Part shown: positions 1 to 11,990 of the stretch, one piece after another | Layout: each line of letters begins with the position of its first letter | Numbering within the stretch: the first letter of the stretch is position 1 | IMG/VR virus record: IMGVR_UViG_2718217868_000007 | Location: 1 to 11,990 of that record | Direction: 5' to 3' (one strand) | Length of the DNA stretch: 11,990 nucleotides | Source of the DNA: a virus | Taxonomy: Duplodnaviria > Heunggongvirae > Uroviricota > Caudoviricetes | The notes under the pieces: model-generated | Seen by the model: only the letters and a program-made list of their open reading frames with translations | Databases searched by the model: none | What the model was told of the DNA's origin: nothing | Program-made: the position numbers and the translations under genes

Positions 1-981
1 ATGAACGCAATAATATCGCCCGATTATTACTATGTTCTTACCGTTGCTGGTCAGTCTAATGCCATGGCGTATGGCGAAGGACTGCCATTACCGGACAGGG
101 AAGATGCGCCTCATCCCAGAATTAAACAATTAGCGAGATTTGCGCATACGCATCCCGGAGGCCCGTCATGTCACTTTAACGACATTATTCCACTGACTCA
201 CTGCCCACACGATGTTCAGGATATGCAGGGTTATCACCATCCTCTGGCAACGAATCATCAAACACAGTACGGCACCGTTGGCCAGGCACTGCATATTGCA
301 CGGAAATTACTACCCTTTATTCCTGATAATGCAGGGGTTCTCATCGTTCCATGTTGCCGTGGCGGATCGGCTTTTACCGCGGGCAGCGAAGGGACATATT
401 CAGAACGGCACGGAGCCAGCCATGATGCTTGTCGTTGGGGAACGGATACTCCGCTGTACCAGGATTTAGTCAGCAGAACGCGAGCCGCACTGGCAAAAAA
501 TCCGCAGAACAAATTCCTCGGCGTATGCTGGATGCAAGGCGAATTTGACTTAATGACCAGTGACTACGCGTCACACCCTCAACACTTTAATCATATGGTT
601 GAAGCCTTTCGTAGGGATCTAAAACAATACCATTCTCAGCTTAATAATATTACTGACGCACCGTGGTTTTGCGGCGATACCACCTGGTACTGGAAAGAAA
701 ATTTCCCTCATGCGTATGAAGTTATTTATGGCAATTATCAAAATAATGTTTTAGCCAATATTATTTTCGTCTACTTCCAGCAACAAGGTGAAAGAGGACT
801 GACGAACGCGCCTGATGAAGATCCGGACGATTTAAGCACGGGATATTACGGTTCAGCGTACCGGTCACCGGAGAACTGGACGACGGCACTGCGAAGCAGT
901 CATTTCAACACGGCAGCCCGTCGGGGGATTATTTCTGACAGGTTTGTAGAAGCAATTTTGCAGTTTTGGCGCGAAAAGTGA
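1..981 (+). CDS. nanS: SGNH/DUF303-type sialate O-acetylesterase (NanS-like), 326 aa
   Basis: Full-length ORF starting at base 1. N-terminal GQSN block (VAGQSNAMAYGEG) is typical of SGNH/sialate O-acetylesterase hydrolases. The 326-aa length matches my recollection of chromosomal E. coli NanS (YjhS). Assignment is from memory of the family, not a search. Confidence 0.6.
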   Translation: MNAIISPDYYYVLTVAGQSNAMAYGEGLPLPDREDAPHPRIKQLARFAHTHPGGPSCHFNDIIPLTHCPHDVQDMQGYHHPLATNHQTQYGTVGQALHIARKLLPFIPDNAGVLIVPCCRGGSAFTAGSEGTYSERHGASHDACRWGTDTPLYQDLVSRTRAALAKNPQNKFLGVCWMQGEFDLMTSDYASHPQHFNHMVEAFRRDLKQYHSQLNNITDAPWFCGDTTWYWKENFPHAYEVIYGNYQNNVLANIIFVYFQQQGERGLTNAPDEDPDDLSTGYYGSAYRSPENWTTALRSSHFNTAARRGIISDRFVEAILQFWREK

Positions 982-1135
982 GCGTTCATTAATTTGATTT
1001 ATTCGCATCCATCAACGCTTTTAACTCCTCCGGCGTAAAAGGTGGTTTGCGTCGGTGCAACATCGCATGGCAATTAGGGTACACAGGCAGCAAAAAAACA
1101 AATGAGATCAAAGTAATATATCTTCACTTGCAGGC

Positions 1136-1369
1136 TTGAACAGCCGAAAATTTGCGAGCATGATCGCAATTATTTCACTGCCAGGGATATCAATGGCTTC
1201 CAGTAAATCGCTACAGCAGGCAATTGCCAACATAAAAATCTGGCACAAAGGTGAACAGCGCGCGCCGCATAAGCCATTGTTATTGCTATACGTATTAGCG
1301 GGATACCTGAATGGACATCCACGCCTTTTCGATTATTGTAGTGGAACAGTCTACGAGGATGCAGTTTGA
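1136..1369 (+). CDS. hypothetical 77-aa ORF with TTG start; possibly a gene remnant
   Basis: Six-frame ORF only. Starts at TTG, no clear RBS, overlapped by a minus-strand ORF (1170-1415). Lies in lower-GC DNA between nanS and the putative att remnant. Confidence 0.15.
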   Translation: MNSRKFASMIAIISLPGISMASSKSLQQAIANIKIWHKGEQRAPHKPLLLLYVLAGYLNGHPRLFDYCSGTVYEDAV

Positions 1370-1434
1370 AGTGAGTAAGTAAAGGTTGCTGGAAACGATC
1401 AATGCCGCCATACAATGATATTTGAGGATCACCA

Positions 1435-1620
1435 ATGAGTAATAAAAACTACGAAAGTCACCGCAAAGCAATAGTTAGTAAAGGTATACCACCCACTCTA
1501 TTAAATAGGCTCACCAATTCGGATGTTCAGGTGATCAATACCTTCTTAACACGAGTGAGCAAACTGGAACTATCTCAACAAGAGAAAGACTGGATCATAA
1601 AAATCATCTCTATGGTTTAG
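1435..1620 (+). CDS. hypothetical small protein, 61 aa
   Basis: ATG start with GAGGAT 8 nt upstream. No recognisable motif. AT-rich. Confidence 0.25.
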   Translation: MSNKNYESHRKAIVSKGIPPTLLNRLTNSDVQVINTFLTRVSKLELSQQEKDWIIKIISMV

Positions 1621-1822
1621 AGAATTTCAGCCTTGTAGCCTTTCAAGGGTTTTGTGTGGGTACAAACATTATCGAATCGGGATATAGCCGCAGCTGTAGC
1701 TGTATCCACATCAGTAAGTTGATGTAGGTTGACTTAGGTTGAGCGAAAAATAGCGAAAAGCCTTGTGTGGCGCGGATTTCAGTCATAAAAAAACGTCCGT
1801 TGACGTCTATTGATGTTCCGAT

Positions 1823-1860
1823 GGTGCGAAGGTGCGAAGGTGCGAAGGCCGGACTCAAAC
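1823..1860 (-). repeat. degenerate tRNA 3'-end-like sequence with a triplicated octamer; candidate distal att site of the P4-like prophage
   Basis: Plus strand has GGTGCGAA three times in tandem (1823-1846) followed by GGCCGGACTCAAAC. The reverse complement GTTTGAGTCCGGCCTTCGCACC resembles the T-arm/acceptor 3' end of tRNA-Leu (leuX, ...GGTTCGAGTCCGGCCTTCGGCACCA) as I recall it. It is not an intact tRNA. Confidence 0.4.
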
Positions 1861-2059
1861 ATCAAAATAAGTCAATGATAAAAAACAAATAATAAAACAC
1901 AACAATGAAATATGCCCCCTTTTGTGCCCCCACTGTTTTTCTGACCAATCTATTTTCAGCCCATCAACAAATCGGAAAGTTAAATAATTTTTAATCAGTA
2001 AGTTTGGATCCGTAGTTCGGATCCAAACCAGTGCATCTTTTATCCACATAAAAATTTTT

Positions 2060-2350
2060 TTTTCGGAAGAACTGTTCACACTGTTCACCTTTCTTTTTTC
2101 TCCTTTTATTTCATAGTGATAGGTGGTGAATAATGGGTGAAGGGTGAACATTCGATTCTTCACCTCCGGCATTCTGCCGGTGTGACTTGTGCAGGGGATT
2201 AATTTCCCGTGCTGAAATCACACCGGAAGAAAAAAGTTTTTTTTGATTTGATTGTTCACACTGTTCACCTTTCGTTTTTCTCTTTTAATTTCAGTGTGAT
2301 AACGGGTGAATATACGGTGAAGGGTGAACAGTGGATTGTTCACCTTCGGG
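2060..2350. repeat. crr-like cis replication region: two ~120-bp direct repeats carrying TGTTCACC/GGTGAACA iterons
   Basis: Repeat unit 1 (~2062-2169) and unit 2 (~2222-2350) are near-identical. Each contains TGTTCACA+TGTTCACC (2073-2089; 2253-2269), GGTGAACA (2143-2150; 2323-2330) and an inverted copy (2157-2164 degenerate; 2337-2344). Located immediately downstream of alpha, as crr is in P4. Confidence 0.75.
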
Positions 2351-2361
2351 GGATTCAGGGA

Positions 2362-2387
2362 TAAAAAAAGACCGGCAGATGCCGGTC
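2362..2387 (-). terminator. rho-independent terminator downstream of alpha
   Basis: On the minus strand, hairpin GACCGGC-ATCT-GCCGGTC (2370-2387) followed by a run of 7 T (plus-strand A run 2363-2369). Begins 16 nt after the alpha stop. Confidence 0.6.
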
Positions 2388-2403
2388 AGATGAGTCATGA
2401 TGG

Positions 2404-4737
2404 TCAGGTTGTTGCAGGGTCGTCACATTTTGGCAGCCAGTCGCCGTAGCTTTCCTCTTTCAGCGTCAGGTTGGTCTGTATCCCCTGTTTGGTATGGCGC
2501 TTCTCGTAATTCAGTCCATATTCCTTCAGCATCACCGGCAGCCCCAGCCCGAACATTTTCAGACTGAGTACATTCCGGTAGCCGTTTGCCTCCATGTAGG
2601 CCAGATAGGCGTGATAGAGGTATTTACGGTAATTACGCGGGATGATACTGGCGTTCCCCATATACATGCCGCTGGTCTGCGGCAGGGTTTCCAGATAGCC
2701 GATAAAATCAAACGTCGGGTCGGCATCCCGTTTGATGTTCAGTGCCTCGTCTGAGTTCTGCTGGGACTGAAGCAGTGACCGGGCGAGCATCGGGTCGCTG
2801 AACTTCTGCATCAGGTGACGCACGATGACCGCCAGCTCGCGGGTGATTTTGTCCTTAAGCTGCGGGTCGCGCTCCTGCGGGGCTATCTGTTCCGGGAAGT
2901 GAATAATCACCCGCCGGCGTGACACGCCGCCGCTGCGGTCGGTGAAGCGCATCGGGTTATTGTTCACGGCCAGAATCACCGCCGGGATATGCGTGGAGTA
3001 CGCATCCCGGTATTTCGGGTCCACGGACACCGCATCGCCGCCGGTGATGGCCTTGAGTCCGGCACCGTCGCCGCTCCATTTTTCCTGGTCCGGCAGGCGT
3101 ATCAGTGAGAAGCCAGTTAACGCGGCACGTTCACGCGGGGATTCCAGCGTCTCGATGGTGGCCGACGTGGCGTTATCCTCCCCGGCCAGCAGGGTGGCTA
3201 TTTCGGCCATGATACTTTTGCCGCTGCCGCCGGGACCGGTCACCTCCAGAAAGAGCTGCCAGTCGTAGCGGTTTGCCAGCACCATAAACAGTGCGGCCAG
3301 AATCACGTCGCGTTTTTCCGCACGGCCACCGGCGGCACGGTCAAGCCAGCGCCAGAACGCGGGGGCGTGGGTCTCCAGCGTTTCACCGTCCACCGGCGGG
3401 GTGAAATCCACATCGCACAGGGTGCGCATCCAGTGTGACGGACTGTGCGGGTGGAACGTGCCGTTCTGCGTGTCGAGCACGCCGTTACGAAAGCCAATCA
3501 GGCGGCGGGAGGGGGCTTCCTGCTGCGGAATAATCAGCTTCAGGGTGTCCACCACGGAGGCCACCTTCCCGGAGGAGAACGGCGCGCGCAGACGCTGAAA
3601 CAGCCCGGCCACATCCCGGGCAAAGTCCTGTGGTGGCAGCACCTTCCAGACACCATTTTCATAACGGGACAGAAGCTGGCCGTTGGCATCGACCGCGAGC
3701 GCCTCGCCGTAATGCTCATAGATACGCATGGCCTTTTCGCTGGTACTCATGGCGGAAAACTCCGCTTCGCTCATGGTGTCGAACGGGCTTTCAGCCGGTG
3801 GCCGGATGGCATCGTAAATGGCCTTACGGGTGGCCTCCCCGCCGTACTGCGTGAAGGCATCATTCCAGTCACCGAAGACCGGCGGCAGGGCAACAACGCC
3901 CTCACACGCATCTGCGGCTGCGGCGGCTTTTTTCTGGCCGTCACCGCTGAGGTCACGGTCTGCGGCAAGGACAATCTGACAGGCCGGATGCTTCTGCCGG
4001 GCAAGGCTGGCCAGAGAAAGGAGATTCACGGAAGAAAGCGCCACCATCACCGTTTCACCGGTCAGGTGATGCACGGTAAGTGCGGTCGCGTATCCCTCCG
4101 CTATCCACAGACGTTTTCCGGCCTGATTCTGTCCTTCAAGGGTGTGACAGGTGCCCCTGACCTGTCCGCCTTTCAGGGTGCGCTTACGGCCGTCAGCACT
4201 GATTAACTGAAGGTTAACCAGTTCGCCGCTGTCGTCATACAGTGGCACCACAAGGTCACCGGCACGCCAGCTCACGCCACCGGCTCTGTGTGTGCCGGTC
4301 AGCATCCGGCATTCCCGGCCGGGAAAGCCCTTGCGGGTCAGGTAGGCGTTACCGGTTCCGGGACGGGTTTTCGCCATCAGGGTTTGTGCCAGTGCGGCGG
4401 CGTTCTTCCGGGCAGCGTCTGTTTCAGCACCGGCGGCAGCCGTCACTGCCGGGTCAGCCGGGGGCAGGCTGCCGGTCACGGCAGCCACCTTTGCGGCCGC
4501 ATCGGACGGGGAAACACCAAACACCTTTTCAACCAGTTTCAGGCCGTCACCGGCACCACACTGATTGCAGTACCAGGTGCCGCGCCCCTCCCTGTCATCA
4601 AAACGGAAGCGGTCACTCCCGCCACAGACCGGACAGGGCTGATGACGGTTTTTCAGCACCTGAATCCCCAGCGCCGGGAGAATACGCGGCCAGTGGCCGA
4701 GCGCATGGCTGACGGTGGCGGTTACGTTCATTTTCAT
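2404..4737 (-). CDS. alpha: P4 alpha-type bifunctional primase-helicase / origin-binding replication protein, 777 aa
   Basis: 777 aa, the same length as P4 alpha. N-terminal zinc-binding primase motif CPVCGG...WYCNQCG, Walker A GPGGSGKS in the central NTPase domain, RBS AGGAG 9 nt upstream of the ATG at 4737. Flanked by TGTTCACC iteron clusters, the known alpha binding sites. Confidence 0.92.
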   Translation of the reverse strand: MKMNVTATVSHALGHWPRILPALGIQVLKNRHQPCPVCGGSDRFRFDDREGRGTWYCNQCGAGDGLKLVEKVFGVSPSDAAAKVAAVTGSLPPADPAVTAAAGAETDAARKNAAALAQTLMAKTRPGTGNAYLTRKGFPGRECRMLTGTHRAGGVSWRAGDLVVPLYDDSGELVNLQLISADGRKRTLKGGQVRGTCHTLEGQNQAGKRLWIAEGYATALTVHHLTGETVMVALSSVNLLSLASLARQKHPACQIVLAADRDLSGDGQKKAAAAADACEGVVALPPVFGDWNDAFTQYGGEATRKAIYDAIRPPAESPFDTMSEAEFSAMSTSEKAMRIYEHYGEALAVDANGQLLSRYENGVWKVLPPQDFARDVAGLFQRLRAPFSSGKVASVVDTLKLIIPQQEAPSRRLIGFRNGVLDTQNGTFHPHSPSHWMRTLCDVDFTPPVDGETLETHAPAFWRWLDRAAGGRAEKRDVILAALFMVLANRYDWQLFLEVTGPGGSGKSIMAEIATLLAGEDNATSATIETLESPRERAALTGFSLIRLPDQEKWSGDGAGLKAITGGDAVSVDPKYRDAYSTHIPAVILAVNNNPMRFTDRSGGVSRRRVIIHFPEQIAPQERDPQLKDKITRELAVIVRHLMQKFSDPMLARSLLQSQQNSDEALNIKRDADPTFDFIGYLETLPQTSGMYMGNASIIPRNYRKYLYHAYLAYMEANGYRNVLSLKMFGLGLPVMLKEYGLNYEKRHTKQGIQTNLTLKEESYGDWLPKCDDPATT

Positions 4738-4751
4738 GGTGTTGTTCTCCT

Positions 4752-5072
4752 TCAGTGCAGTACCGGCGCTTTTATGTGACGGGCACAGAGTTCATCCATC
4801 ACAACCAGCCCGAGAAAGGACAGCGACGGCGCGGCCTTCAGGGGGCCGGATTCCATTAAATCTTCCAGCAGGGCACAGGCTATCTGACGCCCTTTTTCCT
4901 CACCGTGCTGGCGCAGATAAAAGCCTTCCAGCTCAGCGGCGATGGCCGCCTCCAGTGACTCAAGGGTGAGATGCGGGTAGCGGTGCTGACGTTCGCACAC
5001 GGTCAGCCAGGCACAGGCGACAGCGCGACGGTAAAGGGCAGCGCGTAAGACGGGCGGTAAGGGTGTTTTCAT
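4752..5072 (-). CDS. hypothetical protein, 106 aa, left-operon gene immediately upstream of alpha
   Basis: RBS GGGAGG 7 nt upstream of the ATG at 5072. Stop lies 14 nt before the alpha start. No motif recognised. Position corresponds to a conserved small ORF in P4-type left operons. Confidence 0.55.
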
Positions 5073-5207
5073 TTGTTTTCCTCCCTGTGACAGATGACTG
5101 CATTCCGTGCCGGTTGCATTAACTGATAAGGCATATCTGCGTCTCCTGAAGACGTGCGTATCCCTGCGCGAATACGCACATTTAATTTTTCGGGTGTCGT
5201 TTTTTAA

Positions 5208-5663
5208 TTACAGATAATTGCGGTAACTGTTATCCGGGGTGATTTCCGGGTCAGGCTCCGTGCGGGAAATTTCCCGCCATTCCCGCGCCACCGGTGCCGC
5301 CCGGCTGACCGGAACAGGGTCCTGCGGGTAAATATCCAGATATTTCTCCCGCCATTTCTGTAATTCCGGGTCTCCGGCCATTTCTTTCAGTACCGCATGC
5401 CGGTTTACGGGGCTGCGTCTGAACAGGTCAGGACGGTCACAGGTAAATTCCCGCAGAAAACGCCCCAGCGGGATGTCTGTGGTGCGCCCGTCGGCGAGGA
5501 TACGCACAAGGATACTGAATTTACGGCGGTACGGATTCCAGACAATGTCCGGGCAGCGGTACGGCATTTCCCACGGAATACCGTCTTCCAGAATGCCGAC
5601 CACGGCCACATCGGGAAAACCGGCAGAACGGTAAATCTCACCGGGCTGGGGAAAATCAAACAT
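5208..5663 (-). CDS. hypothetical protein, 151 aa, left-operon gene
   Basis: ATG at 5663 overlaps the stop of the upstream ORF (ATGTTTGA), indicating translational coupling. Size and position match the ORF known as orf151 in P4. No catalytic motif recognised. Confidence 0.55.
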   Translation of the reverse strand: MFDFPQPGEIYRSAGFPDVAVVGILEDGIPWEMPYRCPDIVWNPYRRKFSILVRILADGRTTDIPLGRFLREFTCDRPDLFRRSPVNRHAVLKEMAGDPELQKWREKYLDIYPQDPVPVSRAAPVAREWREISRTEPDPEITPDNSYRNYL

Positions 5664-5943
5664 GTGTCCTGTCTCCCCGGTCTTTCTGCTGGGCGAGAAA
5701 ATCGCGGCACAGGCCTTTGGCTTTCAGCTCATTCAGCACAAACTCAATATCTTCATTCAGGTAGCTGAAAATATGCGGAATGTAGAGCTGATGCAGGCCG
5801 GAGAGTTCACGGTGAATCAAATCACCCCCAACAAACTGGGATACGGCGCTGGCGCGGTTGAGCTTATGGTAAGCCTCAATGCTGAGGTGTTCACGGGCGT
5901 CATGATGCGCTGAGACGGTCTGAGGGGCTTTTTTATTACGCAC
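5656..5943 (-). CDS. hypothetical small protein, ~95 aa (GTG start preferred; in-frame ATG at 5988 is an alternative)
   Basis: In-frame GTG at 5943 is preceded by GGAGG (5954-5950) with a 6-nt spacer. The hydrophilic C-terminal part looks protein-like. Stop overlaps the start of the 151-aa gene. The six-frame track extends this frame to 6183, but that part overlaps the neighbouring small gene. Confidence 0.4.
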
Positions 5944-6133
5944 GGGACACCTCCACCACCGGCAGACGGGCAGCAAGGGAGAGCACATAGTCACGGACAA
6001 GGGAACGGCGGGCACTGCGTTCATCACCGGCGACGGTGCGAAGCATACAGATACGGGGATGACGGTCTGTGCGACGGACAGCCGCAAACACAAAGACAAA
6101 TTCAGGGTGTGAGGGGGTAAGGGTTGTAGCCAT
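5936..6133 (-). CDS. hypothetical small protein, 65 aa, first translated gene after the leader
   Basis: ATG at 6133 is preceded by GGAGG (6145-6141). This is the C-terminal segment of the 211-aa six-frame ORF; the longer reading would run through a terminator-like hairpin and overlap vis, so the short form is preferred. Confidence 0.35.
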
Positions 6134-6522
6134 AAGGCAACCTCCGATAACAGCGTAAATGACGCTATCGCCGGAGTTCTCACGCTCGATGGCGATAGCC
6201 CAGACGGGGGTGAGAATACCGGCGTTATCGGAAACCGGCCAGCCCGGAGGCTGCCCCGCCTGAGCTACCATTGACTCAGTGGCATAACATGCGATTGCGA
6301 ACAGGATCATACCTGCACGGCAAACCACACGCCACACCATAATCTGGTGCTCTGTGGCGTTGATTGCGACACAAAAAAAGACGCATGGCGCGTCATATGT
6401 CGCCGATAACATACTCGGGTTCTCACGCCCGGCTGCCGATTTTGCGGCAGCGGAAAAACTATATCCGCAAATGCCGGAAAAAGGCAAGCCAGAAAAAGGG
6501 AGTTTTTGCAGAGCGGGCATCA
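6134..6522 (-). promoter_or_regulatory. untranslated leader of the left operon; candidate early promoter and RNA-based immunity region
   Basis: About 390 bp between vis and the first small gene with no convincing ORF. Contains a terminator-like hairpin and a 9-mer present twice (6403-6411; 6144-6152, abutting the SD) whose complement lies between them (6220-6231). P4 encodes its immunity RNA in this leader. Confidence 0.3.
6373..6394 (-). terminator. terminator-like hairpin plus T-run inside the leader
   Basis: Minus strand reads a 5-bp-stem hairpin GACGC-GCCAT-GCGTC (6380-6394) followed by TTTTTTT (plus-strand A run 6373-6379). The stem is short, so strength is uncertain. Confidence 0.4.
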
Positions 6523-6789
6523 TCATGCGTCGTACCCCCGTTTGCGTCCGGCAATGCGTCCGGCCATCCATGCGGTGACTTCAGAGTGCAGCCAGGCCAC
6601 ATTTTTACCGCCAAGACTCACCTGCGGCGGAAATTCCCCCTTACGGATGAGTTCATAGATGGTCGAGCGTGACAGGCCGCACAGGTGCATCACTTCCGGC
6701 AGACGTAAAAAACGCTCCTGCGTGATGTCCGGCAGCGGCATCAGTGGCGTCACAGGGGCGGGAGACGGGGAAGAAAAAACAGCTTGCAT
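6523..6789 (-). CDS. vis: AlpA-family helix-turn-helix regulator (P4 Vis-like), 88 aa
   Basis: Core [46 protein letters not shown] is a typical AlpA-type HTH. 88 aa, as for the P4 ORF originally named orf88. RBS GAGGT 7 nt upstream. It is the first gene downstream of a TGT-N12-ACA dyad. Confidence 0.7.
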
Positions 6790-6891
6790 CGGGCTACCTC
6801 GTTAATGTCCATACAGCACCGGATAAGTCCGTCCGGCTTCGGGTAGCGCTTTATTTTGTGAATATTTTTGGCAGACGCAACAGGGGGGATT

Positions 6892-6909
6892 TGTTCCGGC
6901 AGCCTTACA
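6892..6909 (-). promoter_or_regulatory. TGT-N12-ACA dyad; candidate Ogr/Delta-dependent late promoter (PLL-like) reading leftward into vis
   Basis: TGT (6892-6894), 12 nt, ACA (6907-6909). A TCACAAA-type element (6861-6855) sits ~43 nt downstream on the minus strand, with vis starting ~110 nt from the dyad centre. Consensus is from P2/P4 late promoters. Confidence 0.45.
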
Positions 6910-6934
6910 ATGACTGTGTGTTTTTTGTTCATCT

Positions 6935-6964
6935 CCACTTAAAGTCATTTAAAGCCACTTAAAG
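6935..6964. repeat. three tandem 10-bp repeats (CCACTTAAAG / TCATTTAAAG / CCACTTAAAG)
   Basis: Read directly from the sequence. Lies just upstream of the PLL-like dyad in the vis/ori intergenic region. Confidence 0.6.
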
Positions 6965-7068
6965 CAATTCGTAATTTTTATAGTGAAATACAAATCGTTT
7001 TTTCTTATTCATTCCCGGCGAATTAATAAAAACAAACAGTAATAAACAGCACAAAAAGCCCATCAACG

Positions 7069-7172
7069 GGTGAACAGTGGTGAACAGACGGTGAACAGTC
7101 ATTACTGCGATTGTTCACCCTTTAACTTACTGTATTACTTATCTTTTTTCTTATGGTGAACAGAGGTGAACA
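7069..7172. other. ori-like cluster of six type-I iterons (GGTGAACA / TGTTCACC)
   Basis: GGTGAACA at 7069-7076, 7079-7086, 7090-7097, 7155-7162 and 7165-7172, plus inverted TGTTCACC at 7112-7119, in AT-rich context. Same octamer as in the crr-like repeats ~4.8 kb away. P4 ori and crr are both built from this alpha-binding octamer. Confidence 0.7.
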
Positions 7173-7252
7173 GTAAAATATAAAAAAAATAAACAGTAAG
7201 CCGTTTTTTCCAGCGACCTTTTCCTGGCTTGCCGGTGTGAGGATGAGTCTCC

Positions 7253-7270
7253 TGTGTCAGGGCTGGCACA
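7253..7270 (+). promoter_or_regulatory. TGT-N12-ACA dyad; candidate Delta/Ogr-activated late promoter (Psid-like)
   Basis: TGT (7253-7255), 12 nt, ACA (7268-7270). TCACAAT element at 7304-7310 lies ~45 nt downstream. The sid ATG at 7343 is preceded by RBS GAGGAG (7330-7335). Confidence 0.5.
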
Positions 7271-7342
7271 TCTGCAATGCGTCGTGTTGTTGTCCGGTGT
7301 ACGTCACAATTTTCTCAACCTGAAGTGACGAGGAGCCGGAAA

Positions 7343-8077
7343 ATGTCTGACAACACCATCCCTGAATATCTGCAACCCGCACTGGCACAACTGGAAAAGG
7401 CCAGAGCCGCCCACCTTGAGAACGCCCGACTGATGGATGAAACCGTCACGGCCATTGAACGGGCAGAGCAGGAAAAAAATGCGCAGGCGCAGGCCGACGG
7501 AAACGACGCTGACGACTGGCGCACGGCCTTTCGTGCAGCCGGTGGTGTCCTGAGCGACGAGCTGAAACAGCGCCACATTGAGCGCGTGGCACGCCGGGAG
7601 CTGGTACAGGAATATGACAATCTGGCCGTGGTGCTGAATTTCGAACGTGAACGCCTGAAAGGGGCGTGTGACAGCACGGCCACCGCCTACCGGAAGGCAC
7701 ATCATCACCTTCTGAGTCTGTATGCAGAGCATGAGCTGGAACACGCCCTGAATGAAACCTGTGAGGCGCTTGTCCGGGCAATGCATCTGAGTATCCTGGT
7801 ACAGGAAAATCCGCTCGCCAACACCACCGGCCATCAGGGCTACGTCGCACCGGAAAAGGCTGTCATGCAGCAGGTGAAATCATCGCTGGAACAGAAAATT
7901 AAACAGATGCAAATCAGCCTCACCGGCGAGCCGGTTCTCCGGCTGACCGGACTGTCAGCGGCAACACTCCCGCACATGGATTATGAGGTGGCAGGCACAC
8001 CGGCACAGCGCAAGGTGTGGCAGGACAAAATAGACCAGCAGGGAGCAGAGCTTAAGGCCAGAGGACTGCTGTCATGA
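7343..8077 (+). CDS. sid: Sid-like capsid size determination (external scaffold) protein, 244 aa
   Basis: Start taken at the ATG at 7343 with a strong GAGGAG RBS, giving 244 aa as in P4 Sid; the track ORF begins at an upstream ATG (7277) with no RBS. First gene of the operon sid-delta-psu; its stop overlaps the delta start (ATGA at 8074-8077). Assigned by synteny and size, not by motif. Confidence 0.75.
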   Translation: MSDNTIPEYLQPALAQLEKARAAHLENARLMDETVTAIERAEQEKNAQAQADGNDADDWRTAFRAAGGVLSDELKQRHIERVARRELVQEYDNLAVVLNFERERLKGACDSTATAYRKAHHHLLSLYAEHELEHALNETCEALVRAMHLSILVQENPLANTTGHQGYVAPEKAVMQQVKSSLEQKIKQMQISLTGEPVLRLTGLSAATLPHMDYEVAGTPAQRKVWQDKIDQQGAELKARGLLS

Positions 8078-8574
8078 TTTACTGCCCGTCGTGTGGACAT
8101 GTTGCTCACACCCGTCGCGCACATTTCATGGACGATGGCACCAAGATAATGATTGCACAGTGCCGGAATATTTATTGCTCTGCGACATTTGAAGCGAGTG
8201 AAAGCTTTTTCTCTGACAGTAAAGATTCAGGAATGGAATACATTTCAGGCAAACAGAGATACCGCGATTCACTGACGTCGGCCTCCGGCAGTATGAAACG
8301 CCCGAAAAGAATGCTTGTTACCGGATATTGTTGTCGGAGATGTAAAGGCCTTGCGCTGTCAAGAACATCGCGGCGTCTGTCTCAGGAAGTCACCGAACGT
8401 TTTTATGTGTGCACGGAGCCGGGCTGTGGTCTGGTGTTTAAAACGCTTCAGACCATCAACCGCTTCATTGTCCGCCCGGTCACACCGGACGAACTGGCAG
8501 AACGCCTGCATGAAAAACAGGAACCGCCGCCAGTACGGTTAAAAACACAATCATATTCGCTGCGTCTGGAATGA
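8074..8574 (+). CDS. delta: Delta: tandem Ogr-type zinc-finger late-gene transcription activator, 166 aa
   Basis: Two Ogr-like Cys4 modules in one polypeptide: CPSCGH...AQCRNIYCSATF and CCRRCKG...VCTEPGCGLVF. 166 aa as in P4 delta. N-terminus resembles P2 Ogr. Confidence 0.9.
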   Translation: MIYCPSCGHVAHTRRAHFMDDGTKIMIAQCRNIYCSATFEASESFFSDSKDSGMEYISGKQRYRDSLTSASGSMKRPKRMLVTGYCCRRCKGLALSRTSRRLSQEVTERFYVCTEPGCGLVFKTLQTINRFIVRPVTPDELAERLHEKQEPPPVRLKTQSYSLRLE

Positions 8575-8647
8575 GGGCTGCCGGTTAACACCGGCCGTCG
8601 CCGCACACCGTATTTTTATTCTTCAGCATGATGAGAAAGAGATAACG

Positions 8648-9220
8648 ATGGAAAGCACAGCCTTACAGCAGGCCTTTGACACCTGTCAGAATAACAAAGC
8701 AGCATGGCTGCAACGCAAAAATGAGCTGGCTGCGGCCGAACAGGAATATCTGCGGCTTCTGTCCGGGGAAGGCAGAAACGTCAGTCGCCTGGACGAATTA
8801 CGCAATATTATCGAAGTCAGAAAATGGCAGGTGAATCAGGCTGCCGGTCGTTATATTCGTTCGCATGAAGCCGTTCAGCACATCAGCATCCGCGACCGGC
8901 TGAATGATTTTATGCAGCAGCACGGCACAGCACTGGCGGCCGCACTGGCACCGGAGCTGATGGGCTACAGTGAGCTGACGGCCATTGCCCGAAACTGTGC
9001 CATACAGCGTGCCACAGATGCCCTGCGTGAAGCCCTTCTGTCCTGGCTTGCGAAGAGGGAAAAAATTAATTATTCCGCACAGGATAGCGACATTTTAACG
9101 ACCATCGGATTCAGGCCTGACGCGGCTTCGGTGGATGACAGCCGTGAAAAATTCACTCCTGCGCAGAACATGATTTTTTCGCGTAAAAGTGCGCAACTGG
9201 CATCACATCAGTCTGTGTAA
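8648..9220 (+). CDS. psu: Psu-like polarity suppression / capsid decoration protein, 190 aa
   Basis: Third gene of the sid-delta-psu operon, 190 aa as in P4 Psu, followed by a terminator and the cos region. Assigned by synteny and size. Confidence 0.75.
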   Translation: MESTALQQAFDTCQNNKAAWLQRKNELAAAEQEYLRLLSGEGRNVSRLDELRNIIEVRKWQVNQAAGRYIRSHEAVQHISIRDRLNDFMQQHGTALAAALAPELMGYSELTAIARNCAIQRATDALREALLSWLAKREKINYSAQDSDILTTIGFRPDAASVDDSREKFTPAQNMIFSRKSAQLASHQSV

Positions 9221-9250
9221 AACTCCCCGAAAATCCGCCCGTTTTTACTG

Positions 9251-9295
9251 AAAAAAGCCATGCATCGATAAGGTGCATGGCTTTGCATGCGTTTT
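9251..9295 (+). terminator. rho-independent terminator after psu (A-run, 8-bp stem, T-rich tail; possibly bidirectional)
   Basis: A6 (9251-9256), stem GCCATGCA (9257-9264), 9-nt loop, TGCATGGC (9274-9281), then TTTGCATGCGTTTT (9282-9295). Confidence 0.55.
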
Positions 9296-9384
9296 CCTGC
9301 CTCATTTTCTGCAAACCGCGCCATTCCCGGCGCGGCCTGAGCGTGTCAGTGCAACTGCATTAAAACCGCCCCGCAAAGCGGGCG

Positions 9385-9403
9385 GGCGAGGCGGGGAAAG
9401 CAC
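9385..9403. other. cos-like site: P2/P4-type 19-nt cohesive-end sequence
   Basis: Exact 19-mer GGCGAGGCGGGGAAAGCAC, followed by TGCGCGC, which matches the P2/P4 cohesive end as I recall it. Lies between psu and the cargo locus, as expected for a P4-type element. Confidence 0.65.
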
Positions 9404-9838
9404 TGCGCGCCAGCATCAAAGTGTTTAGATAATTTCGCGGCCTGAGGGTGACGACACGTAGTGCAGATTCGTACGAGTGCCTGTTACTGTCGGATACTAT
9501 TCAAGGGCAGCACAACCTATGAAATGACAATGCTAAAGGAGACGAAGAAGCCGCCTTAAGGCGGCATACATCAGTCACTTGTTGGGTGCCGAAGGCGTAA
9601 CTTTTAAATCTGGTCATATAATGTCTTGCAATTTTTTTACATCGTTTATTCGTTGCTATAGTAACCTGTACCAATCCATATACCAGTTTAAAGCCGTCAG
9701 ATAAATTAGGCTATCATGGAGCAGACGGCACGGCGGTACATGAGTAACGTACCTATTTTCTCAACTTGTTTAAGATGCTGTGCAATACTGACGCATGGGA
9801 GCATGCTTCATCATTTTTTTGTATCCGGATATGGAATG

Positions 9839-9866
9839 TTGACAATCAAAATGTTATCAATATCTT
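9839..9866 (+). promoter_or_regulatory. sigma70-like promoter for the Doc/Fic cargo gene (TTGACA, 16-nt spacer, TATCTT)
   Basis: Perfect -35 TTGACA (9839-9844), 16-nt spacer, -10 TATCTT (9861-9866). Gene RBS AAGGA at 9890-9894 and ATG at 9901. Confidence 0.45.
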
Positions 9867-9900
9867 TCATGTGATCTAAAAATCGTAATAAGGATAGTGA

Positions 9901-10629
9901 ATGCGTATTGGAACTGTAGAAGAAATTCACAATTTTTTAAGTGAATACTATATCAACTCCGAAGACCCTATATCCCCACCAGGAGTGAAAGATGTGGGAT
10001 TACTAGAATCAGCGTGTGCAAGACCGTTTGCTTCCGCTGGTGGGCAGGATGCTTTCGGCGATGTATACCACAAAGCAGCAGCACTATTCCATGGAATTAT
10101 TTCCAACCACTGTTTTTATAACGGAAACAAAAGAACCGCATTATTATCAGCCCTTTATTTTTTGAGTGAACATAACCTTTGGTTAGAAAGATGTAATGAT
10201 GAGGAAATGTTTGAATTTACTCGTCAGGTTGCCGCTCATGAAATATGTGAAAAAAGGGATGACGAGATAGATATTATAGCAGATTGGTTTAACAGAAATA
10301 CTCGGCGAATAGTGAAAGGAGAAAAACCCCTTAACTTTTCGAGCCTACGAGAAAGTTTATCTCAATTTGATTTCCAACTAGAAGATGAAGGGCAATATGC
10401 ATTCATCTATAAAAATGGTGAGATCGTTGAGAAAGTGCTAAAAAAAGGGAAGCAAGGAATGCAAGAATATGATCAAGCATATATTGCTGAGCTTCGAAAG
10501 CGCTTAGATTTAACGCCTGAACATGGGGTTGATAGCGCTCGTTTTTATGGGCAGAAAGGTTTAAATGAGGATTTGAATGAATTTATGAAACTTCGTGTAA
10601 AAGTTTTTGATTGGCTAGCCAAGATCTAA
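9901..10629 (+). CDS. Fic/Doc-family protein (Doc-type HxFxNGNKR motif) with ~110-aa uncharacterised C-terminal extension; satellite cargo gene
   Basis: 242 aa. Residues 70-78 HCFYNGNKR (nt 10108-10134) fit the Doc-type HxFx(D/N)(A/G)NKR active-site motif. No Phd-like partner ORF is evident nearby. Markedly AT-rich relative to the P4 backbone. Has its own promoter, RBS and terminator. Confidence 0.85.
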   Translation: MRIGTVEEIHNFLSEYYINSEDPISPPGVKDVGLLESACARPFASAGGQDAFGDVYHKAAALFHGIISNHCFYNGNKRTALLSALYFLSEHNLWLERCNDEEMFEFTRQVAAHEICEKRDDEIDIIADWFNRNTRRIVKGEKPLNFSSLRESLSQFDFQLEDEGQYAFIYKNGEIVEKVLKKGKQGMQEYDQAYIAELRKRLDLTPEHGVDSARFYGQKGLNEDLNEFMKLRVKVFDWLAKI

Positions 10630-10635
10630 AACTTA

Positions 10636-10660
10636 AGAAGCCTGCGTTTCGCAGGCTTCT
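10636..10660. terminator. hairpin terminator between the convergent Doc/Fic gene and int
   Basis: Perfect inverted repeat AGAAGCCTGCG-TTT-CGCAGGCTTCT with AT-rich flanks on both sides, placed between two convergent stop codons (10629 and 10731). Confidence 0.5.
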
Positions 10661-10730
10661 ATTATTAAAATCAGAAAAGCACCACTTTAAATATAACATT
10701 TAACGAAATTGCGTACTATTAATAATAAAT

Positions 10731-11990
10731 TTACACCTGCCTTTTTGCGAAATCGTATGGTGTAATATAATCAACAGTGTTTTTTTCAAGATAATCGGCC
10801 CACCACTGTACCATCAAACGACGTTCATCCAAATGCTCAGATGTATGGATATAAGCTGCACGTACATTATTACGCTCTGAATGGCTCAACTGTCGTTCTA
10901 TCGCGTCATCACTCCATAACCCTGACTCACCGAGCGCTCCACGCGCCATCGTCCTAAATCCATGCCCGCAAACCTCGGTTTTCGTGTCATACCCCATCGC
11001 ACGCAATGCGCTGTTTACCGTGTTTTCACTCATAACTTTAGTTGCGTCATGATCCCCCGGAAAGAGTAGCTCTTTATCACCACTAATCTGTTTTAACTGG
11101 TCTAACAAAATCATCGCCTGCCAACTAAGAGGAACAATATGCTCCTCTTTCATCTTCATGCCACGATACGAGTAACGAACACCTTTAATTTCTTCTCGTT
11201 TTGCAGGTATACGCCAAAGCGATTTATCGAAGTCGAACTCATCCCAACGTGCGAAACGTAACTCACTGGAACGCACAAAAGTTAGTAATGAAAGTTCGAC
11301 CGCGATCCGTGTCATTACACGGCCACGATATGCCGCAAGACGTGCGAGAAACTCAGGAAACCGGCTAGAGGGTAGAGCTGGATAGTGTCGCGCTTTAGTT
11401 GTCGATAAAGCACCGGCCATATCACTGGCTGGATTTGAGTCGATGTAATCGTTCTGTACGGCATAACGCATAATGGCCGTAACGCGCTGCTGAAGACGCT
11501 GCGCCACGTCATGCTTACCACTGGCATCAACTTTTTTAATCGGGGCTAACAAGTGACTGGTTTTGAGCTGGCGAATGTCGGACAAACCGATATGAGGGAA
11601 GATATAAAGCTCAAGGTAGCGAAGAACGCGCGATCGATGATCTTCACTCCAGCGCTTGTTACTAGCATGCCATTCACGAGCAATGGTTTCGAAAGTATAT
11701 GCCCCCGAATTCTCAGCCTTAGCTTCCTTCTGTTCGGCTTTTGGGTCAATGCCCTGCACTAACAGCTTTTTAGCTTCGTCACGCTTTGCTCTTGCCTGAG
11801 CAAGGGTCACAGTGGGCCAAACACCAAAAGCGAGGCGATCCTCTTTTTTGTCAGAGGGACGTCTGTATTTCATGCGCCAGTATTTAGAACCCTTGGCCGA
11901 AACCTCGAGATACAAACCGCCGCCATCGGCCATTTTGTAGGTTTTGTCTTTTGGCTTTGCGGTCTCGACTTGTCTGGCGTTGAGCTTCAT
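10731..11990 (-). CDS. int: P4-type tyrosine integrase, 419 aa
   Basis: N-terminus MKLNARQVETAKPKDKTYKMADGGGLYLEV is characteristic of P4-family integrases. C-terminal catalytic region has H-x-x-R (GHGFRTMARG) and the tyrosine in RAAYIH. The ATG is the last codon of the window, so the promoter and tRNA/att site are off-window. Confidence 0.93.
   Translation of the reverse strand: MKLNARQVETAKPKDKTYKMADGGGLYLEVSAKGSKYWRMKYRRPSDKKEDRLAFGVWPTVTLAQARAKRDEAKKLLVQGIDPKAEQKEAKAENSGAYTFETIAREWHASNKRWSEDHRSRVLRYLELYIFPHIGLSDIRQLKTSHLLAPIKKVDASGKHDVAQRLQQRVTAIMRYAVQNDYIDSNPASDMAGALSTTKARHYPALPSSRFPEFLARLAAYRGRVMTRIAVELSLLTFVRSSELRFARWDEFDFDKSLWRIPAKREEIKGVRYSYRGMKMKEEHIVPLSWQAMILLDQLKQISGDKELLFPGDHDATKVMSENTVNSALRAMGYDTKTEVCGHGFRTMARGALGESGLWSDDAIERQLSHSERNNVRAAYIHTSEHLDERRLMVQWWADYLEKNTVDYITPYDFAKRQV

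Follow-up and report, generated by a model that had tools for sequence, protein, structure and literature searches.

What marks the end of the prophage in this window (the whole 11,990-nt stretch analysed), and is the unusual repeat found there a product of this prophage or something that it inherited? On the minus strand, positions 1860 to 1823 read GTTT GAGTCCGGCC followed by three copies of TTCGCACC, with A at 1822 and then TCGG; the same letters can also be written as GTTTGAGTCCGGCC plus TTCGCACC three times. The initial annotation had described an octamer triplicated on the minus strand at 1823-1860, and this is exact as worded, both in the sequence and by Tandem Repeats Finder, which reports period 8, 3.8 copies and 95% matches at 1819-1848. 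The double octamer TTCGCACCTTCGCACC occurs in the window at this site only, with no match in 200 shuffles. Together with A1822, the CACC of the last octamer copy forms a tRNA-like end, CACCA.

The window is 100% identical to positions 4359217-4371206 of the E. coli H6 chromosome (NZ_CP010170.1), and the locus that we examined comprised the window plus 4-kb flanks of that chromosome. ARAGORN found no tRNA inside the 11,990-nt window but, in agreement with the annotation of the chromosome, placed a tRNA-Leu(CAA) gene, leuX, at window-equivalent positions 12154-12238 on the minus strand, 164 nt past the start of int, where a tRNA had been expected beyond position 11990. The direct repeat of the core that the initial annotation had advised looking for is also there: the 20-kb locus has exactly two occurrences of GAGTCCGGCCTTCG, one at the site (1856..1843) and one in leuX (12173..12160), both on the minus strand, whereas two matches arose in just 1 of 200 shuffles, even with two mismatches allowed. 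The site therefore carries a direct repeat of the tRNA 3' end, oriented as in the tRNA, and lies across the element from int. GenBank X05947 annotates the 20-bp core of P4 attP as GAGTCCGGCCTTCGGCACCA, and the 14 nt at 1843..1856 are the left part of that core. The three perfect tandem copies of TTCGCACC occupy 1823..1846 (minus strand), the first of them being the core minus one G. Relative to the canonical core, one G is absent (TTCGGCACCA becomes TTCGCACCA, hereafter dG) and two extra TTCGCACC units are present, so that identity to attP and attB extends over 14 of the 20 bases contiguously, after which come the missing G and 16 extra nt.

The DNA to the right of the site is that of a P4-like satellite prophage. 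Megablast against phage P4 (X51522) gave 96.5% identity from 1836 to 11990 except in a cargo region, covering 73% of the window, and the homology ends inside the site, at 1836; on the other side the prophage body (1836..11990) leaves the window and reaches leuX some 160 nt further on. The P4 gene set lies between, with crr at about 2050-2360, roughly 200 bp from the site as had been estimated for the prophage end, the alpha primase-helicase gene at 2404-4737 (a 777-aa ORF with P4-type primase-helicase domains), sid, delta and psu at 7277-9220, and at the other end a P4-family tyrosine integrase (10731..11990, minus strand) with arm-binding, central and catalytic domains, which reads away from leuX. 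Short tandem and dispersed repeats, for example ACTGTTCAC and GGTGAACAGT, occur at 2071-2088, 6935-6965, 7069-7099 and 7155-7173; the first group corresponds to the annotated P4 crr repeats, and we interpret the other three as iterons of the P4 ori. The part of the prophage without P4 homology holds, in the position of gop, beta and cII of phage P4, a Fic/DOC-family toxin gene (9901-10629, plus strand; Pfam PF02661; 'death-on-curing family toxin' in RefSeq), which is probably hotspot cargo.

At the junction itself, the P4 left arm (…ttatcattgacttattttgatgttt) joins GAGTCCGGCCTTCG directly. This prophage side of the site, 1857..1990 on the minus strand, is the P arm of P4 attP, nearly identical to X05947, and both the X05947 alignment and the start of the megablast match at 1836 show it to be contiguous with the core. 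GGGGGCAYA motifs at 1911-1919 and 1923-1931 in the P arm recur beside int in the other arm and are putative arm-type Int binding sites. The initial annotation had read the point differences from the tRNA as decay; GTTT, where the tRNA has GTTC, is present in the attP of phage P4 itself, outside the 20-bp core, and so is not decay. A 105-aa ORF in the same region (1855-2172, minus strand) is partly annotated as 'integrase' in RefSeq (WP_157930187) and has no Pfam match; its TGA stop overlaps the boundary of P4 arm and core. Since the 14-mer is joined to the P4 arm, is repeated in leuX and coincides with the end of P4 homology, we believe that positions 1822-1856 are very probably attR, the int-distal junction, of a P4-type satellite prophage in leuX, with an altered core older than the prophage, and that 1-1822 lie outside it. 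The suggestion of a leuX-like tRNA-Leu 3' end serving as distal att site is thereby borne out.

The flank is outside the prophage, as had been proposed for 1-1820, but it is not simply host DNA. Positions 1640..1822 (minus strand) share about 80% identity with the spacer that separates an intact leuX from a decayed P4-family integrase in strain Res13 and in other strains. On this likeness, 1640-1822 are what is left of the integrase-proximal (P') arm of an older leuX island of the P4 family, which has lost its int in H6; in the relatives Res13, ESY002, AF3, EBJ001 and O157:H7 an int pseudogene survives beside the homologous arm. The older arm contains a terminator-like hairpin (1808..1791) followed by a T run (to 1781). 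Cargo remnants of the older island, fragments of an HNH endonuclease and of a phosphorothioate-dependent restriction endonuclease, occupy 982..1639; at about 1083-1094 the window and strains 2011C-4251 and C7 lack some 0.55 kb, most of the HNH endonuclease gene, relative to several other strains. Beyond the islands lies the chromosomal gene nanS (1..981, plus strand; sialate O-acetylesterase, SASA domain), a full-length ORF of 326 aa at 1-981 that RefSeq annotates as a partial pseudogene at 223-567 only. Along the tRNA-sense (minus) strand the order is thus P4 P arm, core, remains of the older P4-family island and nanS, and the arrangement is a tandem array of leuX, P4, core and old island vestige. 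The definition of a tandem array used by Islander does not extend to the window, where the older member consists of a tDNA fragment and a P' arm, with no int.

Other junctions carry the triplication too, and it was not caused by this integration. A query of the core plus 60 nt of flank gave 1184 matches among 5426 complete E. coli genomes, and allele shares were read from 60 evenly spaced rows of these. The full query aligned in 30 of the 60, one of which is JP538 with six copies, so that about 29 of 60 carry three copies, corresponding to some 570-600 genomes, a count inflated by clonal sampling, for example by many O157:H7 records. Of the remaining rows, about four look to have at least four copies and about four look to have two, while 11 are single-copy dG and seven have intact leuX joined directly to the arm. 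The same allele and flank are therefore found in about half of the roughly 1185 matching E. coli records, beside other elements: the three-copy dG core with the same flank adjoins non-P4 left arms in ML35, 2011C-4251, C7 and JX21CE33. Window positions 140-1822 are colinear with, and 99.3% identical to, 2011C-4251, in which a different island of about 34 kb sits on the same three-copy core. P4 prophages, in turn, occur on two flank haplotypes of the repeat, the second with three or four copies. Because the same allele and flank lie beside unrelated elements, the allele travels with the chromosomal side; judged from these junction sequences, the three-copy allele belongs to that older-island side and predates the prophage, with elements exchanged on it. 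A leuX fused to the three-copy core, the empty site expected after excision, was not seen: the best 30 matches listed for such a query were all intact leuX plus arm (span 93-94 nt), none of them full-length in a single piece.

Copy number itself varies between strains at this same locus, with 1, 2, 3, 4 and 6 copies on homologous flanks: one in ESY002, AF3 and EBJ001, two in SWHEFF_58, four in Z503, LCP30S3_I3 and PEC399, and six in JP538. JNE170426 and Ec40743 carry a two-unit variant in another register, TTCGCCCC ATCGCACC, and the TTCGCACC units and the JNE-type ATCGCACC unit are two independent duplication registers. In these two strains and in ESY002 the junction has further occupants, among them the fosfomycin-resistance gene fosA7.5, beside the JNE-type core, and a retron St85 element whose arm motifs (GGGGCA) are P4-like. 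CC…CC encloses the octamer of the dG allele, and TCG comes again 8 nt downstream (CC TTCGCACC ATCGG). Given this bracketing, the two registers and the series from one to six copies on one combination of element and flank, we infer that replication slippage would have expanded the octamer of the dG allele. The earlier proposal of slippage or decay at the junction was fair as to mechanism, but the process acted on an older displaced tRNA fragment. The allele has become an 8-bp variable repeat in a single flank lineage of E. coli, where it could be of use for typing.

Where P4 Int exchanges strands bears on which side of the junction the altered core belongs to. In USMARC-51688 (NZ_CP104112.1, 3425500-3441500) a P4-like prophage occupies a secondary site in gabD, with junctions catacTTCGGCACCAtta at attL and ggccTTCGaaccttc at attR (in longer form, …gatgccatacTTCGGCACCAttagtc… and …tgtttgagtccggccTTCGaaccttcacg…). 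One partner gives way to the other within (C)TTCG, where the T stem meets the acceptor stem, and the G absent in dG is the base immediately right of the CTTCG segment. P4 Int would accordingly be expected to exchange strands within CTTCG, a position that rests on one secondary-site event and for which a heteroduplex resolved in the overlap would give identical junctions. A crossover lying cleanly to the right of GG would link dG to the side of the element; we rejected it, as the gabD prophage donated GGCACCA to its attL. The right half-site in gabD (TTCG AACCTT) is nearer to the dG core (TTCG CACCAT) than to the GG core, and the gabD prophage carries an 824-aa TIR-domain protein. With exchange within CTTCG, dG and the repeats fall on the chromosomal side. 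An incoming attP would then supply GCACCA and rebuild a working leuX, while the old tRNA 3' end, no longer under selection, would stay at attR and could persist through successive replacements of the element. To this extent the pattern constitutes natural-variation evidence on the strand-exchange position of P4-family integrases.

The missing G forms part of a wider pattern. A query made of the P4 arm and an intact core matched 250 genomes, and in 57 of 60 evenly spaced rows the P4-arm junction was 1 nt shorter than the query (about 95%), consistent with dG; since many of the E. coli rows are clonal (O157:H7), this share is not a tally of independent events. The deletion was verified in sequence at eight fetched loci, the window's own genome included, and deduced from the 1-nt shortfall in the other rows. 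Two of the remaining rows were GG, both followed by an intact second integrase, and the third was the gabD site. In E. coli, the arms to the right of dG are of at least three unrelated kinds. At least 120 stretches with dG came out of a pattern scan, and 84 of those listed had an AT-rich left arm typical of enterobacterial elements. These 84 loci come from dozens of species of Enterobacterales, among others in the genera Erwinia, Serratia, Yersinia, Pectobacterium, Photorhabdus, Proteus and Pantoea and also in S. enterica arizonae. A P4-family integrase starts 154-233 nt right of the core in 18 of the 84 and an integrase fragment lies nearby in three more; the other 63 listed loci gave no integrase match there, and for about 22 of the 84 the sequence to the right is shorter than 1.5 kb. 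Certain right-hand arms are the same in different genera, GTATGTAAATAGACCTCAACTGAGGTCTTTTTTTATGCC, for example, being shared by Escherichia, Yersinia, Rahnella, Buttiauxella and Dryocola, which suggests a widely transferred island family.

In leuX itself the deletion is rare, three of the 5426 genomes being the only exceptions to an intact gene. The dG query covered at least 80% of its length in 5425 of 5426 genomes and matched exactly in three only, 702/18, BS-04 and O111:H21 15A, where the leuX body is fused to dG and the old-island arm; an int pseudogene follows that arm in two of the three. Such a fusion is the state that would be expected after loss of the proximal element. The dG form of leuX ends in CTTCGCACCA, with an acceptor stem unable to pair fully, although RefSeq still annotates a tRNA-Leu. 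A native tRNA variant ending in CTTCGCACCA was considered and rejected, since this end cannot pair with the 5' strand GCCGAAG. Two further matches were set aside: the one in S. arizonae is a longer displaced fragment that starts at the anticodon arm and continues into non-tRNA DNA, with no tRNA called, and the one in Pantoea eucrina is a tRNA body whose 5' strand mismatches the CTTCGCACCA end. Pattern scans of IMG/VR for attP-type junctions, in GG and dG versions, gave no matches, and a BLAST search with P4 attP in E. coli genomes and PLSDB turned up no junction of P arm, core and P' arm.

How, then, might the altered core be explained otherwise? That the site merely resembles a tRNA end by chance, with the true prophage end elsewhere, is scarcely credible: its sole support is the imperfect core, and it is opposed by the exact 14-nt leuX repeat in the same orientation, by the contiguous P4 attP arm and by the stop of P4 homology at the site, beyond which lie sequences common to strains without P4. 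Somewhat less remote, though still very improbable, is the idea that the loss of G and the triplication arose at or after integration of this P4, through slippage at a new junction. The repeat does sit exactly at the boundary of prophage and host, and copy number does change in place, with two, three and six copies all found with one same element type. However, the identical three-copy dG core and flank adjoin at least three non-P4 elements, in about 600 genomes, and the colinear flanks of H6 and 2011C-4251 carry different islands on the same core. An altered core inherited with the chromosomal side remains our preferred account of the triplication.

For dG, simple decay does not explain the repeated loss of the same G, and the options on the table are chromosomal-side inheritance with element turnover, an attP allele acting through heteroduplex, and a hotspot or selection. 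Were dG the elements' own attP allele, a heteroduplex would arise if the G lies within the Int overlap, selection would keep a GG tRNA and a dG attR, and the repeats would be later slippage. We regard this as possible but doubtful. It would account for dG at distal cores in many right-hand contexts, including loci without int there, across dozens of species and at nearly all sampled P4-arm junctions. It also fits one flank haplotype in which all 11 sampled occupied sites (no tRNA annotation) are 1 nt shorter than the seven tRNA-adjacent, empty ones, the difference between dG and GG being verified in sequence in ESY002 and Res13. Yet the sole attP sequence at hand, that of phage P4, is GG, as is the sequence that the gabD prophage gave to its attL; the multi-copy alleles are too long for an overlap of 6-8 bp and show linkage to the chromosomal side; and a 1-nt indel in the overlap normally blocks a lambda-type integrase. 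A comparably low likelihood attaches to selection maintaining the altered core, either because disabled excision locks in a useful island or because the host, with the displaced 3' end broken, depends on the element, without which its leuX would be defective. The position of dG immediately right of the proposed exchange segment points this way, as do the three genomes (of 5426) with leuX fused to dG and the old-island arm, which are in the predicted post-excision state and rare, and the scarcity of GG distal cores, the two among 60 rows both having an intact second int. On the other hand, leuX is dispensable in the laboratory, selection for inactivation alone would not favour one particular deletion, the share of about 95% is inflated by clonal sampling, and no leuX fused to the three-copy core was seen among the best 30 matches listed.

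The assignment of the site to attR fixes the boundary of the prophage, and chromosomal-side inheritance, the reading that we favour for the triplicated core, makes its oddity an inherited one, so that there is nothing exceptional about the H6 prophage. What is worth following up is only the recurrence of dG: nearly all distal leuX cores show the same 1-nt deletion at the edge of the inferred crossover, which may be of modest interest for research on integrative elements. We put forward, as a speculation more likely to fail than to hold, that losing a G beside the Int exchange segment systematically inactivates the displaced 3' end of leuX, as a footprint of integrase cleavage or as a selected allele, and that the host leuX comes to depend on the element. 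As the incoming element would carry the sole intact 3' end, the host tRNA gene would be dependent on it, which raises the idea of elements that are hard to lose since they carry the only working tRNA 3' end. If true, this tRNA-repair ratchet would account for the share of about 95% dG, for its occurrence in dozens of Enterobacterales species and for the rarity of bare dG leuX. In practical terms, tools that find att sites by the identity of attL and attR should expect a 14-nt match with an indel structure.

A literature search did not find the dG 14-mer in either orientation, and the GG core is quoted in one paper; in papers on P4-like satellites, att sites are defined through BLAST similarity, and the dG allele is not discussed. 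No published description of a decayed, slippage-expanded core allele was found. The feature is nevertheless of a known kind, a P4 attR with a displaced tRNA fragment within a tandem array. It resembles P4 attP/attR at leuX (X05947) in its P arm, including GTTT and GGGGGCAYA, in the first 14 bases of the core, in its orientation to leuX and int and in its distance of about 200 bp from crr. It differs in that the core lacks one G and has two extra TTCGCACC units and that an older island arm, not naive chromosome, lies beyond the core.

Resident cryptic P4-family islands beside leuX, of which we take KpLE2/intB in K-12 to be an example, are similar in that an int of the P4 family, or what remains of one, comes after leuX, so that P4 integrates in tandem with them; in contrast to KpLE2/intB, the window keeps only about 180 nt of the resident island arm and fragments of its cargo. 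With VNTR loci that arise by slippage the site shares perfect head-to-tail 8-bp units, a copy number that varies between strains and two registers, whereas, unlike a typical VNTR, it lies inside a recombination site, with no phase-variable gene evident. Finally, in islands at tRNA genes the tRNA regains its 3' end from the element, whose far boundary is marked by the displaced fragment, and arrays form when a new element enters beside a resident one (PMC4383910). The crossover that we place where T stem and acceptor stem meet would match the 'J' subsite of tRNA-integrating islands (PMC4383910). In contrast to the arrays described by Islander, the older member in the window has lost its integrase, and the displaced fragment is now a short repeat of variable number.

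Follow-up and report, generated by a model that had tools for sequence, protein, structure and literature searches.

Nested and overlapping kil, eta, and epsilon cistrons with an immunity RNA in the left operon of a P4-like satellite prophage

Results

Gene Content and Identity of the Element

The stretch of DNA that we analyzed (the window; 11,990 nucleotides) carries the chain of genes vis, eta, kil, epsilon, and orf151 on its minus strand, one of which spans a promoter and several RNA elements (Table 1). Across the entire 1.8-kb query of nt 5100–6900, the sequence has 95.9% nucleotide identity to phage P4, and nt 5600–6600 are 100% identical to a leuX-integrated prophage (beside tRNA-Leu) of Escherichia coli H6 (NZ_CP010170), for which PGAP lists an "Icd-like protein" of 196 aa, a "Derepression protein" of 95 aa, and a hypothetical protein of 151 aa. 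A match was found in 1048 of 5426 complete E. coli genomes; P4-like satellites are present in about a fifth of the complete E. coli genomes of the collection.

Using the core set of P4-like satellites after Moura de Sousa & Rocha 2021 (int, psu, delta, sid, and alpA, as well as epsilon and alpha), we find the core genes co-localized in the window and in the P4 order, and int, psu, delta, sid, vis, eta/kil, epsilon, orf151, cnr, and alpha are all intact. The prophage could in principle be a decayed remnant with ORFs that are no longer expressed or functional, as pseudogenes in the flanks of the element might suggest, together with frameshifts or deletions in kil, epsilon, or eta of four related loci (L005, L086, L013, and L059). 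In the window itself, however, every P4 core gene is intact, as are the promoter, the RNA elements, and their complementarity, which makes decay highly improbable. The psu–int hotspot of the element holds a Fic/DOC cargo gene, and its cargo differs from that of P4.

Table 1. Genes, promoter, and RNA elements of the window, with their P4 counterparts
Feature	Position	Strand	Description	P4 counterpart
int	10731-11990		P4-like core gene	
psu	8648-9220		P4-like core gene	
delta	8074-8574		P4-like core gene	
sid	7343-8077		Identified via position and PGAP only; no Pfam match	
vis (P4 orf88)	6523-6789	minus	AlpA-family excisionase/regulator; Pfam Phage_AlpA, 74 bits	NP_042041, 87/88 aa identical
eta	5936-6526	minus	196 aa; three ATGs in a row sit on the vis stop, the first taken as start; PGAP WP_071940787	199 aa
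PLE-type sigma-70 promoter	6458-6487	minus	TTGCCT, 18-nt spacer, TATAGT; inside eta	Identical
Leader RNA of PLE transcript	6374-6451	minus	Rfam isrK (RF01394) 71.2 bits, c4-a1b1 (RF03163) 50.8 bits	
seqA	6410-6403	minus	Core GTTATCGG; inside PLE leader	
Terminator-like hairpin	6394-6380	minus	In PLE leader, T run next	
cI gene (immunity RNA CI)	6188-6275	minus	Rfam C4 antisense RNA RF01695, 76.2 bits (gathering 45), full-length model	
seqB loop of CI	6234-6223	minus	UUUCCGAUAACG	
seqC	6141-6152	minus	TGTTATCGGAGG; downstream target of CI RNA; ends in kil GGAGG	
kil	5936-6133	minus	65 aa; ATG 6133, TAA 5938-5936; Icd-like	64/65 aa identical (98.5%)
epsilon	5656-5943	minus	95 aa; GTG 5943, TGA 5658-5656; 8-nt overlaps at both ends	NP_042039 "helper derepression protein", 92/95 aa identical (96.8%)
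orf151	5208-5663	minus	151 aa; conserved P4 gene; start overlaps epsilon stop	NP_042038, 147/151 aa identical
ORF	4752-5072			ORF106, 106/106 aa identical
alpha	2404-4737		P4-like core gene (primase)	

Overlapping Junctions and Reading Frames

We compared frames, starts, and junctions in an alignment of 88 loci, consisting of the window, P4, 80 IMG/VR loci, and six genome loci. The IMG/VR scan used an alignment, and the scan of genome contigs used a single epsilon protein and returned seven loci, one of them spurious (L010). Polymorphism by codon position was counted among 80 close loci.

The first-pass annotation had described the 65-aa and 95-aa ORFs as overlapping by a few nucleotides, with the ribosome-binding site of the second inside the end of the first, and this description holds: kil and epsilon share the 8 nt GTGCGTAA (5943–5936), and a GGAGG at 5954–5950 lies 6 nt before the epsilon GTG. 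The stop of the 95-aa ORF overlaps the start of the 151-aa gene, as had also been proposed, by another 8 nt (ATGTTTGA, 5663–5656), just upstream of which lies the ribosome-binding region GGGGAGACAGGA; the GGAGG-type ribosome-binding sites of epsilon and orf151 are thus each located inside the preceding gene. In at least 80 of the 88 related loci, the two junctions and the two ribosome-binding sites are retained. The kil/epsilon junction reads GTGCGTAA in at least 80 loci, with a GGAGG-like site always present, and ATGTTTGA is present in 86, with the stop/start overlap in 85 of those. Epsilon ends at TAA in a Buttiauxella locus (L008), leaving a 3-nt gap before the orf151 ATG, and in a Rahnella locus (L009) the orf151 start reads ATGTTCGA after a 60-nt gap. 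At the other end of the chain, the vis TGA (6525–6523) overlaps the first eta ATG (6526–6524) as ATGA, within the junction GCATGATGATG (6528–6518).

Polymorphic sites at codon positions 1/2/3 number 6/2/18 in kil (p = 3e-4), 4/3/14 in epsilon (p = 5e-3), and 11/5/26 in vis (p = 2e-4), a bias that supports these three frames; orf151 gives 17/14/24 (p = 0.24). Junction conservation together with third-position polymorphism in the proposed frames indicates that the overlapping arrangement is more than chance, and vis, eta (kil), epsilon, and orf151 are best explained as one chain of translationally coupled genes in this order.

Identity and Start of epsilon

Epsilon matches Pfam PF25738 (Derepression) over its whole length, residues 1–95 aligning to model positions 1–95 (167.6 bits, cutoff 27), and lies directly after kil and before orf151 as in the P4-like left operon, a position that is conserved in the 88 loci. 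Database homologues are 93–99 aa long and confined to Enterobacterales.

Because both the kil and the epsilon frames are open upstream (211 and 175 aa, respectively), the choice of starts was settled by comparison. Epsilon might be longer than 95 aa, with its start at, for instance, GTG 6183 (the 175-aa ORF) and its frame running across kil, and most loci indeed show no stop for 80–107 codons upstream. Eighteen of the 26 polymorphisms of the kil region, however, fall on position 2 of the epsilon frame, and an NCBIfam search of the extension gave no match. The Pfam model and all annotated homologues begin at the GTG 5943 codon, at which divergent relatives carry ATG (Serratia, Buttiauxella, Rahnella, and Enterobacter-type relatives and a 70%-identity group), and in 12 loci where epsilon is intact a stop precedes the GTG by 4 codons. 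On the codon-position pattern, the upstream stops, and the homologue lengths, we rejected the longer epsilon, which is scarcely credible. The 95-aa epsilon and the 65-aa kil starts, which had been left as uncertain in the first-pass annotation, can now be regarded as settled.

The E protein of P4 is an anti-repressor of P2 C and derepresses the helper (PMC2995052), and epsilon is accordingly a predicted anti-repressor of a helper-prophage repressor (P2 C), the binding being modeled on P4. Epsilon differs from its P4 counterpart at three residues (R13H, R36Q, and D66E), of which H13 is unique among the 88 loci, and its helper specificity could differ from that of P4. PF25738 is the sole family match of epsilon, with no match to an ANT family as would mark a P1-type Ant antirepressor; epsilon appears to fill the anti-repressor slot of the module and is, by sequence, not homologous to Ant proteins.

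kil as the C-Terminal Part of eta

With 76.9 bits (cutoff 25), residues 12–59 of Kil align to model positions 1–48 of NCBIfam NF033153 ("host cell division inhibitor Icd-like"). Together with the PF25738 match of epsilon and the alignment to P4 (Table 1), this bears out the early guess that the two ORFs are P4 kil and epsilon. In P4, the 65-aa ORF corresponds to the final 65 codons of what was formerly labeled "cI gene product / put. ash gene (aa 1-137)" (ORF137).

The kil frame is open stop-to-stop much further upstream; rather than standing alone, the 65-aa ORF thus makes up the 3′ portion of a longer ORF. This ORF, eta, measures 211 aa when counted from an ATG inside vis, contains kil as its in-frame C-terminal part, and spans PLE, seqA, cI, and seqC before ending as kil. 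The nesting in eta, as well as the CI RNA, seqA, and seqC within it, was absent from the first-pass description, which had allowed that a single longer gene might take the place of the small ORFs; this is half the case, as kil lies in frame within the 196-aa eta and both products are reported for P4 (see below). The 3-residue difference in eta length between the window and P4 or P4-type loci is due to a 9-nt in-frame indel, and in-frame indels give 184-, 192-, 196-, and 199-aa forms across loci.

It is conceivable that no separate 65-aa gene exists and that only the 196-aa Eta is made, the internal ATG 6133 being unused: PGAP calls the 196-aa CDS only, without a separate kil, and in most loci the frame runs open from the vis stop onward. 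Several observations speak against this. A Shine-Dalgarno GGAGG (6145–6141) lies 7 nt ahead of the kil ATG, inside seqC, and GGAGG and ATG (6145–6131) are kept in nearly all 88 loci although the adjacent 8 nt of seqC are hypervariable. Constraint at the amino-acid level begins at kil, as polymorphism between the vis stop and the kil ATG is spread evenly over the codon positions (45/43/45, p = 0.97). Among Kil homologues, many are listed as proteins of 64–66 aa in their own right, and in a Serratia locus (L007) the ORF falls short of vis. PLE lies inside eta, so that PLE transcripts cannot encode full Eta, and for P4 both Kil and Eta products are reported in a secondary summary of Forti 1999 (PMC10111431). 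We therefore consider a locus that makes Eta alone very unlikely, and treat kil and eta as a nested pair.

Upstream of kil, the eta frame is without a stop in 51 of 56 distinct upstream sequences, whereas the other two frames carry 2–3 or more stops, and only 0.7% of shuffles of the window sequence keep the eta frame open. The open frame fits selection for ribosome transit and not for a peptide, with the qualification that the loci are interrelated and that the RNA elements also constrain the sequence. Pfam Phage_ASH matches this upstream part of eta (residues 37–158 of the 211-aa ORF).

The AlphaFold model of Kil is a beta-beta-alpha fold (beta-hairpin plus helix; pLDDT 75) and that of epsilon a helical hairpin with a third helix (pLDDT 74). 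Foldseek searches of the PDB gave no match better than E = 1.3 for Kil and E = 2.6 for epsilon, and PDB sequence searches for both were empty; because the models match no solved fold, structure lends no independent support to the mechanism. Searches with orf151 gave no Pfam or NCBIfam family match, and it matches phrog_10748, a PHROG without assigned function (335 bits). PADLOC gave no match for Kil, epsilon, or orf151.

Promoter, Immunity RNA, and Specificity Classes

PLE is the only promoter-like site on the minus strand in 5100–7300, and the P4 record X02534 marks a -10 at its position. Downstream of it, the Rfam isrK, c4-a1b1, and C4 matches are found in the expected order inside eta, and kil is the first ORF 3′ of the C4-type RNA, with its ribosome-binding site within the downstream antisense target. 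IsrK and C4 are counterparts of P4 seqA and CI RNA, and CI pairs with seqA and seqC, leading to premature termination (PMC4825925, PMC3632133); the literature searched yielded no mention of seqB together with CI RNA.

Differences from P4 cluster in three short patches, namely seqA (GUUAUCGG in the window and UUCACAGG in P4), the seqB loop of CI (CCGAUAAC and CCUGUGAA), and seqC (GUUAUCGGAGG and UUCACAGGAGG), and the changes in the seqB loop are matched by changes in seqA and seqC. The window's own seqB is predicted to form duplexes of -11.5 kcal/mol with seqA and -14.3 kcal/mol with seqC, whereas foreign seqB loops on the window seqC reach -6.8 (P4), -7.5 (L013), -5.7 (L069), -3.9 (L035), -5.4 (L089), and -4.6 kcal/mol (L008). 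Across the 88 loci, seqA, seqB, and seqC co-vary in at least seven specificity types, and the window type differs from that of P4. Cognate loop-target duplexes range from -12.5 to -14.6 kcal/mol in six classes (-8.8 in the L008 class), compared with about -3 to -9 kcal/mol for non-cognate ones. Four loci with mismatched seqA/seqB/seqC (L018, L055, L033, and L059) look recombinant.

As the seqA/seqB/seqC cores differ and the foreign duplexes are weak, immunity is predicted to be non-cross-reactive with P4; the window element, of the non-P4 class GUUAUCGG, would be heteroimmune to P4, and translation of its kil should answer only to its own CI RNA. CI pairing would occlude the kil ribosome-binding site in every class.

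Discussion

kil, eta, epsilon, and orf151 are cistrons that almost certainly belong to the left (early/replication) operon of a satellite prophage resembling P4, in which the coupled chain doubles as the read-out of RNA immunity. The left operon of P4 (NC_001609, 7440–9030) has the same gene order, 8-nt overlaps, epsilon GTG, PLE, and RNA elements, and the same gene lengths as the window element except for eta. The small-gene finding is real but already known: P4 kil and epsilon are well studied, the two overlapping genes are almost identical to them, and the genes already have RefSeq annotations.

In P4, the terminator timm is reported to lie within kil. For P4, kil is said to encode a product of 65 aa and to be the gene translated first from PLE, whereas eta is said to comprise 197–199 aa with three candidate starts, to begin upstream of PLE, and to be translated from PLL transcripts; translating either of them reportedly prevents Rho-dependent termination at timm (all three points as attributed to the 1999 J Bacteriol article of Forti et al.). 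Carried over to the window element, kil would be the first cistron translated from PLE transcripts, and vis and eta would come first on the upstream PLL transcripts, so that the "head of the left operon" assigned to the small genes by the first-pass annotation would apply to PLE transcripts but not to PLL transcripts.

Taking Rho termination, RNA processing, toxicity, and C-repressor binding from work on P4, for which an eta/kil/CI model is summarized in PMC10111431, we propose the following scheme. In the lysogen, the constitutive PLE inside eta would make a leader that is processed into CI RNA, and the seqB loop of CI would pair with seqA and seqC. As the paired seqC includes the kil Shine-Dalgarno, kil would not be translated, and the untranslated RNA would be terminated by Rho within kil, so that epsilon, orf151, cnr, and the alpha primase would stay off. 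Once immunity is circumvented, or transcription starts at the late promoter upstream, ribosomes would translate kil on PLE transcripts or, on PLL transcripts, eta (which ATGA couples to vis), keep the RNA covered, and move on to epsilon and orf151 by way of the two 8-nt overlaps. Kil would then be toxic to the host, and epsilon would bind the C repressor of the helper prophage, which would thereby be derepressed.

P4 kil is reported, in summary form, to kill the host or block its division when overexpressed (PMC10111431), and by this analogy Kil is probably both an Icd-like host-killing protein and a checkpoint for transcription termination. The suggestion that the two ORFs encode anti-helper or host-takeover factors thus divides between them on the P4 precedent: epsilon would be the helper anti-repressor, and the only helper-manipulating factor of the two, whereas Kil would kill the host rather than manipulate the helper.

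We lean toward a joint reading in which at least seven mutually non-complementary seqA/seqB/seqC classes exist in nature and the first ~130 codons of eta serve as a "translated spacer", that is, a frame kept open across immunity classes and indels without constraint at the amino-acid level. These two points are in line with the published P4 model, which they would extend and not overturn; they are less well documented than the coding part, which is not novel. With the covariation at three RNA sites, a natural data set on immunity specificity in P4-like satellites is already at hand.

The main use of the analysis lies in annotation, as the starts and frames of four overlapping cistrons are fixed; useful additions are the resolved starts, the nesting in eta, the way in which seqC ties in with the kil ribosome-binding site, the assignment of the element to a non-P4 immunity class, and several pitfalls of annotation and naming. 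For a region of which the main products are the CI RNA and the 65-aa protein, the automatic names "Icd-like protein, 196 aa", "transcriptional repressor" (PHROG, RefSeq P4), and "Ash" survive as legacy labels. Phage_ASH, the "epsilon" marker in one census of P4-like satellites, is actually on eta, epsilon being PF25738.

Similar modules are found in other phages. The anti-immunity locus of N15 consists of an isrK-like leader, a C4 RNA (cA RNA), the icd-like gene 32, and then the overlapping gp31 and Ant; the gene 32 product is 52% identical to Kil, and Rfam C4 and isrK occur in the same order as in the window. Both loci share a processed C4-family antisense RNA that has two targets, one upstream in the leader and one downstream, where the small Icd-like ORF has its ribosome-binding site; this ORF is followed by overlapping genes ending in an anti-repressor. 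The immI operon of P1/P7 (c4 RNA, icd, ant) is the same module, and NF033153 takes its name from P1 Icd; family models and established knowledge underlie the comparison with P1. A tblastn search at E <= 1e-3 did not recover P1. The modules differ in their targets, epsilon being predicted to act on the repressor of another phage (the helper) instead of on that of its own.

The Salmonella Gifsy-1 locus isrK-orf45-anrP has an IsrK-type leader with a Rho-independent terminator, to which the window leader can be likened (isrK, 71 bits), the sequence comparison being made via the Rfam model only. In Gifsy-1, a processed downstream RNA and translationally coupled small ORFs control an anti-repressor-like gene (PMC4825925). 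It differs from the window element in its other downstream proteins and in the sRNA activation of orf45 translation.

RNA immunity classes

Across the 88 P4-like loci compared at all three sites (L001 and L004-L090), seqB, the loop of the CI immunity RNA, covaries with its two targets inside eta, seqA and seqC, in at least seven specificity classes. Predicted duplexes at these sites are far more stable for cognate than for non-cognate pairs. The window belongs to class GUUAUCGG, common to 22 loci, whereas P4 itself is of class UUCACAGG.

Four loci depart from this pattern in their immunity regions: in L018 and L055 the seqB/seqC pair is mismatched by seqA, and in L033 and L059 seqB fits neither target well. 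All four have probably arisen by recombination of one immunity class with another, and their immunity might be altered or leaky.

Features of the window and its flank
Feature	Position	Strand	Remarks
seqA	6403-6410		
seqB loop	6223-6234		
seqC	6141-6152		
eta upstream of kil	6134-6526	minus	
orf151	5208-5663	minus	
eta, including kil	5936-6526	minus	carries the Phage_ASH (Pfam PF10554) match
Fic/DOC-family protein	9901-10629	plus	242 aa; PGAP: death-on-curing family toxin
Direct repeats (two, 120 nt each)	2050-2169 and 2230-2349		80% identical
Sialate O-acetylesterase (SASA) gene	1-981	plus	beyond satellite; adjoins nanM/nanC
Fragments	1100-1900		H6 annotation: integrase, HNH endonuclease, phosphorothioate-dependent restriction pseudogenes

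Constraint, decay and labels in the left operon

The portion of eta 5' of kil shows no codon-position bias (45/43/45 variable sites at codon positions 1/2/3), and its frame, in-frame-indel forms included, is nonetheless stop-free in 51 of the 56 distinct sequences, while the remaining frames are full of stops. Upstream eta looks like an open reading frame retained for the sake of translation itself. Farther down the operon, third-position bias in orf151 is only weak (17/14/24), and the 88 loci encode 47 variants of its protein, which differ mostly in the C-terminal third; the gene is under less constraint than kil or epsilon.

The kil, epsilon and eta modules do decay in some hosts, as in certain close relatives, with kil hit by a deletion or frameshift in L005, epsilon likewise in L086, and eta carrying a stop in L013, some of these loci being metagenome-assembled contigs. 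A more divergent relative, L009 from Rahnella inusitata, has the end of a kil-like ORF and an epsilon homologue at about 1860-2770; the ORF upstream is unrelated, and no match to C4 (CI RNA), isrK or c4-a1b1 (the seqA leader) reaches gathering there. Possibly, L009 holds a left operon of the P4 kind that relies on another immunity system.

Legacy annotation keeps mislabels in circulation for the eta/kil/cI region. The RNA gene cI still carries a 137-aa "transcriptional repressor" annotation in the P4 RefSeq record, and PHROG 6928 and 1743 have inherited the same label for Kil and Eta. A census of P4-like elements used Phage_ASH as its "epsilon" profile and equated Ash with epsilon (PMC8628076); the true family of epsilon is PF25738.

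Cargo, repeats and flank

The psu-int interval is a known defence/cargo hotspot of P4-like satellites, occupied in the window by the Fic/DOC gene. Its product has only weak matches in PADLOC, to candidate systems (PDC-S23), and no antitoxin ORF was noted alongside the gene.

Directly downstream of alpha, the two direct repeats start 180 nt apart, an arrangement like that of crr, the cis replication region of P4; small ORFs listed there are probably repeat artefacts. Outside the satellite, the esterase gene and the fragments look like remnants of another leuX-site island, and the esterase ORF is of 326 aa in the window, compared with only a partial pseudogene in the annotation of H6, an E. coli genome whose leuX prophage is identical to the window over 5600-6600.

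Follow-up and report, generated by a model that had tools for sequence, protein, structure and literature searches.

Does the stretch at positions 6134-6522 of the window (the whole 11,990-nt piece of viral DNA analyzed here, IMG/VR record IMGVR_UViG_2718217868_000007), in which a 9-nt word occurs twice with a near-complement between the two copies, carry an immunity switch built from RNA, and if so, with which specificity? A preliminary description of this DNA had proposed a resemblance to the immunity system of phage P4, in which a small RNA from an untranslated leader pairs with two target sites of the same transcript and terminates early transcription. This resemblance is borne out in a literal sense, the locus being homologous to the P4 immunity region and not merely reminiscent of it. 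The full window corresponds to positions 4359217-4371206 of the E. coli H6 chromosome at 100% identity, and its positions 1839-9384 are colinear with positions 4079-11624 of P4 at 97.5% identity over 7.5 kb. The integrase gene (10731-11990) adjoins a tRNA-Leu gene, which is the P4 attachment locus. Within this backbone, positions 5900-6900 align with P4 (X51522, positions 8132-9141) at 94.2% identity, and hence the similarity to the P4 immunity region, whose absence had been named beforehand as a reason to abandon the proposal, amounts to near-identity and establishes the homology. That the element is P4 itself had not been recognized in the preliminary description.

The order of genes around the leader, namely vis, leader, kil (icd-like), epsilon, orf151, orf106 and alpha, matches the left operon of a P4-like satellite. 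The vis gene (6523-6789), a member of the AlpA family, flanks the leader on the side opposite kil, while kil (5936-6133, minus strand, ATG at 6133) heads the translated genes of the left operon and encodes a 65-aa Icd-like cell-division inhibitor, whose residues 12-59 match NCBIfam NF033153 (phage_ICD_like) with E = 8.8e-22. Beyond kil are located epsilon (Pfam Derepression, PF25738), orf151, a gene with DUF5375 and the alpha primase gene. Judged by its sequence, the window is a P4 satellite prophage of E. coli that is near-identical to P4, and 6134-6522 is the immunity leader of its left (replication) operon, situated between the promoter PLE and kil. This leader is the strongest hotspot of divergence from P4, since 50 of the 188 differences found along the 7.5-kb backbone fall within 6039-6438. 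Taking together the evidence presented below, we consider it very probable that the locus serves a P4 satellite prophage as an RNA-based switch for immunity, i.e., for the maintenance of lysogeny.

The repeated word is exact on the plus strand, with CCGATAACA present at 6144-6152 and again at 6403-6411, as initially described. Concerning the complement between the two copies, its presence was confirmed at 6223-6231 with one mismatch; the sequence given for it, GGCGTTATCGG, spans 6221-6231 and not 6220-6231. Since the mismatch in this middle element becomes a G.U wobble on the minus-strand RNA, nine pairs are possible and the proposed ability to pair with either flanking copy is retained. Eight of these nucleotides form the core kept across relatives, and the ninth pair is specific to the allele of the window. 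The CCTCC motif at 6141-6145, corresponding to GGAGG on the minus strand, indeed overlaps the copy at 6144-6152 and sits 7 nt ahead of the ATG at 6133 of the 65-aa ORF (6133-5936), and the suggestion that pairing with the downstream copy would extend over the Shine-Dalgarno (SD) sequence agrees with a predicted 11-bp duplex that takes in the whole GGAGG. The hairpin with a run of seven T residues was likewise recovered, by a terminator scan, at 6394-6373 on the minus strand. The direct repeat alone has little weight, with an exact 9-mer repeat found in 25% of dinucleotide shuffles of 6134-6522, as against just 8 of 5000 such shuffles with a repeat and an inverted copy of at least 8 nt between both copies. 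A search of the window for further targets of the CI RNA gave four 9-mer matches with one mismatch (at 2699, 5228, 8316 and 8329) with 2.3 expected, which is not above chance.

The anatomy of the leader can be followed from promoter to kil on the minus strand. A consensus scan revealed a PLE-type sigma-70 promoter at 6458-6487, with the -35 hexamer TTGCCT at 6487-6482, an 18-nt spacer and the -10 hexamer TATAGT at 6463-6458, the latter falling, in mapped coordinates, exactly where P4 record X02534 has its '-10 consensus' feature. Transcription is expected to start near 6451, the position at which the Rfam isrK model starts. The transcript would begin with leader hairpin 1 (6432-6451, GCUGCCG-CAAAAU-CGGCAGC), which is the first hairpin of the c4-a1b1/isrK motif according to the Rfam alignments and folding and has seven conserved pairs in RNAalifold, followed by leader hairpin 2 (6416-6431, CGGG-CGUGAGAA-CCCG), supported by the Rfam alignment and folding and presenting in its loop a recognition element designated a1. 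The first copy of the repeated word, read on the RNA as UGUUAUCGG at 6403-6411, constitutes seqA (b1), which serves as the target of the CI loop on the upstream side. Next comes an intrinsic terminator at 6373-6394, with a 6-bp GC-rich stem (GACGCG/UGCGUC) and U7, which was identified by the terminator scan, is conserved with P4 and is kept between seqA and cI in 36/36 aligned relatives; by position it corresponds to the P4 terminator t1, reportedly described by Briani 2000. Membership of known RNA families was established for this part of the leader, as the RNA from PLE to t1 (6451-6374) matches Rfam isrK (RF01394) with 71.2 bits (gathering score 50), and 6464-6412 matches Rfam c4-a1b1 (RF03163) with 50.8 bits (gathering score 46.7). 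The spacer between t1 and the CI RNA (6276-6372) is variable: compared with P4 it lacks 9 nt and differs by many substitutions, and in distant relatives another sequence or a shorter one stands in its place. At the distal end, the second copy, again UGUUAUCGG, at 6152-6144, belongs to seqC (b2, feature 6141-6152) and overlaps the kil SD sequence GGAGG at 6145-6141, and a CUCC block at 6173-6176, directly after a second element a2, is a predicted anti-SD sequence that would have the kil GGAG as its partner when CI is absent.

The central part of the leader (6188-6275, minus strand) corresponds to the CI RNA and matches the Rfam C4 family (RF01695) at 76.2 bits (E = 7.7e-14), above the gathering score of 45. 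Its outer stem of 16-17 bp (6270-6254 with 6209-6193) resembles a tRNA acceptor stem and is followed by GCCA, and within it are hairpin I (6253-6240) and hairpin II (6239-6218), this cloverleaf coinciding with the 'dyad symmetry' feature of X02534. The fold has a minimum free energy (MFE) of -47.3 kcal/mol (z = -4.0) and leaves seqB and a further element, a', unpaired. In 36 relatives the cloverleaf is paired in 100% of 972 cells, with 6 pairs compensated. The middle element constitutes seqB (b', 6223-6231, minus strand), which reads CCGAUAACG in the window and CCUGUGAAG in P4, and is displayed by hairpin II in a loop of 10-12 nt (6234-6223). The cost of opening within CI was calculated to be 0.3-2.0 kcal/mol for b' and 0.01 kcal/mol for a', and the seqB loop, as the determinant of specificity, is not the same as in P4. 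The mature CI species probably lies within 6269-6190; the CI RNA of P4 has a size of approximately 69 nt. The acceptor-like stem with the GCCA is suggestive of processing of CI from the leader by RNase P/PNPase, and PMC5499578, citing Forti 1995, describes CI RNA as an RNase P substrate.

Besides the b-type sequences, the leader contains a second complementary triplet, an a-type recognition site that the preliminary description overlooked. GUGAGAA is found at 6426-6420 and 6183-6177, and UUCUCAC at 6216-6210, all on the minus strand. The first copy is a1 (6426-6420), which leader hairpin 2 exposes in its loop and which costs 0.05 kcal/mol to open; a' (6210-6216), which is the same as in P4, occupies the single-stranded junction of CI located 3' of hairpin II; and a2 (6177-6183), between CI and seqC, is the downstream target of a'. 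Each site yields a 7-bp hybrid with a' of -9.2 kcal/mol. Among the relatives, a1-a' pairing is observed in 99.6% and a2-a' pairing in 100% of cells, in each case with both sides changed in 6/7 pairs. From these complementarities, the a and b sets evidently make up a two-site layout like that of P1 C4, each set having one upstream and one downstream target. Such an a'/b' two-site layout is known from the C4 RNA of P1/P7 and corresponds to the motif modeled by Rfam c4-a1b1.

Alignment of the transcribed strand to P4 revealed almost identical flanks, with seqA, seqB and seqC all differing in a compensatory manner. Thus, seqA is UUCACAGG in P4 and (U)GUUAUCGG in the window, seqB is CCUGUGAA in P4 and CCGAUAAC(G) in the window, and seqC is UUCACAGGAGG in P4 and (U)GUUAUCGGAGG in the window. 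All five differences (5/5) between the 88-nt CI RNAs reside inside the 12-nt seqB loop, where 5 of the 8 core positions differ, and the changes in seqA and seqC match those in seqB. Hence, the b-set alone has been switched, with the a-set unchanged. A hairpin at seqA (GUAUGUU/GACAUAU) is specific to the allele of the window and is absent from P4. The strength of pairing was assessed from duplex energies and opening energies in place of RNAcofold-style dimer folding, which was set aside because pairing of the loop with its target is a pseudoknot in that model. The cognate duplexes with the CI loop have energies of -11.5 kcal/mol for seqA and -14.6 kcal/mol for seqC, as compared to -2.5 and -6.8 kcal/mol for the P4 loop on the targets of the window and -1.3 and -4.1 kcal/mol for the loop of the window on the P4 targets. 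Such strong cognate pairing versus weak cross-pairing with P4 points to an immunity specificity unlike that of P4, and the element is probably heteroimmune to P4. Since the a-site is identical to that of P4, some cross-talk is conceivable, and partial cross-immunity with P4 could be exerted through this shared site.

Co-variation among the relatives, on which the preliminary description had made its proposal depend, is very strong for the three elements. A set of 122 related loci, 42 from Enterobacterales genomes retrieved via Vis and 80 from viral contigs retrieved via Kil, yielded 103 distinct leaders, in which 19 distinct seqA/seqB/seqC triples falling into approximately ten major classes were observed. 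On average 7.9 of 9 positions are paired in these triples, as compared to 5.5 +/- 0.3 with seqB shuffled, and 0/5000 shuffles reached a value as high. Pair statistics were obtained from an alignment of 36 representative relatives. The upstream targets are paired with CI in 93.9% of cells, as compared to 68.5% upon shuffling and 39-49% in slid registers, the pairing structure having been derived from the sequence of the window and hence biased against slid registers, though the margin is very large. In this set 12/16 pairs are changed on both sides, with a covariation score of 0.714 versus 0.21. A similar picture emerged for CI and the downstream targets, with 94.4% of cells paired versus 68.3% upon shuffling and a covariation score of 0.713 versus 0.204. 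Furthermore, RNAalifold found the a1-a' and seqA-seqB helices unprompted.

That these helices appear in the RNAalifold consensus as intramolecular pairings, and that every pairing partner is present on one transcript, would also suit a leader attenuator acting solely in cis, in which long-range helices within the transcript set termination or translation of kil and no processed trans-acting RNA is made. We regard such an attenuator as quite improbable, because the middle element is housed in a very stable and strongly conserved tRNA-like cloverleaf that is followed by GCCA. P4 immunity also hits superinfecting genomes, for which action in trans is required. In addition, the RNA matches the Rfam C4 family, and the characterized members of this family are, according to PMC5499578 and PMC4825925, processed trans-acting RNAs and RNase P substrates. 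The co-variation data address a further alternative, still less probable, in which a protein repressor recognizes the repeats on the DNA as operators, two of them direct and one inverted. seqA equals seqC in most alleles with seqB as the inverted copy, and a protein could select for the same identities, but the exceptions are of the G.U type, so that RNA pairing is kept while the identity of the DNA sites is broken, as exemplified by columns 50/231 with GC in 27 and GU in 9 relatives. More generally, the non-Watson-Crick cells are mostly G.U wobbles, which fits RNA-RNA pairing and not a DNA operator. Moreover, the inverted copy is always located in a conserved RNA hairpin loop, the downstream copy is phased with the SD sequence and the frame of the supposed 'cI protein' is not conserved, as it suffers 1- and 2-nt indels and its start differs between P4 and the window. 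Finally, it is hardly credible that the region is coding sequence as annotated by RefSeq and the repeats incidental: a minus-strand frame is open over 5936-6571, a RefSeq 196-aa Icd-like CDS spans 5936-6526 and P4 has a similar 137-aa 'cI' annotation, but three Rfam RNA families cover the leader, relatives carry frame-breaking 1- and 2-nt indels and the Icd-like domain is wholly inside the 65-aa ORF starting at 6133, three grounds on which the long-ORF protein reading of the leader was rejected, and besides, the ORF of the window and that of P4 do not start at the same place, a strong and correctly spaced SD sequence precedes the ATG at 6133 and the triple arrangement is rare by chance (8/5000 shuffles).

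With the leader understood as an RNA-based immunity switch, the relatives also provide a view of its diversity. The 103 distinct leaders comprise 26 combinations of 6 a' alleles with 13 b' alleles, which suggests a combinatorial a-by-b specificity code. The chances appear evenly balanced that the window has an uncharacterized specificity, one of at least 26 a/b combinations, within a system of many heteroimmune P4-like groups, with diversifying selection acting on an RNA address of 7+8 nt to keep the groups apart and with recombination in the t1-CI spacer reshuffling them. A few leaders appear to be recombinants, with L078 having both a1 and b1 foreign to its own CI and L094 having a foreign b1, and two more (L108 and L055) look degenerate. 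Two P4-like loci with different alleles reside in the same genome in several cases (for example L005/L010, L025/L033, L012/L018 and L034/L037), and one pair of co-resident loci (L064 and L065) has the same allele; no conclusion is drawn from the differences between co-resident alleles, since they are expected by chance given the number of alleles. Concerning abundance, a homologous leader is present in 1048/5426 complete E. coli genomes, with at least 99% identity over 431 nt in 168 of them. In the same genome set, the 62-nt center of CI with the seqB of the window is found exactly in 123 genomes and at 95% identity or more in 294.

Extrapolating from experiments with P4 and P1, we infer CI processing, action in trans, termination of transcription and heteroimmunity, and the following sequence of events can be proposed. 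Transcription from a constitutive PLE (~6451, minus strand) would proceed through the untranslated leader in the order a1, seqA (b1), t1, CI RNA, a2, seqC (b2), kil and the replication genes. The tRNA-like CI cloverleaf would be excised from this same transcript and would expose the seqB (b') loop and the a' junction. Pairing of CI with a1/seqA on nascent leaders would cause more stopping at t1, and hence autoregulation of CI, and its pairing with a2/seqC would cover the kil ribosome-binding site and block translation. As a consequence of the translation block, transcription would stop short of the replication genes and the prophage would remain silent, with the cell being immune to superinfecting elements that bear matching recognition sequences. 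Covering of the kil ribosome-binding site uncouples translation from transcription, and beyond CI P4 has two further terminators, the atypical t4 and the Rho-dependent timm. Pairing of CI with seqA reportedly enhances the intrinsic terminator t1, such that CI is autoregulated, as is said to have been found by Briani 1996, 2000. In line with the proposed scheme, PMC4825925 states that in P4 lysogens the replication genes are blocked by premature termination and that CI RNA, derived from the untranslated leader, pairs with seqA and seqC.

Some predicted structures complicate this mechanism. When the downstream fragment is folded by itself, a local hairpin is predicted to sequester seqC and the SD sequence (P(unpaired) 0.03) at an opening cost of 15.3 kcal/mol, due to which pairing between CI and seqC is not obviously favorable at equilibrium and may depend on kinetics during transcription or on nucleation at a2. 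The predicted pairing of the SD sequence with CUCC is widespread, having a median P of 0.98 and P > 0.5 in 93% of 103 unique leaders. In addition, the outer stem of CI has an alternative partner for its 3' strand (6199-6191), namely 6172-6164, with a2 placed in the loop and 3/9 pairs compensatory. The anti-SD hairpin and the hairpin that competes with the acceptor stem, both predicted, may refine the model for P4, either as a gate on the processing of CI or as the atypical t4 terminator itself. Upstream, no antiterminator competing with t1 was evident in the folding of the leader, and the MFE fold makes the t1 hairpin without CI, and hence the sequence leaves CI-enhanced termination at t1 unexplained.

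In terms of significance, the locus is the classical P4 CI RNA immunity switch, i.e., an already known system whose specificity most likely differs from that of P4, and altered specificity as a principle is reportedly documented already for phiR73 (Sabbattini 1996, cited in PMC7567579). What the locus provides is a clean natural case of an antisense RNA evolving in a compensatory fashion with its targets, three-way and indeed six-way, together with the prediction that a common E. coli satellite allele would not be repressed by the CI RNA of P4. A text search of PMC8628076, a large survey of P4-like satellites, gave no mention of immunity RNA, and therefore the catalogue of alleles may be new, in which case it constitutes an incremental result. 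The genome annotation is wrong at this locus, with a RefSeq protein placed across the entire non-coding leader and the RNA left unannotated.

Among known systems, Salmonella Gifsy-1 IsrK/STnc1160 shares the proximal part of the leader, as the RNA of the window from PLE to t1 matches the isrK model end to end. According to PMC3632133, the seqA RNA and CI RNA of P4 have their structural homologues in IsrK and C4, and PMC4825925 likens IsrK to P4 seqA RNA, with a downstream processed RNA analogous to CI. IsrK differs in that it belongs to a lambdoid prophage and activates orf45-anrP translation in trans. Such a trans-activating role is not known for the P4-type leader RNA.

The immI region of P1/P7 (C4 antisense RNA, icd-ant leader; Citron & Schuster 1990) specifies an RNA of the same family according to the covariance model, and the window likewise has the a/b layout, with b2 placed over the ribosome-binding site of an Icd-like first gene (NF033153). 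In contrast, the operon of the window comprises the P4 replication and derepression genes (epsilon, orf151, cnr and alpha) without an antirepressor, and the RNA is the primary immunity factor in P4 and not a secondary one as in P1/P7. Thus, the RNA module is homologous to that of P1/P7, yet the locus in the window is not an immI operon, since no antirepressor gene (ant) is found downstream. In retronphage phiR73, which is P4-like, immunity specificity reportedly differs from that of P4 via the CI RNA and its targets (said to be the work of Sabbattini 1996). The same principle of altered specificity would apply to the window, whose allele may or may not be that of phiR73. The homologous system of near-identical sequence is P4 immunity itself, with its CI RNA and with seqA, seqB and seqC in the PLE leader, as reportedly worked out by Deho 1992, Ghisotti 1992, Sabbattini 1995, Forti 1995/2002 and Briani 1996/2000. 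P4 and the window have in common the promoter, the leader hairpins, t1, the CI cloverleaf, the positions of the targets, the overlap of seqC with the kil SD sequence and the a-site. Relative to P4, the window is distinguished by its changed b-type sequences, by the 9-nt deletion and substitutions in the t1-CI spacer and by the extra ninth G.U pair.

Beside the seqA/seqB/seqC set, the leader of the left operon contains on its minus strand a second complementary triplet, a1/a'/a2, in which a' (UUCUCAC, 6216-6210), located in the junction of the CI RNA, is complementary to both a1 (GUGAGAA, 6426-6420), present in the loop of a leader hairpin, and a2 (GUGAGAA, 6183-6177). Co-variation within this triplet is as strong as that observed for seqA/B/C, with 99.6-100% pairing and double changes at 6 of the 7 pairs. 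The a2 site is in turn placed in the loop of a conserved 9-bp hairpin (GCUAUCGCC...GGCGAUAGC), in which 6199-6191 pairs with 6172-6164 of the minus strand and 3 pairs exhibit compensatory change. As this hairpin borrows the 3' strand of the outer stem of CI, its formation and that of the CI cloverleaf are mutually exclusive, and it could constitute either a processing switch or the atypical t4 terminator of P4. Directly after a2, a CUCC block (6176-6173, minus strand) is predicted to sequester the Shine-Dalgarno sequence of kil (6145-6142), the first translated gene of the operon, with a predicted P(unpaired) of 0.03 in the window element. The same pairing is predicted in 93% of related leaders (n=103).

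Four natural leaders carry upstream targets that mismatch their own CI RNA. In L078 both a1 and b1 (seqA) are foreign to it and in L094 b1 is, implying recombination in the spacer between t1 and CI, while in L108 and L055 seqB is a poor match to both targets. Reportedly, seqA and t1 are dispensable for lysogeny, with which such mismatches would fit. Parts of the leader are also matched separately in other phages: the CI region alone (6164-6271) shares 75-82% identity with N15-like Klebsiella phages such as phiKO2, and the seqA/t1 region alone (6365-6412) shares 91-95% identity with Stx-converting and Salmonella phages, where it lies beside antirepressor genes. Thus, these modules travel separately.

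RefSeq lists no ncRNA at the leader, and a 196-aa 'Icd-like' CDS (5936-6526 in the window, 6337-6927 in the locus L125) runs through this entire non-coding stretch, CI RNA included. Only the 65-aa ORF that starts at 6133 accommodates the Icd domain. In the P4 reference NC_001609, 8168-8584 is still assigned to a 'cI gene product / transcriptional repressor' of 137 aa. Elsewhere in the window, a sialate O-acetylesterase-like ORF (1-981, PF03629) is separated from the boundary of the P4 att core (~1839) by a segment, 982-1838, for which RefSeq lists gene fragments only, namely a partial HNH endonuclease and a partial phosphorothioate-dependent restriction endonuclease, which look like debris of earlier insertions at this site.

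Compared with P4, the strongest divergence hotspot is the immunity leader itself, as 50 of the 188 differences in the 7.5-kb backbone fall within 6039-6438. The second hotspot, 2039-2438, is the repeat region of crr (cis-required replication region), whose P4 repeats correspond to two direct repeats of 120 bp (2050-2169 and 2230-2349) with ~81% mutual identity. The gop-beta-cII segment of P4 is replaced in the window (9385-10742), at a position matching the psu-int variable hotspot of P4-like satellites (PMC9122126), by a gene of the Fic/Doc family encoding 242 aa (9901-10629, plus strand; PF02661, TIGR01550 DOC_P1), with which no obvious antitoxin ORF was called. Within the leader, the a1/a'/a2 triplet has the same sequence in P4 as in the window element. 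P4 lacks a local hairpin, GUAUGUU-AUCGGC-GACAUAU (6417-6396, minus strand), that is found only in the window allele, directly abuts the t1 stem and partly buries seqA at an opening cost of 4.3 kcal/mol.

Follow-up and report, generated by a model that had tools for sequence, protein, structure and literature searches.

In the type II toxin-antitoxin system phd-doc of P1, a phd-like gene lies upstream of the toxin gene. The Doc-like cargo gene described here, which follows a spacer of 497 nt in a P4-like satellite prophage, has no such gene upstream, either here or at any of ~30 related loci, and its product is twice as long as P1 Doc, with a conserved extra domain and no similarity to Phd. Type III systems (ToxIN, CptIN, TenpIN) have an RNA antitoxin upstream of the toxin, and this locus resembles them in the non-coding stretch before its toxin gene and in its mobile, defence-associated setting. 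However, type III antitoxins consist of tandem direct repeats that a sequence-specific endoribonuclease toxin processes, and a terminator separates these repeats from the toxin gene, whereas here there are no repeats, the toxin has a Doc-type kinase fold rather than that of an RNase, and the only hairpin of the spacer is on the opposite strand. With fused toxin-antitoxins such as CapRel-SJ46 and EzeT and with class II/III Fic proteins, which have an intramolecular inhibitory helix, the cargo gene shares a monocistronic arrangement, a toxin domain and a conserved extra domain in one polypeptide, carriage on prophages and satellites and the lack of a partner gene. The (S/T)xxxE(G/N) inhibitory motif of Fic proteins was not seen, on inspection, in the conserved part of the C-terminal domain. 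Finally, phage ‘morons’ are single accessory genes with their own promoter and terminator and a deviating GC content. The cargo gene, at 38% GC in a backbone of ~48-61% GC, with a promoter-like site before it and a hairpin terminator after it, shows no difference of substance from these, and a moron is the best functional description of the cargo unit.

The genomic position is also a described one. P4-like satellites have a variable hotspot between cos and int (Rousset et al. 2022; PMC9122126), represented in P4 itself by the gop-beta-cII ‘non-essential region’, and the cargo described here lies at the same psu/cos-int position, with content varying among homologous elements. Hotspot cargo is expressed from a native promoter, to which we liken the arrangement here. 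Table S1 of that study lists the locus analysed here (NZ_CP010169 and NZ_CP010170, from the carrier strains E. coli H5 and H6) as a single-gene hotspot, ‘Fic WP_073464939’, and a follow-up (NAR 2026; PMC13586616) ascribes small intergenic remnants at hotspot loci to intense or frequent recombination. The two papers contain nothing specific to this spacer. Fic/Doc cargo appears in their hotspot inventory tables only and is absent from the other supplementary files searched, so no test of that cargo was found, and a literature search found no mention of WP_073464939 in the text of any paper. The spacer is of an already known kind, the DNA ahead of a moron that consists of one gene and sits in a described hotspot, and its 497 nt are in our judgement quite probably an ordinary promoter/leader region plus recombination filler, with no hidden gene.

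The window, meaning the entire 11,990-nt stretch of DNA analysed, is a P4-like satellite prophage with the gene order alpha primase, CI RNA, sid-delta-psu, cos, one cargo gene and int. Its landmarks outside the spacer are as follows.

2404-4737, minus strand: alpha primase, 777 aa, with a primase domain match
6188-6275: CI/C4 immunity RNA, with an RNA family match
8648-9220: psu, following sid and delta (Ogr_Delta)
9385-9403: cos cohesive end, 19 nt, GGCGAGGCGGGGAAAGCAC, directly left of the spacer
9901-10629, plus strand: cargo gene, encoding a 242-aa protein with a Doc domain and a HicA-fold C-terminal domain
10636-10660: GC-rich terminator-like hairpin between the convergent cargo gene and int, the right end of the cargo unit
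10731-11990, minus strand: tyrosine integrase gene

Domain matches in the window cover the alpha primase, Ogr/Delta, Psu and the integrase, and identity to phage P4 at the psu-cos end amounts to 97.8%. Spacer and cargo sit between this psu-cos end and the integrase gene in an element with P4 core genes, and the hotspot content varies between elements with homologous flanks. In RefSeq, the E. coli H6 locus reads psu, ‘death-on-curing family toxin’, int and tRNA-Leu, with the gap between psu and the toxin gene unannotated. The 19-nt cohesive end was placed at 9385-9403 because the P4 record stops at window position 9384 and restarts with GGCGAGGCGGGGAAAGCAC; every related P4-like locus carries this 19-mer, altered at no more than 4 positions.

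The original prediction had treated the whole of 9404-9900 as DNA upstream of the cargo gene. Its first 43 nt are instead the right flank of cos: homology of P2-like helper phages to the window ends by ~9446, and 19 further E. coli genomes match, at blastn sensitivity, only the first 43-62 nt past the cos cut, with unrelated cargo in all three of those inspected. Since backbone homology ends at ~9446, all DNA to the right of this point belongs to this cargo variant. The complete 497-nt spacer occurs in 8 of 5426 complete E. coli genomes, each time adjoining the cargo gene. A gap of ~500 nt is not unusual at this site, as the first cargo gene begins 246 nt past the cos cut in P4 (gop) and 246, 357 and 522 nt past it in three other P4-like elements. 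The spacer would in this respect look as P4-like hotspots normally do next to cos, with a backbone flank, filler and a native promoter.

For comparison, ~40 loci of cargo relatives were fetched; the cargo cluster (P0001) has entries in 106 blocks of the genome collection used. Across viral, metagenome and genome collections and clusters of truncated genes, positions 9447-9885 are known in three distinct alleles only. Allele A comprises the window, L114 and the E. coli genomes 400660 and NCTC9088, both of which lack 12 nt (9486-9497); allele B comprises L105 and L115, with a Doc protein 99% identical to that of the window; and allele C is Klebsiella L084, with a Doc protein 95% identical and a 34-nt deletion in the spacer. 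From left to right, the spacer consists of the following parts.

9404-9446: right flank of cos, 43 nt of packaging backbone common to P2-like and P4-like elements
9447-9549: distal spacer, ~50% GC and unconstrained, with 18% and 52% substitutions relative to alleles B and C, respectively
9541-9565, minus strand: terminator-like hairpin GCCGCC-TTAA-GGCGGC followed by TTCTTCGTCT, with the stem running from 9565 to 9550 and the T-rich tail to ~9541
9566-9838: AT-rich non-coding filler holding two distal promoter-like motifs and most of a 52-codon open reading frame (ORF)
9839-9866, plus strand: candidate sigma-70 promoter of the cargo gene, TTGACA-16-TATCTT, matching 10 of 12 consensus positions
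9849-9863: invariant 15-mer AAATGTTATCAATAT, lying between the -35 and -10 elements of the plus-strand promoter and the same in all three alleles
9889-9893, plus strand: ribosome-binding site (RBS) AAGGA, 7 nt before the ATG at 9901

Substitutions at 9446-9885 were compared with those at fourfold-degenerate sites of the adjacent coding sequence (CDS) by Fisher test. Between alleles A and B, 43 of 440 spacer positions differ (9.8%) as against 7 of 81 fourfold sites (8.6%; p=1); between A and C, the spacer has 166 substitutions in 405 positions (41%) plus 39 indel columns, as against 30 of 80 fourfold sites (37.5%; p=0.62). The spacer overall evolves like neutral DNA. The original prediction had named a lack of spacer conservation at homologous loci among the observations that would count against it, and this lack is what the comparison shows: the spacer diverges at the neutral rate and is missing from other elements that carry the gene. 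Better-kept blocks relative to the Klebsiella allele are 9541-9624 (~30% divergence), the proximal 85 nt (29%), the RBS (0%) and the cos flank at 9404-9446 (13%, compared with 41% in the rest of the spacer), none of them significantly different among three alleles, a number that gives constraint tests low power for short elements. Nothing homologous to the distal spacer at 9447-9549 exists at other places in E. coli genomes or in phages, and this part is probably a recombination remnant. In Klebsiella L085 and L086, an insertion sequence (IS) of ~0.9 kb with a 5-bp overlap lies at -231 to -227 (~window 9674) beside an intact Doc ORF, an arrangement found in several assemblies; spacer continuity across that point is thus dispensable. 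The 12-nt and 34-nt deletions are likewise tolerated. We note that the IS in these two loci displaces the distal spacer without deleting any of it.

The three promoter-like motifs of the original prediction are all present, as confirmed by direct reading and by a scan: TATAAT at 9617-9622, the extended -10 TGcTATAGT at 9654-9662 with TTTACA at 9636-9641 and a 15-nt spacing, and TTGACA-16-TATCTT at 9839-9866. Their abundance, which had been taken as a feature of the region, is no higher than chance, with 3 sites observed across 9100-10800 (a consensus scan of 1.7 kb) versus 4.1 +/- 1.8 in dinucleotide shuffles. The proximal site is identical in alleles A and B, and allele C has instead a TTGTTG-16-TATAAT pair ~20 nt upstream. 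Translation signals are also retained: TAATAAGGATAGTGAATG around the RBS is identical in all three alleles, and more distant loci keep an AGGA or GGA motif at this place. These patterns suggest that 9839-9866 is most likely the sigma-70 promoter of the cargo gene, with a predicted start near 9873, and that the proximal ~100 nt probably carry the gene’s own promoter and RBS. The proposal of a region regulating the Doc-like gene probably holds for these proximal ~100 nt, kept in alleles A and B and with the same RBS in all three, and is not supported in its small-RNA part.

We favour the following scheme. The left part of the spacer is the 43 nt of cos flank belonging to the packaging backbone. 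The middle part would be ~390 nt of filler travelling with the cargo in three closely related alleles and evolving neutrally, probably a leftover of the recombination that swaps hotspot cargo, and holding one retained minus-strand hairpin that may block leftward transcription into cos and psu. The right part, ~60-100 nt, would contain the cargo gene’s own sigma-70 promoter and RBS. The Doc-like gene would be a monocistronic unit, transcribed from 9839-9866 with a ~28-nt leader and terminated at 10636-10660, the latter hairpin having an equivalent in the Klebsiella allele. The spacer itself would encode no antitoxin, and control of the toxin would be built into the protein. For cloning of this cargo, no hidden antitoxin is to be expected upstream, and the signals for native expression should lie within the ~100 nt that precede the gene.

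An unlikely alternative is that the distal sites at 9617 and 9657 are real promoters giving the Doc mRNA a regulatory leader of 240-280 nt, or that the AT-rich tract is a platform on which nucleoid proteins such as H-NS silence the toxin gene. H-NS typically targets genes that E. coli has acquired horizontally and that are rich in AT. The distal motifs are present, and one has an extended -10, but both decay across alleles: TATAAT reads TATACT in allele B and TCTCCT in allele C, and the TTTACA-15-TGcTATAGT pair is mutated in B and falls inside the 34-nt deletion in C. The IS at ~9674 moreover parts these motifs from the gene in Klebsiella, and the region gives no signal of leader structure. 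A silencing platform would fit the composition of 9571-9900, which has 37% GC and several T/A tracts. The sharp shift to AT-rich DNA that had been placed downstream of cos is real, although it begins only at ~9571 (9404-9570 has 50% GC), and the AT-richness of the tract equals that of the CDS (38% GC), so that it mirrors the origin of the cargo rather than marking a dedicated element. Silencing by nucleoid proteins is in any case compatible with the promoter-plus-filler explanation and not its competitor.

It is very unlikely that the spacer encodes an RNA that neutralizes or regulates the Doc-like toxin, be it a small RNA, an RNA antitoxin as in type III systems or an antisense RNA as in type I systems; for this stretch, a small RNA, for example an RNA antitoxin, had been suggested. 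The absence of a protein antitoxin invites such a reading, and searches for RNA signals speak against it. Rfam 15 gave no gathering-level match across 9221-10000 and none at E<=10 inside the spacer, where the best sub-threshold score was 16.7 bits against a cut-off of 75. Tandem Repeats Finder (TRF; minimum score 30) detected no tandem repeats, the type III hallmark, and a repeat finder returned only short two-copy repeats of the kind expected by chance; since there is no repeat array, we discard the idea of an antitoxin like ToxI. In sliding windows of 100 nt on either strand, fold z-scores ranged from -2.0 to +2.1, with none below -2.1, and the RNAalifold covariation term was +0.45, with one both-sides change in 18 pairs, a comparison of 3 sequences with low power. 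The gene is also found elsewhere behind 13-250 nt of unrelated upstream DNA.

The concrete form of this reading is a lineage-specific minus-strand RNA of ~300 nt, to which we give similarly little probability. Such an RNA would start at the extended -10 TGATAACAT (9859 to 9851), which is read on the minus strand within the invariant block at 9849-9863, and would end at the hairpin with its stem at 9565 to 9550; both features are retained, the terminator-like hairpin in all three alleles. The body between them diverges at the neutral rate, bears the 34-nt deletion in Klebsiella and is split by the ~0.9-kb IS in Klebsiella genomes with an intact Doc. It is equally doubtful that this RNA modulates expression or activity of the toxin, possibly by promoter interference at overlapping back-to-back divergent promoters. 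Its coordinates imply a transcript that would run divergent from the predicted Doc mRNA without overlapping it and would not be antisense to it. If real, this would be the first description of a Doc-family toxin under control at the RNA level.

The promoter-plus-filler explanation also agrees with the coding content of the spacer. The original prediction found no antitoxin-sized ORF, and this stands: no stop-free run exceeds 69 codons, where 1000 shuffles average 71, ORF lengths are as expected by chance, and six-frame stop-free segments match nothing in Pfam or PHROGs, leaving no decayed-gene remnant. The 56-codon ORF reported at 9716-9886 is in fact 9716-9874, 52 codons plus a stop. That this ORF, which ends 27 nt before the toxin start in the place expected of a type II antitoxin and is open at the same length and coordinates in the Klebsiella allele (37% amino-acid identity), serves as a small antitoxin protein or as an upstream ORF with a regulatory role is so improbable that it can be set aside, as a 2-nt insertion frameshifts it in L105 and L115 (the former with an intact, 99% identical Doc), it is missing upstream of an 88%-identical gene in lambdoid prophages and at all other loci, its Shine-Dalgarno sequence is weak, the best promoter-like site sits within it, its length is as expected by chance and it has no family match, its product is hydrophobic, Cys-rich and unlike Phd, and its residual similarity falls in the nucleotide-conserved promoter part. 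The insertion in allele B and the shuffle length test were the grounds on which it was rejected as a gene. A 57-codon minus-strand ORF has mostly non-synonymous changes in allele B, extends across the hairpin and is hit by the 34-nt deletion in allele C.

The minus-strand hairpin is the sole element of the distal spacer kept in all three alleles; scans of these alleles called it at homologous sites in the window, Klebsiella L084 and L105. The stem in L084 is re-formed with a register shift, as GCCTC-AGG-GAGGC followed by TTTTTC, a better T-run. RNAalifold on the hairpin region of the three alleles found no column-wise covariation and did not recover the hairpin, the latter owing to the register shift between alleles. 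The hairpin may keep leftward transcription out of cos and the psu operon. Alternatively, it could be a relic, the terminator of a former cargo on the minus strand; where the cargo of two further P4-like elements is on that strand, no minus-strand terminator was found next to cos at the equivalent place, so a relic origin is put forward only conditionally. We note that neutrality leaves two retained features of the spacer unexplained, the minus-strand hairpin with its T-run and the 15-mer at 9849-9863.

The gene itself, a member of a widespread solitary family joining a Doc domain to a HicA-fold domain, accounts better for the missing antitoxin than the spacer does. Full-length homologues number in the hundreds, at 55-95% identity, and occur in Proteobacteria, Desulfovibrio, Bacillota and others; they are of constant size (242 residues, give or take a few) and solitary at every locus seen. 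The toxin domain has a Doc/Fic fold with a Doc-type catalytic core. The C-terminal half matches the Doc half in degree of conservation and has a HicA/dsRBD-like alpha-beta-beta-beta-alpha fold, although residues 132-242 have no Pfam match even at E<=10 and do not fall in HicA_toxin. No histidine beyond H113 is invariant or nearly invariant in the family, and the HicA-like domain is without one. A fused Phd-like segment is not apparent, as a profile comparison of the family with P1 Phd gave a probability of 0.4%. No adjacent co-oriented antitoxin gene of the Phd/YefM, AbrB/MazE, Xre or YhfG type is conserved across 22 distant and 8 close loci, and the 22 distant loci have neither a neighbouring ORF nor upstream DNA in common. 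Recurrent upstream ORFs of ~330 aa at distant loci proved unrelated to one another. By analogy with one-polypeptide systems, the toxin domain may be controlled intramolecularly, via the HicA-fold C-terminal domain and the terminal helix, and low expression of the AT-rich cargo gene may contribute. We found no description of a Doc-HicA-fold fusion in the literature, and Gerdes’ survey of 14 HicA contexts has no occurrence of ‘Doc’ or ‘Fic’. The antitoxin question accordingly shifts to the protein, as a Doc plus HicA-fold family that recurs on satellites, prophages and inoviruses.

The contexts of the gene are diverse. In other P4-like elements carrying it, cos lies 187-250 nt upstream (L091, L093 and L102); in a lambdoid prophage, it is found next to dinI, 300 nt away and in the opposite orientation; it occurs in Vibrio inoviruses; and in an Actinobacillus genome, it lies between guaB and guaA, with gaps of only 13-19 nt to the former and 16 nt to the latter. 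The upstream DNA in these other contexts has no detectable similarity to the window spacer, except for cos itself (L091 and L093). The gene has also been lost at times, through an IS5 at ~window 10004 in L114 and through frameshifts in L115, L116 and the Vibrio inovirus copies.

The cargo gene of the satellite encodes a protein composed of a Doc domain, a C-terminal domain of the HicA/dsRBD fold and a terminal helix, and its family is fixed in length at ~242 amino acids, with 55-95% identity across phyla.

9901-10629, plus strand: cargo coding sequence (alignment A1; homologue loci L005-L024)

Genes of this family are solitary in every case and are carried by P4-like satellites, one lambdoid prophage and Vibrio inoviruses, while in an Actinobacillus genome the gene sits between guaB and guaA. 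Gerdes' 2024 survey, which covers 14 HicA contexts, mentions neither 'Doc' nor 'Fic'; no member of the family was found in the set of systems that Rousset et al. 2022 tested.

The Doc-like gene has been inactivated repeatedly (homologue loci L114, L115, L116 and L003). The E. coli-type element of L114 has an IS5 (~1100-2297; window ~10004) in the gene at about codon 35, the reading frame is split into 48 and 140 amino acids in L115 (2195-2923) and L116, and three records of Vibrio inoviruses have a frameshift near codon 33 in common (L003, 2941-3673). This recurrent loss could reflect a cost of carriage or ordinary decay.

The spacer between cos and the cargo gene carries an insertion in the Klebsiella allele, where L085 and L086 have an IS at ~1858-2770, equivalent to window ~9674, with a gene for a 281-aa transposase (DDE_Tnp_1). 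The Doc gene is intact downstream, at a distance of 227-231 nt, and the insertion is seen in several assemblies. Closer to the gene, the block AAATGTTATCAATAT (9849-9863) is without variation in all three spacer alleles, and its flanks do vary. This block falls within the spacer of the plus-strand promoter predicted for the cargo gene, and its minus-strand sequence has the form of an extended -10 element (TGATAACAT).

A direct repeat, CGCGGCCTGAG(C/G)GTG, occurs on either side of the cos cut at 9331-9345 and 9436-9450, with the copies 105 nt apart, and could belong to the packaging signal. The Klebsiella allele likewise has the core of the right copy, GGCGGCCTG.

Some loci have a further ORF beside the homologue. 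In Pseudomonas putida (L010), two Doc-type genes lie in tandem: the 242-aa homologue (2986-3714) is preceded, across a gap of 19 nt, by a shorter ORF (2479-2967) of 162 aa with a Fic/Doc domain (Pfam Fic, 9e-9). Three metagenome contigs (L096-L098) carry P0007, a homologue with 68% identity, and in 3/3 a 295-aa ORF without a Pfam match begins 27 nt after the Doc-like gene; this ORF, found only in the P0007 lineage, may be a lineage-specific partner.

Elsewhere in the satellite, Rfam matches at 6188-6464 on the minus strand (C4 antisense RNA, 76 bits; isrK, 71 bits; c4 a1/b1 target, 51 bits) mark its P4-type RNA immunity region. The window starts with an ORF for a carbohydrate esterase.

1-981, plus strand: SASA-family carbohydrate acetylesterase ORF, 326 aa

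An AT-rich stretch (1351-2250; 37-43% GC) follows this ORF, downstream of alpha, and together the two may represent either a second cargo region of the satellite or host flank.

What the first reader, a model, noticed from the sequence alone, without database searches (positions are those of the whole stretch)
9901..10629. Solitary Doc/Fic-domain gene in the cos-to-int variable locus of a P4-like satellite: candidate single-gene anti-phage system
In P4 the segment between cos and int holds non-essential genes, and in P4-like satellites this position is a known hotspot for diverse anti-phage systems. Here it holds one AT-rich gene with its own TTGACA-16-TATCTT promoter, RBS and hairpin terminator. 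Its N-terminal ~125 aa carry a Doc-type motif (HCFYNGNKR, residues 70-78). Doc normally needs a Phd antitoxin, and none is visible. A toxin-type effector alone in a defence hotspot fits an abortive-infection or toxin-sensor role.
Basis: partly seen in the sequence, partly recalled or inferred. Interest (0 to 1): 0.85.

Follow-up and report, generated by a model that had tools for sequence, protein, structure and literature searches.

The report
Self-inhibited Doc kinase in P4 hotspot
A lone gene in the defence hotspot of a P4-like phage satellite encodes a Doc-type toxin kinase that seems to carry its own antitoxin piece at its tail, so it is a testable candidate for a one-protein anti-phage switch, though no protection has been shown.

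Summary
ORF 9901-10629 (+) encodes 242 aa with HCFYNGNKR at residues 70-78. It matches Pfam Fic and NCBIfam DOC_P1 above their cut-offs, and its closest solved fold is P1 Doc. It is AT-rich and lies alone between cos/psu and int of a P4-like satellite. Rousset et al. 2022 defined this hotspot, and their Table S1 already lists this exact locus as "Fic". It is not in their table of tested systems.

"Toxin with no antitoxin" needs refining. The 242-aa length is kept in about 110 of the 120 best homologues across Proteobacteria. dN/dS between E. coli and Klebsiella alleles is 0.04. No partner gene is conserved in about 80 loci. The C-terminal 108 aa fold like HicA but lack its catalytic His. They end in ...FDWLAKI, the motif that ends antitoxins next to canonical Doc toxins (…ELAK).

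Best reading: a single-chain toxin-antitoxin, held off in cis and released on infection to stop translation. The architecture is well supported. Kinase target, toxicity, cis-inhibition and defence are all inferred. I rate it a new variant of a known kind, interest about 0.6.

The parts
9338..9410 (.). cos region of the P4-like satellite. It marks the left edge of the variable psu/cos-int slot.
   Evidence: Matches the cos regions of P2 and P2-like phages at 90-95% identity. In 2,251 E. coli genomes similarity to this window stops at about 9427.
9428..9838 (+). Cargo-specific non-coding leader that travels with the gene. It contains a hairpin at 9550-9565.
   Evidence: Present in only 8 of 5,426 E. 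coli genomes, always with the gene. Only 61% identical, with indels, to the Klebsiella copy, against 89% for the gene. No peptide is conserved in any frame. No Rfam match.
9839..9866 (+). Sigma-70-like promoter candidate, TTGACA-16-TATCTT.
   Evidence: Matches 10 of 12 consensus positions. It lies in the best-conserved block of the leader. Such hits are not more frequent than in shuffled sequence (3 against 4.1), and the -35 is TTTATA in Klebsiella.
9890..9894 (+). Shine-Dalgarno sequence AAGGA, 6 nt before the ATG.
   Evidence: Read directly from the sequence. Invariant in the four aligned copies.
9901..10299 (+). Doc-type Fic domain, residues 1-133.
10108..10134 (+). Catalytic motif H70-C-F-Y-N-G-N-K77-R78, the Doc form HxFx[DN][AG]NKR.
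   Evidence: H70, F72, N74, G75, N76, K77 and R78 are invariant in 36 homologues at 54-95% identity, and the motif is kept in the long-form relatives. It aligns with HIFNDANKR of P1 Doc. The second Arg of the AMPylase motif is Leu here.
10336..10512 (+). HicA-like alpha-beta3-alpha domain, residues 146-204, without the HicA catalytic His.
10525..10560 (+). Highly conserved loop G209-V-D-S-A-R-F-Y-G-Q-K-G220.
   Evidence: G209, D211, S212, F215, Y216, G217 and G220 are invariant in the short forms. D, F and Y are invariant, and G209 and S212 nearly so, when the ~400-aa long forms are included. Its role is unknown.
10561..10626 (+). C-terminal amphipathic helix ending ...VFDWLAKI. Proposed cis 'Phd-C-like' neutralising element.
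   Evidence: Helix 221-240 in the model. The terminal motif Phi-x-x-L-[AVG]-[KNER]-x? is found in 33 of 36 family members and in 8 of 11 antitoxins encoded upstream of canonical Doc genes, against 0.38% of background ORFs.
10636..10660 (.). Hairpin terminator between the convergent doc-like and int genes.
   Evidence: 11-bp stem with 7 GC pairs. -19.3 kcal/mol, z -5.4.
10731..11990 (-). P4-type integrase, the right edge of the slot.
   Evidence: ORF of 419 aa. Annotated as a tyrosine recombinase next to tRNA-Leu in E. coli H6.

Best explanation
The gene encodes a single-chain toxin-antitoxin carried as a self-contained cargo, with its own promoter-like site, RBS and terminator, in the psu/cos-int defence hotspot of a P4-like satellite.

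Residues 1-133 are a Doc-type Fic kinase with an intact HxFxNGNKR site. By analogy with P1 Doc it would phosphorylate EF-Tu and stop translation (inferred).

Residues 146-204 are a HicA-like domain that has lost the RNase histidine. The last helix (221-242) ends in the motif that terminates Doc-neutralising antitoxins.

The proposal is that this helix blocks the kinase in cis, as the C-terminus of Phd does in trans. The HicA-like module would act as tether and sensor. An infection-linked cue, possibly an RNA or a ribosome-associated signal, would release the block and cause translational arrest or abortive infection, to the benefit of the satellite-bearing population.

Shown: the domain anatomy, its conservation, the absence of a conserved partner gene, and the mobile-element and hotspot context. 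Inferred: kinase target, toxicity, cis-inhibition, the trigger, and defence.
For: Doc identity. The catalytic motif is invariant.

Strong purifying selection on the whole protein: dN/dS 0.043 between the E. coli and Klebsiella alleles. About 110 of the 120 best homologues listed are exactly 242 aa.

No conserved partner: BLAST clustering of neighbours in about 80 loci finds none beyond closely related elements. Nearest-neighbour Pfam content is heterogeneous. No protein is conserved in the leader.

The C-terminal module is found attached to Doc in the full-length hits; the rest are short, fragment-like entries. Only 54 representatives among 1.84 billion match it.

HicA-like fold.

Terminal ...LAK motif shared with Doc antitoxins of four different N-terminal types. 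Phd-C is a modular neutraliser that works even when fused to SUMO (PMC10440598).

The terminal helix has pLDDT 81-91 in the full-length model but 67-69 in the isolated C-terminal model.

Context: published P4 hotspot in which 7 of 19 tested cargos defend. The same slot holds the gene in Klebsiella satellites. It lies next to the cI-like repressor in Pseudomonas prophages. It is solitary on Salmonella and Vibrio filamentous phages. In Desulfovibrio it lies near KAP NTPase and helicase genes. Some neighbours are RM, DISARM or SoFic-type genes.

Precedents: SoFic, a Fic-domain defence protein, and the fused toxin-antitoxin CapRel (PMC9712102, listed).
Against: There are no experimental data on toxicity, kinase activity or phage protection for any family member. 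It is absent from the table of systems tested in the hotspot paper.

I could not inspect model coordinates, so docking of the terminal helix on the Doc groove is not verified.

The terminal-motif pattern was defined after seeing the data. 3 of 11 antitoxins do not fit it, and neither does P1 Phd, whose sequence I recalled from memory.

The C-terminal domain is as conserved as the catalytic domain across phyla. That is unlike the fast-evolving sensors of many defence proteins.

Most family neighbours are housekeeping or unknown genes, and I had no control set for defence enrichment.

PADLOC has no full-length model for the protein.
Confidence: 0.5

Rival explanations
1. It is a host-modulating accessory gene (moron) rather than a defence system. 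A regulated, non-lethal Doc-type kinase would tune translation or another host process to favour maintenance or transfer of the satellite, prophage or filamentous phage.
For: It is carried by three unrelated kinds of temperate or chronic elements. Its Doc-like PHROG relative, phrog_577, is filed under 'moron, auxiliary metabolic gene and host takeover'. Both domains are strongly conserved across phyla, which suggests a conserved host partner. Many chromosomal copies sit among housekeeping genes.
Against: Its position in the P4 hotspot and beside prophage repressors is typical of defence or exclusion genes. The catalytic motif is identical to that of a known lethal toxin. An antitoxin-type terminal motif implies that the activity needs restraining.
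Confidence: 0.2
2. It is an addiction or stabilisation module. Loss of the element, or proteolysis of the C-terminal part, would free the kinase and kill or arrest cells that lose the satellite.
For: Doc is the classical post-segregational killer of P1 (established knowledge; PMC10440598). The family occurs on small replicons and integrated mobile elements.
Against: Classical addiction needs a labile antitoxin made separately from a stable toxin. Here both parts are in one chain, so loss of the gene removes both. Many copies are chromosomal and outside recognisable mobile elements.
Confidence: 0.12
3. It is a true orphan Doc toxin neutralised in trans by an antitoxin encoded elsewhere in the genome, and the C-terminal extension has an unrelated role.
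For: RefSeq names it a type II toxin. No adjacent antitoxin gene exists. In Pseudomonas prophages a separate small-protein-plus-Doc pair lies just upstream.
Against: The family is solitary in very diverse genomes and on 8-10 kb filamentous phages that encode no recognisable Phd-like partner. The Pseudomonas upstream Doc gene is truncated in some loci while the 242-aa gene stays intact. The terminal antitoxin-like motif is present in cis.
Confidence: 0.08
4. It is a decaying or inactive remnant of a toxin-antitoxin locus with no current function.
For: The antitoxin gene is missing. A long 470-bp non-coding leader diverges quickly. IS insertions occur in the leader of some Klebsiella copies.
Against: dN/dS is 0.043. 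The catalytic residues are invariant, and the 242-aa length is kept in about 110 of the 120 best homologues listed.
Confidence: 0.02

Closest known systems
Phd-Doc of phage P1 (type II toxin-antitoxin; Doc is a Fic-fold kinase of EF-Tu)
   Different: There is no separate antitoxin gene and no DNA-binding antitoxin domain. The neutralising-type helix is fused in cis behind a HicA-like domain. The protein is about twice the length of Doc. The target and toxicity are untested.
SoFic (Fic-domain defence protein; Millman et al. 2022)
   Same: It is a Fic-superfamily enzyme proposed to act alone as a toxic effector in phage defence. SoFic is reported to modify EF-Tu (bioRxiv 10.64898/2026.07.09.737422), the target expected for Doc.
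   Different: SoFic is a ~370-aa class II AMPylase. It has been reported to be countered by a small downstream protein, AS1 (PMC12249575). The window protein gives no PADLOC SoFic hit, has the kinase-type NKR motif, and has no downstream ORF.
CapRel(SJ46) and other fused toxin-antitoxins
   Same: The proposed logic is the same: toxin domain and antitoxin element in one polypeptide, held off in cis, encoded on a prophage-type element, and released by an infection cue (PMC9712102, listed).
   Different: The toxin family is unrelated (toxSAS against Doc kinase), and so is the regulatory domain (pseudo-zinc-finger against HicA-like plus helix). Release by a trigger is shown for CapRel and only inferred here.
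Class III Fic proteins (e.g. NmFic) with a C-terminal inhibitory helix
   Different: Those proteins use the [S/T]xxxE[G/N] helix to block AMPylation. Here the enzyme is Doc-type and the terminal motif is the Phd-C-like ...LAK end. The invariant D-S-x-x-F-Y-G loop only loosely resembles the inhibitory motif.
gop-beta-cII of P4 and other cargos of the psu-int hotspot
   Same: The same slot of the same kind of satellite, with the gene under its own promoter. gop-beta-cII and six other cargos protect against phages (PMC9122126).
   Different: The proteins are unrelated. This cargo was catalogued as 'Fic' but is absent from the table of tested systems.

Membership tests
Fic/DOC superfamily (Pfam PF02661) | Profile match above the gathering score | tested here: met
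   51 bits against a cut-off of 24, E 2.6e-13, residues 6-88.
Doc subfamily (NCBIfam TIGR01550 DOC_P1) | Profile match above the curated cut-off | tested here: met
   53.3 bits against 38.65.
Doc subfamily | Kinase-type motif HxFx[DN][AG]NKR, without the second Arg of the AMPylase motif HxFx[DE]GNGRxxR | tested here: met
   HCFYNGNKRTAL aligns with HIFNDANKRTAL of P1 Doc. The motif is invariant in the family.
Doc subfamily | Doc-like three-dimensional fold | tested here: met
Doc subfamily | Phosphorylates EF-Tu and arrests translation | not testable with these tools
   Needs a toxicity assay and phosphoproteomics.
Type II Phd-Doc toxin-antitoxin operon | Separate antitoxin gene adjacent to and co-transcribed with the toxin gene | tested here: not met
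   RefSeq annotates none. No neighbour is conserved in about 80 loci. The upstream 52-aa ORF is not conserved. Only 101 bp separate the stop codon from int.
Fused (single-chain) toxin-antitoxin | Antitoxin-derived neutralising element in the same polypeptide as the toxin | tested here: inconclusive
   The terminal motif is shared with Doc antitoxins and is strongly enriched over background. Docking on the active site and neutralisation are not verified.
HicA toxin family | HicA/dsRBD-like alpha-beta3-alpha fold | tested here: met
HicA toxin family | Sequence-profile match and the catalytic His of the G-S-H turn | tested here: not met
   No Pfam, NCBIfam or PDB sequence hit. The residues after G164 are variable and no His is conserved.
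SoFic defence system | Match to the PADLOC SoFic model and an AMPylase-type motif | tested here: not met
   SoFic is not among the PADLOC hits at E <= 1. The motif is of the NKR (Doc) type.
PADLOC candidate PDC-S23 | Full-length match to the profile | tested here: not met
   Only residues 35-114 match profile positions 225-308 of 327, E 1e-9. This is the shared Fic core only.
Cargo of the P4 psu/cos-int hotspot | Variable gene set between psu/cos and int of a P4-like satellite | tested here: met
   P4 synteny. Similarity in other E. coli genomes ends at about 9427. The locus is listed in Table S1 of PMC9122126.
Anti-phage defence system | Reduces phage plaquing or burst when expressed | not testable with these tools
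   Not found in the table of tested systems (Table S2) of PMC9122126. No report found in the literature searches.

The most novel reading that the evidence does not exclude
This is the first Doc-kinase-based, one-protein abortive-infection system. A catalytically dead HicA-like RNA-binding domain would sense an infection-specific RNA or ribosome state and pull a Phd-C-like helix off the kinase, which then phosphorylates EF-Tu. It would be a widespread family (242-aa short forms and ~400-aa long forms with IF2_N-like repeats) recruited repeatedly by satellites, lambdoid prophages and filamentous phages.
Probability: 0.22. Interest if true: 0.8.

Novelty: new variant of a known kind. Interest (0 to 1): 0.6.

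Why it matters
If the model is right, Doc-type kinases join the effectors of phage defence. It would also be a second, unrelated example, after CapRel, of a toxin and its antitoxin element fused into one sensor-effector protein.

It would explain why databases hold many apparently orphan 'death-on-curing toxins' annotated as type II toxins without partners.

The proposed parts are small and separable: kinase, HicA-like domain and terminal ...LAK helix. Truncations and point mutants can therefore test the mechanism directly.

It also shows how a neutralising peptide that is modular among Doc antitoxins can be moved onto the toxin itself.

Tried and rejected
1. Protein antitoxin in the 470-bp leader. 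The 52-aa ORF at 9716-9874 has an unrelated N-terminal half in Klebsiella and is truncated in L012. Six-frame comparison shows only DNA-level conservation near the promoter. Rejected.

2. Known RNA element or RNA antitoxin. Rfam finds nothing in 9428-10730, only the P4 C4/isrK region at 6188-6464.

3. Conserved partner gene across the family. None found by BLAST clustering or by Pfam and PADLOC scans of nearest neighbours.

4. Embedding in type I RM operons, in the manner of PrrC. Seen in only a few loci, so it is not a family rule.

5. Sequence-level identification of the C-terminal domain with Pfam, NCBIfam, and PDB phmmer and profile searches. Nothing significant.

6. Mutual-information coevolution (177 sequences, Neff 131) to test contact between the terminal helix and the Doc domain. 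The top pairs form one block that appears to track the short-form/long-form split, so I treat the result as uninformative.

7. AFDB fold search of the C-terminal model. The library was unavailable. The BFVD search returned only two Doc-like viral hits.

8. Model coordinates are not exposed, so docking of the helix on the active site could not be measured.

9. Table S1B of the hotspot paper is cut in the stored copy, so I could not see how the authors classified the 'Fic' group.

Full report
**Observation**

The ORF at 9901-10629 (+) is real. It encodes 242 aa, and HCFYNGNKR occupies residues 70-78.
- It matches Pfam Fic (PF02661) at 51 bits against a cut-off of 24.
- It matches NCBIfam TIGR01550 DOC_P1 at 53.3 bits against 38.65.
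- It matches a full-length PHROG of unknown function, phrog_18015, at E 4e-78.
- PADLOC gives only partial hits to the Fic core. The best is PDC-S23, residues 35-114 on profile positions 225-308 of 327.
- GC content is 0.34-0.39 across 9601-10800, against 0.53-0.64 in the P4 core.
- The TTGACA-16-TATCTT site is at 9839-9866 (10 of 12 consensus positions). The scan finds no more promoter-like sites than shuffled sequence does (3 against 4.1).
- AAGGA lies 6 nt before the ATG.
- The hairpin at 10636-10660 has an 11-bp stem and folds at -19.3 kcal/mol, z -5.4. It sits between the convergent doc-like and int genes.

**Context**

The window is a P4-like satellite, 96.5% identical to P4 over 73% of its length. 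The P2-type cos match lies at about 9338-9410.

In E. coli H6 (NZ_CP010170) the element sits beside tRNA-Leu. RefSeq annotates this gene, WP_073464939, alone between psu and int.

In 2,251 of 5,426 complete E. coli genomes, similarity to this stretch stops at about 9427. Only 8 genomes carry the cargo.

Rousset et al. 2022 defined the psu-int locus as a hotspot of anti-phage systems. Seven of the 19 cargos they tested protected against phage (PMC9122126). Their Table S1 lists this very locus as "Fic WP_073464939". "Fic" does not occur in their table of tested systems. The locus is therefore catalogued but uncharacterised.

**The gene is functional and belongs to a conserved two-domain family**

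A search of 5.8 billion proteins returned 352 homologues. About 110 of the 120 best are exactly 242 aa. They are 54-62% identical across Pseudomonas, Achromobacter, Shewanella, Aeromonas, Desulfovibrio and others.

In an alignment of 36 of them, both halves are conserved. H70, F72, N74, G75, N76, K77 and R78 are invariant. So is a C-terminal set that includes G209, D211, S212, F215, Y216 and G217.

Between the E. coli and Klebsiella alleles, dN/dS is 0.043.

More distant relatives in Actinobacteria, Planctomycetes, Acidobacteria and candidate phyla are 30-38% identical. They keep both domains and add an N-terminal extension of about 150 aa.

**Anatomy**

The AF2 model has pLDDT 87.5 and shows three parts:
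- a helical domain, residues 1-133;
- an alpha-beta-beta-beta-alpha unit, residues 146-204;
- helices at 212-216 and 221-240.

phmmer aligns HCFYNGNKRTAL with HIFNDANKRTAL of P1 Doc. This is the kinase-type motif. The second arginine of the AMPylase motif is absent.

There is no sequence-level match to any Pfam, NCBIfam or PDB entry. The position that holds the catalytic His in HicA is variable. The domain is therefore HicA-like in fold but is not a HicA RNase.

A profile of this C-terminal module finds only 54 representatives among 1.84 billion proteins. These are full-length Doc fusions or short, fragment-like entries.

**No partner gene**

Neighbours within 2 kb in about 80 loci share nothing beyond closely related elements.

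Pfam scans of the nearest flanking genes (70 upstream, 63 downstream) are heterogeneous.

In the window, the 470-bp leader travels with the gene but is only 61% identical to the Klebsiella copy, with indels. The gene is 89% identical and int 90%.

The 52-aa ORF at 9716-9874 is not conserved as protein.

Nothing lies in the 101 bp between the stop codon and int. This matters because SoFic, another Fic-domain defence protein, was later found to have a small downstream antitoxin (PMC12249575).

**The antitoxin element appears to be in cis**

The family ends in ...VFDWLAKI. The consensus is ...V[M/F]xRLAK[I/T], and the long forms end ...TLxRLARL.

I fetched proteins encoded directly upstream of canonical ~125-aa Doc genes. 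They end in the same way whatever their N-terminal fold:

| Source | N-terminal type | C-terminus |
|---|---|---|
| Streptococcus phage | Phd/YefM | ...DAFKELAK |
| Monoglobales phage | unannotated | ...AVYEELAK |
| Moorella phage | 54-aa protein | ...PALEELAK |
| Methylobacterium | AbrB | ...DVLRELAK |
| Pseudomonas prophage | 60-aa protein | ...RAFEELAKV |
| E. faecium | addiction module antitoxin | ...AAFKELVEK |
| B. thuringiensis | AbrB | ...GAFKDLVNR |
| C. botulinum | unannotated | ...KALKELGKC |

The pattern Phi-x-x-L-[AVG]-[KNER]-x? at the C-terminus fits 8 of 11 such antitoxins and 33 of 36 family members. It fits 0.38% of 4,750 background ORFs. I defined the pattern after seeing the data, so the formal P values overstate the case.

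Ernits et al. showed that this "Phd-C" end is the part that neutralises Doc. It is modular and works even when fused to SUMO (PMC10440598).

The terminal helix is also modelled more confidently in the full-length protein than alone, pLDDT 81-91 against 67-69. That is consistent with packing on the Doc domain. The two models used alignments of different depth, however, and I could not inspect coordinates.

**Most likely mechanism**

The protein is a single-chain toxin-antitoxin. A Doc-type kinase is restrained by its own Phd-C-like tail, which is tethered through a non-catalytic HicA-like domain. On some infection-linked cue the block is lifted and translation stops through phosphorylation of EF-Tu, as for P1 Doc. 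The logic is that of CapRel(SJ46).
- Shown: the domain anatomy, conservation, purifying selection, absence of a partner gene, and the context.
- Inferred: toxicity, the substrate, cis-inhibition, the nature of the trigger, and any protection against phages.

The very high conservation of the C-terminal module across phyla suggests a conserved ligand, such as RNA or a ribosome-associated component, rather than a variable phage protein.

My confidence is about 0.8 for the architecture and about 0.45-0.5 for a defence role.

**Context in other genomes fits an accessory, conflict-related gene**

The family member occupies:
- the same psu-int slot in Klebsiella satellites, 95% identical, sometimes with an IS element in the leader;
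- the position next to the cI-like S24 repressor in Pseudomonas lambdoid prophages;
- solitary cargo positions in a Vibrio inovirus and a Salmonella inovirus replicative form;
- a Desulfovibrio region with KAP NTPase and helicase genes.

Some nearest neighbours are type I, II, IIG, III or IV restriction-modification genes, DISARM genes or SoFic-like genes. Many others are housekeeping genes, and I had no control set.

**Rivals**
- A non-lethal host-modulating moron (0.2).
- An addiction module (0.12). This is hard to reconcile with toxin and antitoxin in one chain.
- An orphan toxin neutralised in trans (0.08).
- A decaying remnant (0.02). This is contradicted by dN/dS and the invariant catalytic site.

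**Novelty**

The hotspot, the presence of a "Fic" cargo at this locus, Fic-based defence (SoFic) and fused toxin-antitoxins are all known.

Literature searches found no description of a Doc kinase fused to a HicA-like domain and a Phd-C-like tail, and no Doc-type kinase acting as a defence effector.

I rate it a new variant of a known kind, of moderate to high interest, because the hypothesis is sharp and cheap to test.

Noticed in passing
L026-L029, L033-L037 and other loci (e.g. L027:4539-5759): Distant relatives in Actinobacteria, Planctomycetes, Acidobacteria and candidate phyla are about 400 aa. They keep the Doc domain, the HicA-like domain and the ...RLA[KR]x end, and add an N-terminal extension of about 150 aa built of two similar units. 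Five of six scanned give weak, sub-threshold IF2_N (PF04760) hits, E 0.003-0.3. This hints at a link to the translation apparatus.
   Followed up: partly
L002:4312-5729 (Pseudomonas prophage), also L006, L017, L019: Just upstream of the 242-aa gene lies a canonical-looking pair. It consists of a 60-aa protein ending ...FEELAKV and a 161-aa Doc-like protein with a variant motif, HPFFNANKR. In L003-L005 the 161-aa gene is cut down to 72 aa while the 242-aa gene stays intact. The cluster sits beside the cI-like S24 repressor.
   Followed up: partly
window 9550-9565; Klebsiella copy in L007: A GC hairpin in the leader (GCCGCC-TTAA-GGCGGC) appears as GCCTC-CCT-GAGGC in Klebsiella, so pairing seems to be kept through changes on both arms. 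The scan flags it as terminator-like on the minus strand. Its role is unknown.
   Followed up: no
window 8648-11990 compared with L007:3768-7108: Mosaic relatedness between the E. coli and Klebsiella satellites. psu is only 70% identical, while the cargo gene (89%) and int (90%) are much closer. This suggests that cargo and int moved together between backbones. L008 and L011 carry an IS (DDE_Tnp_1) inserted in the leader.
   Followed up: partly
L099:3995-4729 (NZ_CP140410) and L092:6616-7348 (PQ189365): Family members are solitary cargo on filamentous phages. One is a 7.9-kb Salmonella 'plasmid' that is an inovirus replicative form (Zot, coat, secretin and replication protein II/X genes). The others are Vibrio cyclitrophicus inoviruses, where the gene is annotated as two ORFs and may be frameshifted.
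   Followed up: partly
L030:4941-5722 (Candidatus Tokpelaia): A split version: a 160-aa Doc part and a 100-aa C-terminal part overlapping by 4 bp. It is either a frameshifted pseudogene in a symbiont or a natural two-gene form of the system.
   Followed up: no
L066:4974-5714 and L091:4977-5714 (Rhodobacterales): A variant of about 245 aa. Its C-terminal domain escapes the family profile but reads even more like HicA (...LGCNVRDYDGGKLISF...IRIG...) and ends in the same ...LRRLAKI. In both loci the gene follows uvrB.
   Followed up: no
L012 (JAIIAN010000453.1, 'Bacillota' MAG): A 1.7-kb contig 99% identical to the E. coli cargo, with a P4-type int fragment, is binned as Bacillota. This is probably a binning error or contamination.
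   Followed up: no
window 6188-6464 (-): Rfam finds the P4 immunity RNAs: C4 antisense RNA (6188-6275), isrK (6374-6451) and the c4 a1b1 target (6412-6464). These are expected for a P4-like element.
   Followed up: no
window 1-2400: Similarity to P4 starts at 1836. The window starts with a 326-aa ORF (1-981). In the matching stretch of E. coli H6, left of the P4 alpha (primase) gene, RefSeq annotates a partial sialate O-acetylesterase, fragments of an HNH endonuclease and of a phosphorothioated-DNA-binding restriction endonuclease, and a 74-aa integrase piece. This looks like debris at the other end of the island.
   Followed up: no
upstream-neighbour set A2 (loci not individually identified): Two family members have a SoFic-type protein (PADLOC SoFic, best E 4e-70) as nearest upstream neighbour, and three have another Fic protein. 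Doc-like and Fic genes therefore tend to cluster.
   Followed up: no

Follow-up and report, generated by a model that had tools for sequence, protein, structure and literature searches.

Known systems comparable to the Doc-like protein

In textbooks Doc figures as the toxin of a two-gene addiction module. Its Fic core is short of two helices, which the antitoxin Phd provides, and it is through this completion of the Fic fold that Phd neutralises Doc (Kinch 2009, PMC2686095). The Doc proteins of P1 and Salmonella stop growth when Phd is absent (PMC9207808). The protein described here, encoded in a window of 11,990 nucleotides (the whole stretch of DNA that was analysed), seems instead to be a stand-alone kinase with a built-in antitoxin helix and, in addition, a domain derived from a second family of toxins. 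It resembles P1 Doc of the Phd-Doc pair (TIGR01550) in the motif HxFxNGNKR and in its carriage on a mobile element, but it has no phd gene and a 109-residue extension stands behind Doc, so that the equivalent of the neutralising helix is apparently fused to the toxin's own C-terminus. Since no labile antitoxin is made separately, post-segregational killing is ruled out.

The second family is that of the HicA toxins, mRNA interferases with a dsRBD-like fold (PDB 1whz, 5yrz, 6g26, 4p78 and 6hpb). The likeness lies in the fold and in a weak Pfam signal in distant members of our family; unlike HicA, the domain in the window protein lacks the catalytic histidine and a HicB partner, and it is placed between Doc and a conserved tail. 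This Doc-HicA-like context is not among the 14 HicA contexts of Gerdes 2024 (PMC10865869), and in the literature searched we found no description of a Doc-HicA-like fusion, the protein appearing there only as 'Fic'.

Close parallels in design are CapRel(SJ46) and EzeT, each a single polypeptide with no partner gene (PMC9712102, PMC10865869). CapRel joins an N-terminal translation-targeting toxin to a C-terminal regulatory region, the order that we propose here, while the order in EzeT is reversed; CapRel is also carried on prophages, as is the 242-aa subfamily to which the window protein belongs (PMC9712102). Their toxSAS and zeta kinase domains are, however, unrelated to Doc, and their cis-inhibition has been proven experimentally, whereas for the Doc-like protein we infer it.

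Two further groups of Fic proteins are comparable. In class III Fic proteins (NmFic and HpFic) the protein's own C-terminal helix completes the fold (PMC2686095); in the Doc-like protein the terminal helix covaries with the core. The window protein differs from class III in that a whole HicA-like domain precedes the helix and in that its catalytic motif is of the kinase type (NKR) and not of the AMPylase type (GNGR). The class III inhibitory motif [S/T]xxxE[G/N] does not occur in residues 205-242, where the nearest string is S212-A-R-F-Y-G217. SoFic is likewise a lone gene of the Fic superfamily, and it acts in anti-phage defence (Millman 2022).

The P4-like satellite and its hotspot

The host element is a P4-like satellite of E. 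coli. It has the P4 immunity RNAs C4 and isrK, and a tRNA-Leu lies just outside the window, beyond the P4-type tyrosine integrase gene int (10731-11990, minus strand; RefSeq), which forms the right flank of the hotspot. The left flank is psu, encoding the polarity suppression protein (8648-9220, plus strand; RefSeq, with a Pfam Psu match on the Klebsiella counterpart). At the left edge of the variable part of the hotspot stands the 19-nt GGCGAGGCGGGGAAAGCAC (9385-9403, plus strand), which we take to be the P2/P4 cohesive-end (cos) sequence and which has one exact match in the window against 0 expected by chance. Between psu/cos and int the Doc-like gene is the only gene, in E. coli as in Klebsiella.

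The gene and its Doc domain

The ORF list, the RefSeq annotation and about 350 homologues agree on a complete two-domain Doc-family gene of 242 aa at 9901-10629 (plus strand, stop codon included), whose product is labelled by RefSeq as WP_073464939, 'death-on-curing family toxin'. A putative ribosome-binding site, AAGGA, at 9890-9894 (plus strand) is kept in the Klebsiella and IMG/VR homologues. A consensus scan placed a promoter-like site, TTGACA-16 nt-TATCTT, at 9839-9866 (plus strand), 35 nt 5' of the ATG; it has 10 of 12 consensus matches, though such sites are no commoner than the shuffled expectation. Downstream, the terminator scan and the sequence reveal a GC-rich hairpin (10636-10660) between the convergent Doc-like gene and int, which the scan rates as an intrinsic terminator of int, on the minus strand; it probably ends the Doc-like transcript as well.

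Judged by profile matches and catalytic residues, residues 1-133 (9901-10299, plus strand) are a Doc (Fic-fold) kinase domain of six helices with an intact kinase motif. Pfam Fic matches residues 6-88 (E=2.6e-13), TIGR01550 DOC_P1 matches residues 5-118 (E=2.9e-14), and the Fic/Doc alpha-helical fold is present in the N-terminal half of the protein. The catalytic loop H70-C-F-Y-N-G-N-K-R78 (10108-10134, plus strand) follows the Doc-type definition HxFx(D/N)(A/G)NKR, which reportedly goes back to Castro-Roa and colleagues in 2013. H70, N76, K77 and R78 occur in 378/378 homologues, and F72, N74 and G75 in at least 375 of them. Since the Doc motif is kept in all 378 homologues, the enzyme is under selection.

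This constancy bears on a further reading, in which the toxin is an orphan or in decay: a Phd gene elsewhere would neutralise it in trans, or it would be inactive, and the extension would be incidental. The gene is indeed rare, being present in 8 of 5,426 complete genomes of E. coli; an IS element interrupts one E. coli allele, and two metagenomic relatives are frameshifted. However, the 242-aa length is fixed, the catalytic motif is kept over 378 sequences from many phyla, the extension is always present in this Doc clade, and the putative groove for Phd is apparently filled by the protein's own helix. We therefore regard decay or orphanhood as very improbable.

The C-terminal extension

A preliminary description of this DNA had drawn attention to an uncharacterised C-terminal extension of about 110 aa on the Doc-like domain, at 10270-10629 (residues 124-242). 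It is borne out for residues 134-242, which have no at-threshold match in Pfam, NCBIfam, PADLOC or the PDB sequences, and sequence searches with the extension alone against Pfam and the PDB sequences likewise returned nothing significant. The same description had called the region charged and helical-looking; it is not purely helical, the model containing a three-stranded sheet. As modelled, the extension is a structured, four-part region and not an unstructured charged tail.

Almost every one of the ~350 homologues, which are 55-95% identical, has a length of exactly 242 aa, and 23 of 112 extension columns are invariant, so the extension is not chance sequence. Pairwise identity is lowest in the HicA-like part (0.53), compared with 0.64 in Doc and 0.66 in the tail. 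The basic linker (residues 134-145, T-R-R-I-V-K-G-E-K-P-L-N; 10300-10335, plus strand), delimited by alignments A1 and A4 and by composition, includes R135, which is invariant within the 242-aa family. Further on, the signature motif G209-V-D-S-A-R-F-Y216 (GxDSxxFY; 10525-10548, plus strand) was recognised across 378 superfamily members. Its residues G209 (99% in the near and 97% in the distant subset of the 378), D211 (100% and 96%), S212 (100% and 86%), F215 (100% in both) and Y216 (100% and 97%) are strongly kept; alignments A4 and A6 show no variation at D211, F215 and Y216, and these three, together with R135, R199 and L239, are near-invariant across a superfamily whose members share about 30% identity. 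In conservation, GxDSxxFY and the terminal helix equal the enzyme.

Together, Doc and the extension form the core of a large superfamily, so far unannotated, that comprises at least 1,618 protein clusters. Everything that the extension profile recovers is a Doc-linked protein or a fragment. In longer relatives a strong N-terminal S1 RNA-binding domain is added, and also IF2_N-like modules.

Such conservation could mean that the extension is a constitutive accessory module, in which the helix completes the Fic fold and stabilises the enzyme while the HicA-like domain and linker define its substrate. We consider this reading rather unlikely, and equally its more specific form, in which the module tethers the kinase to RNA, to the ribosome or to the EF-Tu ternary complex and activity depends on how strongly the gene is expressed or on the substrate's state; a role in defence or superinfection exclusion could be accommodated by it. 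It gains from an extension nearly as conserved as the catalytic domain, from the strongly basic linker (pI 11.7, computed on residues 131-145) and from the domains added in longer relatives. The added S1 and IF2_N-like domains point to substrate or ribosome targeting over sensing, and the high conservation of the extension across phyla is better explained by a cellular partner that is itself conserved than by a sensor caught up in an arms race. Against it, a Doc-type kinase that is always active and has no antitoxin ought to be toxic.

The HicA-like domain

In the predicted model, residues 146-204 (10336-10512, plus strand) are a HicA-like, dsRBD-type alpha-beta-beta-beta-alpha fold that lacks the RNase histidine. 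The sequence signal is faint. The Pfam HicA_toxin model found no match in the window protein or in 34 close relatives and stayed below threshold throughout, its best score among distant members being 25.4 bits (E=1.6e-5) against a cut-off of 27; HicA_toxin is nevertheless one of only two secondary families that recur among 111 members of the superfamily. With hhalign, the extension profile matched an E. coli HicA sequence with a probability of 0.9%. The fold of HicA is of the dsRBD-like, RNA-binding kind (PMC10865869), which would suit an accessory module that binds RNA, but no dsRBD or HicA sequence match at threshold stands behind such binding.

The column of the catalytic histidine (GSH motif) holds His in just 4 of the 378 homologues; the window protein has Y166, and the commonest triplets are GNR and GKT. 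An active RNase here would make the protein a dual toxin, at once a kinase and an mRNA interferase. One relative, L196, does retain GGSH, but given the loss of the histidine in the window protein and in nearly all homologues and a Pfam model that never reaches threshold, this is the least credible of the alternatives and we think it extremely improbable.

The terminal helix

Model, covariation and motif together delimit a C-terminal amphipathic helix at residues 221-242, LNEDLNEFMKLRVKVFDWLAKI (10561-10626, plus strand), of which residues 221-240 are helical in the predicted model. Model confidence in the helix rises only if Doc is included: its pLDDT values are 91/82 for the full-length protein, against 67/62 when the extension is modelled by itself. 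Covariation was examined by mean-field DCA on 378 homologues (a modest effective number of 275). Twenty inter-domain pairs exceeded z=3.7, against none in three permutations, a null that ignores phylogeny. The pairs K30-V235, S89-F228, C39-F236, K30-A240, Y16-F228 and L85-F228 scored z 3.9-4.9; C39-F236 recurred in 3/3 growing data sets, and K30-V235 and K30-A240 in 2/3. Columns 96, 180, 187 and 222-224 consist of gaps by more than 20%, and any pair that includes one of them, such as D120-M187 or D120-N222, was for that reason set aside. The Doc residues that covary with the helix are 16, 30, 39, 51, 85 and 89, from which we infer that it sits in a groove of Doc helices 1, 2 and 4.

The helix also carries a motif, KY[RY]xxLxxLA in its superfamily form, from which the window protein deviates by R232 in place of Y. 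A related pattern, Y...[LIVM]..L[AGSV], is found at the extreme C-terminus of 14 of 131 small ORFs adjoining Doc-only relatives and of 19 of 5724 other small ORFs, a 36-fold enrichment (odds ratio; Fisher p=2e-15) for a regular expression that was defined post hoc, and the ORFs in the antitoxin position that carry it belong to only about five sequence families. An HMM of the 18-residue tail, which has low power, gave E=0.0076 as its best antitoxin match.

Of the two roles suggested earlier for the extension, an intramolecular inhibitor replacing Phd or a phage-sensing domain, the first is partly supported, for the last ~20 residues only, by two independent lines of computation, the covariation with Doc and the antitoxin-like motif. 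Because Phd neutralises Doc by completing the fold, a C-terminal region that lies inside the Fic fold cannot separate the alternatives. The helix could be purely structural, with no inhibition, and in class III Fic proteins a permuted C-terminal helix is an ordinary part of the fold (PMC2686095), as an accessory module would have it. The terminal motif, however, is like the ends of neutralising antitoxins and unlike any known targeting element.

Absence of a separate antitoxin

The preliminary description was also correct in finding no separate antitoxin. Neither upstream nor downstream of the gene does the window hold a conserved ORF that could be an adjacent Phd-type antitoxin gene, and no neighbour family is kept across 120 homologous loci. 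The 680-bp gap upstream contains small ORFs only, none of them conserved, while the stop codon is separated from int by about 100 bp that include the terminator-like hairpin. The 52-aa ORF at 9716-9874 was considered as an antitoxin and rejected: it overlaps the promoter-like site, diverges in Klebsiella with no codon-level constraint, and is missing beside homologues at 81-90% protein identity. Genuine unfused pairs, with the whole extension as its own gene, were not found; the only two candidates for a natural split into Doc and extension genes, L194 and L196, are both metagenomic two-domain genes with a frameshift. Because no neighbour family is conserved in the 120 loci and the extension profile finds only Doc-linked proteins, we treat the system as a single gene. 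Genes for Doc plus extension should not be annotated as orphan halves of toxin-antitoxin pairs.

Proposed mechanism

The protein probably works as a toxin that needs no partner and inhibits itself, a design not so far reported in the Doc family. In our proposal the terminal helix would act in cis as the C-terminal helix of Phd acts in trans, completing the Fic fold and keeping the kinase off. The HicA-derived domain and the basic linker would form a regulatory or targeting module, whose ligand may be RNA, the ribosome or a phage product, with the variable sheet of the HicA-like domain as a candidate sensing surface. Infection would release the lock, and the kinase would then phosphorylate a translation factor (by analogy EF-Tu, which Doc modifies at Thr382/383 to arrest translation) and stop translation, so that infection would be aborted and the host population of the satellite protected. 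The whole would be a fused toxin-antitoxin with the logic of CapRel and EzeT, made from Doc, HicA-like and Phd-C-like parts. Going by sequence, we give about an even chance to this reading, that of a self-contained, helix-inhibited, single-chain Doc-family kinase which aborts infection and is the sole cargo of a P4 hotspot.

If autoinhibition is true, this would be a third, structurally independent example of a fused toxin-antitoxin after CapRel and EzeT; it would account for at least 1,600 clusters that are labelled 'type II toxin-antitoxin death-on-curing toxin' and have no antitoxin gene, and it would add a compact 242-aa candidate anti-phage system to the P4 hotspot. More tentatively, and as a possibility on the unlikely side, the family may be an unnamed and widespread single-gene immune system in which a Phd-like helix is the lock, a dead, HicA-derived RNA-binding domain is the sensor of an infection signal, and EF-Tu is phosphorylated. 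Candidate signals would be phage RNA, a phage protein or a perturbed translation apparatus. HicA, domesticated as a sensor or antitoxin scaffold for Doc, would then be the first toxin family put to such use in the service of another.

Carriage and distribution

The gene might also serve its mobile element otherwise than by anti-phage defence, for instance by tuning host translation during maintenance or induction of the satellite or prophage, or by manipulating the helper phage; we hold the general idea to be improbable, and these examples of it no less so. EF-Tu is phosphorylated by P1 Doc in P1vir infection (PMC13645617), which would be in keeping with such a role. Table S1 of Rousset 2022 (PMC9122126) catalogues the protein as hotspot cargo, 'Fic', and the gene is absent from the systems tested there. 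On the other side, the P4 psu-int hotspot is reported as a reservoir of anti-phage systems (PMC9122126), no Ogr/Delta-type TGT-N12-ACA dyad is found upstream of the gene, and family members also occur outside recognisable mobile elements.

PADLOC has no specific model for the Doc-like protein, which gave no full-length match to PDC-S23, PDC-M59B or SoFic. Membership of PDC-S23 was rejected, the match (E=1e-9) being limited to the Fic core, residues 35-114, at model positions 225-308 of 327. SoFic, an AMPylase-type Fic protein that is about 370 aa long and differs in its C-terminal domain, gave no match at E<=1 in PADLOC-DB v2.0.0, on the assumption that the library includes a SoFic model.

The carriers are very diverse, a point that a role other than defence can claim for itself. 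Near-full-length homologues occur on 19 IMG/VR contigs, and the 242-aa subfamily occupies accessory slots in P4 hotspots and in lambdoid, Mu-like and filamentous prophages. In Pseudomonas lambdoid prophages the homologue adjoins the CI repressor gene, in an Aeromonas Mu-like prophage it lies between tail genes, and a Vibrio filamentous phage also carries one.

Genomic context of the Doc-like gene

The window is an E. coli P4-like satellite prophage integrated beside tRNA-Leu; its sequence matches strain H6 at 100% identity, and 8 of 5,426 complete E. coli genomes carry it. On the minus strand it encodes the alpha primase (2404-4737) and int (10731-11990); psu (8648-9220), a sid-like gene and delta are also present. 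Rfam matches at 6188-6464 on the minus strand to C4 (76 bits), isrK (71 bits) and the c4-a1b1 target element (51 bits) make up its P4-type RNA immunity region. The 19-mer GGCGAGGCGGGGAAAGCAC, which we take to be the 19-nt cohesive end of P2/P4, has a single exact copy in the window (9385-9403, plus strand). Klebsiella shares the block around this copy, immediately 3' of psu, so the hotspot begins directly past cos. The only gene between cos and int is the Doc-like ORF at 9901-10629 (plus strand). This interval has been described as a variable hotspot and a reservoir of anti-phage systems (Rousset 2022, PMC9122126); Table S1 of that paper names the protein, WP_073464939, 'Fic' for strains H5 and H6, and its table of tested systems does not include it.

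To the left of the satellite, positions 1-2172 form a decayed patch that looks like what is left of an earlier island at this site. Within it are a sialate O-acetylesterase-like ORF marked partial by RefSeq, a 74-aa integrase remnant, and fragments annotated as an HNH endonuclease and as a phosphorothioated-DNA-binding restriction endonuclease. TGT-N12-ACA dyads, presumably of the type of Ogr/Delta activator sites, are found at 7253-7270 and 6892-6909, immediately 5' of the sid-like gene and in the vicinity of the divergent promoter region; a scan of the window found none upstream of the Doc-like gene, and their total does not exceed chance.

The Doc domain and the missing antitoxin

The preliminary description proposed a 242-aa ORF with a Doc-like N-terminal domain and no separate antitoxin, and both points are borne out. 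Pfam Fic spans residues 6-88 and TIGR01550 DOC_P1 residues 5-118. The catalytic loop is H70-C-F-Y-N-G-N-K-R78, which we take, after Castro-Roa 2013, to be the Doc (kinase) form of the Fic motif, and this motif is invariant in 378 aligned superfamily sequences. Around 350 homologues at 55-95% identity, nearly all exactly 242 aa long, come from Gamma- and Betaproteobacteria, Desulfovibrio and one Firmicute; in these, 23 of 112 extension columns are invariant. The 680-bp gap 5' of the gene holds no antitoxin gene, its small ORFs being unconserved, and the stop codon is followed by only about 100 bp, with a terminator-like hairpin, before int. Across 120 homologous loci there is no recurrent neighbour family except in near-identical copies of one element. 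A 52-codon ORF at 9716-9874 (plus strand) is probably spurious: it overlaps a promoter-like site and is absent from homologues at 81-90% protein identity. In Klebsiella an ORF of equal length takes its place, with similarity in the 3' half only.

Fold of the extension

The region from about residue 125 to 242 had been described as a helical-looking extension that could not be assigned to a family. The lack of assignment holds, at threshold, for residues 134-242 (approximate bounds) in Pfam, NCBIfam, PADLOC and PDB sequences. The helical description stands in part: an AlphaFold2 model (43 sequences, mean pLDDT 87.6, pTM 0.69) places six Doc helices in residues 3-133, followed by a short strand, a helix at 146-154, three strands within 158-180, a helix at 192-201, a short helix at 212-215 and a long helix at 221-240.

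The region from 146 to 204 is HicA-like. Weaker support comes from sequence, as Pfam HicA_toxin matches this region in distant relatives just below threshold (in one, P0139, the score is 25.4 bits where the cut-off is 27, with E=1.6e-5). The column of the HicA catalytic histidine contains His in only 4 of 378 sequences; the window protein has Y166 there, while most others read GNR or GKT, and on this basis the domain is read as catalytically dead. Its sheet is also the most variable part of the protein (pairwise identity 0.53 versus 0.64 for Doc and 0.66 for the tail), which would suit a sensing surface.

Coupling of the terminal helix to the Doc domain

Mean-field DCA was applied to three alignments of increasing size (204, 292 and 378 unique sequences), with up to 275 effective sequences at 80% identity. 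Helix-helix and strand ladders that agree with one another emerge from the top intra-domain pairs (such as A59-A84, V110-I126, V6-C39, F63-T107, S68-D120 and F168-K178). With columns of more than 20% gaps excluded, the strongest inter-domain pairs run between a single face of the terminal helix and Doc helices 1, 2 and 4, together with the loop that precedes helix 3 (z: K30-V235 4.9, S89-F228 4.4, C39-F236 4.3, K30-A240 4.2, Y16-F228 4.0, L85-F228 3.9, A51-F236 3.8). The order of these pairs implies that the helix would pack antiparallel on Doc helix 2, whose N-terminal end is itself coupled to the catalytic loop (D31-Y73, L34-C71, L35-T79). Twenty inter-domain pairs exceed z=3.7 versus none when extension rows were shuffled against Doc rows (maximum z 2.4-3.2), a null that is lenient because permuting removes phylogeny. 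The pLDDT of the terminal helix falls from 91/82 in the full-length model to 67/62 when it is modelled without the Doc domain, in line with docking. A terminal helix seated in a groove of the Doc domain is the predicted arrangement that the alignments support.

Two helices of the Fic core, the first and the permuted one, are missing from Doc and are replaced by Phd, and in the Fic structures 2f6s and 2g03 the protein's own C-terminus provides the permuted helix (Kinch 2009, PMC2686095). Many small ORFs adjoining Doc-only relatives, recovered alongside the two-domain homologues, end like SVAKYYSALNKLADK, TEYGDVLRRLGKEE or KKYDKALKRLVDK, similar to the superfamily tail FIxKYRxxLxRLAK. The pattern Y...[LIVM]..L[AGSV], devised after the data were seen, occurs in the last 22 residues of 14 of 131 such ORFs versus 19 of 5724 other small ORFs (odds ratio 36, Fisher p=2e-15, post hoc), the 14 representing only about five sequence families; 52 of 97 two-domain proteins also carry it. 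The 242-aa subfamily has R at position 232 in place of the motif Y. A resemblance of the terminal helix to antitoxin C-termini is supported by these comparisons, and it may reflect convergence on the same groove. Two metagenome loci, L194 (1159-2225) and L196 (945-1689), were considered as natural Doc/extension splits; both proved to be two-domain genes with a frameshift, which makes them pseudogenes or products of misassembly. In L196 the HicA-like part keeps the canonical GGSH, unlike 374 of the 378 family members.

On the favoured reading, the terminal helix would hold the Doc kinase off, as Phd does, with the HicA-derived domain and basic linker serving as a regulatory or targeting element. 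Once released, the kinase would phosphorylate a translation factor and the infection would abort. The main alternative is that the extension is a constitutive module that completes the fold and targets the substrate or ribosome. The high conservation of the extension speaks for such a module, and the toxicity expected of an unrestrained Doc speaks against it.

A superfamily of Doc-plus-extension proteins

The architecture is a superfamily rather than a one-off. A search of 1.84 billion representative proteins with the extension profile found 102 proteins; all full-length matches inspected carry the Doc motif directly N-terminal of the extension, and the short matches look like fragments. The Doc-plus-extension profile matched at least 1,618 protein clusters at E<=1e-10. 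Throughout, members are annotated only as 'death-on-curing family toxin'. Extension positions R135, L149, L153, R199, L204, G209, D211, S212, F215, Y216, L239 and A240 are near-invariant superfamily-wide.

Besides Fic, only HicA_toxin and IF2_N recur as families in 111 members. Most members are about 400 aa long and bear N-terminal IF2_N-like modules, singly or in pairs (best E=1.2e-6), and a strong S1 RNA-binding domain (E=8e-21) is present in one; the distant relatives concerned are P0141, P0154, P0167, P0269, P0280 and P0222. Such domains hint that the superfamily may act on or near the translation apparatus, and they also favour the constitutive targeting module.

The window protein has the fold and motif of Doc but not the bicistronic organisation that defines Phd-Doc. 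Its extension shares the HicA fold, but in sequence it scores below the HicA threshold, and the catalytic residue is missing. The inhibitory motif of class III Fic was not found in it, and it matches neither SoFic nor any PADLOC model as a member. The fused toxin-antitoxins CapRel and EzeT are closest in proposed function, although their parts are unrelated. Neither Doc nor Fic is mentioned in a survey of 14 HicA contexts (Gerdes 2024, PMC10865869), and our literature search found no paper describing a Doc, HicA-like and terminal helix architecture. The architecture and its breadth themselves are well established by the analysis.

Genomic habitats

In E. coli and Klebsiella the gene is the sole P4 hotspot cargo, and in Pseudomonas lambdoid prophages it adjoins the CI repressor gene. 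In the latter, at L002 (5312-6729) and likewise at L003-L005, L030 and L108-L112, a canonical Doc gene (161-176 aa, HPFFNANKR) and a 60-aa ORF ending in QYERAFEELAKV come before it; these loci carry a classical-looking Phd-like/Doc pair and the fused form in tandem. Elsewhere the homologue is an opposite-strand insert amid the tail genes of an Aeromonas Mu-like prophage, or an accessory gene of a Vibrio filamentous phage, and near-full-length homologues occur on 19 IMG/VR contigs. Small chromosomal islets carry it in Achromobacter, Desulfovibrio and Azotosporobacter; a small island of Desulfovibrio desulfuricans (L019, 1-8588), where it is accompanied by genes for a KAP-family NTPase, DUF6361 and DUF4875, is a possible defence island. 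Such patchy, mobile-element-linked spread is typical of accessory or defence genes.

Insertion sequences were seen at some of these loci. In E. coli ERR10430243 (L022, 1495-3423) a DDE_Tnp_1-family element interrupts the Doc domain, so that a 50-aa stub and a 140-aa ORF beginning at M103 remain, and in some Klebsiella satellites (L011 and L014, 4868-5712) an element lies between psu and the intact Doc-like gene.
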